DNA of 64,000 bases from an uncultured Bacillota bacterium (GTDB lineage: Bacteria; Bacillota; Clostridia; Christensenellales; UBA1242): contig CASDUK010000001.1 of NCBI GenBank assembly GCA_949283975.1, positions 218,764 to 282,763 of the forward strand, written 5' to 3'. Positions 1-64,000 of the stretch are shown in pieces (within the stretch, counting starts at the first letter, position 1; every line of letters starts with the position of its first letter). The position numbers were made by a program, and so were the translations under genes. Under the pieces are notes generated by a model. The model made no database searches. It saw nothing but the letters and a program-made list of their open reading frames with translations, and was not told the origin of the DNA.

Positions 1-886
1 CATAGTTTTTAACTATTTTAATTTTGTGAAGAAATTTTAAAATTCCAGAAACAAGTTTGTTTCCAATTGTTTTGTTAATTGAAACCAGTGCAACAACTAA
101 AATTAAAAATGAATTCAAAGCAAAGCCAACCCAGCTTGTTGCCGTTACAACTGTTCCACCAATTGTGTTAAGTTGAGAAAGAGAAATGCTTAAAATCATT
201 ATAATGAAAGTAAAAATAACATACGCCAGCTGTTGGGTAACATATTTTCCCATGCAAACGGAAAGCGCATTACGCCCAGAAAGCCCTCGTTTTGACATGT
301 AGTAAATTTGAAAGGGCTCGCCGCCAGCTGAAAGAGGAGTTAAAGAATCATAATATTTCCCAAGCGCAGCAACTTTATATGAAAGCGCAGGGCGATGGGT
401 TTTTGTTGTTGAGAAAATTAAGTTCCAAAATCTAAACGACTCTGAAAACATTAAAAGAGCATAGAGAACAATTAGCAAAAAGAAAATTCCCCAATTTATG
501 TTACAAAAAAGCGTTCCTATTGACGAGATGTCAACATCTTCACTTGAAAATTGATAGGCCAAAATTCCGGCAACAACGCCAATATTGATAAAAAGGAACA
601 AAATGTTAAGCCATTTTTTCTTTTTTGTTCCAAGCTTTTTAACTTTTTCTTCGGCTTCTTCAAGCTGTTCTTGTTCGTTTTGAGGGGAAAATTCTTCAAC
701 TTGTTCTTTTTGGGGAGGTTGTTGATTGGAAATTTCAAGCGGGGCGCTAGCGTCCTTTTCACTAATTTCTTCTGATTCAAGCGAAAGCTGCTCAAACTTT
801 TCGCTTTTATTAAACGAAAAATTTTCGGAACTTAATTGTTCCGGCGTTTTTTCAAAATCTCCACGCTTTTTTCGCCCTAACTTCAT
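1..886 (-). CDS. Membrane protein of the lysylphosphatidylglycerol-synthase-TM / UPF0104 (flippase-like) family. The 3' end runs off the window.
   Basis: This gene is absent from the ORF track because it has no stop codon inside the window. My own minus-strand translation from the ATG at 886-884 stays open to position 1: MKLGRKKRGDFEKTPEQLSSENF...EEAEEKVKKLGTKKKKWLNILFLFINIGVVAGILAYQF...GKYYDSLTPLSAGGEPFQIYYMSKRGLSGRNALSV... It has an acidic/Lys-rich N-terminus, several hydrophobic spans, and a GGEPFQ-type motif. The listed ORFs 517..795(-), 551..775(+) and 726..1049(+) are out-of-frame artefacts. Confidence 0.6.
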   Translation of the reverse strand, partial: MKLGRKKRGDFEKTPEQLSSENFSFNKSEKFEQLSLESEEISEKDASAPLEISNQQPPQKEQVEEFSPQNEQEQLEEAEEKVKKLGTKKKKWLNILFLFINIGVVAGILAYQFSSEDVDISSIGTLFCNINWGIFFLLIVLYALLMFSESFRFWNLIFSTTKTHRPALSYKVAALGKYYDSLTPLSAGGEPFQIYYMSKRGLSGRNALSVCMGKYVTQQLAYVIFTFIIMILSISLSQLNTIGGTVVTATSWVGFALNSFLILVVALVSINKTIGNKLVSGILKFLHKIKIVKNY

Positions 887-973
887 TTACATAATATTCT
901 ATCAAAAAAAAAGTTTTTGTCAAATATATATTTATTATTTTTATAATTTAGTATACATTGACCTTGTGTGCTT

Positions 974-2434
974 TTATTTTCTGAATTTTTTAAGAGAATA
1001 TGCAAGTTCGTTTATGTCGCCAGCGCCCAAAATTAAAACGCAACCATAATTTTTTGCCTCGTCCAAAATTTTCTCTCTTGCTTGATCAAAAGTTTCAAAA
1101 TATGAAATTTTTGTTAATTTTGAATTTAATATTTTATGTGCATTTTGACTAAATTTTAATTTATTAATATTTTGTTTAATATAACTATAATTTATATTTT
1201 TATAAATATGGTTATTTTTAACATAACTTTTATTTTCATTTTTAAAAATTAAAATTTTATTTTTAGACATAATTTTTTCAAACAAGTCGCTAGCCGTTGC
1301 ACCTTTAATTTCCTCTTCACGAGCAGGATATGTTTTTAGAAGAATAAGGTTGTTTGTTTGATTAAAACAAGTTGCAAACTGAGAAAACAGTTTTTTTGTT
1401 CTTGAAAATGTGTGAGGCTGAAAAACTGTTAAAATTTTGCCATATCTCTTTGCCTGCTCGATCACTTTTTCAATTTCTGTTGGGTGGTGGGCATAGTCGT
1501 GAATAACAACCGAGCCAGAGATTTTTGTTATTCTTTCAAAGCGGCGCTTAACGCCTTTAAAATTTTTAATTGCGCGCTTTATGGTTTGAATTCGAATTTT
1601 ATAAAAATTTGCAACAATTGCCGCAACTAGCGCATTTTTTGCGTTGTGTTCGCCTTGGAAATTGGTTTGAATTCTTCCAATTAGGTTTTCATTTTCGTAA
1701 AAATCAAAGAAAAATCCAAAATCATTTTTTTTAACATTTTTTGCATAATAATATTTTTGGAATTTTTGAGATTTTAAGCAATATTCAAATTCGTTTATTT
1801 TAAACAATTTTACTTTTGAATTTTCTAAAAATTTGTTGAAACTTTGCTTAATTTGCGAAAGATTTTTAAAAAAATCGAGGTGGTCTGGCTCAATGTTTAA
1901 AACAACGCCAAGCGAGGGTGAAAGTGTTAGAAAACTGTTTTTGTATTCGCAAGCTTCTGTTATAAAAAACTTTCTGTTTCCAATTAGAAAATTGCTGCAA
2001 CAACTTTTCAAAACGCCGCCAATGTGAACCGTTGGGTGTAAATTTGCTTCTCTCATTATCTCTGAGATTAAAGCCGTTGTTGTTGTTTTTCCGTGGGTTC
2101 CGCTAATTGCAACAACATTTTTAAAACCTTTGCATATATGTGCCAGCGCTTCTGCGCGAGAAATTAACTTTTTTTTCTTTTTAATTGCCCAGGCAAGTTC
2201 CGGGTTGTCTTTATTTATTGCTGAGTTGTAAACAACAAGATTTGGGTTAAATTCCTTTATGTTTTTTTCAAAGTGCCCAATGTTATATTTAATTCCAAAT
2301 TGGCAAAGAGAGTTGAGGTTTTCACAGGCCTGAATGTCGCTTCCCTCAACCAAATTTCCCTTAACGGCAAAAAAAACGGCAAGGCTGCTCATGCTAATTC
2401 CGCCAATTCCAATAAAATAAACTCGCTTAGACAT
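974..2434 (-). CDS. murC: UDP-N-acetylmuramate--L-alanine ligase
   Basis: The N-terminus FIGIGGISMSSLA and the P-loop GTHGKTTTT fit the Mur ligase family, as do DYAHHP and the C-terminal LGAGDI. An N/K/Y-rich insertion lies near the C-terminus. Confidence 0.9.
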   Translation of the reverse strand: MSKRVYFIGIGGISMSSLAVFFAVKGNLVEGSDIQACENLNSLCQFGIKYNIGHFEKNIKEFNPNLVVYNSAINKDNPELAWAIKKKKKLISRAEALAHICKGFKNVVAISGTHGKTTTTALISEIMREANLHPTVHIGGVLKSCCSNFLIGNRKFFITEACEYKNSFLTLSPSLGVVLNIEPDHLDFFKNLSQIKQSFNKFLENSKVKLFKINEFEYCLKSQKFQKYYYAKNVKKNDFGFFFDFYENENLIGRIQTNFQGEHNAKNALVAAIVANFYKIRIQTIKRAIKNFKGVKRRFERITKISGSVVIHDYAHHPTEIEKVIEQAKRYGKILTVFQPHTFSRTKKLFSQFATCFNQTNNLILLKTYPAREEEIKGATASDLFEKIMSKNKILIFKNENKSYVKNNHIYKNINYSYIKQNINKLKFSQNAHKILNSKLTKISYFETFDQAREKILDEAKNYGCVLILGAGDINELAYSLKKFRK

Positions 2435-2548
2435 ATTAAATATTATGAAATCATGCTTAAAATTGTTTTGAAAAATTGCTGTTAAATGGTATTATATGAC
2501 TGACTTAAAAGCCGGCTAGGTTAAAAATTAAGTTAAATTAAAAAAAGG

Positions 2549-2836
2549 ATGGATGAAAAATTGAAAATCACAGACGTTAGAGTTAGACTTGTTGAAAAAG
2601 ATGGAAGCAAGCTTAAAGCAGTTGCTTCGATGACAATTGATGAGTGCTTTGTTGTTCACGACATCAAAATTATTGAAGGTAAAGATGGCTATTTTATTTC
2701 TATGCCAAGCAGAAAAACGCCAGATGGAGAATATCGCGATATTGTTCACCCTATCAACACAGAAACACGCGAACAAGTTATTAGTGAAATTTTAAAAGCT
2801 TTCGAAAAAGCTGAGGCTTCGTCGTCAGAAGAATAA
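2549..2836 (+). CDS. spoVG: Septation/sporulation regulator SpoVG
   Basis: [65 protein letters not shown] is the typical SpoVG sequence. Confidence 0.9.
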
Positions 2837-2916
2837 TTCTATAAAGATAAAAAAGATTTTTTGGGAGAAAATAATTATAATTTCGCCCAGTTTATCTTTC
2901 GCTGAAAAGGAGAAAA

Positions 2917-3642
2917 ATGGAAAAGGCTCAAACTAATGCAAGAAGGTTTATTTCGGCCTACAACGCAATTGATTATGCAATTAGAGTTCAACACAACTTT
3001 AAAAGAAGCATGAGTTTTTCCGAGGCTGTTAGAAAGGCTGTTCCACTAAATTATTTGGTTAGAAAATATGAAGACGATTTGGTTGATTTTGGCCGCCTAA
3101 GAAATGCAATTATCCACAGCAGCAATGATGAATATGTAATTGCAGAGCCCCATGACGATGTTGTTGAAAAAATTGAACATATAGCAGGCCTTATAACAAC
3201 GCCGCCAAAGGCAATTGACGCAATTGTTGACAGAAATGTTCTTTGTGTCCAAAATAATGTTATGCTTAAAGATGTGATTCGCCTAATTGCAACGTCCAAT
3301 TACAGCAACATTCCTGTTTTTAAAGATGGGGGGCTAATTGGCGTTGCAAACGGCCAAAGGATTTTAGACGCAATTGGAAGGCAAATTGAAAAAAACAACA
3401 GTGTTGAAAATTATATAAACAACAACACAATCGAGCAGGTTATTTCAGAACCAACCACATATAAAAGTTATGACATTGTTTCAAGAAATGCAACAATTGA
3501 AGAGGTTCTAAACCTCTTTAACAGAAACAGAAAACTGCTTTCAGTTCTCATAACTAAGGGAGGAACAATAAACGAAACTCCAATTGGAATTATAACAACA
3601 GCAGATGTAATTTATCTAAATGATATCTTAGATAATTATTGA
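2917..3642 (+). CDS. Two-domain protein with an N-terminal HEPN-like helical domain (RNAIIH motif) and a C-terminal CBS pair
   Basis: The N-terminal ~95 aa contain GRLRNAIIH, which fits R-N-x-x-x-H. The C-terminal half has the CBS-like segments VMLKDVIRLIATSNYSNIPVFKDGGLIGV and IEEVLNLFNRNRKLLSVLITKGG...IGIITTADV. Confidence 0.6.
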   Translation: MEKAQTNARRFISAYNAIDYAIRVQHNFKRSMSFSEAVRKAVPLNYLVRKYEDDLVDFGRLRNAIIHSSNDEYVIAEPHDDVVEKIEHIAGLITTPPKAIDAIVDRNVLCVQNNVMLKDVIRLIATSNYSNIPVFKDGGLIGVANGQRILDAIGRQIEKNNSVENYINNNTIEQVISEPTTYKSYDIVSRNATIEEVLNLFNRNRKLLSVLITKGGTINETPIGIITTADVIYLNDILDNY

Positions 3643-3671
3643 GATTTTGTTTTGAAGAAACAAGTTTTGTT

Positions 3672-3699
3672 AAAAGCCATTAAAAAAATGGCTTTTTTT
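3672..3699 (+). terminator. Intrinsic terminator after the HEPN-CBS gene
   Basis: AAGCCAT-loop-ATGGCTT hairpin followed by a T-run. Confidence 0.6.
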
Positions 3700-3719
3700 A
3701 GTGGGGGGGGCGAGGGCAA

Positions 3720-3747
3720 TAAAAAAATCTGCCAATTTGCAGATTTC
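3720..3747 (-). terminator. Intrinsic terminator after rplS
   Basis: AAATCTGC-CAATTT-GCAGATTT hairpin, with an A-run on the plus strand that reads as a T-run on the minus strand. Confidence 0.6.
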
Positions 3748-4095
3748 TTATTCTTTTGCAGCTTTTGTTTTTGCCTTTTTTCCGGTTAATGCGCGAAGAT
3801 AGTAAAGCTTTGCTCTTCTTGCCCTTCCGCGGCGGGTTACTTCAACATGGTCGATAAGCGGGCTGTGGTATGGGAAGGTTCTTTCAACTCCAACACCATA
3901 GGAAATTCTTCTAACTGTAAAAGTTTCGCGAACAGAACCATTTCGCTTTGCAATTACAACACCTTCATAGGCTTGAAGACGCTCCTTATCTCCCTCCTTA
4001 ATCTTAACGAAAACTTTAACAGTGTCGCCAATGTTAAAAGGAGCAATTTCATTTTTCCTGAGATTTTCGCTTTCAATTGTGTCGATAATATTCAT
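3748..4095 (-). CDS. rplS: 50S ribosomal protein L19
   Basis: [67 protein letters not shown] matches L19. I moved the start to the internal ATG (MNIIDTIE), which is preceded by AAGGAGGAAAAGCTA. The listed 4128 start is probably too long. Confidence 0.9.
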
Positions 4096-4311
4096 TAGCT
4101 TTTCCTCCTTACTAAACATAGCGTTCATGATAAAAAATCAGCGGACCGCTCGAAGCCATGATAATTTATACCATAAATTTATTTTAATTACAAGTGTTTT
4201 TTAACATTTTTTAAAAAATTTAGTTGGGGCGTTTTTTTGTTGTTTTTTTGTAAATTCATTTTGAAAGAAAGGTTAACATGGGATATAATTAAAAAAACGA
4301 AAGAGGAAAAA

Positions 4312-5847
4312 ATGTTATCAAAAGTTTTAAGTTTTGGGCTTTGCGGAATTGATGGATTTTTAGTTACAAGTGAAATTGACATTTCTGCCGGCCTTCCAAG
4401 TTTTGAAATTGTTGGCCTTGGAGACACGGCAATTAAGGAAAGCAAAGAAAGGGTTAAGCTTGCAATAAAAAACTCTGGGTTTGACTATCCAATTAACAGA
4501 ATAACCGTTAACCTTGCCCCTGCGGACACCAAAAAAGAAGGCCCGCTTTTTGACCTTTCAATTGCGGTTGGAATTTTGGGTGCAACAAATCAAATTCCAG
4601 TTGAATCAATTGGAAAAACAATTTTTATTGGCGAGCTTTCGCTTGACGGAGGGGTTAGAAGAGTTAACGGCGTTTTGCCAATTTTAATTGCAGCAAGAAA
4701 AGAGGGCTTTAAAAAATTTGTAATTCCATTTGAAAACAGAAAGGAAGCCAGTTTTATTGAAGGAATTGAGGTTTATCCTGTTAAGAAACTTTCCGAAGTT
4801 TCAAAATTTTTAAAAAATGAAATTGAAATTAAACCTGTTGAAGTAACCAACTATCAAACTTTCTCTCGCGAACATCAAACTGGGCTTGATTTCAAGTTTG
4901 TAAAAGGTCAAAAGAATGCAAAAAGGGCAATGGAAATTGCCGCGGCCGGAGGCCACAACATTTTAATGATTGGTCCACCGGGAAGCGGAAAGACAATGCT
5001 TGCAAAATGCTTTCCAACAATTCTTCCAGATTTAACATTTGAAGAGGCGCTTGAAGTAACAAAAATCCATAGTGTTGCTGGAACATTGGACGCGCGCGAA
5101 GGAATTGTTTGCCGCCGCCCATTTAGAAGCCCACACCACACGGCAACGCTAATAAGTTTAACTGGCGGCGGAAGGCATGCAAAGCCGGGAGAAATTAGCC
5201 TTGCCCACAACGGCGTTTTGTTCTTGGACGAAATGCCAGAATATAACAGAAGTGCAATTGAAGCCCTTCGCCAGCCGCTTGAAGACGGCGTTATAACCGT
5301 TGCAAGAGCGGAGTTAACCGTTACATATCCCGCAAATTTCACTTTAATTGCAAGCATGAACCCTTGCCCATGCGGCCACTATGGCTCTAAAGATGCAGAG
5401 TGTAAGTGCACCCAAAGCCAAATTCACAAATACCTTGGAAAACTTTCCGGCCCGCTAATGGACAGAATAGACCTGCATATTGAGGTTGACAATGTAACCT
5501 ATGAAGAATTGACAGACAGGGTTGACAACGAAGAGCCTTCTGTTGAAATTAAAAAACGCGTTGATGCAGCGCGCGAAATTCAGCTTGAAAGGTTTAAGGG
5601 CGAGGATTGTTTTTCAAACGCAAGCATGTCTGTTAAACAATGCAAAGAATTTTGCAAATTAGATGATCAAAGCGAAGAGCTTTTAAAGGCGGCTTTTTCC
5701 GCGCTTAAACTTTCTGCGCGCGCCCACAACCGAATTTTGCGCGTTGCAAGAACAATTGCAGATTTAGACGGAAGCAAAGATATTAAAGTTGAGCATATTG
5801 CAGAGGCAATTCAATATCGTTCGCTAGATAAAAAATATTGGGTATAA
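4312..5847 (+). CDS. comM: YifB/ComM-family Mg-chelatase-like AAA+ ATPase
   Basis: MLSKVLSFGLCGIDGFLVTSEIDIS, a Lon-like N-domain, the Walker A motif GPPGSGKT, VLFLDE, and the C-terminal RILRVARTIADLDG all fit this family. I moved the start to M26 of the listed ORF. Confidence 0.85.
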   Translation: MLSKVLSFGLCGIDGFLVTSEIDISAGLPSFEIVGLGDTAIKESKERVKLAIKNSGFDYPINRITVNLAPADTKKEGPLFDLSIAVGILGATNQIPVESIGKTIFIGELSLDGGVRRVNGVLPILIAARKEGFKKFVIPFENRKEASFIEGIEVYPVKKLSEVSKFLKNEIEIKPVEVTNYQTFSREHQTGLDFKFVKGQKNAKRAMEIAAAGGHNILMIGPPGSGKTMLAKCFPTILPDLTFEEALEVTKIHSVAGTLDAREGIVCRRPFRSPHHTATLISLTGGGRHAKPGEISLAHNGVLFLDEMPEYNRSAIEALRQPLEDGVITVARAELTVTYPANFTLIASMNPCPCGHYGSKDAECKCTQSQIHKYLGKLSGPLMDRIDLHIEVDNVTYEELTDRVDNEEPSVEIKKRVDAAREIQLERFKGEDCFSNASMSVKQCKEFCKLDDQSEELLKAAFSALKLSARAHNRILRVARTIADLDGSKDIKVEHIAEAIQYRSLDKKYWV

Positions 5848-5858
5848 CCCAATTTTTT
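5838..5858. terminator. Short bidirectional hairpin at the convergent comM/sigG 3' ends
   Basis: TTGGGT-ATA-ACCCAA is flanked by A/T runs and overlaps both stop codons. Confidence 0.4.
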
Positions 5859-6630
5859 ATGTTATTTTTTTTCGAATATTTTCAAGGGCGTTTTTTTCAA
5901 GGCGGCTAACTTGCGCTTGGGAAATTCCAATTTCATTACTAACTTCCATTTGTGTTTTTCCAATGTAATATCTAAGCATAATAATTTCCTTTTCTCTTTG
6001 CGAAAGGTTTGAAAGCGCTTCTTTTAAAGCAAATTGTTCAATTAAGGAATCCACATCGTTTTTTGTGTCTGCAATTTGATCCATAACCCTAACATTTTCG
6101 CCCTTATTTGAATAGGCTGGGTCGGAGAGGGAAACCGTGTCGGAAATTGCATCTAAAGCCAAGGCAATTGTTTTAACCTCTTCGTTCATGTCCTGGGCAA
6201 TTTCGTCCAGGGTTGGTTCGCAGTTTTGAGAAGATGTTAATTTTTCTCGGCTTTGAAGAGCGCGATAGGCTATGTCTCTTAAACTTCTTGTAACTCTAAC
6301 CGGTGTGTTGTCTCTTAAATATCTTCTAATTTCACCAATGATCATAGGAACGGCATAAGTTGAAAACTTAACATTTAAGTCCATGTTAAAATTTTCCATT
6401 GCTTTAATTAGCCCAACGCAGCCAACTTGGAACATGTCGTCTGCCTTTGATTTGTTTGAGCCAAAGCGCTGAACAACGCTTAGAACAAGCCTTAGGTTTG
6501 CAATAATAAATTCATCTCTTGCAAATTCATCTCCTTCCTTAACTTTTTTTAAAAGTTCCATAAGTTCAGAATTTTTAAGTTTTGGAAGTTTGGCCGTGTT
6601 AACGCCTGTTACCGAAACTATATTTGCCAT
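5857..6630 (-). CDS. sigG: Sporulation sigma factor, SigG-like (forespore)
   Basis: VTGVNTAKLPKLKNSELMELL...NLRLVLSVVQRFGSNKSKADDMFQVGCVGLIKAMENFNMDLNVKFSTYAVPMIIGEIRRYLRDNTPVRVTRSLRDIAY closely follows the SigG/SigF pattern, and the N-terminal region is SigG-type. I moved the start to MANIV. Confidence 0.75.
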   Translation of the reverse strand: MANIVSVTGVNTAKLPKLKNSELMELLKKVKEGDEFARDEFIIANLRLVLSVVQRFGSNKSKADDMFQVGCVGLIKAMENFNMDLNVKFSTYAVPMIIGEIRRYLRDNTPVRVTRSLRDIAYRALQSREKLTSSQNCEPTLDEIAQDMNEEVKTIALALDAISDTVSLSDPAYSNKGENVRVMDQIADTKNDVDSLIEQFALKEALSNLSQREKEIIMLRYYIGKTQMEVSNEIGISQAQVSRLEKNALENIRKKIT

Positions 6631-6698
6631 CTTTACCCCTTGAAACAAAAGTCTTCAAGGTATTTTTTCCTTTAAAATTTTTTTTATTCTGTTGCAAG

Positions 6699-6729
6699 AA
6701 AAAAAGAGGGCAAAGCCCTCTTAAAAAAA
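6699..6729 (-). terminator. Intrinsic terminator
   Basis: GAGGGC-AAA-GCCCTC hairpin flanked by A- and T-runs, downstream of the 6740..7297 gene. Confidence 0.7.
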
Positions 6730-6739
6730 CAACGGGGAA

Positions 6740-7297
6740 TTAATAATCGCTTCTAAGTTCAATTATAACAACGTTTTCGCGCTTTGTTCCAACTTTGCTG
6801 CTGAAAATTGCAAATTCAACAACTATGTCATAAAGATTAAATCTGTTGATATAGTCAATTAATTTTTCAAAGCCGGGAACATCCCAAAGCCTGTCGTCAA
6901 AAAGTTCGCAGTTTAACATTATTTGAGGATTGTCATAAATGTTTCTGTGGTTGGCGGAGGAGTCCTTGCTTGCGCTAAGCGAAACCATGTTGTCTTTAAC
7001 ATATATGTCGCCAAGTAAAATTCGGCCGGAAATTGTTCGAAAGGAAACGGAAACACAAAATTTATTCGCCTTAATTGTTGAAACATATTCCAAACACTCT
7101 TCAAGGCCGCTAACAAATTTATATTTACCCATTGGAGAAAAAATGTCCCGAACAACATATTCTTTTGCTGGGTTTTTTTTAAAAAAATTTTCAATTCCTT
7201 CTGGGTCTGTTCTGTCTAAAACAGATTGAGGCATTGAATTTAAACCCATTTGTTTAATTAAATTTATGCTGTGTTCTTTGTTTTTAACTTTAATCAT
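6740..7297 (-). CDS. Hypothetical protein with weak resemblance to a minimal ATP-grasp-like fold
   Basis: The ORF is clean and has no recognised motif. The layout MGLNSMPQSV...EYVVRDIFSPMGKYKFVSGLEE...VVEFAIF...VVIIELRS loosely resembles ATP-grasp strands. I set the start at MIKVKNK because the listed MCYTII extension reads through the extended -10 box TGTGTTATACT. Confidence 0.55.
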   Translation of the reverse strand: MIKVKNKEHSINLIKQMGLNSMPQSVLDRTDPEGIENFFKKNPAKEYVVRDIFSPMGKYKFVSGLEECLEYVSTIKANKFCVSVSFRTISGRILLGDIYVKDNMVSLSASKDSSANHRNIYDNPQIMLNCELFDDRLWDVPGFEKLIDYINRFNLYDIVVEFAIFSSKVGTKRENVVIIELRSDY

Positions 7298-7391
7298 AAT
7301 AATAGTATAACACAATTTTTATTTTTAAAAAATTAATTTTGCATCTTTACAAATTTAAAATTTTATGTTAGATTTTACCTGGGAGATTTTT

Positions 7392-8117
7392 ATGAGAAGA
7401 GTTTTTATAACGGGGGATATACACGGCGATTTGACAAGCCTTTTTGAAAGAGTTAAAAATTTAAATTTAAAAAAGGAAGATGTTTTAATTTTGCTTGGAG
7501 ATAACGGGCTTGAATATTACTCTTACTATACCAAGCCAAATCTATCTGCTTGGGACGAGCGCGTTCAAAAAAGGCTTAAAGAAGAAATTCCTTCAACAGT
7601 TATTTGTGTTCAAGGAAATCATGAAGTTCCTTTTAAGGAAATGCACGGAAATGATTCAAGAATTTTTAGCGCGAGCGCAAAGGAAAGCAACGGAATTTAC
7701 TTTGTTCATAGCGGCCAAGTTTTATATATTGACGGAAAATCTTTCCTTGTTCTTGGCGGGGCATATTCAATTGACAAAGAATATCGCCAAAGAAAGAACC
7801 TCCCATATTGGGAAGGAGAGGAGCTTTCAAACAATGAAATGAAAGAAATCTTTTCAAAAATCAGAGGAAAGAAATTTGATTATGTTTTAAGCCACACTTC
7901 TCCGCGTTCTGAAATGCCAAAAGAGGCTCTTTTTGATTTAGATGAAGAACCAGAAGCCAGAACAGAAAACTTTTTGGAGATTGTTAAAAATAACATTGAA
8001 TTTGACAGATGGTTTTGCGGACATTTCCACATTAACAAAACCCAAGGCAAATTTAACTTTCTTTTAGACGGCGTTGAAACGCTTGAATTTTCTAAAGATC
8101 AAGATTTTGCAGTTTAA
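7392..8117 (+). CDS. Calcineurin-like metallophosphoesterase
   Basis: The motifs GDIHGD, GDNG, GNHE and GHFH appear in the canonical order. I moved the start to MRRVFITGDIHGD. Confidence 0.8.
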   Translation: MRRVFITGDIHGDLTSLFERVKNLNLKKEDVLILLGDNGLEYYSYYTKPNLSAWDERVQKRLKEEIPSTVICVQGNHEVPFKEMHGNDSRIFSASAKESNGIYFVHSGQVLYIDGKSFLVLGGAYSIDKEYRQRKNLPYWEGEELSNNEMKEIFSKIRGKKFDYVLSHTSPRSEMPKEALFDLDEEPEARTENFLEIVKNNIEFDRWFCGHFHINKTQGKFNFLLDGVETLEFSKDQDFAV

Positions 8118-8150
8118 CTAATTATTAAAATTCTTGTATATAAAAGAAAA

Positions 8151-8177
8151 AACTTAGCGGGGGAGCTAAGTTTTTTC
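8151..8177 (+). terminator. Intrinsic terminator
   Basis: AACTTAGC-GGGGGA-GCTAAGTT hairpin followed by T6. Confidence 0.7.
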
Positions 8178-8179
8178 AT

Positions 8180-8254
8180 TGGTGATCCCGACGGGATTCG
8201 AACCCATGATACCGCCGTGAAAGGGCGGTGTCTTAACCACTTGACCACGGGACC
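8180..8254 (-). tRNA. tRNA-Glu (anticodon UUC)
   Basis: The reverse complement GGTCCCGTGGTCAAGTGGTTAAGACACCGCCCTTTCACGGCGGTATCATGGGTTCGAATCCCGTCGGGATCACCA folds as a cloverleaf. The anticodon loop is CTTTCAC and the CCA end is encoded. Confidence 0.9.
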
Positions 8255-8258
8255 ATAT

Positions 8259-8335
8259 TGGTAGCGACGGAAAGATTTGAACCTTCGACCTTTCGGGTAT
8301 GAACCGAACGCTCTAGCCAACTGAGCTACGTCGCC
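8259..8335 (-). tRNA. tRNA-Met (anticodon CAU, elongator type). An Ile2/lysidine identity is not excluded.
   Basis: The reverse complement is GGCGACGTAGCTCAGTTGGCTAGAGCGTTCGGTTCATACCCGAAAGGTCGAAGGTTCAAATCTTTCCGTCGCTACCA. Confidence 0.85.
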
Positions 8336-8362
8336 AAACGGCTTTTCTTTTGCCTTTAAATT

Positions 8363-8439
<77 letters not shown>

Positions 8440-8453
8440 ACAAGGCTTTTTAT

Positions 8454-8482
8454 ATAATAATATAATTAAACTGCTTTGTCAA
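8454..8482 (-). promoter_or_regulatory. SigA-type promoter of the tRNA-fMet/Met/Glu operon
   Basis: On the minus strand, TTGACA-17 nt-TATTAT ends about 14 nt upstream of the first tRNA. Confidence 0.55.
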
Positions 8483-8576
8483 CCATTTTTCCAAAAAAAA
8501 TTTAAAATGAAAAACGCTTGAAATTTCTTTGTTTTTGTTATAAACTAAATTTAGAAAGTTTTTATAGTGGTGGAGT

Positions 8577-9602
8577 ATGGATAAATTGGTTTACGAAATT
8601 AAATCTAAATTTGAAAAGGCTGGCAGAATTGCGCTCTTCACGCATGTTAGTTGCGATTGTGATGGAATTGGCTCAATGCTTGCGCTTTACAATTTTTTAA
8701 CAGAAAACGGAAAGAATGTTAGCCTGTTTTGTGATAGTGACATTCCAACCCGTTTTTCTTTTTTAAAGGGAATTGAAAATATAAATAAAGATGAAAATCC
8801 AAGCCAAAACGCATCGCTTAAAGAAGAACTTAAAATGGAACTTGATGTTAATTTTAACAATTTCGACTTGCTTGTTGCTCTTGACACCTCAACATCGTCT
8901 AGGCTTGGAAAATATCAAGAAATTTTTGAGGGCTTTGGAAACACAATAAACATTGATCATCACATTAGCAATTCAAACTATGCAAAAATTAATTACATGA
9001 AGCCATATTCATCTTGCGGAGAGGTTGTTTATGAGCTTTTAAAAGAAGCCGGCTGCACAATTGAGCCAAATGTTGCAACTTGTCTTTTTGCGGCAATAAG
9101 CTCTGACACAAATTGTTTTAAAAATGCAAACATCTCTTCACGAACCCACATTTTTGCTGGCCAGTTAATTGAACTTGGCGCAGACCACAATTTGGTAAAT
9201 CTTTCTCTCCACAAAAACAAAAGCAAGAACCAATTAAGGCTAATTGCTTACATGGCAAAAAATCTTAAGTTTTATAAGGGTATAACATATTTTTATTCAA
9301 GCTTAAAAATGCTTAAAAAACTTGACGTAAAATCAAACGATGTTTCAACTTTTATGCACATTATTTGCAACACTGCTGAGTCCAAAATTAACATTGTAAT
9401 TAAGGAGCGCGGAAACGGCGAATATAGGCTTAGTTTGCGCTCTGTTGGAGATTATGACGTAAACAGGGTTACAAAAATCTTTGGCGGCGGCGGGCATAAA
9501 AATGCCGGAGGCTGTGTTCTAAAAGGAAATTTTAAAAAGGAATTTAAAAAGGTTATTTCTGAGTGTCTTGAGGAAATTAAGCGTGTTGATTTAAAACCAT
9601 AA
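8577..9602 (+). CDS. nrnA: DHH/DHHA1 phosphoesterase (NrnA-like oligoribonuclease/pAp phosphatase)
   Basis: The motifs HVSCDCDGIGS, DHH (NIDHHISN) and GGGHKNAGG are present, and the gene sits upstream of truB. Confidence 0.75.
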   Translation: MDKLVYEIKSKFEKAGRIALFTHVSCDCDGIGSMLALYNFLTENGKNVSLFCDSDIPTRFSFLKGIENINKDENPSQNASLKEELKMELDVNFNNFDLLVALDTSTSSRLGKYQEIFEGFGNTINIDHHISNSNYAKINYMKPYSSCGEVVYELLKEAGCTIEPNVATCLFAAISSDTNCFKNANISSRTHIFAGQLIELGADHNLVNLSLHKNKSKNQLRLIAYMAKNLKFYKGITYFYSSLKMLKKLDVKSNDVSTFMHIICNTAESKINIVIKERGNGEYRLSLRSVGDYDVNRVTKIFGGGGHKNAGGCVLKGNFKKEFKKVISECLEEIKRVDLKP

Positions 9603-9616
9603 ACTTTGGGGGATTT

Positions 9617-10555
9617 GTGAACGGAATAATTGTTGTTAACAAGCCATCAGGGCTAAGTTCAAACACGGTTGTTGGAATTGTTAAAAAAGCTGTTGGCGCA
9701 AAAAAGGCCGGCCATTTAGGAACTCTTGATGTTTTGGGGGACGGGGTTCTTCCGGTTACAATTGGAAAGGCAACGCGCCTTTTCAACTTTTTTTTATCTA
9801 AATCTAAAACATATGTTGCAACCTTTGTCTTTGGCTTTGAAACGGAAACACTTGACGCTGAAGGGAAAATTGTTAACATATCTGAGAAAAATGTTACAAC
9901 TGTGGAAATTGAAAATGCTTTGGGCAGTTTTGTTGGAAAACAGTTTCAACTTCCGCCGCAGTTTAGCAGCAAGAAAATTGGAGGTAAATCGGCCTACCTT
10001 TTGGCAAGAAAGGGGGAGGAGGTTTTGCTAAAAGAAAAAGAAATTGAAATTTTTTCTTTTAAATATTTAGGTGAGGCCGGGGAAAAAGAACGCAAAATTC
10101 TGCTTGAAAGGTTTTCGAAATTCCACAGCGTCTCCGAGCTTGAAAGATTAAACAATGTTCCATTTTACAAGTTTGAAATATCGTGCAGCGCGGGAACATA
10201 CATTAGAAGTTTGTGTCGAGATTTTGCACAGTACTTAGGAATATATGGTACTATGCTTAGCATAACACGCACAAAATGTGGTAAATTTGAACTTTCAGAT
10301 GCAGTTTCACTTGAAGATGTAAAAAACGGAAATTATGAAATTATAAAGCCAGAAGAGGTTGTTGACTTTCCTTTAATTGAAATTTCGCCAGAGCAAAAAA
10401 GAGATCTTTTGAATGGAAAAATTGTTACAATTGAAAAACCCTCCGGCCAATTTAAGCTTTTTTGCGGAGGGGACTTTTTGGGAATTTGCGAAGTTAAGGA
10501 TTCCATGTTAAAAATTAAAACTTTTCTTTTGGAGGAGAAAGATGAACAAAGTTAA
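9617..10555 (+). CDS. truB: tRNA pseudouridine(55) synthase
   Basis: NGIIVVNKPSGLSSNTVV...GHLGTLDVLGDGVLPV, with the catalytic Asp in GTLD. The start codon is GTG. Confidence 0.9.
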   Translation: MNGIIVVNKPSGLSSNTVVGIVKKAVGAKKAGHLGTLDVLGDGVLPVTIGKATRLFNFFLSKSKTYVATFVFGFETETLDAEGKIVNISEKNVTTVEIENALGSFVGKQFQLPPQFSSKKIGGKSAYLLARKGEEVLLKEKEIEIFSFKYLGEAGEKERKILLERFSKFHSVSELERLNNVPFYKFEISCSAGTYIRSLCRDFAQYLGIYGTMLSITRTKCGKFELSDAVSLEDVKNGNYEIIKPEEVVDFPLIEISPEQKRDLLNGKIVTIEKPSGQFKLFCGGDFLGICEVKDSMLKIKTFLLEEKDEQS

Positions 10556-11390
10556 ATTTGGCCCGTCTGGAAACAGCAATTTGTTTTATCAGCTTGGTTA
10601 TAAGTCAAGCGTTGAAGCGCCGGCTTGGCTTAGGTCGCTTGGCCTTAGCGCATATGAATATTCCTTTGGCCGGGGTTATAACATGAGCCAAGATAAGGCG
10701 ATTGAAATTGGGAAGGAGGCTTGCGCAAACGGAGTTGAAATTAGCGTTCATGCGCCATATTACATAAACTTTGCCAATGAAAGCGAGGAGATGGTTGAAA
10801 AATCATATAACTATGTTTTAACAGGGCTTAAAATGCTTAGGGCAATGGGAGGGAAACACCTTGTTTTTCACGCAAGCTCCCAGGGCAAACTTCCAAGAGA
10901 AAGGGCTCTTGAGCTGACGCGTGAAAGGCTTAAAATTCTTGCAAAAAAGGTTTATGAAAACGGATATTCAGACATGATTCTTTGCCCAGAAACAATGGGA
11001 AAGCCCCTTCAAATTGGAACATTTAAAGAAATTGTTGACCTTTGCACAGTTGACAAAATTTTTGTTCCAACATTTGACTTTGGACATATCTATTCTCTTT
11101 CTCTTGGAAAGTTTGGAAGCTATGAAGATTATGTTGAAGTTTTTTCGTATGCACTTGAAAAACTTGGCGAGCGGGCAAGGTTTTGCCACATCCATTTTTC
11201 TCAAATTGAATATGGGCAAAAGGGAGAGATTAGACACTTAGATTTTGGAAATGGAAAGTTTGGCCCGAGCTATGAGCCAATGTTAAAAGCAATTTCTGAC
11301 CTTGGCCTTTTCCCAACAATTATTTGCGAAAGCCACAGCAACATGGCAACCGATGCGCTTGAAATGAAAGAGTTCTTTGAAAAAATTTAA
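10542..11390 (+). CDS. TIM-barrel protein of the endonuclease IV / xylose-isomerase-like family
   Basis: SVHAPYYINFANESEEMVEKS resembles the Nfo motif HAPYxINLA, and there are later metal-ligand-like FDFGH and HIHFS segments. Confidence 0.6.
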   Translation: MNKVKFGPSGNSNLFYQLGYKSSVEAPAWLRSLGLSAYEYSFGRGYNMSQDKAIEIGKEACANGVEISVHAPYYINFANESEEMVEKSYNYVLTGLKMLRAMGGKHLVFHASSQGKLPRERALELTRERLKILAKKVYENGYSDMILCPETMGKPLQIGTFKEIVDLCTVDKIFVPTFDFGHIYSLSLGKFGSYEDYVEVFSYALEKLGERARFCHIHFSQIEYGQKGEIRHLDFGNGKFGPSYEPMLKAISDLGLFPTIICESHSNMATDALEMKEFFEKI

Positions 11391-11457
11391 AGTTTTTTCT
11401 TTACAAAAATTTGGCTTTGTGTTAAACTCAATTAAGATTACATTTTAAGGAGATTTT

Positions 11458-12018
11458 ATGATTACAGCAGGAGATTTTAGAAAGGGTGTTACTTTTGAAA
11501 TGGATGGGAACATCTATTTGGTTGTTGATTTTCTTCATGTTAAGCCAGGAAAGGGTTCTCCGTTCGTTAGGGCAAAGATTAAAAACATTGTAACCGGCCA
11601 AGTTTTGGAAAGAACTTTCAACCCGTCTGACAAGTTTCAAGTTGCAGTTATTGAAAGAAAGGAAATGCAATATCTTTACAACGAGGGCGGAATTTACTAT
11701 TTTATGGACATGGAAACATATGACCAAATTCCTCTCAACAAAAGCCAAGTTGAAGACGCGCTAAATTTCATAACAGAAAACATGATGGCAAACATTCAGT
11801 TCTATAAGGGTGCGGCCTTTTCTGTTGAGCCGCCAAATTTTGTTGAGTTAACAATTACAAAGTGTGAACCAGGAATTCAGGGGGACACTTCTAAGGCTGG
11901 TTATAAGCCGGCAACGCTTGAAACGGGATATACGTTAAATGTTCCTCTTTTCGTTAATCAGGGCGACAGAATTAGGGTTGACACAAGAACTGGAACATAC
12001 ATGGAAAGAATTAAATAA
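11458..12018 (+). CDS. efp: Elongation factor P
   Basis: [43 protein letters not shown] matches EF-P. Confidence 0.95.
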
Positions 12019-12035
12019 TCCTTCAACAAAAACAA

Positions 12036-12073
12036 AAAACTGCGTAAATAAACCAAATTTCGCAGTTTTTTTT
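12036..12073 (+). terminator. Intrinsic terminator after efp
   Basis: AAAACTGCG-loop-CGCAGTTTT hairpin followed by a T-run. Confidence 0.7.
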
Positions 12074-12098
12074 ATATGCAAAAAAAATATCTTACAAT

Positions 12099-13037
12099 AT
12101 GACAACGAACAGCGAAGAGAAAAGAGTTTTTGCTTCAATTTTGCCGCCCAAAATTTTTTCTCCACTAATTGAAAAAATCAACTATTCTCAGTTGAATGAA
12201 ATTAGGCTTAGAGCAAACAAACCAATAACCGTTTCGCTTGGCGGGCGAACGTATTTTCTTGGCGAAAGTGGAATTTCAAATAAATTAAGCGAGGCAATCT
12301 ACTGCACTAAACAAGATATTGAAAACATTGTCTTTCGCGCAAGCGAATGTTCAATCTATGCTGTCAACGAACAAATTAAACAGGGTTTTTTAACAATTGG
12401 AATAGGAATTAGAATTGGGCTTGCGGGCGTTGTTGTTTGCGAGGGAGAGGAAGTTAAAACAATTAAAAACTTTTCTTCGCTTGTTATAAGAATTCCCCAC
12501 AGAGTTAGAAATTGCAGCCTAAGCGCGTTCAACCACATTTTAAAGGAAAACAAGTTTTGTAACACGCTAATAATTTCTCCGCCTGGATGTGGGAAAACAA
12601 CATTTTTAAGGGACATTCTTTTCCAACTTTCTTCGCGAAACATTTGTTTTAATGTTTTAGTTTTAGACGAGCGGGGCGAAATTTTTGGAAGCAGCGAGTC
12701 CAACCTTTTGGAAAGCAATTTTTGCGATGTTTTGTCCTTCATTTCAAAACCAGAAGGATTTTTGTTTGGAATTAGGGCGCTTTCTCCTTCGCTAATTTTT
12801 TGCGATGAAATTGGGGCAAAGCGTGACGCCGAGGCAATTGAGTTTGCCTCAAATTCCGGCGTTGGCGTTGTTGCAACGGTTCATGGTTCAAGCCTTTTCG
12901 ATTTGCAACAAAAAGAAAATTTTAAGGAAATTTTAAATAAAAAAGTTTTCGAGCGCTTTGTTGTTCTCTCTTCAAGAGATGGGCCGGGAACAATTGAGGC
13001 AATCTATGATGAAAACTTTGGGTTGATTTCTGTTTAG
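12099..13037 (+). CDS. spoIIIAA: Stage III sporulation protein AA (ATPase)
   Basis: Walker A motif PPGCGKTTFLRD, Walker B-like motif LIFCDEIG, and the first position in an eight-gene spoIIIA-like operon. Confidence 0.85.
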   Translation: MTTNSEEKRVFASILPPKIFSPLIEKINYSQLNEIRLRANKPITVSLGGRTYFLGESGISNKLSEAIYCTKQDIENIVFRASECSIYAVNEQIKQGFLTIGIGIRIGLAGVVVCEGEEVKTIKNFSSLVIRIPHRVRNCSLSAFNHILKENKFCNTLIISPPGCGKTTFLRDILFQLSSRNICFNVLVLDERGEIFGSSESNLLESNFCDVLSFISKPEGFLFGIRALSPSLIFCDEIGAKRDAEAIEFASNSGVGVVATVHGSSLFDLQQKENFKEILNKKVFERFVVLSSRDGPGTIEAIYDENFGLISV

Positions 13038-13047
13038 GGAGGAAAAT

Positions 13048-13545
13048 TTGAAATTTGTTTTGGCTGCAATTGTTGTAATTGGAATGGGATATATTGGTTT
13101 TGGGCTTTCAAAATACTATCGAAAACGCAAGCGTTTTTTTGAGGATTTAATTTTGCTGTGCGAAAAACTTTGCGTTGAAATTAGTTTTTCAAAGGAGAAT
13201 TTAAGCTCAATTATTTCCTCAAATCTATCCTATTTTTCAAAGGACTTTGTTGAGGTTTTAAACGCATATTTAAACTATCTAAACAACAACGGCCAAACAA
13301 TTTCTTCCGAGGCTTTTTTTAAAAAATCAACGTTGATTAAGGAGGAGGAAAGAGAGGCTATTACAATTTTTTTTAAAAGCCTTGGAAGGCTTGATGCAAC
13401 TAGCCAAGTTTCAGAAATTCAAAATTTCAAAACAAAGTTTTCAAGCTTTAAAACGCTTGCAGAAGAGGAGAACAAAAAGTTTGGTTCTCTATCGCTAAAA
13501 CTAATGGTTTTGCTTGGCCTTTTGGCTGTTATCATCTTGATTTAA
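13048..13545 (+). CDS. spoIIIAB: Stage III sporulation protein AB
   Basis: The position, the ~165 aa size, the N- and C-terminal TM segments, and a TTG start after GGGAGG all fit. Confidence 0.75.
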   Translation: MKFVLAAIVVIGMGYIGFGLSKYYRKRKRFFEDLILLCEKLCVEISFSKENLSSIISSNLSYFSKDFVEVLNAYLNYLNNNGQTISSEAFFKKSTLIKEEEREAITIFFKSLGRLDATSQVSEIQNFKTKFSSFKTLAEEENKKFGSLSLKLMVLLGLLAVIILI

Positions 13546-13555
13546 GGAGGGAGGA

Positions 13556-13750
13556 ATGGGCGTTGAAATAATTTTTAAAATTGCTGCGGTTGGAATTTTA
13601 ACAGCCGTTGTTAACCAGGTTTTAAAACATGCAAACAAGGAAGAGATTGCAACGCTAACAACGCTTGCTGGGCTAATTGTTGTTCTTTTGATGGTTCTCA
13701 ATTTAATTGCAACGCTTTTTGACACTGTTAGAACAATGTTTAACCTTTAA
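13556..13750 (+). CDS. spoIIIAC: Stage III sporulation protein AC
   Basis: A 64-aa protein with two TM segments, in third position in the operon. Confidence 0.8.
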   Translation: MGVEIIFKIAAVGILTAVVNQVLKHANKEEIATLTTLAGLIVVLLMVLNLIATLFDTVRTMFNL

Positions 13751-13764
13751 TTGGAGAAGAACGC

Positions 13765-14151
13765 TTGGACATTTTTAAGATTATTGGAGTTGGAATTATA
13801 ACGGCGATAACAGCGCTAATTGTCCGGCAAATTAAGCCGGAAGTTTCTGTTATCATAACAATTTCCGGCGGAATAATAATGCTTCTTATGCTTGTTCAAT
13901 CGCTAACATCAATTTTTTCTGCCTTCAATTCAATTGTTGAAAAAAGCGGGCTAACTTCTGGGCTTTTTACAACAATTTTAAAGATTATTGGGGTTGGCTA
14001 CATAACAGAATTTTCCGCAAATCTTTGCGCAGACAGTGGAGCATCTTCTATTGCAGACAAAATTCTTTTAGCAGGAAAGATTATAATTTTGGTTTTGGCG
14101 CTTCCAATTGTAACTAACATAATCGACATAATTTCGGGGCTGTTGCCATGA
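13765..14151 (+). CDS. spoIIIAD: Stage III sporulation protein AD
   Basis: A 128-aa polytopic membrane protein containing IGVGYITEF, in fourth position. Confidence 0.8.
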   Translation: MDIFKIIGVGIITAITALIVRQIKPEVSVIITISGGIIMLLMLVQSLTSIFSAFNSIVEKSGLTSGLFTTILKIIGVGYITEFSANLCADSGASSIADKILLAGKIIILVLALPIVTNIIDIISGLLP

Positions 14152-15377
14152 GGGTTTGTTTTAAATCAAAAAAATTTAAATTGACAAGAAACTTTCTAAT
14201 TTGCATTTGCATATTGGCAATTTTTCTCTGTCAATTCATGCTGCCAACGCTAACCGTTTATGCAGATGACGGCATGGCAAGCGAGCTTGAAAGCAAGCTT
14301 GAAGAAAATGTTGCCTCTCAACTTGAAAAATTAAATTTTTCAGACATGGAAAAAATTCTTTCTGGCCTTGGAAATTATGAAACAGAAATCTTTGGAGACA
14401 ACTCCTTTTCAGGAAAGGTTGAAAGCATAATTAACGGAACATTTGCAAGCGGCCAAAGTTCGGTTTTTTCGGCAATTGTTAATTTAGTTTTTGATGACAT
14501 ATTAAAATTTATACCGCTTTTAGCTTCAATTATTGTAATTGCAATAATTTGCGGCTTTGTTTCAAACATAAAAAGTGAGAACAATTCCAAGTCGGTTGGA
14601 GATATAATCCACTTTGTTTGCTATGGCGTTATTATTGTTCTTGTTATGACTGGCGTTGTTAATTTAATTAAAGTAACCTCTGGTTCAATTCAATCAATTA
14701 AAGGGCAAATGGAAGTTGTTTTTCCAATTCTCCTAACACTTATGACGGCAATTGGCGGAACTGCGTCTGTTGCGGTTTATCAACCGGCAGTTGCCTTTCT
14801 TTCAAGTTTCATCATGCAAATTTTTGTCTCCGTTCTAATGCCAATTTTCATATTTATTTTGGTTTTTACAATTGTTTCAAACCTAACATCAACTGTAAAA
14901 CTTGAAAAATTTACAAAGTTTTTTGGCTCAACATACAAGTGGATTGTTGGAACGGTTTTTACAATTTTTATGGCCTTTTTGGCAATTCAAGGAATAACGG
15001 CAAGTTCATATGACGGTGTTTCAATTCGAACGGCAAAATATGCAATTCGCTCATACATTCCTCTTCTTGGCGGTTATCTTTCAGAAGGGTTTGATGTTAT
15101 CATGGCCTCAAGCATGCTAATTAAAAACGCTGTTGGTGCAAGTGCGCTTGTGTTGATGTTTGCCTCTGTAATTTCTCCAATTGTTCAAATTGTTGTTTTT
15201 TCGCTAATTTTAAAACTTGCCGCGGCAATTTTAGAGCCGCTTACAGATTCTAGAATTTCAGATTTTATTTTTTCAATTGGAAAGGCGCTAACGCTTCTTG
15301 TAACAATGATAATTGGCGTTGCTTTCATGTATTTAATAACAACAGGGCTAATTATGTGCACGGCAAACTATATTTAA
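14148..15377 (+). CDS. spoIIIAE: Stage III sporulation protein AE
   Basis: A ~400 aa protein with a signal/TM segment followed by a multi-TM region, in fifth position and overlapping the stop codon of spoIIIAD. Confidence 0.8.
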   Translation: MRVCFKSKKFKLTRNFLICICILAIFLCQFMLPTLTVYADDGMASELESKLEENVASQLEKLNFSDMEKILSGLGNYETEIFGDNSFSGKVESIINGTFASGQSSVFSAIVNLVFDDILKFIPLLASIIVIAIICGFVSNIKSENNSKSVGDIIHFVCYGVIIVLVMTGVVNLIKVTSGSIQSIKGQMEVVFPILLTLMTAIGGTASVAVYQPAVAFLSSFIMQIFVSVLMPIFIFILVFTIVSNLTSTVKLEKFTKFFGSTYKWIVGTVFTIFMAFLAIQGITASSYDGVSIRTAKYAIRSYIPLLGGYLSEGFDVIMASSMLIKNAVGASALVLMFASVISPIVQIVVFSLILKLAAAILEPLTDSRISDFIFSIGKALTLLVTMIIGVAFMYLITTGLIMCTANYI

Positions 15378-15389
15378 AGAGGAGGAAAG

Positions 15390-15875
15390 ATGGAAGGAAT
15401 TTCTATTTGGGTTTTAGCGGTTGCAGGAATTTGTGTTCTTGGTGTTTTGGTTGACCTTGTTTTGCCCAGCGGCCAAACAAAAAAATATATCAAGGGAATT
15501 TTTGCCTTTTTTGTTGTTCTTGTAATAATTTCTCCGCTTCCGTCAATTTTGGGAAAAGAATTTTCAATTGATGACATCTTTGAGGAGAACGCAATTGTAA
15601 TTCAGGAGGATTTTATCTATCAGGTCAATCGCGACAGGTTGGATGTTTTGGAGGACATGGTTTTGTCAGACCTTGAGGAGCAGGGCATTTCGGGCGTTGG
15701 CATAATTATAAGCGCAAATGTCTTTACAGAAAAAATGACGATAGACGCCGTTTTTGTCGATTTAAGTCAGGTTGTAATTAAAGGAAATTTGGAGCATATA
15801 GATATTAATGAACTTGTTGCAGAAAGCGTTTTAAAATATGTTTCAGTTCAAAAATCCAGCATTATTTTCAACTAG
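15390..15875 (+). CDS. spoIIIAF: Stage III sporulation protein AF
   Basis: Two N-terminal TM segments plus a soluble domain, in sixth position. Confidence 0.75.
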   Translation: MEGISIWVLAVAGICVLGVLVDLVLPSGQTKKYIKGIFAFFVVLVIISPLPSILGKEFSIDDIFEENAIVIQEDFIYQVNRDRLDVLEDMVLSDLEEQGISGVGIIISANVFTEKMTIDAVFVDLSQVVIKGNLEHIDINELVAESVLKYVSVQKSSIIFN

Positions 15876-15903
15876 TTTAAAGCGCTTGATGGGGAGGTTT
15901 TTT

Positions 15904-16461
15904 GTGGAGGAAAAATTGGAAGAAAAAAAGGAAAAGAAAGGGCTTGGGAATTTAAAATTTTTCCAAAAGCTAAAGAGCATTAAACACATTGAAATTATAA
16001 TAGCAGTAATCTTGGGCGCAATTGTTCTTTTAATTTACTTTTCAACTTTCAACACTTCTTCTTCCGAAACTTCTTTTGAGGCAACATCAACAACCGAATA
16101 TGCGGCAATGCTAGAGTCTAAACTTGAAAATGTAATTAAACAAATTGGCGGCGTTGGAAATGTTTCGGTTATGGTAACTCTCTCAAGCGGGCCTGAATAC
16201 ATCTATGCAACAAGCGAAGAAGAAAAAATTAACGAGAACCAAGGAAGCGGCTCAACAACAACCTCAACAACAATAACAAAAGAACCGGTTATAATCTCTG
16301 GGGACATTGTTATTGTTAAGGAAATTATGCCAACTGTTTCTGGAATTGTTGTTGTTGCTGGCGGAGCGCAAGACACAAGAGTTAAACTTGAAATCATTAA
16401 AGCGATTCAAGCACTGCTAGATGTCCCACAAGCAAACATTGAAGTTTTGGTTGGGAAATAA
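15904..16461 (+). CDS. spoIIIAG: Stage III sporulation protein AG
   Basis: A single TM segment followed by a ring-building-motif-like C-terminus (GVGNVSVMVTL...VSGIVVVAGGA). I moved the start to the in-frame GTG at 15904, six nt after GGGGAGG. Confidence 0.75.
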   Translation: MEEKLEEKKEKKGLGNLKFFQKLKSIKHIEIIIAVILGAIVLLIYFSTFNTSSSETSFEATSTTEYAAMLESKLENVIKQIGGVGNVSVMVTLSSGPEYIYATSEEEKINENQGSGSTTTSTTITKEPVIISGDIVIVKEIMPTVSGIVVVAGGAQDTRVKLEIIKAIQALLDVPQANIEVLVGK

Positions 16462-16480
16462 TTTAAAAGGAGATTTAATT

Positions 16481-16957
16481 ATGTTTAGCAAAAAGAAAAA
16501 GATTATAATCTTAACAATTATGGTTGCGCTATTGGTTGTTACGGGATATCTTAATATCGCTTTGAATAATAATGTTACGCAACCAACCTCAACAACCGCA
16601 ACTATGGATTTCTATGATAGTTATAGGGCAGAGAGAGAAAGTTCGAGAGAAAGTTCAATTCTCTACTATGAAGGAATTATTGCAGATTCAACAAGCAGCC
16701 AAGAGGCAAAGGAAATTGCCGAAACAAAGCGCCAAGAACTTATTGAAGCGCTTGAAACCGAACTTGTTGTTGAAGGGCTAATTAAGGGGCTTGGGTTTGA
16801 AGATGTTGTTTTAACCTCAACAAGTGACAAATTAAACATTGTTATTAAAGCCTCTGTTGAAGACTTAACGCCAACTCAAAGAGCGCAAATTCTTCAAATT
16901 ATTAAAGAACAAACAAACAACACAGCAGATGAGGTTAGGATTATTCCTTCAAATTAA
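16481..16957 (+). CDS. spoIIIAH: Stage III sporulation protein AH
   Basis: MFSKKKKIIILTIMVALLVV is a TM segment, followed by a soluble domain. The gene is last in the operon, and the start lies after AGGAG. Confidence 0.75.
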   Translation: MFSKKKKIIILTIMVALLVVTGYLNIALNNNVTQPTSTTATMDFYDSYRAERESSRESSILYYEGIIADSTSSQEAKEIAETKRQELIEALETELVVEGLIKGLGFEDVVLTSTSDKLNIVIKASVEDLTPTQRAQILQIIKEQTNNTADEVRIIPSN

Positions 16958-16973
16958 AATTTAAAATTTATTT

Positions 16974-16998
16974 AAGCTCCAAATGTTGGAGCTTTTTT
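16974..16998 (+). terminator. Intrinsic terminator of the spoIIIA operon
   Basis: AAGCTCCA-AATGT-TGGAGCTT hairpin followed by a T-run. Confidence 0.75.
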
Positions 16999-17102
16999 AA
17001 TATTCTCTTGAATTTAAGAATATAAATATGTTAATAATTTATTTGATTTTTTGCTTAAAATGAGTTATCATATAAGCGTAATAATTTTTAAAAGGGCGGC
17101 AA

Positions 17103-17486
17103 ATGACGGATAATAAAAACAGCATAACACGCTACAAGGGAAAAATAACCTGTGATAGAAGCATTCTTCTTTCGATTATAGACCTTGCAACAAGAGAAAT
17201 TTGCGGCGTTAGCGGGCTTGCAACTTCGCTTAAAGCAAAAATTGCAAGCGTTTTTGCTAAAACAAAAAACCCCGGGGTTAGAATTCGGTTTAATCCAAAT
17301 GGTTCGCTTGCTGTTGATGTTTATGTTAGAATCTATTATGGCTACAGCGTTCCAGACATAGCATATAAAATTCAAGAAAACATAAAAAACGGAATTTCGG
17401 CAATGGTTGACATGAGAACAACAAAGGTCAATGTCCATGTTATGGGGGTTGATTTTGAACCAGAAGAAGCGCCAGTTAGCGCATAG
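17103..17486 (+). CDS. Asp23/Gls24-family alkaline shock protein
   Basis: The family-typical layout ITCDRSILLSIIDLATREICGV...VDVYVRIYYGYSVPDIAYKIQENIKNGISAMVD...VNVHVMGV is present. Confidence 0.8.
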   Translation: MTDNKNSITRYKGKITCDRSILLSIIDLATREICGVSGLATSLKAKIASVFAKTKNPGVRIRFNPNGSLAVDVYVRIYYGYSVPDIAYKIQENIKNGISAMVDMRTTKVNVHVMGVDFEPEEAPVSA

Positions 17487-17501
17487 CAAGGGGGAAAACA
17501 G

Positions 17502-17927
17502 ATGAGGAAAATTGCAAGAGAGCTTGCCTTTATGTTAATTTATGAAGGCTTGTTTAATAAGGACAGGGACGCCGAGGTTTCCTTTGATTTTTTTTCCAAG
17601 GAAAGGGAAGTTTTGGGCGACAATGCGCTTGACTTTGAAGATGAAATTTATGTTAAGCAAATTGTTTGTCTTTATGATGCAAACAAAGAACACATTGAAA
17701 CAATGATCAATAACAACCTCTTTGGATATGAACCCGAAAGGGTTTACAAAATGGATAAGGCGCTTTTGTGTCTTGCAATAACGGAAATCTATCATTACAA
17801 GACTCCTGCGCCAGTTGTTGTAAACGAAGTTGTTGAACTTGCAAAAAAATATTCAACAGAAAAAAGCGCGAAATTTATAAATGGAATTTTAGGGGCAATC
17901 ATTAAAGAAAATCCAATTGAGGAATAG
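17502..17927 (+). CDS. nusB: Transcription antitermination factor NusB
   Basis: RKIARELAFMLIYE...A.TEI....TP..VV.NE.VELAKKY......KFINGILG matches NusB. Confidence 0.85.
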   Translation: MRKIARELAFMLIYEGLFNKDRDAEVSFDFFSKEREVLGDNALDFEDEIYVKQIVCLYDANKEHIETMINNNLFGYEPERVYKMDKALLCLAITEIYHYKTPAPVVVNEVVELAKKYSTEKSAKFINGILGAIIKENPIEE

Positions 17928-19050
17928 TTTGGAACAAAAGGCAATTTCAGTCTCGCAGCTAAGCGGATATATCAAAGGAATTTTTGATGCGGAAGAACTT
18001 CTGCATAATATCTCAGTTTATGGCGAAATTTCTGGGCTTTCCTTTCTTAGAGGAAATGCATATTTTTCGCTTAAAGATGAGGATGCGCTTTTGCAATGCG
18101 TTTTTTTTGGCGCGGAGGAAAACACCTTTAAAAACGGGGACTTAATTGTTGCAACGGGAACGCCAAGATATTACACAAAGGGCGGAAAGTTAAACTTTAA
18201 TGTTTCGCGCGTTGAGCCATATGGCGTTGGAGAGCTTTTTCGAAAATTTTTGGAAACAAAATCCAAGCTTGAGCAGGAGGGGCTTTTTAACCCTCTTGCC
18301 AAAAAACAAATTCCAAAAGATGTTAAAAAAATTGGTGTTGTAACTTCCGAAAAGGGCGCTGTTATTCGGGACATAATAAATGTTTCAACAAGGCGAAACG
18401 CGGGAATTAATATTGTTATATATCCTTCAAAAGTTCAAGGAGAGGGGGCAGAGGAAGATTTAATTAGCGGCGTTTTGTTTTTTGACGCGAAATCAGATGT
18501 TGACCTTATAATTGTTGCAAGGGGCGGCGGCTCGTTTGAAGATTTGATGCCGTTTAACAGCGAAAAACTTGCTCGCGCCGTCTTTGCTTGCAACAAGCCT
18601 GTTGTTTCTGCTGTTGGCCATGAAACCGATTTTACGATTTTAGACTTTGTTTCGGATTTAAGAGCGCCAACACCTTCCGCCGCGGCGGAGCTTGTTGTTG
18701 GCGAGAAAAAGGCAAAAGCTTCAAATTTGATTTCAATTTTTAACCAGTTTTCATCACAAATTTTAGAGGAGCTAAACTACAAGTTCTCTTCAGCGATTGA
18801 TTTCAAAAAAAGTTTGGATTTTGCGCTGAAAGAAAAATTAAGCGAAGCGGAATATAACCTTTCAATGAAAATCCAAGCGCTTGAAAACCTAAACCCCAAA
18901 AAAGTTTTGGAGAGAGGGTTTGCAAAAATTGAAAGCAAAGGAAAAAACATTTCTTCAATTAAAGATGTTTCTGTTGAAGATGACTTGGAAATATATTTAA
19001 AAGATGGTAAAATTGTTGCACAAACAATTTCTTTGGAGGAGAAAAAATAA
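17917..19050 (+). CDS. xseA: Exodeoxyribonuclease VII large subunit
   Basis: An OB-fold N-terminus (ISVYGEISG...G.AYFSLKD), IGVVTS..GAVIRD, and ARGGGS.EDL.PFN all fit XseA. Confidence 0.9.
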   Translation: MRNSLEQKAISVSQLSGYIKGIFDAEELLHNISVYGEISGLSFLRGNAYFSLKDEDALLQCVFFGAEENTFKNGDLIVATGTPRYYTKGGKLNFNVSRVEPYGVGELFRKFLETKSKLEQEGLFNPLAKKQIPKDVKKIGVVTSEKGAVIRDIINVSTRRNAGINIVIYPSKVQGEGAEEDLISGVLFFDAKSDVDLIIVARGGGSFEDLMPFNSEKLARAVFACNKPVVSAVGHETDFTILDFVSDLRAPTPSAAAELVVGEKKAKASNLISIFNQFSSQILEELNYKFSSAIDFKKSLDFALKEKLSEAEYNLSMKIQALENLNPKKVLERGFAKIESKGKNISSIKDVSVEDDLEIYLKDGKIVAQTISLEEKK

Positions 19051-19265
19051 TGGAAGAATTAACATTTGAAGCGGCTGAAAAAGAGCTTGAAGAGATTATT
19101 TCAAAAATGGAGAATGGAAACATTCCGTTTTCAAAGGCTCAAGAGCTTTATGAGCGAGGAAGCCAATTGATTAAATTTTGTCTTTCATCATTAGAGCAGG
19201 CAAAGGGGAAAATTAGTATAATCAAAAAGGATTTAGACACCTTCATTGAAGAAAAATTTGAATAG
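19050..19265 (+). CDS. xseB: Exodeoxyribonuclease VII small subunit
   Basis: A 71-aa helical protein containing FEAAEKELEEII..ME.G....S..LYERG, translationally coupled to xseA. Confidence 0.85.
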   Translation: MEELTFEAAEKELEEIISKMENGNIPFSKAQELYERGSQLIKFCLSSLEQAKGKISIIKKDLDTFIEEKFE

Positions 19266-19331
19266 CATAATACTTTATATTTGGTATTATGCAAACAAAG
19301 GACACACAATATATAGAATTAAGGAGTTAAT

Positions 19332-20759
19332 ATGGCTAAAAATTTTGTTGAAAACATTGCAGATATGGAAGCGGATTTTCCACAGTGGTATACGGACGTT
19401 GTTACTAAAACAGAGCTTGTAGACTATGGCCCAGTTAAGGGAACAATGGTAATTCGTCCATATGGCTATGAAATTTGGGAGAACATTCAAAATTATTTAA
19501 ATAAGGAATTTAAGAAGGAAGGCGTTAAAAACGCATACTTTCCAATGTTTATTCCAGAAAGTTTTTTAAAGCGCGAGGCAGAGCATGTTGAGGGCTTTGC
19601 GCCCGAGGTTGCAGTTGTTACATACGCTGGCGGAAAGGAACTTGACGAAAAGCTTGTTGTTCGTCCAACAAGCGAAACAATTATTTGTGAAATGTATTCC
19701 AAATGGATAAATAGTTACAGAGACCTTCCGGTTAAAATGAATCAGTGGTGCAACATCGTAAGATGGGAGAAAACGACAAGGCCTTTCCTTAGAACAAGCG
19801 AATTTTTGTGGCAGGAGGGCCACACCGTTTATTCAACAGCGGAAGGGGCAAAGGAAGACGCTTTAAGAATGCTTGACGTTTATAGAAGGCTTGGAGAGGA
19901 GTGTTTGGCAATTCCTTTCTTCACGGGGAAAAAGACAGAAAGCGAAAAATTTCCAGGTGCGATTGAAACTTACACAATTGAGGCAATGATGCATGACGGA
20001 AAAAGCCTTCAGTCTGGAACATCACACAACTTGGGGCAAAATTTTGCAAAAGCCTTTAATATTAAATTCTTAAATAAAGAAGGCGTTCTTGAATATGGCT
20101 ATTCAAGCTCTTGGGGCGTTTCAACGCGCCTAATTGGTGCGCTTATCATGGTTCATGGAGACAATCGCGGCCTTGTTTTGCCTCCACGAGTTGCGCCAAT
20201 TCAAGTTGTAATTGTTCCAATTGGCGGGGGAAATGAGGAAGTTTCGCATGCAACAAAAAACCTTGAAGAAAAACTTTTAGAAAGAGGTGTTAGGGTTTGG
20301 ACAGACAAAACGGAAAATTCGCCTGGCTGGAAGTTTAATCAATGGGAAATGAAGGGCGTTCCAATTAGAATTGAAATTGGCCCAAGGGATTTGGCCGCTG
20401 GTCAGGTTACAATTTTTAGAAGAGATGAGCTAACAAAACAACAACTGGGGCTTGATGAGGCTGCCGAATTTGCAACAAAACTGCTTGATGAAATCCACAC
20501 AAACATGTTTGAAAAGGCCAAGAAATTTAGAGATGAAAGGATTGAAAGAGCAAACAGCGTTGAAGAAATTTTAAAGGTCGTAGACGATAAAAAATTTGCG
20601 CGCGTTGACATATGTGAGGACGAAAACTGTTGCCTTAAAGTTAAGGAAAAAACAACTGCAACATCAAGAATGATTGAGGCAGAGAACATAAGCGGGAAAA
20701 AGTGTGCCGTTTGCGGGAAAGACGCAACAAGAACGGTTTTGTTTGCAAGGTCATATTAG
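19332..20759 (+). CDS. proS: Proline--tRNA ligase (archaeal/eukaryote-like type)
   Basis: DFPQWYTDVVTKTELVDYGPVKGTMVIRPYGYEIWENIQ, class II motifs, and the C-terminal Zn-like CAVCGK are present. Confidence 0.9.
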   Translation: MAKNFVENIADMEADFPQWYTDVVTKTELVDYGPVKGTMVIRPYGYEIWENIQNYLNKEFKKEGVKNAYFPMFIPESFLKREAEHVEGFAPEVAVVTYAGGKELDEKLVVRPTSETIICEMYSKWINSYRDLPVKMNQWCNIVRWEKTTRPFLRTSEFLWQEGHTVYSTAEGAKEDALRMLDVYRRLGEECLAIPFFTGKKTESEKFPGAIETYTIEAMMHDGKSLQSGTSHNLGQNFAKAFNIKFLNKEGVLEYGYSSSWGVSTRLIGALIMVHGDNRGLVLPPRVAPIQVVIVPIGGGNEEVSHATKNLEEKLLERGVRVWTDKTENSPGWKFNQWEMKGVPIRIEIGPRDLAAGQVTIFRRDELTKQQLGLDEAAEFATKLLDEIHTNMFEKAKKFRDERIERANSVEEILKVVDDKKFARVDICEDENCCLKVKEKTTATSRMIEAENISGKKCAVCGKDATRTVLFARSY

Positions 20760-20820
20760 TTATTGAAGACTTAATTAATAAAAAGCATCAGAAAAATGTT
20801 ATCTTTTAAAAAAAATTAAA

Positions 20821-20847
20821 AAAACAGTTGCAGAAACTGTTTTTTTG
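20821..20847 (+). terminator. Intrinsic terminator after proS
   Basis: AACAGTT-GCAGA-AACTGTT hairpin followed by T7. Confidence 0.75.
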
Positions 20848-20880
20848 TGATATCATTGTAAAGCAAAAGGGCTTTACAAA

Positions 20881-21147
20881 GTGGTTGAAATTGAAAAAAC
20901 AGTTTATTTTGGAAATCTTTTAGAGCTTTATGGAAGGCTTTTAAGCCCGGTTCAGCAAAAAGTTATGTTCGAATATTATGAGCAAGATTTAACTTTAAGC
21001 GAAATTGCCGAAAACAACAACATTTCGCGCCAGGCGGTTTATGACGCCGCAAAAAAGGCTCAAAACAAGTTGTTGGAATTTGAAAAGAAGGTTGGCGCGC
21101 TTAAGCAAATTGAAAAATTAAAGGAAAGGATTGATGGCAATATTTGA
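20881..21147 (+). CDS. ylxM: YlxM/p13-family putative DNA-binding protein (UPF0122)
   Basis: LLELYGRLLSPVQQKVMFEYYEQDLTLSEIAENNNISRQAVYDAAKKA, located directly upstream of ffh. Confidence 0.8.
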   Translation: MVEIEKTVYFGNLLELYGRLLSPVQQKVMFEYYEQDLTLSEIAENNNISRQAVYDAAKKAQNKLLEFEKKVGALKQIEKLKERIDGNI

Positions 21148-22441
21148 AAGTTTAACCGAAAAACTTAACCACGCGTTTAGCAAAATAATAAACCGCGGAA
21201 AGTTAACTTCGCTTGAAATAAAAGAGGCAATGAGAGATGTTAAAATGGCGCTGTTAGAGGCCGATGTTAACTATCTTGTTGTTAAGAAATTTATTTCAGA
21301 TGTTTCCGAAAAGGCAAGCGGGGATGAAGTTTTAAAAAGTTTAACTCCGGCTCAAACAGTTATTAAAATTGTTAGGGACGAGCTTGTTAAGCTAATGGGA
21401 AGCACAAATTCAAAGCTTGAAGTAAGCCCAAAACCGCCAACAATTATAATGATGTGTGGCCTTCAAGGCGCGGGAAAGACAACGATGTGTGGGAAACTTG
21501 CTGTCTATTTAAAAAAGAGCGGTAAAAGGCCGCTTTTAGCCGCTTGTGATATATATCGTCCGGCTGCAATTCAACAGCTTAAAATTGTTGGAAAACAAGC
21601 TGGGGCAGAAGTTTTTGAAAGGGGAACTTCAAACCCTGTTAAAATTGCTAAGGAAGCAGTTGAATATGCTAAAAAGCAAGGCTTTGACACTGTTATTTTG
21701 GACACAGCTGGGCGCCTTCACATTGACGAAAAGTTAATGAAAGAACTTGAGGACATTAAAAGGGAAACAAACCCAACCGAAATTCTTTTAACCGTTGATG
21801 CAATGATTGGGCAAGACGCGGTTACAACCGCCGAAGAGTTCAATAATAAGTTGGACATAACCGGGGTTATTTTAACAAAATTAGATGGGGACACAAGGGG
21901 CGGCGCGGCGCTTTCAATTAAAGCAATAACAGGAAAGCCAATTAAATTTTCTGGCGTTGGAGAAAAACTTGGAGATTTAGAGCCTTTCCATCCAGACAGA
22001 ATTGCAAGCAGAATTCTTGGAATGGGCGATGTTCTAACGCTTATAGAGCGCGCAGAACAAGCAATTTCTGAAGACCAGGCAAGGGAACTTGAAAAAAAGT
22101 TCAGACAGAATAAGTTTGATTTTGAGGACTATTTAACTCAAATGGAAAACCTTAAGAAAATGGGAAACATTAAGGACATTTTGGGAATGATTCCTGGCCT
22201 TGGCTCTAAAATTAAAGCAGTTGAGATTGACGAAAAACAACTTTTAAGGCAAAAGGCAATAATCCAATCCATGACGCCCTTTGAAAGGAAAAATCCAGAG
22301 GTTATTAAGGCAAGCCAAAGAAAGCGAATTGCAGAGGGAAGCGGAACGGGAATTCAAGATGTTAACCAACTTTTAAAACAGCTTGAAAAAAGCAAGGAAA
22401 TGATGAAAATGTTAAAAAATAAAAAAGGATTTGGAATTTAA
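21131..22441 (+). CDS. ffh: Signal recognition particle protein Ffh
   Basis: GLQGAGKTT, DTAGRL, TKLDGDTRGGAALS, and a Met-rich M domain fit Ffh. Confidence 0.95.
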   Translation: MMAIFESLTEKLNHAFSKIINRGKLTSLEIKEAMRDVKMALLEADVNYLVVKKFISDVSEKASGDEVLKSLTPAQTVIKIVRDELVKLMGSTNSKLEVSPKPPTIIMMCGLQGAGKTTMCGKLAVYLKKSGKRPLLAACDIYRPAAIQQLKIVGKQAGAEVFERGTSNPVKIAKEAVEYAKKQGFDTVILDTAGRLHIDEKLMKELEDIKRETNPTEILLTVDAMIGQDAVTTAEEFNNKLDITGVILTKLDGDTRGGAALSIKAITGKPIKFSGVGEKLGDLEPFHPDRIASRILGMGDVLTLIERAEQAISEDQARELEKKFRQNKFDFEDYLTQMENLKKMGNIKDILGMIPGLGSKIKAVEIDEKQLLRQKAIIQSMTPFERKNPEVIKASQRKRIAEGSGTGIQDVNQLLKQLEKSKEMMKMLKNKKGFGI

Positions 22442-22495
22442 GGATATTACATTCGAAAGAATTTAATATAAAAATCAAACAGGAGGAAAAGAAAA

Positions 22496-22747
22496 ATGGC
22501 AGTTAAAATTAGGCTTACAAGACTTGGGGATAAAAAAAGCCCATTCTATCGTGTGATTGTTGCAGATTCGCGCAGCCCAAGAGACGGAAGATTCATCGAT
22601 TTGATTGGAACTTACAATCCGCTTGTTGACCCAGCTGAAATTAAAATTGACGCAGAGAAGGCAAAAAAATGGCTTGCTAGCGGCGCTCAACCAACAGACA
22701 CAGCTAGGGCATTGCTTGTTAAATCTGGAATAATTGAAAAGAAATAA
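22496..22747 (+). CDS. rpsP: 30S ribosomal protein S16
   Basis: [42 protein letters not shown] matches S16. Confidence 0.95.
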
Positions 22748-22756
22748 GGAGTAAAC

Positions 22757-22993
22757 ATGAAAGACATAGTTGAATATATTGTCAAAGCTCTTTGCGATTA
22801 TCCAGACCAAGTTTCTGTTAAGGAAGAATCCGACAGGGGGGCGGAAATTATAAAAATTTCTGTTGCACCATCAGACATGGGAAAAGTTATTGGCCGTAAT
22901 GGAAAAATTGCAACAAGCATTAGAACAATTGTTAAATCACTTTCAAACAAGCAACATAAAAAATTTATTGTTAAAATTGAAGAGAACGCATGA
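22757..22993 (+). CDS. KH-domain RNA-binding protein (YlqC/KhpA-like)
   Basis: KVIGRNGKIATSIRTIV, a 78-aa protein between rpsP and rimM. Confidence 0.85.
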   Translation: MKDIVEYIVKALCDYPDQVSVKEESDRGAEIIKISVAPSDMGKVIGRNGKIATSIRTIVKSLSNKQHKKFIVKIEENA

Positions 22994-23475
22994 TTGAAAT
23001 TGGAAAAATTGTTAAACCCCAGGGAATTAAAGGCGAGGTTAAAGTTGTTTTAGATTCCGATTTTTCTCGCCTTTCATCTCTAAAAAGCGTTTATATTTGC
23101 GGAAGGGAGTTTGAAGTTCAATCTCTTTCTTTTAGAGATGCGCTCTATTTAAAACTTTTTGGCGTTGAAAACAGAAACGAGGCCGAACTTCTTCGGGGTG
23201 AAAGCGTCTTTGCAGATGAAGAAAGTCTTTTGCCGCTTGAGGAAGGAGAGTTCTATTTTAAAGACTTAATTGGACTTAAAGTTGTTGACCAGCATGGAGA
23301 AGAAATTGGAAAGATTGAGGACATTGAGCAATTTGGGGCGGCGGATATTATTGTTGTTAGAGAACGAAACATGCTTTTTTCAGTTCCGTTTTTGGGTTCA
23401 ATCTTTTTAAAAATTGAAAGAGAAAAGACAATTGTTTCAAGGCAAGAATATGACAATTTAAAAATTAACGGCTAG
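22990..23475 (+). CDS. rimM: Ribosome maturation factor RimM
   Basis: IGKIVKPQGIKGEVKV...FYFKDLIGLKVVDQHGEEIGKIEDIEQFGAADIIVV matches RimM. Confidence 0.9.
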   Translation: MIEIGKIVKPQGIKGEVKVVLDSDFSRLSSLKSVYICGREFEVQSLSFRDALYLKLFGVENRNEAELLRGESVFADEESLLPLEEGEFYFKDLIGLKVVDQHGEEIGKIEDIEQFGAADIIVVRERNMLFSVPFLGSIFLKIEREKTIVSRQEYDNLKING

Positions 23476-23550
23476 CGCCGTTTTTTTTAATTAAAAACAA
23501 TTGCACAACTTTTTTTTATGTGATAAAATTAAAGCCAAGCGGAGGATAAA

Positions 23551-24996
23551 ATGGGCTTTTGCAAATTTTCGGCTCAAAGCATAATAAACAACAAAACCGA
23601 AGTTGACAACATTTTTATCAACGATTTTTTGCCATATGCGCCGGAAAACGCCGTTAAAGTTTATCTATATGGCCTTTACAAATGTTCGAGTTCCTCCTAT
23701 GATAACACAATTGAAAGTTTTTCAAAAGTTTTAAAAATTTCTGAAGACGAGATTTTGGAAATTTACAGGTTTTGGGAGGCAGAAGGCCTTGTTCAAGTTA
23801 TAAACTCAATTCCAGTTGAAATTAGGTATATGCCGCTTAAAAATGTTGTTAATAATACGAAAAAATATAATGTTTCAAAGTATGGAAATTTCTCAGACAA
23901 AGCCCAAGAAATAATTGAGGGGCGAATGATAAGCCCAAATGAATTTAGCGAATATTTTGACACAATTGAAACCTTCCATATAGAGCCAGAAGCAATGCTT
24001 ATGATTATGAAATATTGCGTTAACACAAAGGGCGGGAATGTTGGCTATCCATACATAATTGCTGTTGCCAAAAATTGGGCATATGACGGCGTTAGAACGG
24101 TTTCTGATGTTGAAGAAAGGCTTATAACCTATGAACAAAACAGCGAAGAATTAAAGCTTGTTTTAAAAGCTCTTGGCTCAAAGCGGGCAGTTTCAATTGA
24201 GGAAAGAGAGCTTTATTTAAAGTGGACGCGTGAATTTGGGTTTGAAAACAACTTTATTATTGAAGCAATAAAGCAAAACAAAAAACCGGGCTCAAAACTT
24301 TCTTTTTCAAAGCTAGATGAAATTTTAACAAGTTATTATGAAATGAAAATTTCCTCTCCGAGCGAAATTGAGCAGTTTGAAAGCAACCGCCAAAATCTTA
24401 TTAAATTTGCAAAGAAAGTTTGCAAAGAGCTTGGGCTTTATTATGAAAGCGTTGATAAAATTGTTGAAACTTATATTTCAAAATGGGTTTCAATGGGCTT
24501 TAGCGAAGGGGCAATTTTAAAAATTGCTCAATATTGTTTCAGCTGCTCAATTAGAAAATTTGAGGGAATGAACGACTATGTTAAAAAGTTTTATAAATTA
24601 GGGCTTTTAACAGAGGAAAGTTTGGACGCATATTTTTCAAAAGTTATTGAAGAAGACCAAGAAATTAAAGAAGTTCTTTTGGCTCTTGGCCTAAACAGAA
24701 GCGTTAACTCATTTGACCGAGAGTTTTATAAAAACTGGAAATACAATTGGAAAATGCCAAAAGATGTAATTTTGTTTGGCGCTTCGCTATCCTTAGATAA
24801 AGCGCAACCAATGAAGTATTTGAGCGGAGTTTTGGCAAATTGGCATGAGAAAAATGTTGAAACTGTTGACCAGGCGAAAACTTTTGCAAGCCAAAGAAGT
24901 GAGGAACGAAAAGTTGACGGAAAAATTAAAACAAGAAATTATTCCAAGCAAGATTTAAGCGCGCTTTTTGACAGTCTTGAAGAAGTTGAAATTTAA
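23551..24996 (+). CDS. DnaD-domain replication initiation/helicase-loading protein (Firmicute DnaB-like)
   Basis: Repeated DnaD-like modules are present (YIIAVAKNWAYDGVRTVSDVEE and YLSGVLANWHEKNVETVDQAK), and the gene sits upstream of a DnaI-like ATPase. Confidence 0.7.
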   Translation: MGFCKFSAQSIINNKTEVDNIFINDFLPYAPENAVKVYLYGLYKCSSSSYDNTIESFSKVLKISEDEILEIYRFWEAEGLVQVINSIPVEIRYMPLKNVVNNTKKYNVSKYGNFSDKAQEIIEGRMISPNEFSEYFDTIETFHIEPEAMLMIMKYCVNTKGGNVGYPYIIAVAKNWAYDGVRTVSDVEERLITYEQNSEELKLVLKALGSKRAVSIEERELYLKWTREFGFENNFIIEAIKQNKKPGSKLSFSKLDEILTSYYEMKISSPSEIEQFESNRQNLIKFAKKVCKELGLYYESVDKIVETYISKWVSMGFSEGAILKIAQYCFSCSIRKFEGMNDYVKKFYKLGLLTEESLDAYFSKVIEEDQEIKEVLLALGLNRSVNSFDREFYKNWKYNWKMPKDVILFGASLSLDKAQPMKYLSGVLANWHEKNVETVDQAKTFASQRSEERKVDGKIKTRNYSKQDLSALFDSLEEVEI

Positions 24997-25005
24997 GAGG
25001 GGAAC

Positions 25006-25896
25006 ATGAAGAAACTAGATGCTGAAGTTAGGGAAATTTTAAAAGCGCGCCATGAAAGAGCAGTTAAGGTTGCAGAGCAAAACTTGGCGGTTGCTAGAAA
25101 CAACAAACTGTTTAAACAGGTTGAAGAGAAACAGGGCGAACTTTGCTTTGAAATTGCAAATTTAATTGCAGACGGCAAAGATGTTTCTCTTTTAAATGAT
25201 GAGCTAAAAAAAATTAGAAAAGAAAGAGAAAAGATTTTAAAGGAAATTGGCCTTAGCGAGAAAGATTTGCTTCCAAACTTTACTTGCAAAAAATGTTTGG
25301 ACACGGGCAAGAACGGTTGCAAATGTGCAAAAAAAATTAAATCGCTTCTGCTCCTTAAAAAATGCAATCTAGGGCAAAAACTTGAGGATTTTAAAGAGGC
25401 AAAAAGAACAACAAAAACCTTTTCGCTTGCGCTTGATAAATTGCAGCAGTGGGCTGAAAAGTTTCCAGAAGTTAAACACAGTTCAATTTTTATCTCTGGC
25501 CAGACTGGAACAGGAAAAACTTTTCTTTCAAGGTGTATAATTAAAAAACTTTTGGAAAGGGAATTTTTTGTTCTCTATACAACAGCTTTTTCTCTAAACC
25601 AACAATTCCTTTTGTATATAAAAGATGAATCTGCCTTGGAAGATGTTTTAAATTGCGACCTGTTAGTTGTTGACGACCTTGGAACAGAGCCAATTTTAAA
25701 CAATGTAACGCTCAACTATCTATATTTAACCCTAAACGAACGGGCGGTTAGAGGAAAGTCAACGCTAATAAACTCAAACCTTGGTGCAGAGGAAATTTTG
25801 GATAGGTATGGGGAAAGAATTTTTTCAAGAATTTTTAACAAACGCGATGGCCTTGCAATCAAACTTGAAGGCGAAGATTTGAGATTAAAAAAATAG
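25006..25896 (+). CDS. dnaI: DnaI/DnaC-family helicase loader ATPase
   Basis: Walker A motif GQTGTGKTFL, Walker B motif LLVVDDLGTE, and an N-terminal Cys cluster CKKCLDTGKNGCKC. Confidence 0.7.
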   Translation: MKKLDAEVREILKARHERAVKVAEQNLAVARNNKLFKQVEEKQGELCFEIANLIADGKDVSLLNDELKKIRKEREKILKEIGLSEKDLLPNFTCKKCLDTGKNGCKCAKKIKSLLLLKKCNLGQKLEDFKEAKRTTKTFSLALDKLQQWAEKFPEVKHSSIFISGQTGTGKTFLSRCIIKKLLEREFFVLYTTAFSLNQQFLLYIKDESALEDVLNCDLLVVDDLGTEPILNNVTLNYLYLTLNERAVRGKSTLINSNLGAEEILDRYGERIFSRIFNKRDGLAIKLEGEDLRLKK

Positions 25897-25906
25897 GAGA
25901 AAGGTT

Positions 25907-26839
25907 ATGATTTATGATGTTTTAATTATTGGCGGCGGGCCGGCGGCGCTAACTGCGGCAATTTATTCAAGGCGCGCTGGTAAAAGTGTTTTAATTATAG
26001 AAAGAATGGTTCCGGGCGGCCAAGTTGCCCTAACTAGCACAGTTGAAAACTATCCTGGAATAAAAAAAATTGATGGAGTTACGCTTGCAACAAACATGTT
26101 CGACCATGCCTCTTCACTTGGCGCTGAGTTTGTTTTTAGCGATGTTTTAGAGTTTAACTTAAAGGATAAAGTTAAAAGCGTTAGAACCCACGAAGGAACA
26201 TTTGAAGGGAAAACAATCATATTATGTTTAGGAGCTTCTGCAAAGCAACTAAACCTTGAAAATGAGAAGAAGTTTGTTGGAAGAGGGGTTAGTTACTGCG
26301 CAACTTGCGATGGCGCTCTTTACAAAGATCAAACCGTTGCAATAGTTGGCGGCGGAAACACCTCGCTTGAAGATTCGCTTTATCTTGCAGGGCTTGCGAA
26401 AAAAGTTTATTTAATCCACAGAAGAGATCAGTTTAAAGGCGACCAAATTTTGGTTAATCAGTTGAAAGCAGAGCTTAACAAGCAATCTAGCCCAATTGAA
26501 GTTCTTTTAAACTCTCATGTAATAAAGATTGATGGACAAGACAAAATTGAAACAATAACAGTTGAAAATTGCGCAACTAAGGAAACAAAAAAATTAAAGG
26601 TTGACGCACTTTTCATTGCAATTGGAAGAAAGCCAGACACGGAGCTTTTAGATGGTGTTGAGTTGGATAAAAATGGATATATCTTAACAAACGAAAAAAT
26701 GGAAACCAACATTCCCGGCGTTTATGCCGCGGGCGATGTTCGACAAAAACAACTTAGACAAATTATTACGGCATGTAGCGATGGAGCTATTGCATCAATA
26801 AACACCAATGAGTATATACTGAAAACTTTTGGGAGTTAA
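25907..26839 (+). CDS. trxB: Thioredoxin-disulfide reductase
   Basis: YDVLIIGGGPAALTAAIY, the redox-active CATCDG, and GGGNTSLE fit TrxB. Confidence 0.9.
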   Translation: MIYDVLIIGGGPAALTAAIYSRRAGKSVLIIERMVPGGQVALTSTVENYPGIKKIDGVTLATNMFDHASSLGAEFVFSDVLEFNLKDKVKSVRTHEGTFEGKTIILCLGASAKQLNLENEKKFVGRGVSYCATCDGALYKDQTVAIVGGGNTSLEDSLYLAGLAKKVYLIHRRDQFKGDQILVNQLKAELNKQSSPIEVLLNSHVIKIDGQDKIETITVENCATKETKKLKVDALFIAIGRKPDTELLDGVELDKNGYILTNEKMETNIPGVYAAGDVRQKQLRQIITACSDGAIASINTNEYILKTFGS

Positions 26840-26841
26840 AT

Positions 26842-28140
26842 TTGTTTAAAAAGCTCTTTGGAACAGACGGAATTAGAGGTCAGTGGAGGGATAAAATAAC
26901 CCCAGAACTTGCCTTTGAAATTGGAAAAGCAGTTGCAACAATTTTTAGACGCGAAGGAGAGCAAAATTCAATTGTAGTTGGAAAGGACACGCGCCTTTCT
27001 TGCGATGTTTTAGAAGCCAGTTTAATTTCGGGAATAACCTCAATGGGAACAGATGTTATAAAAATTGGCGTTGTTCCAACGGCGGTTGTTCCCTATTCTG
27101 TTTCATATTACAAGGTTAACGCTGGCGTTATGATAACCGCTTCCCACAATTCAGCTTCGGACAACGGGTTTAAGTTTTTCAATGGAAATGGGTTTAGAAT
27201 TTCCGATGAACAAGAGAGCCACATTGAACATTTAATTTCCAATTCATCAGACTATGCGCTGTTTCCCTTTAACAAACTTGGAAGGGTTTGTTTTAGCAAA
27301 ACAAGTTTAAATTCATACATAAACATGATTAAAGCCGAGTTAAAGTTTAAAAAGAAGTTAAAAATCCTGTTTGATTGTGCAAACGGTTCTTCAAGCAGCG
27401 TTGTTAAAAAAATTTTTAAAGGACACAATTGCACTTTCATTTCCTCATCGCCAAATGGACTAAACATAAACGACCATTGTGGCGCAACATCAATTAAAAA
27501 CATAATTGAAAAGATGAAAACCAAAAAATTTGATGTTGGTTTTTCGTTTGACGGAGATGCCGACCGGGTTAGAATTGTTTTGGGCGGCGGCAAACTTGTT
27601 TCGGGAGAGGACATTATTTATCATCTAACAAAATATAACAACTTCTCTTCCGTTGTTACAACAAAGATGAGCAACATGGCGCTTTTAAATCAGCTTGAAA
27701 GCGAGGGAATTAAATGTTTTGTTGTAGACATTGGAGAAGGCGCTGTTATTGACGGGCTTTTGCAAACTTCAAGTAAGCTTGGGGGTGAGAACAATGGCCA
27801 CTTCCTTTTAATTGAAAAAGGGGCATGCAGCGACGGAATTTTAGTTGCAGCTCAAGTTCTTTCAATTATGGAAAAAAACCCAAAACTAGATGTTCCATAC
27901 ATAAAATATTCCCAGTTTGAAAAAGCAGTTAAAGTTAAGAACAAAGAAGACATAATTAGAAATTCGTTTATCAGAGAAAAGATTGAGCTTTGCGAAAGTT
28001 TGCTTGCAGAGAAGGGAAGAATTTTGGTTAGAGCAAGCGGAACAGAAGAGGTTATTCGAATTTTGGTTGAGGGAGAGGACAGCAACCTTGTTGAGGAAAT
28101 TGGAAGAGAAATAGAAGAGAACATATTGAAACTTGCATGA
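26842..28140 (+). CDS. glmM: Phosphoglucosamine mutase
   Basis: LFGTDGIRG, TASHNSASDNGFKF, and FDGDADR fit GlmM. The start codon is TTG after GGGAG. Confidence 0.85.
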   Translation: MFKKLFGTDGIRGQWRDKITPELAFEIGKAVATIFRREGEQNSIVVGKDTRLSCDVLEASLISGITSMGTDVIKIGVVPTAVVPYSVSYYKVNAGVMITASHNSASDNGFKFFNGNGFRISDEQESHIEHLISNSSDYALFPFNKLGRVCFSKTSLNSYINMIKAELKFKKKLKILFDCANGSSSSVVKKIFKGHNCTFISSSPNGLNINDHCGATSIKNIIEKMKTKKFDVGFSFDGDADRVRIVLGGGKLVSGEDIIYHLTKYNNFSSVVTTKMSNMALLNQLESEGIKCFVVDIGEGAVIDGLLQTSSKLGGENNGHFLLIEKGACSDGILVAAQVLSIMEKNPKLDVPYIKYSQFEKAVKVKNKEDIIRNSFIREKIELCESLLAEKGRILVRASGTEEVIRILVEGEDSNLVEEIGREIEENILKLA

Positions 28141-28194
28141 TTGGGGTTGACAAAAATAATTGCCTCTGATAAAATGTTTTTTAAGAGGTTAAGT

Positions 28195-28593
28195 ATGGTT
28201 GTTAATTTCAAAGGGAAAAAATATGAACTTTCAGACGAAGCTGAAAAGGTTTTGGTTGTAAAAGATGCTGGAGGGAACTCTCATTTAGTTAGATATTTTA
28301 AGGACGGAAAGGCCCACCAAATTGCAATGTCAATGGAAGCTTTTGTTGAAAGCCTTTCGGTTGCAAACAGCAAACTTTTTACAAGCAAATTTGTAAAAAG
28401 CCTTTCAGAGCCAATGGAGCTTCTTTCAAAGAAAAAAATTTTTGAAGAAGTTAAAGAATTCTATGGCGCAGTAAACGACATTGTTTCTGCGAAAGAAAGG
28501 CAAAATAAGCTCTCTGGCCAAGCGCTTTCTCAGGCGGCGGCAAACTCGCAAACTAGCGCAGAAAAAATTAAAATGATTGGAAAAAATCTATAG
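28195..28593 (+). CDS. Hypothetical protein
   Basis: A clean 132-aa ORF starting MVVNFKGKKYELSDEAEK after AAGAGG, with no recognised motif. Confidence 0.5.
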   Translation: MVVNFKGKKYELSDEAEKVLVVKDAGGNSHLVRYFKDGKAHQIAMSMEAFVESLSVANSKLFTSKFVKSLSEPMELLSKKKIFEEVKEFYGAVNDIVSAKERQNKLSGQALSQAAANSQTSAEKIKMIGKNL

Positions 28594-28784
28594 TATTTAC
28601 AAAAAAAGTCAAACAACAATAAAATTTTGTTTGATTTTTTTTATAAATAGGTTACAATTACTTTGTAAGTTTAATTAGAAACTAAGTTTTAGTTTTAAAA
28701 TATATACAAAAATTATATTCCTTGAAAAGGTTAATTTTGGCAAGTTTTTAATTAAATTTAACTTTAAAATTTTGGAGAAGAAAT

Positions 28785-30368
28785 ATGACAATATCACTAT
28801 TGGGCGTTTCTTCACTTGCGGCAGCTTTTATTGGTTTAGGCTGTGGAATTGTTGGAATTGTTGGCGGAATTTTTGCCGCATATTTCCTTCTTTCCAAGAA
28901 GATTGGAAAGACTAAAACAAAAGCTGCTAAGATAATTGAAGAAGCGTATGCGGAGGCTAAAACCGCAAAAAAAGAAGCAATTTTAGAAGCCAAGGAAGAG
29001 GTTCACAAACTTCGTTTCGACTTTGATAAAGAAGTTAAAGACAGAAGAAATGAAATTCAGCGCTCGGAGGACAGGCTTTCTCAGCGAGAGGAGTTTATTG
29101 AAAAAAAAGAGCTTTCCTTAGACAAAAGGCAAGAACAACTTGAACAGGCAAAAGAAAGGCTTTCGGCAAAAGAAGTTGAAATTGAATCTATCAAAGAAGA
29201 GGAAAACAAAATTCTTTCATCAATGAGAGATGAGCTTGAAAAAGTTGCACGAATGACCAAAGAAGAGGCAAAGAAATCCTTGATGGATTCCATGGTTGAA
29301 GATGCAAGAGTTGACGCAGCAAAGACGGTTAAAGAGATTGAAGAATCTGCAAGAAATGACGGCCAAAAGAAGGCGCAGGAGATAATTGCATCTGTAATTC
29401 AAAAGTGCGCAACAGACATGACAAGCGAGCTAACAGTTACATCTGTTGCACTTCCAAACGACGAACTTAAGGGAAGAATTATTGGCCGCGAGGGAAGGAA
29501 CATTAGGGCGCTTGAAGCAGCAACAGGCGTTGATTTAATTGTTGACGACACGCCAGAAACAATAACGCTCTCGTGTTTCGACCCAATCAGAAGAGAAGTT
29601 GCGCGCGTAGCGCTTGAAAAACTTATTATGGACGGAAGAATCCACCCAACAAGAATTGAAGAGCTTGTTTCAAAGGCTCAAAAGGACATTGACCAAAAAA
29701 TTAAGGAAGCCGGTGAAAACGCAGCAAACGAAGCTGGAATTTTCAATCTTCATCCAGAGCTTATCAAGGTTTTGGGAAGGTTGAAATATAGAACAAGTTA
29801 CGGCCAAAATTGCTTGAAACACAGCTTGGAAACATCTTACATTGCCGGGCTTTTGGCAGCAGAACTTGGGGCAGATGAAAAAGTTGCAAGGCGAGGGGGC
29901 CTTCTCCACGACATTGGAAAGGCTTTAGACCACGAAATTGAAGGAACTCACGTTCAAATTGGGGTTGAACTTGCAAAGAAATATAAGGAAAGCCCAGCGG
30001 TTATCCACTGCATTGAAGCCCACCACTTTAATGTTGAATTTGAAAGCGTTGAAGCCGTTTTGGTTCAAGTTGCAGATGCAATTTCAAGCAGCAGGCCGGG
30101 GGCAAGGCGCGAAACAATTGAGGCGTATGTTAAACGCTTGGAAAAGCTTGAAGAGATTGCAAACTCATTTAAAGGCGTTGACAAATCATATGCCGTTCAA
30201 GCCGGACGAGAGGTTAGAATTATTGTTAAACCAGAGGAAATTTCGGACGAGCTTGCAGTTTTTATGGCAAAAGACATTGCAAAGAAAATTGAAGACGAAA
30301 TGGAATATCCAGGGCAAATTAAAGTTAATGTAATTAGAGAAAGCAGGTTTTCTGAAATTGCAAAATAA
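28785..30368 (+). CDS. rny: Ribonuclease Y
   Basis: An N-terminal TM segment, a coiled coil, a KH domain (GRIIGREGRNIRALE), and an HD domain (LLHDIGKA...) fit RNase Y. Confidence 0.95.
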   Translation: MTISLLGVSSLAAAFIGLGCGIVGIVGGIFAAYFLLSKKIGKTKTKAAKIIEEAYAEAKTAKKEAILEAKEEVHKLRFDFDKEVKDRRNEIQRSEDRLSQREEFIEKKELSLDKRQEQLEQAKERLSAKEVEIESIKEEENKILSSMRDELEKVARMTKEEAKKSLMDSMVEDARVDAAKTVKEIEESARNDGQKKAQEIIASVIQKCATDMTSELTVTSVALPNDELKGRIIGREGRNIRALEAATGVDLIVDDTPETITLSCFDPIRREVARVALEKLIMDGRIHPTRIEELVSKAQKDIDQKIKEAGENAANEAGIFNLHPELIKVLGRLKYRTSYGQNCLKHSLETSYIAGLLAAELGADEKVARRGGLLHDIGKALDHEIEGTHVQIGVELAKKYKESPAVIHCIEAHHFNVEFESVEAVLVQVADAISSSRPGARRETIEAYVKRLEKLEEIANSFKGVDKSYAVQAGREVRIIVKPEEISDELAVFMAKDIAKKIEDEMEYPGQIKVNVIRESRFSEIAK

Positions 30369-30373
30369 CAATT

Positions 30374-30401
30374 AAAGCAGCGCAATTTACCGCTGCTTTT
30401 T
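30374..30401 (+). terminator. Intrinsic terminator after rny
   Basis: AAAGCAGCG-loop-CGCTGCTTT hairpin followed by Ts. Confidence 0.75.
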
Positions 30402-30453
30402 AATTTGACGATTGAGTTTTCCTTTTTGCTAAATTATGTTAAAATAAAAGTGT

Positions 30454-30900
30454 ATGAAAGAGATTGAAATTTACACAGATGGTGCATGCAGCGGAAACCC
30501 TGGCGTTGGAGGCTGGGCTGCAATTTTAATTTACAGAGGGAAAGAGAAGGAAATTAGCGGCTCTGAGCTTGAAACAACAAACAACAGAATGGAACTTATT
30601 GCCGTTATAATGGGGCTTGGCGCGCTTAAAGAAAAATGTAAAGTTCGGCTTTATAGCGATTCTGCATATGTTGTCAACTCAATTAACAATGGCTGGCTTT
30701 TTTCGTGGGCGCTTAACAACTGGAAAACGGCGGGGAAGACCTCCGTTGCCAACAAAGACCTTTGGGAAAAGCTTTTAAAGCTTACAAAAAAACACCCCAC
30801 AACTTTCATAAAAGTTAAGGGGCATTCTGATAATGAATATAATAACAGATGTGACAAACTTGCAGTTTCTGAAATTAAAAAGGTTAAAAACGATATTTAA
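30454..30900 (+). CDS. rnhA: Ribonuclease HI
   Basis: [22 protein letters not shown]...TNNRMEL...[17 protein letters not shown] matches RNase HI. Confidence 0.9.
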
Positions 30901-32269
30901 ATTTTTCTCTAACTTTTCTAATTGATGCAGTAATTGCCTTTGTTGTGTATGGAATTGCACCAAAGTGGAAGGAGAGAATTATTGGATAGATTAAAATTGG
31001 AAAATATTCAATTGCCTTTCCGGCCCTAAAGCCCAAAATTAAGTTTATTCCAATAATAACTAAAATTAGTGCAACAGCGGCCATTGGGAGGACGAGAGAG
31101 GAGGTGTCTTCCTTTTTTATTTGAATAATTCCTTTATATCTTTCTTTTCGATATAGAATAAAGTATACAATAAAAGCAACCAGCGCTAGAGCAGGGATAA
31201 TTATGTAAATAATCTCTCCAATTGAACCTGAACCAAGCCCGAAGTAGAAAGCAATTGAAAAAGCAAGCGAGAAAACAAAGAAAATAAAGCTTCTAACAAG
31301 TCTAACCAACATTGGGTTAACATAGAAATTAGAAGCAGAATCCTTTGCCTCATATTGTTTAAAGCCAATTCCCTTTGATGTGTAATAGCCTTCAAGGCTT
31401 TTGTAGCTGCTGAAAATTTTAGATTGAGAAGATTCTCTTTCATATGTGTTTTCAACTCTGTTAAATTCTTCTTTTTTTATTTGTTTAACTTGAGGCTGTT
31501 CGGGAATTTTTTTAGCTTCTTTTTGTTTTCTTTCGGCCTCAAACCTGTCAATCTTATGTTGAATTTTTGCCATTGACTTTTCGTGGTCATACGGCAAGTT
31601 TAAGTTTGCAATTAACATGTCGGACATTTTTTCTTGAACAGGCGTTGCGTCTTGTTTTGGCTTTTCTTTTATCTTTGCGTTTAAATAGCTTGTGTCGCGC
31701 GCTTCAATGTTTAGAGATGCAGGCTCAAATTTTTGAACTTTTGGAAAGTTATAATCCTCAATTGTTTCCGTTATAAACCTTCCGTCGTCACGGGCCATGT
31801 CAACTTCTTTAAAGAGATTGTATTGGCCGTCCTGAGGCTCTTCTTTTTTCTCTTCAACTTTTTCTTGTTGAACTTCTTTTTTAGCCATTGTAAACATGTT
31901 CTCTTGTTCTGCAAGTTTAATTGGCTCTTCAACCTTACTTTCCAATTTTGGTGCTGGCGCTAAAACTTGTTCTCTTTGTTTTTCAAAAAGAGAGTAGTCA
32001 ACAGGGTTTTCTTCCAAATATTTTCTTCCCTCGGCAGTTAGGCAATAATAGTGACGCTTTCCGCCAATTGCGCTGTCTCGCCAATATGAGGAAACAAGTT
32101 TTTGTGTTTCCATTCTCTTTAAACTGCTGTATAAACTTGGCTGCTTAATTTCAATTCCAGTTTTATCTTTGATTTCATCAATTATCTCGTAGCCATATTT
32201 ATCTCCAGCTATCATTGTTGAAAGAATTGTTGGATTTAATTGGCCTCTTGGCAGTTCGTTCAATTCCAT
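30884..32269 (-). CDS. Membrane-tethered PadR-family transcriptional regulator
   Basis: The N-terminal PadR wHTH is [51 protein letters not shown]...[17 protein letters not shown]. It is followed by a ~200 aa K/E/Q-rich linker and four hydrophobic C-terminal spans. I moved the start to MELNELPRG. Confidence 0.7.
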
Positions 32270-32368
32270 AAATAATACCTCTAAATAGAAAATATCAAAA
32301 TTCGCCATAAAAGTCAAATATTTTACATGTGCTATGCAAATTAAATTGTATAACTACGCAGGCGTAAT

Positions 32369-32384
32369 ACACAACATGTTGTGT
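32369..32384. promoter_or_regulatory. Perfect 16-bp palindrome, a candidate PadR operator
   Basis: ACACAACATGTTGTGT lies in the divergent intergenic region between the PadR-like gene and the 32453 gene. Confidence 0.45.
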
Positions 32385-32452
32385 TATTATTGTTGTTTAA
32401 CTTTTTTTGAAATGGAAATAATTAGAAAAGCAAAAATCAAGGAGGAATTTTT

Positions 32453-33691
32453 ATGAACCCACTTTCTATTGAAACAAAAGAAATAGCAGAATATTTTATG
32501 GACTGGGAAAAGCTTTATCCAAAGCCATACAACAAGAAAACAGCTTCGCCTTTTACAAAGGTTAGAGTTATTTTAATGAACGGAACAGAATTTGAATCCA
32601 CATGGTTTTTACATCAGTTTGCAAGGAATTGCAGCGATCAAGATTTAAAAAGGAAAATTGCTCTTGTTCGCGCCCAAGAGCAGCAACAACAAAAGAGAAT
32701 TGGGGCGTTAAAGCCAAAAAATGAAAATATTTTGGAAACAACAATTTCTTATGAGCAGCTTGCAATTGAGCTAACGGCAATTTTAGCAATTCACGAAAAA
32801 AATAAAAACAATAAGGAGGCGTTAAACTTTGCCTTGCTTGAAGATTTTGACCATCTTTATAGATTTGGAAATCTTTTAAAAATGGATTTTGGAATTGACG
32901 CAGAAAACCTTGTTGGTAAATACACCGAAATTACGCCTGGAAGGCCAACAATTTCAGAGCATAGGTATCCAATTGACAATGTTAAACGGGCGCTAAACAG
33001 CAAAACCGCCGACCCGTTTTCAAACCTTGTTGCTTCTATCATAACGGCAGCAGAGCAGCAAACAATGAATTTTTACATGAACATGGCAGCTTTTTATAAA
33101 AATGACACCGGAAGAAAGTTGTTTTCTGAAATTGGAATGATTGAAGAGCAGCATGTTACGCAATATGAGAGTTTAAAAGATCCAACTTGCACCTGGCTTG
33201 AAAACTGGGTTATGCACGAATACACAGAGGCATATTTATATTATTCAATGTTCTGCGACGAGAGCGATAGAAACATCAAACAAATTTGGAAGGAGCACTT
33301 TGAAATGGAAGTTGCCCACCTAAAACTTGCGATTGATTGTTTGATGAAATATGAAAACAAAGATTACAAAGTTGTTCTTCCAAAGCCGGAGTTTCCAAAG
33401 CTAATTCAATTTGGCGGCAATAAGGAATATATTAGAGATGTTCTTGAAAGAACGGTTAATTTAACAAGCGAAAGAGAGAAATATGTTGAAGTAAGCAAAC
33501 TTCCAAAAGCGGCAGATTTCTTTAAGTTTCAGGGGAAAGTTAACAGAAATGTTGAATCAGTTCCAAGCCATGCAGTTATTGTTTCTGCAATTTCAAAGCT
33601 AGGAAAAGACTATCGCTATGAAGATAAACCAAACCCTGTTAAAGCACTTCAAAACAGAAAGAAAGATAATATAACAATTGGAAGAGAATAA
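32453..33691 (+). CDS. Ferritin-like / di-iron-carboxylate-like protein (hypothetical)
   Basis: Helical protein with spaced acidic/His motifs: ELTAIL, LLEDFDHLY, AAEQQTMNFY and IEEQHVTQYE (ExxH-like). Confidence 0.45.
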   Translation: MNPLSIETKEIAEYFMDWEKLYPKPYNKKTASPFTKVRVILMNGTEFESTWFLHQFARNCSDQDLKRKIALVRAQEQQQQKRIGALKPKNENILETTISYEQLAIELTAILAIHEKNKNNKEALNFALLEDFDHLYRFGNLLKMDFGIDAENLVGKYTEITPGRPTISEHRYPIDNVKRALNSKTADPFSNLVASIITAAEQQTMNFYMNMAAFYKNDTGRKLFSEIGMIEEQHVTQYESLKDPTCTWLENWVMHEYTEAYLYYSMFCDESDRNIKQIWKEHFEMEVAHLKLAIDCLMKYENKDYKVVLPKPEFPKLIQFGGNKEYIRDVLERTVNLTSEREKYVEVSKLPKAADFFKFQGKVNRNVESVPSHAVIVSAISKLGKDYRYEDKPNPVKALQNRKKDNITIGRE

Positions 33692-33721
33692 AAACCAACC
33701 AGCAATAGCTGGTGGTTTTTC
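33692..33721. terminator. Bidirectional intrinsic terminator
   Basis: AAAACCAACCAGC-AATA-GCTGGTGGTTTTT. Confidence 0.7.
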
Positions 33722-33927
33722 ATATAACGGGTAAAACCCTATTTCAAAGGAAGCACGAACTTGTTGCGAATCTTCCGTTGTATTTTAAATGCTATGTGAT
33801 ATTTGCAATTTAAAGTCGTATGTGCTAAACTGTTTTTGACATTTTTCTCCTTTTGTGTTTTTTAATTTTTGCTAGGCTACAAACTAAAGTCCAACACAAT
33901 GGAGATCTCATCGCTAAACCTAAATTG

Positions 33928-33950
33928 ACCCCCCAGATAGTCTGGGGGGT
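33928..33950. terminator. Very strong 10-bp GC hairpin, a possible terminator of an unannotated transcript
   Basis: ACCCCCCAGA-TAG-TCTGGGGGGT followed by TTTATT on the plus strand. Confidence 0.4.
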
Positions 33951-34002
33951 TTATTAAACAAAAAACAACCCGAAACCGCAAAGGGTTCGGATTGTTTGCA
34001 CT

Positions 34003-34090
34003 TGGCGGAGAGTTAGGGATTCGAACCCCAGGAAGCTTTCACTTCAACGGTTTTCAAGACCGCCGCTTTCGACCGCTCAGCCAACTCTCC
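34003..34090 (-). tRNA. tRNA-Ser (anticodon UGA)
   Basis: The reverse complement is GGAGAGTTGGCTGAGCGGTCGAAAGCGGCGGTCTTGAAAACCGTTGAAGTGAAAGCTTCCTGGGGTTCGAATCCCTAACTCTCCGCCA, with a long variable arm. Confidence 0.9.
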
Positions 34091-34466
34091 AAGCGCTAAT
34101 ATAATTTATCACAAAAAATTTAGAATTGCAAGCATTTTCTGCAAGAAAAAAACGAGGTTTGCTATATTGTAATAAAAAAATAATTTATTATTCCAAACTG
34201 TTGAACATGAGATAAAAATGCCTGTTAAAAACATAAACATCGACTAAAAAAAGTTATTAACAAAAACATTTCTAAACAGGCAGTTAATTAAAAAAAGAAC
34301 TAAACTTTTTATTATTCAAAAATAGTTCTTTTTATTTTTTTACCAGTTTAAAGGCCCAGTTGATTTTTTTAAAATAATCTTTCATTATTATAATTTTTTC
34401 ATCTGAAATGAGGCAGAAGATTGTTAAATACCTCATTTGATATTCACAGGGCAGAGTGGCTTAAGT

Positions 34467-35084
34467 TCATTTAATTAAAATTCTGCATTCAATATTTGGA
34501 TTTAAATTTTCTAAGAAAGTTTTCTCTGCTTCTTTGCCTTGCGTTCCTTCAATTTCACCGTAGTGAACTGGAATTACAATTTTGGGCGCAATTTTATTTG
34601 TTAGTTTCGCCGCCTGCTTAGCGTTCATTGTATATGTTCCTCCAATTGGAACAAACAAGATATCTGGCCTTTGTTGACTTAGCTGCGGAGTGTCATCCGT
34701 GTCCCCACAAATTGTATATGTAGTTTCGTTGAGGTTAATTGTGTAGCCAACAAAGCCGTTTTCAATTGGATGAAACCTTCCAAAATTGTATGACGGAAAA
34801 GTTTCAATTTCAACGCCGCCAATGGTAAGTTTTTGATGTTGAGAAACCACAACTATTTTATTAGCAAATTGTTTTAAATTTTCCAAGCAACTTTTGGGGC
34901 AAACAATTATTGTTTCTGAATTTATGACATTCTTAATTGAAGATGGGTCAAGGTGGTCAAAGTGTGGGTGAGTTAAAAAGACAATCTTTGCATTTTGCTT
35001 CTTTTCATTTATGCGAAAAGGGTCAAAGTAATATGCATCATCTATGCAAATTGAACTGTGGCAGTTAACTTTTATGTTTTTCAT
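34467..35084 (-). CDS. MBL-fold metallo-hydrolase
   Basis: The LTHPHFDHL motif is present, with later D/H ligands. Confidence 0.8.
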   Translation of the reverse strand: MKNIKVNCHSSICIDDAYYFDPFRINEKKQNAKIVFLTHPHFDHLDPSSIKNVINSETIIVCPKSCLENLKQFANKIVVVSQHQKLTIGGVEIETFPSYNFGRFHPIENGFVGYTINLNETTYTICGDTDDTPQLSQQRPDILFVPIGGTYTMNAKQAAKLTNKIAPKIVIPVHYGEIEGTQGKEAEKTFLENLNPNIECRILIK

Positions 35085-35571
35085 GTTGTTCTCCTTTTAA
35101 TTGCGCATTTTCGTGGCTAAGTAAAAAAATTTTTTTCTCAATTCCGCCCGAATAACCAATTAATTTGCCGTTAGAACCGATTACTCGGTGGCAGGGGATT
35201 ATAATTGGAATTGGGTTTTTTGAAATTGCAAGGCCAACGGCGCGAGCGGCCAATTTTTTGTTTGGCGAAACAATTTCCGAAATTTCCTTATAGCTTTTTG
35301 TTTTGCCATAGGGGATTTTTAAAAGCATCTCCCAAACTTTTTTTCTAAAAACGCTTCCATTTAGTTCTAGGCTAAGTTCACTGGGGTTTGGATTTTCTCC
35401 TTTAAAATATCTTGAAAGCCAATTTTTTGTTTGCTTGAAAATTTCTAAATTTTCGTTATTAATAAGCCCTTCTTTTAAAACCTTTCCAAAGAGGAGTTCA
35501 ACAAGGCTTTTGCCGTTGCTAATAAGGGTTAACTTTCCAAGCGGAGAATCTGCAAGACAGAAATATTTCAT
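35065..35571 (-). CDS. ogt: Methylated-DNA--protein-cysteine methyltransferase
   Basis: The active site IIIPCHRVIGSNG and YKEISEIV fit Ogt. Confidence 0.9.
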   Translation of the reverse strand: MKYFCLADSPLGKLTLISNGKSLVELLFGKVLKEGLINNENLEIFKQTKNWLSRYFKGENPNPSELSLELNGSVFRKKVWEMLLKIPYGKTKSYKEISEIVSPNKKLAARAVGLAISKNPIPIIIPCHRVIGSNGKLIGYSGGIEKKIFLLSHENAQLKGEQHEKHKS

Positions 35572-35634
35572 AGTTTGATGATATCATAAAAACCGCAATG
35601 ACAAAAAATTTTTTTAAAACATATATTAAATTGC

Positions 35635-35684
35635 TTGACAATTGAGCGGCTGTTCAACTATAATACAATTGAACGGTTGTTCAA
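35635..35684 (+). promoter_or_regulatory. SigA promoter overlapped by two ArsR/SmtB-type palindromic operators
   Basis: TTGACA (35635-40) and TATAAT (35659-64) are separated by 18 nt. The operators are TTGAGCGGCTGTTCAA (35642-57) and TTGAACGGTTGTTCAA (35669-84), both of the form TTGAAC-N4-GTTCAA. Confidence 0.65.
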
Positions 35685-35698
35685 CTAAGGAGTTTTGT

Positions 35699-36076
35699 AT
35701 GGGAAAATCTGAGGCAACATGCGATTGCGATGTTATCCATTGTGAAACAGTTGAGTTTGTTAAACAAAGGGTTTTAGATGAAAAAAGCCTTCTTTTAATG
35801 GCGAACTTTTACAAAGCGCTTTCGGATAGCACTAGAATTAAAATTATTAATGTTTTAGACGAGGGGGAGCTTTGCGTTTGCGATATTTCTGTTTTGCTTA
35901 ACATGACGAAATCTGCAATCTCCCACCAGTTAAAGTATCTTAGAAAAATGAACTTAATTTCCTCAGAAAAAAGGGGGAAAGAGGTTTTTTACAGGCTTGC
36001 AGACAACCATGTTAAAGAGGTTTTTGAAATAAGCAAAGAACATGTTTTTGAGGAAAGAAATGAAGAAGGTTGTTAA
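35699..36076 (+). CDS. ArsR/SmtB-family metal-sensing repressor (CadC/CzrA-like)
   Basis: An N-terminal Cys cluster CDCDVIHC, ELCVCDIS in the wHTH, and LKYLRKMNLI fit the family. I moved the start to MGKSE after AAGGAG. Confidence 0.8.
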   Translation: MGKSEATCDCDVIHCETVEFVKQRVLDEKSLLLMANFYKALSDSTRIKIINVLDEGELCVCDISVLLNMTKSAISHQLKYLRKMNLISSEKRGKEVFYRLADNHVKEVFEISKEHVFEERNEEGC

Positions 36077-38083
36077 GATTGAGGGGTTAAACTGTCCAAA
36101 CTGCGCAAGGGCGCTTGAAAAGGAAATTAACAAGATTGAAAGCGTTAAAGAGGCAAAGATTGATTTTGTTGCCTCTAAGTTAATTTATGAAAGCGATGAA
36201 GAAGGAACGTTAAATCAAATTATTGAACTTTCTAAAAAAATTGAGCCAAATGCAAAAATTTTGGTGCAAAAAGAGAAAAAGTTTGATAAAAAATTTTTTT
36301 TAGATTTGTTCATTCTTTTGGCAGGAATTATAGTTGGAGTTTGCGCATTAACAATTAACATGCCAATTTGGCTTTATTGGACGCTTTTTGTTTCCAGCGC
36401 GTTATTAATGGGATATAAAACATATCTGAAAGCAATTTTTCTTTTGTTTAGAGGAACAATTAATGAAAATCTTTTAATAACTTTATCTGTAATTGGCGCG
36501 GCAGCTGTTGGCCAGTCGATGGAGTCGTTGATGGTTATCGGCCTTTATTCAATTGGGAAAATTTTGGAAGGACTTGCAGTTGACAAATCCAGAAAATCAA
36601 TTGAAAGCATTGTAAACCTAAGGCCGGAGTTTGCTCTTGTTTTAAGAAATGGGGCGGAGGAAAGAATCTCTCCACAAGATGTCAAAATTGGGGAAACAAT
36701 TTTGGTTAAACCAGGCGAGCGCGTTCCAATTGACGGAAAAATTTTGGAAGGAAATTCAATGGTTGACCTTCAAAGTTTAACAGGGGAAAGCGTTCCGGTT
36801 TCAAAAACAGAAGGGGAGGAAATTCTTTCTGGGGCAATTGTTTTAAACGGCCTTCTTCAAATTGAAACAACGAAGAAATATGAAGATAGCGCTGTTAGCA
36901 AAATTTTAAATCTAATTGAGCATGCTCAGGGAAAAAAGAGCAAAACAGAAACATTAATTTCAAAGATAACAAAATGGTATACGCTTGGCGTAATTGTTTG
37001 TTCGCTTATGGTTTTTGGAATTGTTTATGGAGTTGTTGGAGACTTTTCAGAGGCAATTTACCGAGGGCTTATTTTTCTTGTTGTTTCGTGTCCGTGCGCC
37101 TTTGCAATTTCTGTTCCACTTTCATATTTCTCTGGAATTGGAAATGCCTCTAAGCATGGAATTTTAATTAAGGGTTCGAATTACTTAGATGCTTGCGCAA
37201 AGCTTAATATTGTTGCATTTGACAAAACAGGAACGCTTACATTAGGCGAATTTGAAGTTAAAAAAGTTGTTTGTTTAAAGGAAGGGCTTTCAGAAAGCGG
37301 GCTTGTTTATCTTGCCGCGCTTGGTGAACAAAATTCTCTCCACCCGCTTTCAAAATCAATTCTATCCTACAACACAAAAAAACTTAAAAAAGTTAAAAAT
37401 GTTAATGAAATTGCGGGCAAAGGAGTTTATTTTGAGTTTAACAATAACAAATATTTTGTTGGCAAAACCGAAAATGAAAGCAAAAATACAACAGTTGGAG
37501 TTTATGAAAATCAAATAAAAATTGGCGAAATTGAGTTTGTGGATAAAATTAAAGAAAGTTCCTTTGAGACAATTAAAGATTTAAACAAGCAGGGAGTTAA
37601 AACAATTTTGCTTTCCGGAGATAACAGAGAAATTGTTGAAGAAGTTAGCAAAAAGCTGAATGTTGATACCCATGCTTCAAATCTTTTACCAGAGGATAAA
37701 TTCAAGTATATTCAAGATCTAAAAAAGAACAATAAAAATCTAATTGGCTATGTTGGCGATGGAATTAATGATGCGCCGTCACTAAGCCTTGCAGATGTTG
37801 GAATTAGCATGGGAATTTGCGGAAGCCCCGCAAGCATTGAAGCCTCGGATATTGTTTTAGTTGACGACAACCCCAAAAAAATTTCAACGGCAATCAAAAT
37901 TTCAAAATTTACAAGAAAAATAGTTTGGGAGGATATAATTCTCTCTGCAACGGTTAAATTTTGCTTTCTGCTTTTAGGGGCGGTTGGAATAACCGGAATG
38001 CTCAGCGCCGTTTTTGCCGATGTTGGCGTTACAGTTTTAGCAATTTTAAACAGCATAAGAGCGCTTAAATTTAAACCTAAATA

Positions 38084-38084
<1 letters not shown>
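36060..38084 (+). CDS. Heavy-metal-translocating P1B-type ATPase (Cd/Zn/Co-like)
   Basis: An HMA domain (GLNCPNCA), the TM CPC motif (VSCPCAFAIS), DKTGTLT, and GDGINDAP fit a P1B-type ATPase. Confidence 0.9.
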
Positions 38085-39364
<1,280 letters not shown>

Positions 39365-39408
39365 AAACTTCTCTCACAATAGTTTCGGAGGTTATGTGTT
39401 GAAGAGAA

Positions 39409-39447
39409 AATAAATCACCAAAAAAATTGGTGATTTATTTTTTTTAT
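39409..39447 (+). terminator. Intrinsic terminator after the collagen-like gene
   Basis: AAATAAATCACC-loop-GGTGATTTATTT hairpin followed by a T-run. Confidence 0.8.
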
Positions 39448-39497
39448 TTATAGATTTGTAATATAATAAAATTTAATTAGAGGTGCAGAGGATAGAT

Positions 39498-41138
39498 ATG
39501 ACAGATATTGAAATTTCAAGAAATTCAAAACTAAAAAATATTGTTAAAATTGCAAAACAGCTAAAATTAAAAGCTTCCGATTTGATTTTGTATGGAAATA
39601 AATTTGCAAAGATTTTAAACTATAAAAAGGGCAAAGAAAACGCAAAACTTGTTTTAGTTACAGCAATAAACCCAACGTCAAGCGGAATTGGAAAGACAAC
39701 AGTTTCAATTGGTCTTGCCGATGCTTTAAAAATTTTAAACAAGAAAGTTTGTCTTTCGCTTAGAGAGCCTTCGCTTGGGCCTGTTTTTGGAATTAAAGGC
39801 GGTGCAACTGGCGGCGGCTTTAGCCAAGTTGCGCCAATGGAAGACATAAATTTGCATTTTACTGGGGATTTCCACGCAATAACAAGCGCCAACAACCTTC
39901 TTTCAAGTTTGATTGATAACCACATTTTTCAAGGCAACGCGCTTGGGTTTAAAAAGGTTGTTTTTAAAAGGTGTTTGGATTTAAACGACAGAGCTTTAAG
40001 AGAAGTTGTTGTTTCAAAGAGCAACGGCGCAAAGCCGCGAGAAGAGGAGTTTACAATAACTGCGGCAAGTGAGGTTATGGCAATTCTTAGTTTGGCAAAG
40101 GATTTAGAAGACCTTAAACTTAGGCTTGGGAATATTCTTGTTGGCTATAACAAGAAAAACTTGCCAATTTTTGCAAGAGACCTATGCGCTGAGGACGCAA
40201 TGGCAATTTTGCTGAAAGATGCAATAAAACCAAATTTGGCTCAAACACTTGGCGGGTCGCCGGCTGTTATCCACTGTGGGCCTTTTGCAAACATAGCCCA
40301 TGGCTGTAGCAGTTTAATTGCAACAAACTTTGCAGTTAAAAATAGTGAGTTTGCAATAACTGAGGCTGGGTTTGGAAGCGATCTTGGCGCTGAAAAGTTC
40401 TTTGACATTGTTTGCAGAGAGGGGAATTTGTCGCCCTCTTGTGTCGTTTTGGTTGCAACGCTAAGGGCGCTTAAACTTCATGGCGGCGCAAGCTTAAGTG
40501 AACTTTCAATGAGAAATTTAGAAGCTCTTAAAAATGGCCTTTTAAATCTTGAAGCCCACATAAACATATTAAAAAACTTTAACATTCCAATTGTTGTTGA
40601 CTTAAATTTATTTAACGATGATTCTAACGAAGAAATTGAAATTGTTAAAAACTTTGTAACAGAAAAAGGCGTTTCTTTTGAAACATGCAACGTTTGGGGA
40701 AGGGGCGGATATGGCGCAATTAATCTTGCAAAAAAGGTTGTTTCAATTTCAGAAAAACCTTCTAAATTAAATTTAATTTATAAAAATGAAGAATCTGTTA
40801 AAACAAAAATTAAAAAACTTGCGCAAAAGGTTTATGGAGCGGATGGAGTTGAATATTTGGAGGAGGCGGAAAAGTCAATTAAGTTGCTTGAGAAAAACAA
40901 TTTTTCAAATCTTCCAATTTGTGTTGCCAAAACGCAATATAGCCTTTCAGACGATAAAAACCTAATTGGCGCGCCGCGAAATTTTAAAATTACTGTTAGA
41001 GATGTTGAAATTCGAAGCGGAGCAGGGTTTATTGTTGTTTTGCTTGGAGAAATGCTTTTAATGCCGGGGCTTGGAAAAGCGCCCGCTGCTTGTAAAATGA
41101 AAATTGACGAAAACGAGGTTATTGAAGGACTATTTTAG
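39498..41138 (+). CDS. fhs: Formate--tetrahydrofolate ligase
   Basis: TAINPTSSGIGKTTVSIGL, EPSLGPVFGIKGGATGGG, and PAVIHCGPFANIAHG fit Fhs. I moved the start to MTDIEI. Confidence 0.95.
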   Translation: MTDIEISRNSKLKNIVKIAKQLKLKASDLILYGNKFAKILNYKKGKENAKLVLVTAINPTSSGIGKTTVSIGLADALKILNKKVCLSLREPSLGPVFGIKGGATGGGFSQVAPMEDINLHFTGDFHAITSANNLLSSLIDNHIFQGNALGFKKVVFKRCLDLNDRALREVVVSKSNGAKPREEEFTITAASEVMAILSLAKDLEDLKLRLGNILVGYNKKNLPIFARDLCAEDAMAILLKDAIKPNLAQTLGGSPAVIHCGPFANIAHGCSSLIATNFAVKNSEFAITEAGFGSDLGAEKFFDIVCREGNLSPSCVVLVATLRALKLHGGASLSELSMRNLEALKNGLLNLEAHINILKNFNIPIVVDLNLFNDDSNEEIEIVKNFVTEKGVSFETCNVWGRGGYGAINLAKKVVSISEKPSKLNLIYKNEESVKTKIKKLAQKVYGADGVEYLEEAEKSIKLLEKNNFSNLPICVAKTQYSLSDDKNLIGAPRNFKITVRDVEIRSGAGFIVVLLGEMLLMPGLGKAPAACKMKIDENEVIEGLF

Positions 41139-41225
41139 TTTTTAACTTCGCGCAAATTTTGGCGAAGAATGCAACTCAGCTTACAGCAACGATTTAAAAA
41201 AATACATAAAGAAAAATCTTTAATG

Positions 41226-41254
41226 TTGACATTACTTTCATTTTGATATAGAAT
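41226..41254 (+). promoter_or_regulatory. SigA-type promoter of the LRR gene
   Basis: TTGACA-17 nt-TAGAAT ends 14 nt before the ATG, which leaves a very short leader with no Shine-Dalgarno sequence. Confidence 0.5.
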
Positions 41255-41268
41255 TGGCTTAGAAGAAT

Positions 41269-43440
41269 ATGGAAAAAAGATACGGTATCTTAACTTTGGT
41301 AAATAAAGAAGATATTGAATTGTTGGAGAAAAACCCTCGCAAGTTTTGGCGTAGGGTAACGTCAATTGGTGATTATGCTTTCCATTATTTTACCAGACTA
41401 ACCACAGTAGAAATCCCAGATAGTATAACGTCAATTGGCGAAGGTGCTTTCGGGGGTTGCGGTAGTTTAACCACAGTAAAAATCCCAGATAGTGTAACGT
41501 CAATTGGCAACTCTGCTTTCAAGGGTTGCAGAAGTTTAACCACAGTAGAAATCCCAGATAGTGTAACGTCAATTGGCGCTGGTGCTTTCTCTTATTGCAG
41601 CAGTTTAACCACAGTAGAAATCCCAGATAGTGTAACGTCAATTGGCAGCTCTGCTTTCAGCGATTGCAGCAGTTTAACCACAGTAGAAATCCCAGATAGT
41701 GTAACCTCAATTGGTGATTATGCTTTCTGTCATTGTACCAGCCTAACCAAAGTAAAAATCCCAGATAGTGTAACGTCAATTGGCGAAGATGCTTTCTTTA
41801 ATTGCAGCAGTTTAACCACAGTAGAAATCCCAGATAGTGTAACGTCAATTAGCATCTCTGCTTTCAGGGATTGCAGCAGTTTAACCACAGTAGAAATCTC
41901 AGATAGTATAACCTCAATTGGCGAAGATGCGTTTTCTGGCACAAATTTAACTTCAATAGTAATCCCAGATAGCGTAACTTCAATTGGAAAGAGAGCTTTT
42001 AACATCTCTTCATTAAAAAGAATTAAATATGGCGATTTAACCTTTAAAGAAGACAATAGGTTTGGTCATTGGGTTGTTGAATATAAGGGCAAACTTCTTA
42101 AATTCAATAGCCACCCAAATATGCTAGATTTTGGTTCAACATTAACTTTTGTTAAAGATGCACAGAGAAGAAACATAAACCTTCCATTTATTCCACATCA
42201 ATCGGTTGTTGAAAACTTAAAAATCGATGATGTTATCTTGTTTTTCGCGAATTCAAAGACATATAATTCTCTTTTAGAAGAATTTGCTGAGGAAAATGGA
42301 AAAGACAGACAATCTTTGATTTTATTGAAAAGAGAGGCACGAGAGGACTTTTTTAAGCTATGTTATGTTTCTGGCTTGTTTTCAAAAAATTCCAAGGAAA
42401 GGTTGGCAGCAGAAAAATTTATCAGAGAAGAAATTATTCCAAATTATTCAGAAGACAACCTACACGAAAGGTTTTCTGGATTAAATACAAAGCAGAACGG
42501 TTTTAACCCAAAATTTGCAGAATTTTTAATTGAAAATTTTCATGAAAATTTTTTAATCCAAGATATCTACGATTATGAAAATGGGAATGTTACAGTAAAT
42601 TATTTTTCTGAAGCATATAACAGATTTAATGAAGTTTTAAAGAACTTCCCAAACTCAGAAATTAGAACCAATACGGATAGAGATAGGTTAACAGAAAAAG
42701 ATGTTATCTCATTTTTATTAGCTATTAAATACGTAAATGTAAAGCACAAAACTTTAGCCGAAGTTGTTGGAAGATATGGCTACAGCCAAGAGCAGTTTAA
42801 AACTCTTCAAAGCTGGTTTGAAAAGGGAATACAAAAAGGAAGCAACCTTTCGGCTTTCCCAGACAATCCAAAAGGAAAAATTAAGTTTGAGCTTTTGAAA
42901 AAAGACAATCCTCTTGGGGCAGTTTTGGGGAATATTACAAACTGCTGCCAAAGAATTGATGACGCAGGCGAAAGCTGCGTTGAACATGGAATGAGCGACC
43001 CAAACGGCGGATTTGTTGTGCTTAAATATGAGAATAGAATAATTGGCCAGGCATGGGTTTGGTATAACAAAAGAATTAAAAAGCTTTGCTTTGATAACAT
43101 TGAAATTCCAAATTCTGCAAAGGGTTTGGTTAAGAAAAACGGAAAAGAATTTAAGGACTGTTTGACAAGAGCGGCAAAATCAATTTCTGAATCAATGACC
43201 AAAGCCGGCCACAAGGTTTCACTCGTTACGATGGGAGAGGGCTACAACGACCTTTTAGAGTCAATTTCTGAAGGCGAATTTAAGAAAATAAAAAACAACC
43301 TCCATGGCGGGGCGCCAGAAGGAAGGTATACCGATATAGAGGCCGGCGAACTTTTAATCCCATTTGCTCAGGCTGCTATCTCTTCTGGAGTCTTCGCAGA
43401 AAAGAAAGTTTTAAATCAACAATCAGAACTTGAAATTTAA
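41269..43440 (+). CDS. BspA-type leucine-rich-repeat protein with an unknown ~450 aa Cys-containing C-terminal domain
   Basis: There are ten 23-aa repeats of the form IPDSVTSIGxxAFxxCSSLTTVE. No signal peptide is present. The C-terminal region includes GNITNCCQRIDDAGESCVEHGMSDPNGGFVVLKYENRIIGQAWVWYNK. Confidence 0.8.
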   Translation: MEKRYGILTLVNKEDIELLEKNPRKFWRRVTSIGDYAFHYFTRLTTVEIPDSITSIGEGAFGGCGSLTTVKIPDSVTSIGNSAFKGCRSLTTVEIPDSVTSIGAGAFSYCSSLTTVEIPDSVTSIGSSAFSDCSSLTTVEIPDSVTSIGDYAFCHCTSLTKVKIPDSVTSIGEDAFFNCSSLTTVEIPDSVTSISISAFRDCSSLTTVEISDSITSIGEDAFSGTNLTSIVIPDSVTSIGKRAFNISSLKRIKYGDLTFKEDNRFGHWVVEYKGKLLKFNSHPNMLDFGSTLTFVKDAQRRNINLPFIPHQSVVENLKIDDVILFFANSKTYNSLLEEFAEENGKDRQSLILLKREAREDFFKLCYVSGLFSKNSKERLAAEKFIREEIIPNYSEDNLHERFSGLNTKQNGFNPKFAEFLIENFHENFLIQDIYDYENGNVTVNYFSEAYNRFNEVLKNFPNSEIRTNTDRDRLTEKDVISFLLAIKYVNVKHKTLAEVVGRYGYSQEQFKTLQSWFEKGIQKGSNLSAFPDNPKGKIKFELLKKDNPLGAVLGNITNCCQRIDDAGESCVEHGMSDPNGGFVVLKYENRIIGQAWVWYNKRIKKLCFDNIEIPNSAKGLVKKNGKEFKDCLTRAAKSISESMTKAGHKVSLVTMGEGYNDLLESISEGEFKKIKNNLHGGAPEGRYTDIEAGELLIPFAQAAISSGVFAEKKVLNQQSELEI
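41359..42034 (+). repeat. Tandem 69-bp coding repeats (LRR units) with long identical DNA stretches
   Basis: AGTTTAACCACAGTAGAAATCCCAGATAGTGTAACGTCAATTGGC recurs almost unchanged at 69-bp spacing. Confidence 0.9.
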
Positions 43441-43523
43441 ATTAGGCTGTGATATTTAGATATAAAAAAGAACCTGTTAACGCAGATTCTTTTTTTTGAT
43501 TGTTTAAGATCAGATAAACCACT

Positions 43524-44861
43524 CTAAATTTTGATGTATTTATTTTTTCTTCTAAGTAGCCAGTTCATAATTGTTAGCCCAGCAAGCAAAACAAGAGCAA
43601 TTGGAATTGCAGCCCAAACGCTAAGCGACGCTAATTGGGCTTCTAACAAACCGCCAAGCAGCATTCCAACAACAAAGATTATTGTTGTGTAAGTTAAAAT
43701 TGCGTTGCTTCCCCAAATTTCAAAGAAATCGAACTTAGGTTTCCAGTTGTTAATGCAGTTTAATCCGCCCCAAATCATAGCAGCAATTGCAACGCAGAAC
43801 ATTGCATAAACAGGGGTGCAACCTCTTTTAGCAGCAACAAAATCAAAACCAACAATCAAAACAACTGAAACAAGCAAAATTAAAGATGTTAAAGTCCAAT
43901 ATTTTTTGCTGTCATCTTTAAGTTCAAAGAAAATTGAGCCCAAAAGCAGTATGCATGCCCAGCTGAAACCGCCAATTATTCCGCCTTCCAAAATTGATTT
44001 TGCAAGCGGGAAAAGGCCGTTTTGCATTAAAATTGTTAATACTGTGAAAGCAATGACAACAATTGCAAACTTTCCACCTTTCTTAAACTTAACAAATGGA
44101 AGGGCAATTAAGCCGGCAAGACCAATGTTTTGAAGAGTGTCCCATTCCCAGCCGCCATATCTTTCGCCTGTTTCTGGAAGCGTAATCTTTTCTGCTGTTG
44201 CAACTAAAATGAAGAACAAGGCCAAAATTCCGGCAATTGCAAGCGTGTATTTAAACAAAACTTCTGCAATGGTTTTAAATTTTTCATGTTTAACGAATTT
44301 AGAAACAATGTAGACAATTAAAAGAGCAATTGCAATCCAGAACATAACTGAATAAATCTGAATTTGAATTGAAAGTTCTGAAAATGTTTTATCTCCAAGG
44401 AAAATGTCAACCCAGCCGCTTTCAAAGCCGTTGAACAAAATTCCAATTCCAATTAGGCATAAAAACCTTAGCGCAAGTTGGAAATATGCTCTTGTTGTTC
44501 CAAATTTTTCTTCCCTTGCCTTAAAGCTTTTGCAGATTGTAAGGCCAATAACAAAGATGAACATTGCGGCAAACAAATCGGCAAAAGAAATTCCAGGCAG
44601 AATTTGAAATCCTTTATCCCCATGCTCAACAACAGGCGCTAAGAAGTTGAAACATGAAAACAAGGGAAAGATAAAACTGCAAGCCATAAGGAACATGCAA
44701 AGCCCTCTGAATCTATCGATTGAAAGGATTCGTTCCTTCTTAACAACAACTCCCGCATTTTTATCCGCAATCACTTGCTCGGCAGAAACTTCTTGCTTGT
44801 CTTCATTTTGCAAAGCAGAATTTTCGGCACCCTCTGTTTTTTCATTTGTTTTTTCTTCCAA
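43524..44861 (-). CDS. Polytopic membrane protein, HGSNAT/DUF1624-like putative transmembrane acyltransferase (paralog 2)
   Basis: ILSIDRFRGLCMFLM, ILPGISFADLFAAMFIFVIGLT, and about 11 hydrophobic spans fit the family. I moved the start to the TTG at 44861, six nt after AAAGGAGG, which removes the overlap with the upstream paralog. Confidence 0.65.
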   Translation of the reverse strand: MEEKTNEKTEGAENSALQNEDKQEVSAEQVIADKNAGVVVKKERILSIDRFRGLCMFLMACSFIFPLFSCFNFLAPVVEHGDKGFQILPGISFADLFAAMFIFVIGLTICKSFKAREEKFGTTRAYFQLALRFLCLIGIGILFNGFESGWVDIFLGDKTFSELSIQIQIYSVMFWIAIALLIVYIVSKFVKHEKFKTIAEVLFKYTLAIAGILALFFILVATAEKITLPETGERYGGWEWDTLQNIGLAGLIALPFVKFKKGGKFAIVVIAFTVLTILMQNGLFPLAKSILEGGIIGGFSWACILLLGSIFFELKDDSKKYWTLTSLILLVSVVLIVGFDFVAAKRGCTPVYAMFCVAIAAMIWGGLNCINNWKPKFDFFEIWGSNAILTYTTIIFVVGMLLGGLLEAQLASLSVWAAIPIALVLLAGLTIMNWLLRRKNKYIKI

Positions 44862-44875
44862 GTTTTTTCCTCCTT

Positions 44876-46147
44876 TTATAAACTTATTGATTTTTTCTTT
44901 TTCGCAAGTAGGAATGCAAAGGCCGTTAGCCCAACAACTGCAATTATGGCTTGAATTATTGCAAGCCAAACAGACGCGCCTCCAAGTGCAGATTGTGGCA
45001 TTAAAGAAGTGTAAAGCCCTATCACGAAAAATTCAACCAAAAACATTATTATTGGGTTTTTGCCCCACCAAACAAGAGGATCGAATTTTGATTTATGAAA
45101 TTTGTCCAACAAATCGAAAACAACGAAAATCAAGCCGCTAAGCCCAACGCCAACTAATATAAATGTTGGAGAACAGCTTCCCATGTTGATTGTTCCAAGC
45201 CACTGTGTTAGGAAAACACCAATTGCACAGAATAGAGCAGAAACAATTAGCGCAGGATATTTTTTCTTAAAATAAAGGTCTGCAATAAACATGTCGAAAA
45301 TCAACATCGCGCCCCAACCAAAGCCGCCAACAACGCCGCCATGAACAATTGCATCAAGAAGCTCTCTGTTGTTTCCAAGTTGGTGATAAACAGTAAACAA
45401 AATTGCAATAACTAAGGCGCCCAAAAATTTAACCCATGTCTTTGCCTTAACAAAGGGCAGAGCAATTAAAATTGCAAATCCAATTCCTTGAAGAGTAACC
45501 CAATAACTATAAATTGTTCCTTGTCCGCTAACAATGCTTGCATAATCTATTGAAGTTATTATTATGTTAATAATTCCAAGACAGGAAAGAGCAACATAAA
45601 AAATTTGTTCGCTAATGATTGAAAATTTTCCCTTTAAAGAAGGAATTAAAGCAAGAAGCCTTAAAATTAGGCCAAGGATTGCGGCAAACGAAAAAGCGGC
45701 AACAACCCAATCAACAGCGTTAAAAGTATAATCTCCGCCGAACATATCCAAAAATTTATTACATAAATCCAGAAATGTTCCAACGCCAATTATTGCCAAA
45801 GCCCTTTCAAGATAGTGAATTATTGCATGTTTTGTTCCATAAAGCCTTTGCCATTTGTTGAAGGAAAGCGCAAAGGTTAGGCCAATTGCAAAAATAAAAG
45901 CAGGGGCGATTATGTCTGCAAGCGTCATTCCAGGCAAAATCACAATTCCGTTTTCAAGAGAGTGATCTGCAAGGCGCGATAAAAAGCCCAAACTTTCAAA
46001 GTTTTTCAAAAATTGAAAAATTAACATTGCAAAAACGCAAAAGCCTCTAAATCTGTCAATGCTTTTAATTCTTTTTTCAGCCTTAGAACTTTCCTCGCCC
46101 ATGTTGGGGGAGTTTTGCAAATTAATTTCCTTTGTGTTAGCTTCCAT
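44876..46147 (-). CDS. Polytopic membrane protein, HGSNAT/DUF1624-like putative transmembrane acyltransferase (paralog 1)
   Basis: IKSIDRFRGFCVFAMLIF, VILPGMTLADIIAPAFIFAIGLT, and LQGIGFAILIALPFVKAK fit the family. I moved the start to MEANTKE after AAGGAG. Confidence 0.65.
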   Translation of the reverse strand: MEANTKEINLQNSPNMGEESSKAEKRIKSIDRFRGFCVFAMLIFQFLKNFESLGFLSRLADHSLENGIVILPGMTLADIIAPAFIFAIGLTFALSFNKWQRLYGTKHAIIHYLERALAIIGVGTFLDLCNKFLDMFGGDYTFNAVDWVVAAFSFAAILGLILRLLALIPSLKGKFSIISEQIFYVALSCLGIINIIITSIDYASIVSGQGTIYSYWVTLQGIGFAILIALPFVKAKTWVKFLGALVIAILFTVYHQLGNNRELLDAIVHGGVVGGFGWGAMLIFDMFIADLYFKKKYPALIVSALFCAIGVFLTQWLGTINMGSCSPTFILVGVGLSGLIFVVFDLLDKFHKSKFDPLVWWGKNPIIMFLVEFFVIGLYTSLMPQSALGGASVWLAIIQAIIAVVGLTAFAFLLAKKKKSISL

Positions 46148-46157
46148 AACTTTCTCC

Positions 46158-47747
46158 TTAAAGTATTTCAAATTTTTTATAATCAACCTTTCCAAAGCTT
46201 GTTCTGGGCATTTCTTCAATAATTTCAATCAGCCTTGGCCAAGAATATTTAATTAAGTTTTTAAAACATAACTCAAAGAGTTCACGCTTAATTTTTTCTT
46301 TATTAAACTCTTTAATTTTTAAAGATACATAAAGTTTTATATATGTTTTTTCGTTATAGTGATATGGAACTGCGCAAGCTTCGTCAACATCTGGGTGGGT
46401 TTTAACAAGGTTTTCTATTTCAGATGGAAAAATGTTTATTGCGTTAATTTTGATTGACCTCTTTTTTCTGTCCAATATAAATAAAAAGCCTTCTTTATCC
46501 ATATATCCAAGGTCGCCAGTTTTAACCCAAATTTTGTCACCTTTAACAACATAGCCCTGGCCGTCCAAATATCCCACCATAACAGAAGGGGAGTTTACAA
46601 CAACTTCGCCAATTGTGTTTGGCTTTAAGGGCTTTTCCTTTTCGTCCCAAATTTGAATTTCGGTGTTTGGAATTGGCCTTCCACAGCTGTATTTTTTATA
46701 ATTCTCAAAGGTGTTAACGGCGCAAACGCTGCTAACCTCTGTTAGCCCATAACCTCTCATCAATCTTGCCGAGGACTTATGCATTTCCATAATCGTGTCA
46801 AAGTGTTCAACAAAAGATTCGTTTAAAACATCTCCGCCACACCATAAATCTCTCAACTTTGAAAGATGTTTTCCATAAAATTTTTTATGCTCAATCATTT
46901 TCTTAAACATAATTGGAACGCCGGCCATGAATGTTACATTATAGCGCTTTATATATTTAATTAATTTTTTAGGCGCAAATTTTGGAACGAGAATTAAGCT
47001 GTATTTGTTTGTTAAACATGTGTGAACGGCAACTCCAAGCCCATAGGCATGGAACATTGGAAGAGCAACAAGGCCAAATTCTGTTCCCCTTTCCTTTCTG
47101 GTATACATTTTTTCAAGCGAAACGCTTAAATTGTTTAGCGCGTTGTTTGACAACTTAACAATCTTCGGCTCTCCGCTTGTTCCTCCGCTGTGCATAGTGC
47201 AAACAACGTCGTTTCCCTTTCCGCCAACTCTTAAAAAGTTTAACGGAGACTGGGTTGTTTTGTGGCTAACGAGTTTTGAATATTTAAGCGCCTTTGTGCA
47301 TGTTTTGGTTTTAATTTTCACATAAAGCGAATATATTCCCTTTCTAAATATTACATAGTTTGAAATTGAACAATTTATTAAAATTTGGTTTAAGCTTGCC
47401 AGTTGCTTTTGATCTTTAATTAATAGATCATAAAACATTAAAGCTTTTGAGTTTGTTTGCTTTAAATTTTCTCTTAAATTTTCAATTGGCATAAGCGGGT
47501 GGACAATGTTTGCAATTGCGCCAATTTTCGAACATGCATAAAAAGCAACAATTGCCTGGGGACAGGTTGGAAGATAGATTGTTAAAACATCTCCCTTTTT
47601 AAACCCTAATTCTATTAGTGACAGAGAAAATTCATTAATGTCTTTAATAAACTTATGTAAAACAATTTTATGCCCATTGAATATAATTGAACCCTTTTTA
47701 AGGTCGCAATTATTAATTAACATTTCATAACAAGTTTGATTTTCCAT
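46158..47747 (-). CDS. Adenylate-forming enzyme (acyl-CoA/acyl-AMP ligase, ANL superfamily)
   Basis: TMHSGGTSGEPKIVKLSN (A3), GYGLTE (A5), TGDLGYMD (A7), and SFGKVDYKKF (A10 Lys) fit the ANL superfamily. Confidence 0.85.
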   Translation of the reverse strand: MENQTCYEMLINNCDLKKGSIIFNGHKIVLHKFIKDINEFSLSLIELGFKKGDVLTIYLPTCPQAIVAFYACSKIGAIANIVHPLMPIENLRENLKQTNSKALMFYDLLIKDQKQLASLNQILINCSISNYVIFRKGIYSLYVKIKTKTCTKALKYSKLVSHKTTQSPLNFLRVGGKGNDVVCTMHSGGTSGEPKIVKLSNNALNNLSVSLEKMYTRKERGTEFGLVALPMFHAYGLGVAVHTCLTNKYSLILVPKFAPKKLIKYIKRYNVTFMAGVPIMFKKMIEHKKFYGKHLSKLRDLWCGGDVLNESFVEHFDTIMEMHKSSARLMRGYGLTEVSSVCAVNTFENYKKYSCGRPIPNTEIQIWDEKEKPLKPNTIGEVVVNSPSVMVGYLDGQGYVVKGDKIWVKTGDLGYMDKEGFLFILDRKKRSIKINAINIFPSEIENLVKTHPDVDEACAVPYHYNEKTYIKLYVSLKIKEFNKEKIKRELFELCFKNLIKYSWPRLIEIIEEMPRTSFGKVDYKKFEIL

Positions 47748-48027
47748 ATGTTTCTATCGCAACAAATTTAAGAATATCATATTTTGTTGGATTTACAAAC
47801 AAAATCATATTATTATTTGACATTTTAAATGTTTTAATTGCATAACCGCAAATTTTACAAAACCACATTTTCGCTTTATCATTTTACTTGATTGTTGCGA
47901 AAGATTTTAAGCCTTTACAGTTGCATTTTTATAGATAAACGGCGTAATATTTTCCACAAAAAACAGCATCTAAAACACATCTTTTACTTTTTGTTATATA
48001 AAATAATCTTCTTTAATACCATACTAT

Positions 48028-48711
48028 ATGAGATTTTTAATTATAAAAAAGAAGGCGCTTTTAATTGGGCTTGCCCTTTTGCTTTCATTTGCAAGCGTTG
48101 TTTCCTTTGCTGTTACATCTGCAACAGCATCACCAAAACCACAATACACAGTTGTTATAGATGCAGGGCATGGAGGAATTGACCCCGGATGTGAGGGAAC
48201 GCTTGAGGGCAGTAATGAAAGAGTGCTAAATCTTCACTATGCAAAAACGCTTAAAAAATATTTTGAGAGTTATGGATTTGGTGTTGTCATGACGCGAACA
48301 ACAACAGACGGGCTTTATTCTTCCTTTGCCCAAAATAAGAAAAAAGACGACATGCTAAAGCGAAAGGAAATCATAGACAAGGCCAAGGCGGATTTAATTT
48401 TAAGCTTGCACATGAACGCCTTTCCTCAAACATCTGTTAGAGGAGCCCAAGTTTATTACAACCCAGAAAGTGAGGTCTCAACAAATTTGGCACAGTCAAT
48501 TCAAGAGACTTTTGTTTCTGATCTTCCACAGGCAAAGAAAAACCCTGGGATAGGGGATTATTACATTTTAAACTGTTCCAACACGCCGGCGGTTATTGTT
48601 GAATGTGGTTTTTTAAGTAATCCAGAAGAGGAAAAGTTGCTTCTTTCTCAAGATTATCAAGAGAAAGTTTGTTATTCAATTTTATGTGGTGTAATTAAAT
48701 ATTTTGGATAA
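48028..48711 (+). CDS. cwlD: N-acetylmuramoyl-L-alanine amidase (CwlD-like, germination-specific)
   Basis: A signal/TM segment, VVIDAGHGGIDPGCEG, LSLHMNAF, and ECGFLSNPEE fit CwlD. Confidence 0.8.
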   Translation: MRFLIIKKKALLIGLALLLSFASVVSFAVTSATASPKPQYTVVIDAGHGGIDPGCEGTLEGSNERVLNLHYAKTLKKYFESYGFGVVMTRTTTDGLYSSFAQNKKKDDMLKRKEIIDKAKADLILSLHMNAFPQTSVRGAQVYYNPESEVSTNLAQSIQETFVSDLPQAKKNPGIGDYYILNCSNTPAVIVECGFLSNPEEEKLLLSQDYQEKVCYSILCGVIKYFG

Positions 48712-48768
48712 AAGTTTTGAAAAAAGATATAATTGTGTTATATATAAAATATTAACATTGGAGGACAT

Positions 48769-48993
48769 ATGAAAAAAGAAAAAATTAGAAACACTTGTGA
48801 CAATGTTTTTACCAAAGACACGACGATTGGTGAGGTTATCTCAACTAATTCTGATTTAACAAAAATTCTTGAAGGTTTTGGGCTTCATTGTCTAGGGTGT
48901 CCAATGAGCCAAATGGAAACTCTTGAGCAGGCAAGCGAGGTTCATGGAATTGACCTTGATTTTATGCTTGAAAAACTTAATCAAAACAAATAA
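48769..48993 (+). CDS. DUF1858-like small protein (hybrid-cluster-protein-associated redox disulfide domain)
   Basis: TIGEVISTNSDLTKILEGFGLHCLGCPMSQMETLEQASEVHGID matches the domain. Confidence 0.7.
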   Translation: MKKEKIRNTCDNVFTKDTTIGEVISTNSDLTKILEGFGLHCLGCPMSQMETLEQASEVHGIDLDFMLEKLNQNK

Positions 48994-49059
48994 AGCCGGA
49001 TAACCGGTTTTTTTAAAAATGAATAGTACACTATATGTTGTGGTGTTATGTGAGGTAGT

Positions 49060-49701
49060 ATGAACGATATATGTGAAAAAAGTCAAAATGAAGAAATGAA
49101 GCAAAAGAAAAAGAAATGGCTTTTGCTATCCTCTCTTTTATTCCTTTCTTTGGTTGTTGTTGCAGCGGCGATTCTAATTCCAATTGCGCTAACACGAGAT
49201 TCCGAAGATAAGTTGAAAGTTGTTGGCCTATATTTTGAAAGGGTTGACGCAAGTTTTGGCTATGATGAAGATGTTTTGTCAACAAATTTAATTGTTGTTT
49301 ATGAAGATAAAACGCAATCAACTGTTAAACTTGTTGATGCAATTAGTGAGGCAGATAAACAACTTTTATCTTCTGTCGGGACTCATAGTGTTACGCTTTC
49401 CTATAGGGGATATTCAAATGAAGTTAGCGTTACAATTGAGCCAAAGGAGTACACTGACGCAGAAATTGAAGCCTTTGACGCGCATTATAAAGAATATTCT
49501 TACAGCAAAGAGGGCTATCCAATAACTCTTCAAAATATTCCTCAAGATGCCAGCGTAATCTACTATGTGAACGATCTTTCCATTTCAGAACCAGAAACTT
49601 ATGTTGTTGTTGAACCGGGGGCATATCCAATAACAGCCGTCATAACACGGGCGGGATATAAAGAATTAACATTAACCTATACAATTAAGATTATTGAATA
49701 A
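49060..49701 (+). CDS. Membrane-anchored protein with Ig-like/beta-rich extracellular domains (hypothetical)
   Basis: A Lys-rich N-terminus and one TM segment (WLLLSSLLFLSLVVVAAAILIPI) are followed by GTHSVTLSYRGYSNEVSVTIEP-type strands. Confidence 0.55.
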   Translation: MNDICEKSQNEEMKQKKKKWLLLSSLLFLSLVVVAAAILIPIALTRDSEDKLKVVGLYFERVDASFGYDEDVLSTNLIVVYEDKTQSTVKLVDAISEADKQLLSSVGTHSVTLSYRGYSNEVSVTIEPKEYTDAEIEAFDAHYKEYSYSKEGYPITLQNIPQDASVIYYVNDLSISEPETYVVVEPGAYPITAVITRAGYKELTLTYTIKIIE

Positions 49702-49729
49702 AAAAGCCGCCAAACATGGCGGTTTTTTT
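49701..49729. terminator. Bidirectional intrinsic terminator
   Basis: AAAAAGCCGCCA-AACA-TGGCGGTTTTTTT lies between convergent genes. Confidence 0.8.
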
Positions 49730-50042
49730 ATATGTAAGTAATTGCTGTCATTGCAACGTAATAAATGATAGGAATTAATATAACGGCGACGGCAGCTGTA
49801 ACCCCAAAAGTAATTCCCCAAGCTTTGATGAAGGTTTTTCTTGCAACTGTTCCTTCTGGATATATGCAAATTCCGATAATCAGGCCAATCACTCCCAAAA
49901 ACAAGCCGAGAAGAACGCCAATTCCCGTCTTTGGTTCGTCATACTCTTGAGATTTTTCTGGTTCCTTTTTAACAGAGCAGCCACAGTTTACGCATACGAG
50001 GGCATCGTCATTAATTTCCTTGCCACACTTTGGACAAAACAT
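49728..50042 (-). CDS. Zinc-ribbon membrane protein
   Basis: MFCPKCGKEINDDALVCVNCG is followed by two TM segments. The start lies after AAGGGAGG. Confidence 0.7.
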   Translation of the reverse strand: MFCPKCGKEINDDALVCVNCGCSVKKEPEKSQEYDEPKTGIGVLLGLFLGVIGLIIGICIYPEGTVARKTFIKAWGITFGVTAAVAVILIPIIYYVAMTAITYI

Positions 50043-50099
50043 CTTTTTTCCTCCCTTGTTAAAAGTAAATAGAAATCTATTCCTGCCCAAATTATATCA

Positions 50100-50141
50100 G
50101 AACAAAATGTTCCATGTCAAATATTTTTGAACAATTTGTTC
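50100..50141. promoter_or_regulatory. Two 13-bp palindromes GAACA-N3-TGTTC, candidate XRE operators
   Basis: GAACAAAATGTTC (50100-12) and GAACAATTTGTTC (50129-41) lie in the divergent intergenic region. Confidence 0.5.
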
Positions 50142-50153
50142 TAAACTATATGT

Positions 50154-50360
50154 GTGAACAAATTTTCAGAAAGAATTAGGGAACTTCGCTTTGAAAAGGG
50201 GCTGTCAAGGAAGCAGCTTGCCCAGGCCCTTTTTATCAGCGAAAGGCTTGTTTCTTATTGGGAAAATAATGAAAGAGAATGCGATTTTGACATGCTTATA
50301 AAAATTGCAAAATTTTTTAATGTCAGTATTGACTATCTTCTTGGAAATTCTAATTATTAA
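50154..50360 (+). CDS. XRE-family helix-turn-helix transcriptional regulator
   Basis: FSERIRELRFEKGLSRKQLAQALFISERLVSYWENNERECDFDMLIKIAKFFNVSIDYLLG matches the XRE family. The start codon is GTG. Confidence 0.8.
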   Translation: MNKFSERIRELRFEKGLSRKQLAQALFISERLVSYWENNERECDFDMLIKIAKFFNVSIDYLLGNSNY

Positions 50361-50400
50361 AAAACCGCCTTAGTAAGGCAGTTTATTTTATTAATAAAAT

Positions 50401-50489
50401 TGGCGGAAAGGGCGGGATTTGAACCCGCGGAGGCTTTTGACCTCACCGGTTTTCGAGACCAGCACATTCGACCACTCTGACACCTTTCC
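50401..50489 (-). tRNA. tRNA-Ser (anticodon CGA)
   Basis: The reverse complement is GGAAAGGTGTCAGAGTGGTCGAATGTGCTGGTCTCGAAAACCGGTGAGGTCAAAAGCCTCCGCGGGTTCAAATCCCGCCCTTTCCGCCA. Confidence 0.9.
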
Positions 50490-50587
50490 AAATCTGAAAG
50501 TTATTTTACATTAATTTGAAGATAAAATCAAGTAAAAACTTTGGTAAATTGATATTAAATTTTTAATATTTGTGTTATACTACTTTT

Positions 50588-51877
50588 ATGAAAAATCTGT
50601 TAAAACTTAATAAATCAATTTTAACCATACTTATCCTTTTGTTAATCTTGCTTTCTTGCTGTTTAATTTTCTCTGCATGTGGAGAGGAACCGGCGTCTCA
50701 GGATGAAAGAAAAGTTCTTTCATCTAACATGATTAAAGAAATTGAAGAGATGTTTTACAACGGAGAAAGCTTAGAGCCAGATGTTGTTTTAATGGACGGC
50801 GAAACCCTTTTAGTTGAGGGGGTTGACTATAAACTTACTTACGCAAATAACATAGAACCGGGAAGGGGAATTGTTTATATAACAGGAATTGGGAAATATC
50901 GCCAAACAGTTCAAGCATATTTTACAATTCTTGCTTCTTTTCAAGAAAAACTTAATTCCATGACTTCTGGGGAAACTTTTTCACTTGGGCAAAATTACAC
51001 GGGAAGTTTAACAATTCCAGAGGGAATAACTGTTAAAATTGAAAGTGGCTGTTTAATCTATTTGGAGGGGCAAACAACGCTTATGGAAGATGCCCAGCTA
51101 ATTAACGAAGGAACGGTTGTTCTAAGAAAAGATGCAACATTAAATTTGGGGCTTGGAACTTTAACAAACAACAATCAAATTACAATTGCGGGGGCTCTTT
51201 TAGAAGGAGAGGGAGGCGCGCTATATAATAACGGAACAATAATTTTAAACGGTGGAGAGATTGACATTTCAAATGCGCTTAAAAACCAAGGAACTTTTTC
51301 CTTAACATTTGGAAGCGTTTTTAATGTTGACAACCTTGAAATGCTTAATTTAGCCCAGCAAATAATTCAGTCCTCGGGTTCTCTATATGACAATACAATT
51401 CGTTTGAATAATAGTTTAGATTTGGATGGGGGAACTCTTTTAATTGGAAGGGCAACAACGCTTGATATGCAAAGCTTTTTGCTTTCTAATGGAACGGTTG
51501 AAAACAGGGGAACAATTTGTGTCCAGTCATATTCGGGCTTAATTAGCGCGCTTGGTTATTGCAAGGGCGAAGGAACGGTTAAACTTTCTGGGGTGTCTCA
51601 AATTTCACTAACAAACATATTAACTGTTCCAGCGGGCGTTACGCTATATTTTGATGAAAACATTTCAATTTCTTCAACAAACCCAGAGCTATATTACCTC
51701 GATGTTCAAGGGGAAATTGTTGGCAAAAATAATGTTCAAATAGAATTGCTTGGAGAAAAAATAATAGTTGGAGCGAAAAATATATTTTATGGTGATGTAA
51801 TGTTTGTTAATGTTCGCGAGGGAATTTATTATTGGAATCAAAGCGCAGAAAAATGGAACTATATTCCCCAGGTTTAA
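50588..51877 (+). CDS. Putative lipoprotein with a Gly/Asn/Thr-rich repetitive beta (beta-helix-like) region
   Basis: The signal peptide plus lipobox is MKNLLKLNKSILTILILLLILLSCCLIFSAC. Degenerate repeats of the type GT..L....L.N.G are present. The listed MCYTTF extension reads through the -10 box. Confidence 0.65.
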   Translation: MKNLLKLNKSILTILILLLILLSCCLIFSACGEEPASQDERKVLSSNMIKEIEEMFYNGESLEPDVVLMDGETLLVEGVDYKLTYANNIEPGRGIVYITGIGKYRQTVQAYFTILASFQEKLNSMTSGETFSLGQNYTGSLTIPEGITVKIESGCLIYLEGQTTLMEDAQLINEGTVVLRKDATLNLGLGTLTNNNQITIAGALLEGEGGALYNNGTIILNGGEIDISNALKNQGTFSLTFGSVFNVDNLEMLNLAQQIIQSSGSLYDNTIRLNNSLDLDGGTLLIGRATTLDMQSFLLSNGTVENRGTICVQSYSGLISALGYCKGEGTVKLSGVSQISLTNILTVPAGVTLYFDENISISSTNPELYYLDVQGEIVGKNNVQIELLGEKIIVGAKNIFYGDVMFVNVREGIYYWNQSAEKWNYIPQV

Positions 51878-51902
51878 AATGGAAGAGAAAAGCAAAAAAT
51901 AG

Positions 51903-52046
51903 TTGGCAAAAGAAAAACTTTTTGGCGGGAAAGACGAAGAGATTTGGGTTTCATTTCTTGACGCTAATGGAAGAACAACAACTCTTCCAAAGGAGCAATT
52001 TCTTGAAATTTCAAAATATCAGCCGTGGAAGATAAAAAAGTTATAA
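51903..52046 (+). CDS. Possible small protein (47 aa) not in the ORF track
   Basis: My translation from the TTG is LAKEKLFGGKDEEIWVSFLDANGRTTTLPKEQFLEISKYQPWKIKKL*. The composition looks protein-like, unlike the overlapping listed ORF 51832..52035. The RBS is weak. Confidence 0.3.
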   Translation: MAKEKLFGGKDEEIWVSFLDANGRTTTLPKEQFLEISKYQPWKIKKL

Positions 52047-52116
52047 AACATTTAAAAAAAGGGCTTTTAAAAAAGCTTTTTTTGTTATATAATATAGCGG
52101 AAAAGTGAGGAAGATT

Positions 52117-52545
52117 ATGAATACAAACAGACTTGGGGTTCTTTGTTGCGTAAAAGAAAAGGACGGAAGTTCAACATATGTTTTTAATGTTTATGAAAAG
52201 CTTGGAGAAAATGAGGAAGGGAAAGAAGTTTTAAAAGAGCTTGGCCAGAACGAAAATAAAAGTTTTGAAGAACTTTTTGGCTGTAATAGGGGAGAGCTTG
52301 ACCTTCTTAAAAAATATGTAACTTGCGGGCTAACAATGATAACTTATCATAACGGAGAAGAGGTTGTTTCAAGCCTTAGATATCTTGGGGCTAACCTTGG
52401 TTGTGGTTTTGGGAAAGATGTTGTTGAAAGCGCAAGAGACTTGGAAAGGTTTATTTCTTCAAACGAAGATGTTTTCGCAAAAAATGTTGGGAAAATTGAG
52501 GCGCTTGGCGCGCTTATTTCATCTTTTGATAATGGAATGGAATAG
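52117..52545 (+). CDS. Hypothetical protein
   Basis: A clean 142-aa ORF starting MNTNRLGVLCCVKEKDG..., with no recognised motif. Confidence 0.5.
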   Translation: MNTNRLGVLCCVKEKDGSSTYVFNVYEKLGENEEGKEVLKELGQNENKSFEELFGCNRGELDLLKKYVTCGLTMITYHNGEEVVSSLRYLGANLGCGFGKDVVESARDLERFISSNEDVFAKNVGKIEALGALISSFDNGME

Positions 52546-52583
52546 AACGATTTGCATTTTTTAATAAAATGTAGTATAATATA

Positions 52584-53185
52584 CTTGCGAAGGTGCAGTA
52601 TTCTAGTCGGGCGAATTTGCTTGGAAGGCGTTAAAAGCGCTAAATGGCACATCGATGAAGTTTCTGGTGTTGGCTTTGGTTGCCCAAACTGGGGCTTATG
52701 CTGGAAGTTAAGATTTTTGGGAGCGCTGTAATGGCATACAGAGGCAAACCCAATTATCGCGGAGACCCATACCGGTGGTTTCGTTAGAGATGGCACTGAT
52801 TGGGGATGAACCTGCATTGCGGTAAAAAAATTGCTGTGTGCAGCGTAGCCAGCCTTGAGTGGGACTGTTGGGATTAAGTTTATTTAAAATGGTTTTGGCC
52901 GAAACTGTTTTAAAGCAAAAAAGCAGACTTATGAAATTCACCCTGCAAAAAAGGATAAGAGCAAAATTCAATCGTTTGAGAAAATCTCTAGACTGTTCGT
53001 TTGCGATTCACTTTGGGGATTATAGTGTGGTCTTAGTGGCGATTCGGTGATGTCCTTCCCTTAAAAGGAAACTGCTTTTACGGCGACGGAAAGTGTGGAA
53101 GGCGGGAAATCCAACCGAACCTATGCTGCAAGGTTTACTTAAAGTGAAGCCTTTGCAAGAAGGTTAGTGATAACCTTCTTTTTTT
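52584..53185 (+). ncRNA. ole: Large structured noncoding RNA, most likely OLE (ornate, large, extremophilic) RNA
   Basis: This ~600-nt region has no credible ORF and is clearly richer in GC than its flanks. A TATAAT box lies at 52575-80. A terminal helix pairs CTTGCGAAGG (52584-93) with CCTTTGCAAG (53150-59), and an internal helix pairs CCTTCC (53053-58) with GGAAGG (53096-101). A terminator AGAAGGTTA-GTGA-TAACCTTCT plus T-run lies at 53158-85. An OapA-like gene and argR follow immediately. Confidence 0.65.
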
Positions 53186-53226
53186 ATGTTGTGATATATT
53201 AAAATTTGTGTTATTATAATATATGT

Positions 53227-53883
53227 ATGGAAGAAAATAACTCAGAAAAAGAAATTGAAATTGAAGCAGAACAGGAAGGTTCTAAGGATTCTAAAGTTAA
53301 AAAGTCAGATTTAAAATCTGCGGCAAGCAAGGCGGTTAAAAAGAAAGCGCAGCCATGGTGGGTTTGGCCAATTAAAATTTTGGTTATAACGCTTTTCCTT
53401 TCGCTTTCGTTTAGCGTTCTTAGCGAACTTTTGATGTCTAATGTTGGAATTGCTGTTTCATTAGTTGTAATTGTTTTCCTTCTTGCTTTGGGAATTGTTT
53501 CAGACATGATTGGAGTTGCAACAACAGCTTGCCAACTTGAGCCCTTTGCTGCAATGCGTTCAAGAAAGGTTAGAGGAGCAAAAGTTGCAATGACGCTTGT
53601 TAAACACGCAGAAAAAGTTTCAAGCATTTGCAACGATGTAATTGGAGATATTTGTGGAATTTTGTCTGGGGCTGCGGGCGCGGCAATAACTGCAAAATTT
53701 ATTGTTGACGGAATGGGTAATTCAATTCAAATTTTAATAGCTGGGGCGGTTAGTGCAACAATTGCTGGGCTAACAATTTTTGGAAAGGCAATTTTTAAAA
53801 AATATGCGCTAGACAACTGCACAAAAATTGTCCTTGGTTTTGGAAAGTGTTTAAGCATATTTTCAAGAAGAGAAAAGAAATAA
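53227..53883 (+). CDS. oapA: OapA-like (OLE-associated) four-TM membrane protein
   Basis: A hydrophilic N-terminus is followed by four TM spans. A basic loop (AAMRSRKVRGAKVAMTLVKHAEK) and the D-x-x-x-D motif (NDVIGDICG) are present. The ATG lies 6 nt after TATAAT with no Shine-Dalgarno sequence. Confidence 0.6.
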   Translation: MEENNSEKEIEIEAEQEGSKDSKVKKSDLKSAASKAVKKKAQPWWVWPIKILVITLFLSLSFSVLSELLMSNVGIAVSLVVIVFLLALGIVSDMIGVATTACQLEPFAAMRSRKVRGAKVAMTLVKHAEKVSSICNDVIGDICGILSGAAGAAITAKFIVDGMGNSIQILIAGAVSATIAGLTIFGKAIFKKYALDNCTKIVLGFGKCLSIFSRREKK

Positions 53884-54047
53884 CAGTTTTATAATTTTTG
53901 GCAGAGGAGCTTTCCCTGCCATTTTTTTTGTGGTAGAACAAGAACATAACTGCCTTAGAAAAGAAAAAAAAGAAATGTATAACGATTTATATTTATAAAT
54001 TCGTTTTGCATGGAAATTCAAATCCTTAATTTTTATAAAAAAACGCG

Positions 54048-54150
54048 TGAATAAATATTCAAAAATCGCTTGCATAATTATAAATTGTATTGTATAATAA
54101 TTCCAAACCTTGATTAAAGGCCTGAATATTTATGAATTTATAAATATTCA
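54048..54150 (+). promoter_or_regulatory. argR promoter with ARG-box operators
   Basis: TGAATAAATATTCA (54048-61) abuts the -35 box TTGCAT (54070-75), and TATAAT (54093-98) follows after 17 nt. TGAATATTTAT-GAATTT-ATAAATATTCA (54123-50) lies downstream. Confidence 0.6.
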
Positions 54151-54250
54151 AAATCGCTACAATGCCCTAAAATAGGCAGGTGTAGCGATTTGCCGGCCGA
54201 GCTAAAGGGGCTTTGCAAAATTGTTGCAAAAGGAGCAAGCGAAAGAAAAA

Positions 54251-54709
54251 ATGGCAAGATCGGTTAGACAATCTAAAATTTTAGAGTTAATCTCAACAAG
54301 AGAAATTGAAACTCAAGACGAACTTGTTGAGTGTTTGCGTGCAGCAAATTTTGATATAACCCAGGCAACAATTTCAAGAGATATTAAGGAGCTTGGCCTG
54401 ATAAAAATCTTAAGCGCAGAAACAGGAAAATATAAATATTCTCTTGTTGACTCTGGCGAGCAGGCTGTTTCGAATAAATACATATCAATTTTTAAAGAAG
54501 CTGTAATTTCAATTAAAACCGCCCAAAACCTTGTTGTTTTAAAAACTATTAGAGCCATGGCCAATTCAATTTGCGGGCTGATTGACAAACTTAATTTAGA
54601 TTCTGTTCTTGGCGCAGTTGCCGGAGATGACACCGTTATGGTAATTCTTCCAACAAACGAGCAAGCTCAAAAGGTTGCAACAACAATTGAGGCTTTAATC
54701 CATTTTTAA
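54251..54709 (+). CDS. argR: Arginine repressor
   Basis: RQSKILELISTREIETQDELVECLRAANFDITQATISRDIKELGLIK...GAVAGDDTVMVI matches ArgR. I moved the start to MARSV. Confidence 0.9.
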   Translation: MARSVRQSKILELISTREIETQDELVECLRAANFDITQATISRDIKELGLIKILSAETGKYKYSLVDSGEQAVSNKYISIFKEAVISIKTAQNLVVLKTIRAMANSICGLIDKLNLDSVLGAVAGDDTVMVILPTNEQAQKVATTIEALIHF

Positions 54710-54761
54710 ACAACTTAAAAAGTTCTTTTTTCTATGACAGGCAAAGTTTTGCATAACAAGA

Positions 54762-54794
54762 AAAACCCACGGGGGCGTGCCCGTGGTCTTTTTT
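54762..54794. terminator. Bidirectional intrinsic terminator
   Basis: CCACGGG-GGCGTG-CCCGTGG is flanked by A5 and T6. Confidence 0.7.
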
Positions 54795-54831
54795 AATCTG
54801 GCTCTTTGGACTTTTTTTAAAGCAACCCAAT

Positions 54832-55863
54832 TTATCTAAGTTTAACCTTTGTTGAGGCGTTTCGGCGAATGTCTTCGTCAATTGCAGCGTAGTGTTTCTT
54901 TGTTGTGTTAACATCTTTGTGGCCAAGAACATCGGCAACAATGTAAATATCTTGGGTTTCGCGGTAGAGGCTTGTTCCATAGGTGCTTCTAAGCTTGTGG
55001 GGTGAAATTTTTTTAAGCGGCGTAACAGCTTGGCTATATTTCTTAACCAAATTTTCAACTGCGCGCGGGGTAATTCTTTTTCTTTGAAGGGACAAAAAGA
55101 GCGCGGGCTCGTCCTTATCCAAAGTTTCAATTTTCTCTCTAACATTTAGCCACTGAATTAGCGCTTCTTTAACTTCATTTGAGAAATATAAAACAACCTC
55201 ATTGCCGCCCTTTCGCGTTATTTTAAAGCTGTTATCTGCTAGATTTAGGTCTGAAACATTTAGGCCAACACATTCGCTAATTCGAATTCCTGTTCCCAAA
55301 AACAGGGTTAACATTGCAACATCTCTTTCCTTTGTTCTTCTGTTGTATGTAATTTCTCTTCTTGTTAGGTTTTCGGGGGCTTCAGCCTCGTCTAAAAGCC
55401 TTGCAACCTCGTCCGGCTCAAGCCTAATAATTTCCTTTTCATGAATTTTTGGCGTTGTAATCTTGGAAACAACATTTGAACTAATCAAATCACTTTTAAA
55501 TAAAAATTTAAACAGGCTTCTAATTGCAGAAAGCTTTCTTGCTTTGCCTTTTTCCTTGTTTATATGAACCTTTCCGTCCCTTTCAAAATATGAAACATAG
55601 CTTAAAAAGCGCTCTATATCCCTTGATTTTATTAAGTCCAAATCTGAAAGGGTGATTTCCTTTGGAGGTTTTGAAAGATTGTTCGCAAGATATGTAAAGA
55701 AAAGCTTCAAATCTGCAAGATAATTAACCCTAGTAAGCGAAGAGGTGTTGTTTTCAATTGAGATTATAAAATCTTGAACATATCCAGGGAAAAAGGAAAG
55801 TTCTTGCATGATTTTTTTCTGATTTTTTAAATCCATTTCTGTGTGATAATTGACTTTGGCCAT
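54832..55863 (-). CDS. Tyrosine site-specific recombinase (XerC/XerD family)
   Basis: A SAM-like N-domain is followed by the catalytic residues in GIRISEC, HKLRSTYGT, and LGHKDVNTTKKHY. Confidence 0.8.
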   Translation of the reverse strand: MAKVNYHTEMDLKNQKKIMQELSFFPGYVQDFIISIENNTSSLTRVNYLADLKLFFTYLANNLSKPPKEITLSDLDLIKSRDIERFLSYVSYFERDGKVHINKEKGKARKLSAIRSLFKFLFKSDLISSNVVSKITTPKIHEKEIIRLEPDEVARLLDEAEAPENLTRREITYNRRTKERDVAMLTLFLGTGIRISECVGLNVSDLNLADNSFKITRKGGNEVVLYFSNEVKEALIQWLNVREKIETLDKDEPALFLSLQRKRITPRAVENLVKKYSQAVTPLKKISPHKLRSTYGTSLYRETQDIYIVADVLGHKDVNTTKKHYAAIDEDIRRNASTKVKLR

Positions 55864-56012
55864 ATGTTTATTATCTATTAAAATGTCTCAAAAGTCAAAT
55901 AAATAATTAAAAAATATGCATAGCACTTGCATAATACGCTTAATATTGTGTATTATGCATGCATAGTATTACTTTTCTTGCAAAATACATTTAAGATTGT
56001 TTTTTAATGCAT

Positions 56013-56041
56013 TTGCAAAAATGGTTGAATATGGTTATAAT
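56013..56041 (+). promoter_or_regulatory. SigA promoter of serS
   Basis: TTGCAA-17 nt-TATAAT. Confidence 0.55.
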
Positions 56042-56070
56042 ATTGTTATCAACTTTAAAGGAGCAAAAGA

Positions 56071-57354
56071 ATGATCTCAATAGAAATGATTAAAAACGAC
56101 CAAGAAAAAGTCGAGCGCGCAATTGAAAAGCGCGGAATGAAAATAGATTTTAAACCTTTGTTTGAGTTGGATTCAAAACGAAGAGAACTTTTAAACAAGG
56201 TTGATGTTTTAAAATCTAAAAGGAATCAGGAAAGCGCAAAAGTTCCAGCTCTAAAAAAAGAGGGGAAAGATTGCAGCGAAATATTTAAAGAAATGAAAAA
56301 ACTTGGAGAGGAAATTTCTTCCTTAGACGAAAAGGTTTCAAAAGTTGAAGAAGAAATTTTTAACTTCCTTGCGCCAATTCCAAATTTGGTTGATGAAGAC
56401 GTTGTTCCAGGAGGAAAGGAGGCAAATGAGGAAGTTAGAAGCTTTGGTGAAAAGCCAACTTTTCCTTTCCAGCCGCTTTCTCATATTGATCTTTGCAAAA
56501 TTAATGGGTTCATTGATTATCAAGCCGGCGCAAAGCTTTCTGGAAATGGCCACTGGATTTACACAGGCGAAGGCGCAGAACTTGAATGGGCGCTTATAAA
56601 CTATTTTATCAACCAACATCTTGAGGACGGATATAAGTTTATTTTGCCGCCACATATGCTTGGATATAAATGTGGGTTTATTGCCGGCCAGTTTCCAAAA
56701 TTTGACGATGAAGTTTATTGGCTAGACGAAAAATCTAAAACGGGGAAATTTTTGCTTCCAACTGCCGAAACGCCTCTTGCAAGTATGTATCAAGACTCAA
56801 TTATTCCAGAGCAAGAACTTCCAATTAAAATGTTTGCCTACACGCCTTGCTATCGCCGCGAAGCTGGAAGCTATCGAACGGAAGAGCGCGGAATGATTAG
56901 AGGCCACCAATTTAACAAAGTTGAAATGTTCCAAATAACAACGCCAGAAGGGTCTGACGCCGCTTTTGATGAACTTGTTTCTAAGGCCGAAAAATTGGTT
57001 TTGGGGCTTGGCCTTCATTTTAGAACAACAAAACTTGCAGCAGAAGATGTTAGTGCAACAATGGCAAGGACATATGACATTGAAATTTGGATTCCAAGCA
57101 TGGGAATTTATAAGGAAGTTAGTTCAGCTTCTAACGCAAGGGATTATCAAGCAAGGCGCGGGAACATAAAATTTAGGGATTCCAAAACTCAAAAAACGCT
57201 TTTTGTTAATACTTTAAATGCAAGCGGGCTTGCAACAAGCCGCCTGTTTCCAGCGCTTTTAGAGCAATATCAAAATGAAGATGGAACAATTCGTGTTCCA
57301 AAGGTTTTACAACCGTTTATGAGGGGAAAAACTGTTATAGGAAAGGGAAAATAA
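56071..57354 (+). CDS. serS: Serine--tRNA ligase
   Basis: An N-terminal coiled coil, PTAETPL, YTPCYRREAGS, and GLATSR fit SerS. Confidence 0.95.
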   Translation: MISIEMIKNDQEKVERAIEKRGMKIDFKPLFELDSKRRELLNKVDVLKSKRNQESAKVPALKKEGKDCSEIFKEMKKLGEEISSLDEKVSKVEEEIFNFLAPIPNLVDEDVVPGGKEANEEVRSFGEKPTFPFQPLSHIDLCKINGFIDYQAGAKLSGNGHWIYTGEGAELEWALINYFINQHLEDGYKFILPPHMLGYKCGFIAGQFPKFDDEVYWLDEKSKTGKFLLPTAETPLASMYQDSIIPEQELPIKMFAYTPCYRREAGSYRTEERGMIRGHQFNKVEMFQITTPEGSDAAFDELVSKAEKLVLGLGLHFRTTKLAAEDVSATMARTYDIEIWIPSMGIYKEVSSASNARDYQARRGNIKFRDSKTQKTLFVNTLNASGLATSRLFPALLEQYQNEDGTIRVPKVLQPFMRGKTVIGKGK

Positions 57355-57355
57355 T

Positions 57356-58372
57356 TTGAAGAAGGGAAAAGTTTTAGATAAGGGAATGATTGAAGACTTT
57401 GCGCAAAAGGTTAGTGATGATTCTGCGCGTAAGGTTTTCTATTTAATCTCTGAATATGTTGACGAAATTGCAACATCTCTTTTTCAAACGAATCCGCTTT
57501 TAAATGTTCAAAACATTGAGCTACTTATGGCGGGGGATTTGCTTACAGGAACATTTTTAAGCATTTCCGAGCCGGAATTCTATCTTTCTGTTCGCTCTGC
57601 ACAAATTGAAATTAATTCTGTTGGCCCAATGGAAAACAAGTTTAAAATCATGTGGAAAAGGTTTAAATCTGCTTGGGCAACGAGAGATAAGAACACAAAA
57701 AGATATCAGAAGAAAGAAAAGAAAAAAGCGTTAAAGAAGGGCTCTGAGATAACCGAAAAACAACTTTTAGAGAAAAAGGAAAAGCCATATTCGCTTTTAG
57801 ATTTTAAAAATGATTTTTTTGAAGGCCTTGTTCAAAACATGACGAATATGACGGTTTTATATAACACCCCAAGTAAAATTAGAATTTTGGCAAGAGATGA
57901 ATTTGGCTTTAGAATTAACATAAACCCAGTTATCAAGCATGATGATTATTATAAAGTTTGGAACTCAAGTTCAAATAAGTTTATAGAAGTTTCTTTGGAA
58001 AAAGCTAAAAAGCTTTTAGAGGATAAAACGGCCGAAATTTCAAAGTTGAATTCCGTTGAATTTAACGACTTAGATTTGCTTTATAAAATAATTAGAATAT
58101 TTAAAAATTTATATTACAACCTTTGTCATTCATATAACTATCAATTTGTTGAAAGTTTAATCTATTTTTGTCCAAGTTCGCTTTTTAAAGTTGAAGAGGA
58201 AGAGAATTATATTTATAATGTCTTTTTAAAGGTTTTAAACTATTTAAATAATGTCTCACTTGCCGATGTAAGATCAATCTACAACCAAGAGGCTAGTCTT
58301 TTTAAACAACACAATATTTCAATTTTTCAAATTAAAGGTTTTTTAAAGGATATAAAAAATTATTTAGAATAG
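57356..58372 (+). CDS. Hypothetical protein with a divergent Pol-beta-superfamily nucleotidyltransferase-like N-terminus
   Basis: LLMAGDLLTGTFLSISEPEFYL fits hG[GS]x9-13[DE]h[DE]h except that D replaces S. A Lys-rich insert follows, then RILARDEFGFRININPV and a helical C-terminus. The TTG start lies 1 nt after the serS stop codon. Confidence 0.45.
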   Translation: MKKGKVLDKGMIEDFAQKVSDDSARKVFYLISEYVDEIATSLFQTNPLLNVQNIELLMAGDLLTGTFLSISEPEFYLSVRSAQIEINSVGPMENKFKIMWKRFKSAWATRDKNTKRYQKKEKKKALKKGSEITEKQLLEKKEKPYSLLDFKNDFFEGLVQNMTNMTVLYNTPSKIRILARDEFGFRININPVIKHDDYYKVWNSSSNKFIEVSLEKAKKLLEDKTAEISKLNSVEFNDLDLLYKIIRIFKNLYYNLCHSYNYQFVESLIYFCPSSLFKVEEEENYIYNVFLKVLNYLNNVSLADVRSIYNQEASLFKQHNISIFQIKGFLKDIKNYLE

Positions 58373-58381
58373 AGGAGGGAT

Positions 58382-58798
58382 ATGAAAAGTTTTAGAAAAG
58401 AACTTTGGTTTAAATTTCCAAAGCGCCGCGGCCTTGTTAACATAACAGGAGATGTTCAAGACGCAGTTACTGAAAGCCAAATTAAAGAAGGCCTTGTTTT
58501 AGTTAATGCAATGAACATAACGGCAAGCGTTTTTATTAATGATGACGAAAGCGGGCTTCATCAAGATTTTGAAACCTGGCTTGAAAAACTTGCGCCAGAA
58601 AAGCCTTATAGCCAATATCATCACAACGGTTATGAAGACAATGCAGATGCCCACCTTAAAAGAACAATTATGGGCAGGGAAGTTGTTGTTGCAATTACAA
58701 ATGGCAAATTAGATTTTGGAACTTGGGAACAAATTTTTTATTATGAACTTGACGGAATGAGAAATAAGCATGTCTTAATAAAAATAATTGGAGAGTAG
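58382..58798 (+). CDS. YjbQ/UPF0047-family protein (secondary thiamine-phosphate synthase-like)
   Basis: LVNITGDVQ...[36 protein letters not shown]...[18 protein letters not shown]...[13 protein letters not shown] matches the family. Confidence 0.85.
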
Positions 58799-58847
58799 CA
58801 ACAAATTGCGGTATTATATATTTATAATACACAATATCTAGTTAAAT

Positions 58848-58884
58848 TAAAAAAAGAATAACCCAAAGGATTATTCTTTTTTTT
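58848..58884. terminator. Bidirectional intrinsic terminator
   Basis: AAGAATAA-CCCAAAGGA-TTATTCTT is flanked by A- and T-runs. Confidence 0.7.
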
Positions 58885-58970
58885 GGTGCGGAAAACAGGA
58901 TTTGAACCTGCAAGGAATTTCTTCCACTAGAATCTGAATCTAGCGCGTCTACCAATTTCGCCATTTCCGC
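58884..58970 (-). tRNA. tRNA-Leu (anticodon CAG)
   Basis: The reverse complement is GCGGAAATGGCGAAATTGGTAGACGCGCTAGATTCAGATTCTAGTGGAAGAAATTCCTTGCAGGTTCAAATCCTGTTTTCCGCACCA. Confidence 0.9.
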
Positions 58971-58977
58971 ATTAAAA

Positions 58978-59421
58978 TTATTCTGCCTCAACAATAAGAG
59001 CAAAGTTTGTTGAAATTTCTGGATATATTTTAGCAGTTATCGTGTAGTTCCCAACAGATTTAATTGGCGAGGGAAGGACAATTTTTTTCTTGTCTAAATT
59101 AATTCCTTCCTTCAACAGAGCATTTGAAATTTCTTGGCTTGTAATTCCTCCAAAGATTTTTCCGTTTTCTCCGGCTTTAACCGTTAGGTGAAGAGTTTTG
59201 GTTTTTAAAAGCGCGGCAAGTTCTTTGGCTTCTTTAATTTCAACAGATTTATGATAGGCCATTGCTTCTTTTTGTTGCCTATTTTCGTTTAGAGCGGCAG
59301 AAGTTGCCTCTTTTGCAAGGCCTTGTTTTAAAAGAAAATTTCGCGCATAACCGTCTGTAACATTGACGATTTCGCCCTTTTTCCCGCTTCCTTTAACATC
59401 TTTAAGAAGAACAACTTGCAT
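58978..59421 (-). CDS. rplI: 50S ribosomal protein L9
   Basis: [30 protein letters not shown] matches L9. The listed longer start was rejected. Confidence 0.9.
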
Positions 59422-59533
59422 AAAACACCTCGCACACAATAATTCTATCCAATCCAAGCCAAATTGTCAAGAAAAAGAGCAGACTTTGGAATATTCTTAT
59501 TTAACTTAGGGAAAACTTATTTTGAGGAATGTT

Positions 59534-59878
59534 ATGGATATTAGGTGCAGAAAGACAACATGCAAATTTAACAAAGACCACACATGCCAAGCAAAATCTA
59601 TTTTAGTAGATAGAAAGGTTTCGTGTTCAACATATCAACTTTCTTCAGAGGCTCTTAAAGGAAAAAACAATCGGCAAGGACTTTTGGATAAAGCGGAGGA
59701 CTATTCAGAAAGAATGTTTGAAAAACCCCCTAAAAATGCACCGATGAGAAACAGAAAAAAAATTGAAATATCTTGCAAGGCAGACTGCCTTTTTAACAAT
59801 AACGGAATTTGCAGGGCAAACGGGATTACTGTTAACGATGTAAACTATCCGGTTTGCATGGGCTATTTGCCGAAATAG
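59534..59878 (+). CDS. DUF1540-like Cys-rich protein (two repeats)
   Basis: CRKTTCKFNKDHTCQAKSILVD and CKADCLFNNNGICRANGITVN are the two repeats. Confidence 0.6.
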   Translation: MDIRCRKTTCKFNKDHTCQAKSILVDRKVSCSTYQLSSEALKGKNNRQGLLDKAEDYSERMFEKPPKNAPMRNRKKIEISCKADCLFNNNGICRANGITVNDVNYPVCMGYLPK

Positions 59879-60071
59879 GGGAACTATTTTATCAAAAAAA
59901 GAGGCCTTTAACTATTCGCAAAAGACACATTTTGCGAATAGTTAAGGCCATTTTCGGCGGGTTTTTGGGATATTATGCATTTTTTATAATTTTGCTTTGC
60001 TTTTATAAATTTGTTTGATTATAAATATTAATTTTTTTTCTTTGCATAATATAAAAAAGCCAACTTATTAG

Positions 60072-60611
60072 CTAGCTTTTTTTGTTTAATATTCCTTCTA
60101 TAATTTCAACTGTTTTATCCAAATTGTCATTTTGAATTATAAGATTATAATTTGGCCTGTGGGCGCTTTCAAATTCAAAGCGTTCCATTCTTTTATCTAT
60201 GTTCTTTTCGCCTCTAAGTTTTAACCTTCTAATAAGCTCTTGTTTTGGAACATCTAAAAAGATTGAAACAATTTTAACCTTATTTCCAAGGCGCTCTGTC
60301 ATGTTCTTTTGCCCCAAAACGCCAATGTCTTTAATATAATTTGTTCCTGAAAAGACGTCATCAATTGAACTTTTTAAAATTCCATAATAGTTTCCATGGA
60401 TTTCTTCATATTCGAAAAGTTCGTTGTTTTTGATTTTGTTTTCAAATTCTTCTCTTGTTAAAAATATGTATGAATCTGTTTCATCATCACGGTTTTCTTT
60501 GCTTCTTGAGGTGCAAGATTTTAGATATTTTAAAGTTGGGCTTTTCTTTAAAAGATGGCTAATAACAGTGTTCTTTCCCGCCCCTGAGCAACCGGAAATT
60601 AAAATTAGCAT
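60072..60611 (-). CDS. Guanylate-kinase-family P-loop kinase
   Basis: LISGCSGAGKNTV, SCTSRSKENRDDETDSYIFLTREEFE, and EYEEIHGNYYGI fit the family. Confidence 0.65.
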   Translation of the reverse strand: MLILISGCSGAGKNTVISHLLKKSPTLKYLKSCTSRSKENRDDETDSYIFLTREEFENKIKNNELFEYEEIHGNYYGILKSSIDDVFSGTNYIKDIGVLGQKNMTERLGNKVKIVSIFLDVPKQELIRRLKLRGEKNIDKRMERFEFESAHRPNYNLIIQNDNLDKTVEIIEGILNKKS

Positions 60612-60678
60612 GCAAATCTCTCCTTACATGCTAATTTTAAATGTTTTAAAGTCTTTTGTCAAACGATTAGGTTTGATT

Positions 60679-61836
60679 TTACCAGTTCTCTATTATTTCT
60701 TTTAAGCTTTCGCCGTATGTGATTGCTGGAATTTCCGTTCCAACAACAGCGTCAATTGTCTTTATAACAACTCCGTCCTTACTTATTGAAACTGTTCCAA
60801 CTTTTTCTTTTGAGGCAAGCGGTGCGCATACCTTTTCGTCGATTTCAACGGTTACGGCATATTCTGCGCTATCGCCTTTTCTTGAAACAACAGAGAAATC
60901 TTCTGCCGCATAAACTGGAATGGTTTTAATTTTGCTTCGTAAAACATCTGTTTCAATCAAACTTTCGCTTGATGATATAATCTTTTTATTTTCAAAGTTA
61001 CTAAATCCATATGTTAAAAGTTTTGAAGTTTCATTAAACCTAAGCGTTGCATCCTTTGCACCCAAAACAACGGCAATAAGCCTCATTCCGTTTCGCTCTG
61101 CTGTTGCCGATAGACAATAGCCGGCTTCGTCTGTTGAGCCTGTTTTTCCGCCATCACAGCCCTTAAAATACCTTATAAGTTTATTTGTATTGATAACATC
61201 TGTTTCCCGGCCAGAAGGATGCGTTAACTTGTCCATCCAAATTGTGCTGTAATTAAAATAATCTTTAATTTTCAAAACTTCCTTAGTAAGTTTTGCAACA
61301 TCTCTTGCCGTTGAATATTGCCCGGGCTCTGGAAGGCCGCTTGCATTTACATAAACAGTGTCGTTTAGTCCAAGTTCTTTTGCCCTTTGGTTCATTTTTT
61401 TAACAAAGGCTTGTTCTGTTCCTGAAATTTTTTCTGCCAGGGCAACGCTTGCATCATTTGCAGACGCAACAATAACGCTTTTTAACATGTCTTCAACGCT
61501 GTAATCAACGAAAGGGTCGATAAAAACTTGGCTTCCGCCCATTGAAGAAGCATTTTCTGTTGTTGTAATCATTTCATCAAGGCTTAAATTACCGGCCTCA
61601 ATTTCTTCAAAAGTTAGTAAAATTGTCATAAGTTTTACAATTGATGCAACTTGAACCTTTTCATCTGGGTTTTGGTTAAAAAGAACTTCGCCGCTGTCAT
61701 AATCAATCAAAATTGCAGATTTTGCATCAATTGATAAATCTGCGCTTTCGGCGCTTGCAAAATCAATTTTAAAACTAGATAATGCGCATGCTATGCACAT
61801 AATACCGCAAAATATTGCGAAACCAAACTTTTTCAT
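60679..61836 (-). CDS. Serine-type D-Ala-D-Ala carboxypeptidase (DacB/DacF-like)
   Basis: A signal peptide, the SxxK motif (ASIVKLMT), SANDAS, and KTGST fit this class. Confidence 0.85.
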   Translation of the reverse strand: MKKFGFAIFCGIMCIACALSSFKIDFASAESADLSIDAKSAILIDYDSGEVLFNQNPDEKVQVASIVKLMTILLTFEEIEAGNLSLDEMITTTENASSMGGSQVFIDPFVDYSVEDMLKSVIVASANDASVALAEKISGTEQAFVKKMNQRAKELGLNDTVYVNASGLPEPGQYSTARDVAKLTKEVLKIKDYFNYSTIWMDKLTHPSGRETDVINTNKLIRYFKGCDGGKTGSTDEAGYCLSATAERNGMRLIAVVLGAKDATLRFNETSKLLTYGFSNFENKKIISSSESLIETDVLRSKIKTIPVYAAEDFSVVSRKGDSAEYAVTVEIDEKVCAPLASKEKVGTVSISKDGVVIKTIDAVVGTEIPAITYGESLKEIIENW

Positions 61837-61893
61837 AGATTTTCAATGCTCCTTTTAATCTACTTTAGTTTGGCTATCCGTTTGAAAAATATT

Positions 61894-62511
61894 CTATAAA
61901 ACCAAAATTATTTTGCTTGAAAAAAAGTAAAGAAGCATGGTTTCAATTCCGTTTAAAATAACAAGAGCAATTAGTGTTATTAAAAACTTATCCCAAATTT
62001 TACATGTTGATCCATATCTTCGCTTTAAAACTGCCCTTTTGCAGCTAATTGAACAAAACAAACTAATTATTAGCAAGCTAAGCAACTGGCAAGGAAATAT
62101 AATTAAAAGACATGTTATAAAGCCGCCAAGGCCGTTTACAATTATAATCAGCGAACAGTTTAAGGTTAATAAATATGCGCGATAGGTAACTAAAATAAAA
62201 TTAATTGGAATTAGAAAAATTGAAAAGGAACAAATTAAAGTTAAAACAACAATAACAATTGTTGAAAGCAGCCTTGAAAAGAAAAGGTCGCCCGTTCCAA
62301 GTTCTCCTGAAAGATATTGAGAGAGAGAAAAATCGTTAAAGTTAATTAGCGACGCTCCGTTTGAATATCTAATTGCGGTAAAAATTCCCGTTAAAAGGCC
62401 AATTAGGCAAAAGAGAATAAGAAACAAGGTTGTCTTCTTATTTTCTTTAAAGGTATCGAAAAGTTTATATTTAATCCCGCCAAATCTCCGCGAAAAGCTT
62501 TGATTTTTCAT
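61894..62511 (-). CDS. spoIIM: Stage II sporulation protein M-like membrane protein
   Basis: A ~205 aa protein with five TM segments, located next to spoIVB and dacB. The assignment rests on topology and context. Confidence 0.5.
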   Translation of the reverse strand: MKNQSFSRRFGGIKYKLFDTFKENKKTTLFLILFCLIGLLTGIFTAIRYSNGASLINFNDFSLSQYLSGELGTGDLFFSRLLSTIVIVVLTLICSFSIFLIPINFILVTYRAYLLTLNCSLIIIVNGLGGFITCLLIIFPCQLLSLLIISLFCSISCKRAVLKRRYGSTCKIWDKFLITLIALVILNGIETMLLYFFSSKIILVL

Positions 62512-62550
62512 GGTTTAATATATTCACTTTTTCGACATAAAATTACAAAA

Positions 62551-63777
62551 TTATGCCGCAAGCATCCAATCTATATAAACTCCATATCCTTTGGTTGGGT
62601 CTGAAACAAAAACATGGGTAACTGCGCCAACAACCTTTCCGTTTTGCAAAATTGGGCTTCCGCTCATTCCTTGAATTATTCCTCCGGTTAAGTTTAAAAG
62701 CCGTTTGTCTGTAACTCTAAAAACAAAGCTTTTGTCGCTTGAAGAAGGCTGGTAATTTGCCTTTATTATTTCAATTTCATATTCTTCGCTAACGCCGCTT
62801 ATAGAACTTATTAATGTTGCCTTTCCTGGTTTCATTGTTAGGCGGCTTGCAACTTCTGCTATTTTGTTTAAATCAACAATTTTTGATTTGTCTGTTATAT
62901 TCCCAAAAACGCCAAATTCTGTGTTCTTTTCAATTGTTCCCTTTTGGCTTTTTCCTTGCATAAAAACGCCTTTAATTTCCCCCGGGCTTCCCTTTTCGCC
63001 CTTCTCTAAACCAACGACATTGCACGGGTAAACCTTTCCGCTTTTTGCTGGAACAAATGCCCCTGTTTCATAGTCTGTTATTGGATGGCCAAGAGCGCCA
63101 AAATCAAGCGAATCGGCCTCAACATATGTTAAAGTTCCAACCCCCGCGGCGTCATTTTTAACCCAAAGCCCAAGTTTATATTCTCCGTCCTCCTTATCTA
63201 AAACGGGTTTAAGCGTTAGATTTAGTTCTTCCTTGTTTCTTAAAACACACAATTTTAACTCTTCTCCATCAAAAGAATCGGAATTTAAAACCTCTTCAAG
63301 ATCTTCAATTGTTGAAACCTTTTTGTCATTGATTGAAAGAATAATGTCGCCGCGCTTCAACTTTGAATTTTGAAGCGTGTCAACCGCGCCATTTTCTGTT
63401 AAAACACTGTTGTTTCCAAGAACTATTAAACCATCTACATCAATAGAAAGCCCAATTGGACAGCCTCCAAGATAAACCTCTTGTTCGGCTATTAAATTTG
63501 CTTCAACAGTTTTAATTGGAATTATCCCAAAAAGCCTAAAAACAAGCGTTTTAATGCTAAACTTTTCTCCTCCAACATTTACAGTTTTTTCTTCTATATT
63601 TGCCGAAACATTGCTTCCAAAAATATTGTCCTGATTAATCTTTTCAACGTCTGAATATGTAATTGGAAGAGAGCTTGGAAGGTTGTAAACATTTAAAAGT
63701 TCGCTGTTAAAAAAAAGAAGCAAAAGCGAAAGCCCAACAACGCCAAGAAAAACCGCTATACCAATTTTTTTCTTCAT
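62551..63777 (-). CDS. spoIVB: SpoIVB signalling serine peptidase (S55)
   Basis: An N-terminal TM segment, a PDZ domain (KRGDIILSINDKKV), GTLTYV, and the catalytic GMSGSPI fit SpoIVB. Confidence 0.9.
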   Translation of the reverse strand: MKKKIGIAVFLGVVGLSLLLLFFNSELLNVYNLPSSLPITYSDVEKINQDNIFGSNVSANIEEKTVNVGGEKFSIKTLVFRLFGIIPIKTVEANLIAEQEVYLGGCPIGLSIDVDGLIVLGNNSVLTENGAVDTLQNSKLKRGDIILSINDKKVSTIEDLEEVLNSDSFDGEELKLCVLRNKEELNLTLKPVLDKEDGEYKLGLWVKNDAAGVGTLTYVEADSLDFGALGHPITDYETGAFVPAKSGKVYPCNVVGLEKGEKGSPGEIKGVFMQGKSQKGTIEKNTEFGVFGNITDKSKIVDLNKIAEVASRLTMKPGKATLISSISGVSEEYEIEIIKANYQPSSSDKSFVFRVTDKRLLNLTGGIIQGMSGSPILQNGKVVGAVTHVFVSDPTKGYGVYIDWMLAA

Positions 63778-63827
63778 CTCAAATCCCTCGTCAAAACTTT
63801 TTTTAGTTTGCGCGAATTTGATTTGGT

Positions 63828-64000
63828 TTATTCTATTGTATCTTTAAACTTGTTGTTTAAGTTTAAAAGTTCTTGTGTTAGTTCAAGCTTTTTATCGTCA
63901 AAACTTCCATAGGTTAATTTTGCAATTTCTTGGCAAATTTGTTGGTTTGATAGTTGGGTTGCTTGTGTTTCAGTTCTTCCATCTTTTTCAAATTTAGAAA
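63828..64000 (-). CDS. recN: DNA repair protein RecN, C-terminal end only (the 5' part lies outside the window)
   Basis: This gene is not in the ORF track. My minus-strand translation is ...SKFEKDGRTETQATQLSNQQICQEIAKLTYGSFDDKKLELTQELLNLNNKFKDTIE*. The RecN-like tail and its position upstream of spoIVB, as in Bacillus, support the call. Confidence 0.55.
   Translation of the reverse strand, partial: SKFEKDGRTETQATQLSNQQICQEIAKLTYGSFDDKKLELTQELLNLNNKFKDTIE

Follow-up and report, generated by a model that had tools for sequence, protein, structure and literature searches.

The ole locus and its gene neighbourhood

The OLE (ornate, large, extremophilic) RNA family, known since 2006, is represented in Rfam. 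The window analysed here, a stretch of 64,000 nt, carries an OLE RNA gene (ole), followed on the same strand by oapA and argR (Table 1). Our computations show OLE identity, an OLE fold and a partnership with OapA at this locus, and the best explanation, of which we are nearly certain, is that it is the OLE RNA gene of an uncultured, probably anaerobic gut bacterium of the Clostridia close to Christensenellales. The locus is an already known kind of feature, one that a standard annotation pipeline would label and that goes no step beyond the known OLE family; its RNA is a reduced form without the P13 hairpin, not the full-length consensus.

Table 1. Features of the ole-oapA-argR region, with positions in the window
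Feature	Position	Strand	Detail
-35 element of ole promoter, TTTGCA	52551-52556	+	T 52/66, T 59/66, G 54/66 across loci
Extended -10 (TGTAG + TATAAT)	52570-52580	+	T 63/66, A 66/66, final T 62/66
OLE RNA	52574-53169	+	Rfam RF01071 match, 596 nt, covariation in 66 loci
P1 5' strand	52584-52594	+	Core 52589-52594; 52584-52588 lineage-specific extension
k-turn 5' half (OapC / bS21 site)	52651-52660	+	C-helix C52653, bulge 52654-56, G52657, A52658
k-turn 3' half, UUAAGA	52708-52713	+	A52710, A52711, G52712; invariant columns T160, A161, A162, G163
Missing P13 hairpin site	53050-53052	+	AUG (3 nt) replaces 21 model positions (RF01071 alignment)
P14/P14.1 arm	53053-53103	+	GCGA tetraloop 53083-86; consensus helices
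P1 3' strand	53149-53159	+	Core 53149-53154; 53157-59 common to terminator stem
Intrinsic terminator	53157-53185	+	10-bp stem 53157-53180, GUGA loop, T-run to 53185
Promoter-like element for oapA, TGTTATTATAAT	53209-53220	+	6 nt before ATG; putative
oapA	53227-53883	+	218 aa; 40 nt downstream of OLE
argR	54221-54709	+	Arg_repressor domains; TIGR01529 133 bits

With the protein encoded downstream of the RNA as query and one genome taken per species, 80 related loci (numbered with the prefix L) were gathered, the best of them 94% identical and nearly all from gut metagenome-assembled genomes (MAGs) labelled Clostridia, Christensenella, Christensenellales, Oscillospiraceae or Faecousia. The host was placed indirectly, via the labels of its relatives: the closest loci come from gut MAGs titled Clostridia, Christensenella, Christensenellales or Oscillospiraceae, and Candidatus Onthoplasma is placed in Christensenellales. 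A search with nhmmer located OLE directly upstream of the query gene and on the same strand in 75 of the 80 loci, while three had no upstream DNA. All 77 loci with enough DNA proved to have OLE next to an OapA homolog, 76 of them upstream on the same strand and one inverted. The inverted case, L005, lies on a contig of a Lachnospiraceae-labelled MAG, where OLE (816-1418, minus strand, 380 bits) and oapA (83-739, plus strand) are convergent; it could be a true inversion or, so close to the end of a contig, an assembly error.

The preliminary description had named the downstream gene oapA, and besides this constant adjacency the protein itself bears the name out. Hydropathy places four hydrophobic segments at residues ~44-66, 74-100, 138-160 and 166-190, a DxxxD motif is present as DVIGD at residues 137-141 (each motif residue being found in at least 90% of aligned homologs), and the CNNM family PF01595 gives a weak match (19.7 bits and E 7e-4, under the cut-off of 28.4). 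These agree with the published description of OapA, a protein of four helices with a characteristic DxxxD motif and a remote relatedness to the MpfA CNNM domain (PMC11332333). The protein resembles the CNNM-domain Mg2+ transporters MpfA and CorB through this sub-threshold match, of a kind reported in the literature for OapA, and in being a small multi-pass membrane protein; it differs from them in having four membrane segments instead of three and in carrying the OapA-specific DxxxD, and the CBS and CorC domains found in MpfA are missing from it. A sequence search of the PDB with OapA returned only a spurious match at E=1, so that no solved relative is detectable by sequence.

Downstream of oapA, argR is present in 67 of the 80 loci, in the order ole-oapA-argR. 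ArgR has been named as a candidate OLE partner in the OLE literature, and its conservation here fits that role. Beyond argR lie a XerS-like tyrosine recombinase gene (54832-55863, minus strand; NF003462, 207 bits, below the cut-off) and the seryl-tRNA synthetase gene (56071-57354, plus strand), an order after argR that is kept in L001-L004. On the other side of ole are two plus-strand open reading frames (ORFs), one of 435 aa with an N-terminal hydrophobic segment (50570-51877) and one of 146 aa (52105-52545). Neither has a Pfam or NCBIfam match, only L001, the closest relative, has them among the 80 loci and, judged by this distribution, they lie outside any conserved OLE neighbourhood. The window also contains six tRNA genes, all on the minus strand: a Glu-Met-Met cluster at 8180-8439, Ser(tga) at 34003-34090, Ser(cga) at 50401-50489 and Leu(cag) at 58884-58970. 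The tRNA-Ser(cga) gene precedes ole by ~2 kb, and a tRNA gene occupies the equivalent position in L001.

The region matches OLE and no other RNA family

That the region encodes OLE RNA had been proposed from its letters, and the call was right: the Rfam model RF01071 matches the plus strand over its full length (model positions 1-616 of 616, untruncated) with 374.9 bits and an E value of 1.4e-106, the gathering threshold of the family being 50 bits. The size of about 600 nt given earlier agrees with both the length of this match and the ~600 nt between the predicted transcription start and the terminator, and the region is indeed richer in GC than its flanks (0.41-0.44 inside, 0.32-0.38 in the flanks).

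RNase P, tmRNA, ROOL, GOLLD and raiA had been listed as alternatives, and the locus might on that account hold a different large structured RNA. None of them obtained a match in a permissive Rfam scan of positions 52400-53300 (E<=10) and ARAGORN finds no tmRNA in the region. Because that scan returned, apart from OLE, just a spurious 15-bit match to a eukaryotic lncRNA, these families are excluded, and we assign a different RNA a negligible probability.

We consider it equally far-fetched that the interval codes for small proteins. It does hold three overlapping ORFs of 63-156 aa that are open in the window (52347-52817 and 52708-52971 on the minus strand, 52859-53050 on the plus strand). The same frames, however, carry one to five stop codons in homologous loci, the length differences between loci are not multiples of three, and the substitutions preserve base pairs, not codons. 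The coding alternative fails because of these stops and frameshifts, and the view that no credible ORF exists here, voiced from the single sequence, is upheld: none of the three is conserved in homologous loci.

The OLE fold is conserved, including a helix that joins the ends

We aligned the window RNA with 65 full-length OLE relatives (66 sequences in all) and counted pairs over the Rfam consensus structure together with the helix joining the two ends of the RNA, using as controls the same pairs with their 3' partners slid by 1-3 columns. With the structure transferred from RF01071, 130 of the 145 consensus pairs are standard pairs in the window RNA. Across the alignment, 87.0% of the pair cells are paired, compared to 41-45% in the slid controls; double-sided changes occur in 120 of 156 pairs, and the covariation score is 0.503 against 0.11-0.13 in the controls. 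The nucleotides that are invariant in the family are kept in the window OLE. Model fit and covariation show that the RNA adopts the conserved OLE fold, with a P1 helix joining both ends. The minimum free energy of the single sequence is only modestly low (z-score of -2.5 over 20 shuffles); both the end-joining helix and the terminator are present in the predicted fold.

The end-joining helix had been drawn as a 10-bp pairing of CTTGCGAAGG (52584-93) with CCTTTGCAAG (53150-59) containing one G-U pair, and it gains one more pair, U52594-G53149. On the single sequence this helix is unremarkable and not above chance, as helices of at least 10 bp form between shuffled end segments in 20% of shuffles and helices of at least 11 bp in 8%. 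Comparison upholds its inner part: at each of the six pairs between 52589-94 and 53149-54, at least 64 of the 66 sequences are paired, and the six covary strongly, one column pair being CG in 26 sequences, AU in 21, UA in 15 and GC in 2. The outer part is lineage-specific, its four to five pairs being formed in about half of the relatives, and in the window the three outermost pairs use 3 nt that also belong to the terminator stem. Given that the -10 element of the promoter ends at 52580, transcription is expected to start near 52587; the outer P1 pairs probably lie upstream of that start, and P1 in the RNA is probably a helix of 8 bp (52587-94 with 53149-56). In the Rfam OLE model both ends are unpaired and P1 is not included.

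A separate arrangement was seen at the 3' strand of P1 in five P13-less relatives (L009, L010, L012, L015 and L017), in which a run of 7-8 T (CCTTCATTTTTTTT; columns 768-790 of alignment A1) directly follows this strand with no separate hairpin. In these loci the long-range P1 helix itself might act as the terminator stem.

A predicted promoter and terminator of its own

A consensus scan confirmed the TATAAT box remarked on earlier (52575-52580) and paired it with TTTGCA across an 18-nt spacer. The claim that ole has its own promoter gains its force from the related loci, in which the columns are conserved across genera in the Gram-positive sigma-A pattern: the consensus of the 66 loci reads TTG, 17 alignment columns, TRTGnTAWWAT, and the extended -10 of the window deviates from it by an A where 54 of the 66 loci have G. 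Single-sequence scans are not above chance, for promoters (10 found, 6.5 expected) or for terminators (3 found, 2.4 expected), and it is the comparison with related loci, not these scans, that supports both elements.

The terminator claimed for the RNA is upheld within narrower bounds. A hairpin followed by a U-run is present in the window and in L001-L005 and L020, with differing stems, and this arrangement is conserved only in the closest clade. A scan for perfect stems found it only in the window, L001 and L020; RNAfold added imperfect hairpins with U-runs in L002-L005. In most other lineages oapA starts at most ~35 nt from P1, with a Shine-Dalgarno sequence before the start, which leaves no room for a terminator.

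Downstream of the hairpin, the window clade has TGnTATTATAAT placed 5-6 nt ahead of the oapA ATG, an arrangement kept in L001, L002 and L004 and varied in L003 (TATAAA-N6-ATG), and oapA in this clade (the window and L001-L004) has no Shine-Dalgarno sequence. In Faecousia-type loci, a Shine-Dalgarno sequence and a GTG start come right after OLE. Taken together, the TGnTATTATAAT element, the absent Shine-Dalgarno sequence and the hairpin with its U-run lead us to infer two transcription units in the window clade, one for ole and one for an oapA that is probably leaderless. Transcription of ole would start near 52587 from a promoter of sigma-A type (-35 at 52551-56, -10 at 52575-80) and stop at the hairpin at 53157-85, yielding a product of ~600 nt separate from the downstream oapA. 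Promoter, terminator and conservation thus point to an independent transcript of ~600 nt running from ~52587 to ~53185, and the arrangement further downstream suggests a leaderless oapA mRNA made from a promoter of its own beyond the OLE terminator.

Alternatively, ole and oapA could be transcribed together, OLE being chiefly a long structured 5' portion of their shared RNA and the hairpin at 53157-85 working only as a leaky or regulated attenuator. There is precedent in H. halodurans, where ole sits in a polycistronic transcript, and co-transcription is the common arrangement among most related loci, given that oapA lies at most ~35 nt from P1 with no terminator between. In the window clade, however, a strong hairpin is followed by a U-run, and TGnTATTATAAT-N5/6-ATG without a Shine-Dalgarno sequence resembles a separate oapA promoter downstream of that hairpin. 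We regard a co-transcript as unlikely, though deserving more weight than the other alternatives weighed here; it touches only the architecture of the transcripts, and the identity of the RNA as OLE is undisputed under it. Two separate units, ole and oapA, remain the preferred reading for this clade.

P13 is lost and the k-turn is retained

The 21 model positions absent from the window RNA fall between P12.2 and P14, and correspond to the P13 hairpin. Of the 66 aligned RNAs, 24 lack this hairpin, and with the Rfam model these P13-less copies score 343-387 bits, compared to 447-470 bits for P13-containing relatives. P13 belongs to full-length OLE and is not found throughout the family; as OLE variants without it are on record in the literature, its loss is compatible with family membership. 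In the crystal structure of OapB with OLE, the GNRA loop and a bulged nucleotide of P13 form the primary OapB-binding site, and the GCGA loop of P14.1 is a weak secondary site (PMC7936274). The latter loop is retained in the window. The pairing of CCTTCC with GGAAGG noticed earlier in this arm is a genuine helix of the Rfam consensus; its strands lie at 53054-59 and 53097-102, each shifted right by one base from the coordinates first given. With P13 absent, the window OLE probably works without its main OapB contact, and we infer from the missing hairpin that the OLE particle here probably does not use this contact.

One could also read the loss of P13, and a score of 375 bits against 447-470 in P13-containing relatives, as signs of a decaying, non-functional remnant, and rare defective ole genes have been reported in the literature from organisms without OapA. 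Yet the model match is full-length with 130 of 145 pairs intact, the invariant nucleotides of the family are retained, the promoter is conserved, and an intact oapA with its motif adjoins. Moreover, 24 relatives at the species level have maintained an OLE without P13 while acquiring compensatory changes. A remnant is therefore very improbable, and we treat the RNA as an intact OLE of reduced form.

The k-turn, whose nucleotides flank P5 and form the site for OapC or bS21 (PMC9723947), is preserved. We mapped its register ourselves from the text of PMC9723947 onto the Rfam model numbering, which gives the pairs C85-G144, G89-A143 and A90-A142, corresponding in the window to 52653/52712, 52657/52711 and 52658/52710. 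Naming of OLE helices varies from paper to paper, and the published names transferred to the Rfam helices are those whose positions the texts fix, P12.2-P15 and the P5/P6 k-turn. Window and consensus do not differ anywhere in model positions 83-92 and 140-144; C85, G89, A90, A142, A143 and G144 are invariant in the 66 loci, as are the nucleotides A, C, U, G, A, A and G of the 5' half. This invariance suggests that the k-turn partners OapC and bS21 may still be in use where P13 has been lost.

Comparison with known OLE systems and interpretation

The biology of the family was drawn from PMC12265935, PMC11332333, PMC7936274 and PMC9723947. The full-length OLE RNAs of Halalkalibacterium halodurans and Clostridium acetobutylicum and the window OLE are alike in their length of ~600 nt, their helices and their invariant nucleotides, and they have in common the k-turn core and the P12.2/P14/P14.1/P15 region. 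In both cases oapA is immediately downstream and argR is nearby; the host of the window OLE, like theirs, is probably one of the anaerobic Bacillota. They differ in that full-length OLE has P13, with its GNRA loop and single-nucleotide bulge, whereas the window OLE does not, and in that ole of H. halodurans is polycistronic, whereas the window ole has its own conserved promoter, a clade-level terminator and no long operon. The usual neighbours of full-length ole (isoprenoid, DNA-repair and other genes) were not seen upstream of the window ole.

Membrane localisation, RNA dimerisation and stress tolerance are known only for the RNAs of H. halodurans and C. acetobutylicum. By homology with H. 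halodurans, the window OLE would dimerise and bind the membrane protein OapA, and OLE and OapA would form a membrane-anchored ribonucleoprotein that aids tolerance of alcohols, cold, excess Mg2+ and poor carbon sources, a function extrapolated from one distant model organism.

Tentatively, and with slightly more doubt than belief, we propose that the OLE of this clade has been rewired into a minimal, modular form, in which an autonomous ole unit with its own promoter and terminator stands beside a separate, probably leaderless oapA, and in which the loss of P13 and its OapB site, combined with retention of the k-turn, would leave a core of OLE and OapA that works independently of OapB and may include OapC or bS21. 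If true, this core would lend itself naturally, as a minimal construct, to work on the structure and function of the unresolved OLE domain 2. What the locus adds, namely a conserved promoter, a terminator confined to its clade, an oapA that is likely leaderless and a k-turn that persists where P13 is lost, amounts to refinements within the OLE family.

Natural reduced OLEs reveal which part is dispensable (P13) and which parts persist in every case (the k-turn core, P1, P12.2/P14 and the segments containing CUAG). The point about dispensable and retained parts was made in 2024 for reduced-genome gut lineages, and the window locus is one more example of a reduced OLE that opens no new question. 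Its practical value lies in correct annotation: it accounts for 600 geneless nucleotides in a gut MAG and gives a name to the small membrane protein encoded downstream of them.

A survey with one genome per species lists 2,822 OLE examples in Bacillota, reduced forms in gut MAGs included. Among these forms, 'variant 1' (Fernando and Breaker 2024, PMC11332333), with 310-390 bits under its own model, is commonest in TANB77, a group of uncultured gut Clostridia; it has shorter P7, P8 and P9 and often lacks the OapB site on P13 (PMC11332333), and it occurs in uncultured lineages of the gut from which OapB and OapC are missing as well. Judging from its sequence, the window OLE resembles this reduced variant. 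Both lack the OapB-binding end of P13 and both have an uncultured gut host. The 374.9 bits of the window OLE, an intermediate score like those of variant 1, fall numerically within 310-390, these being scores under the Rfam model and the authors' model, respectively, and not directly comparable; the nearest relatives carry NCBI names that indicate Christensenellales. Two variable hairpins at alignment columns 238-308 and 317-384 are shorter in the window, at 39 and 32 nt, than in Faecousia-type loci (~60-66 and 37 nt), and may correspond to P7 and P8.

A still shorter OLE was seen in L077, from a MAG titled 'uncultured Bacilli'. This locus had been a candidate for an OapA without OLE when nhmmer with the window OLE as query missed the RNA, and was discarded as such once cmscan with Rfam recovered an OLE of 503 nt (1087-1589, plus strand, 237.9 bits) directly upstream of the OapA homolog; this short OLE resembles the published 'variant 2'.
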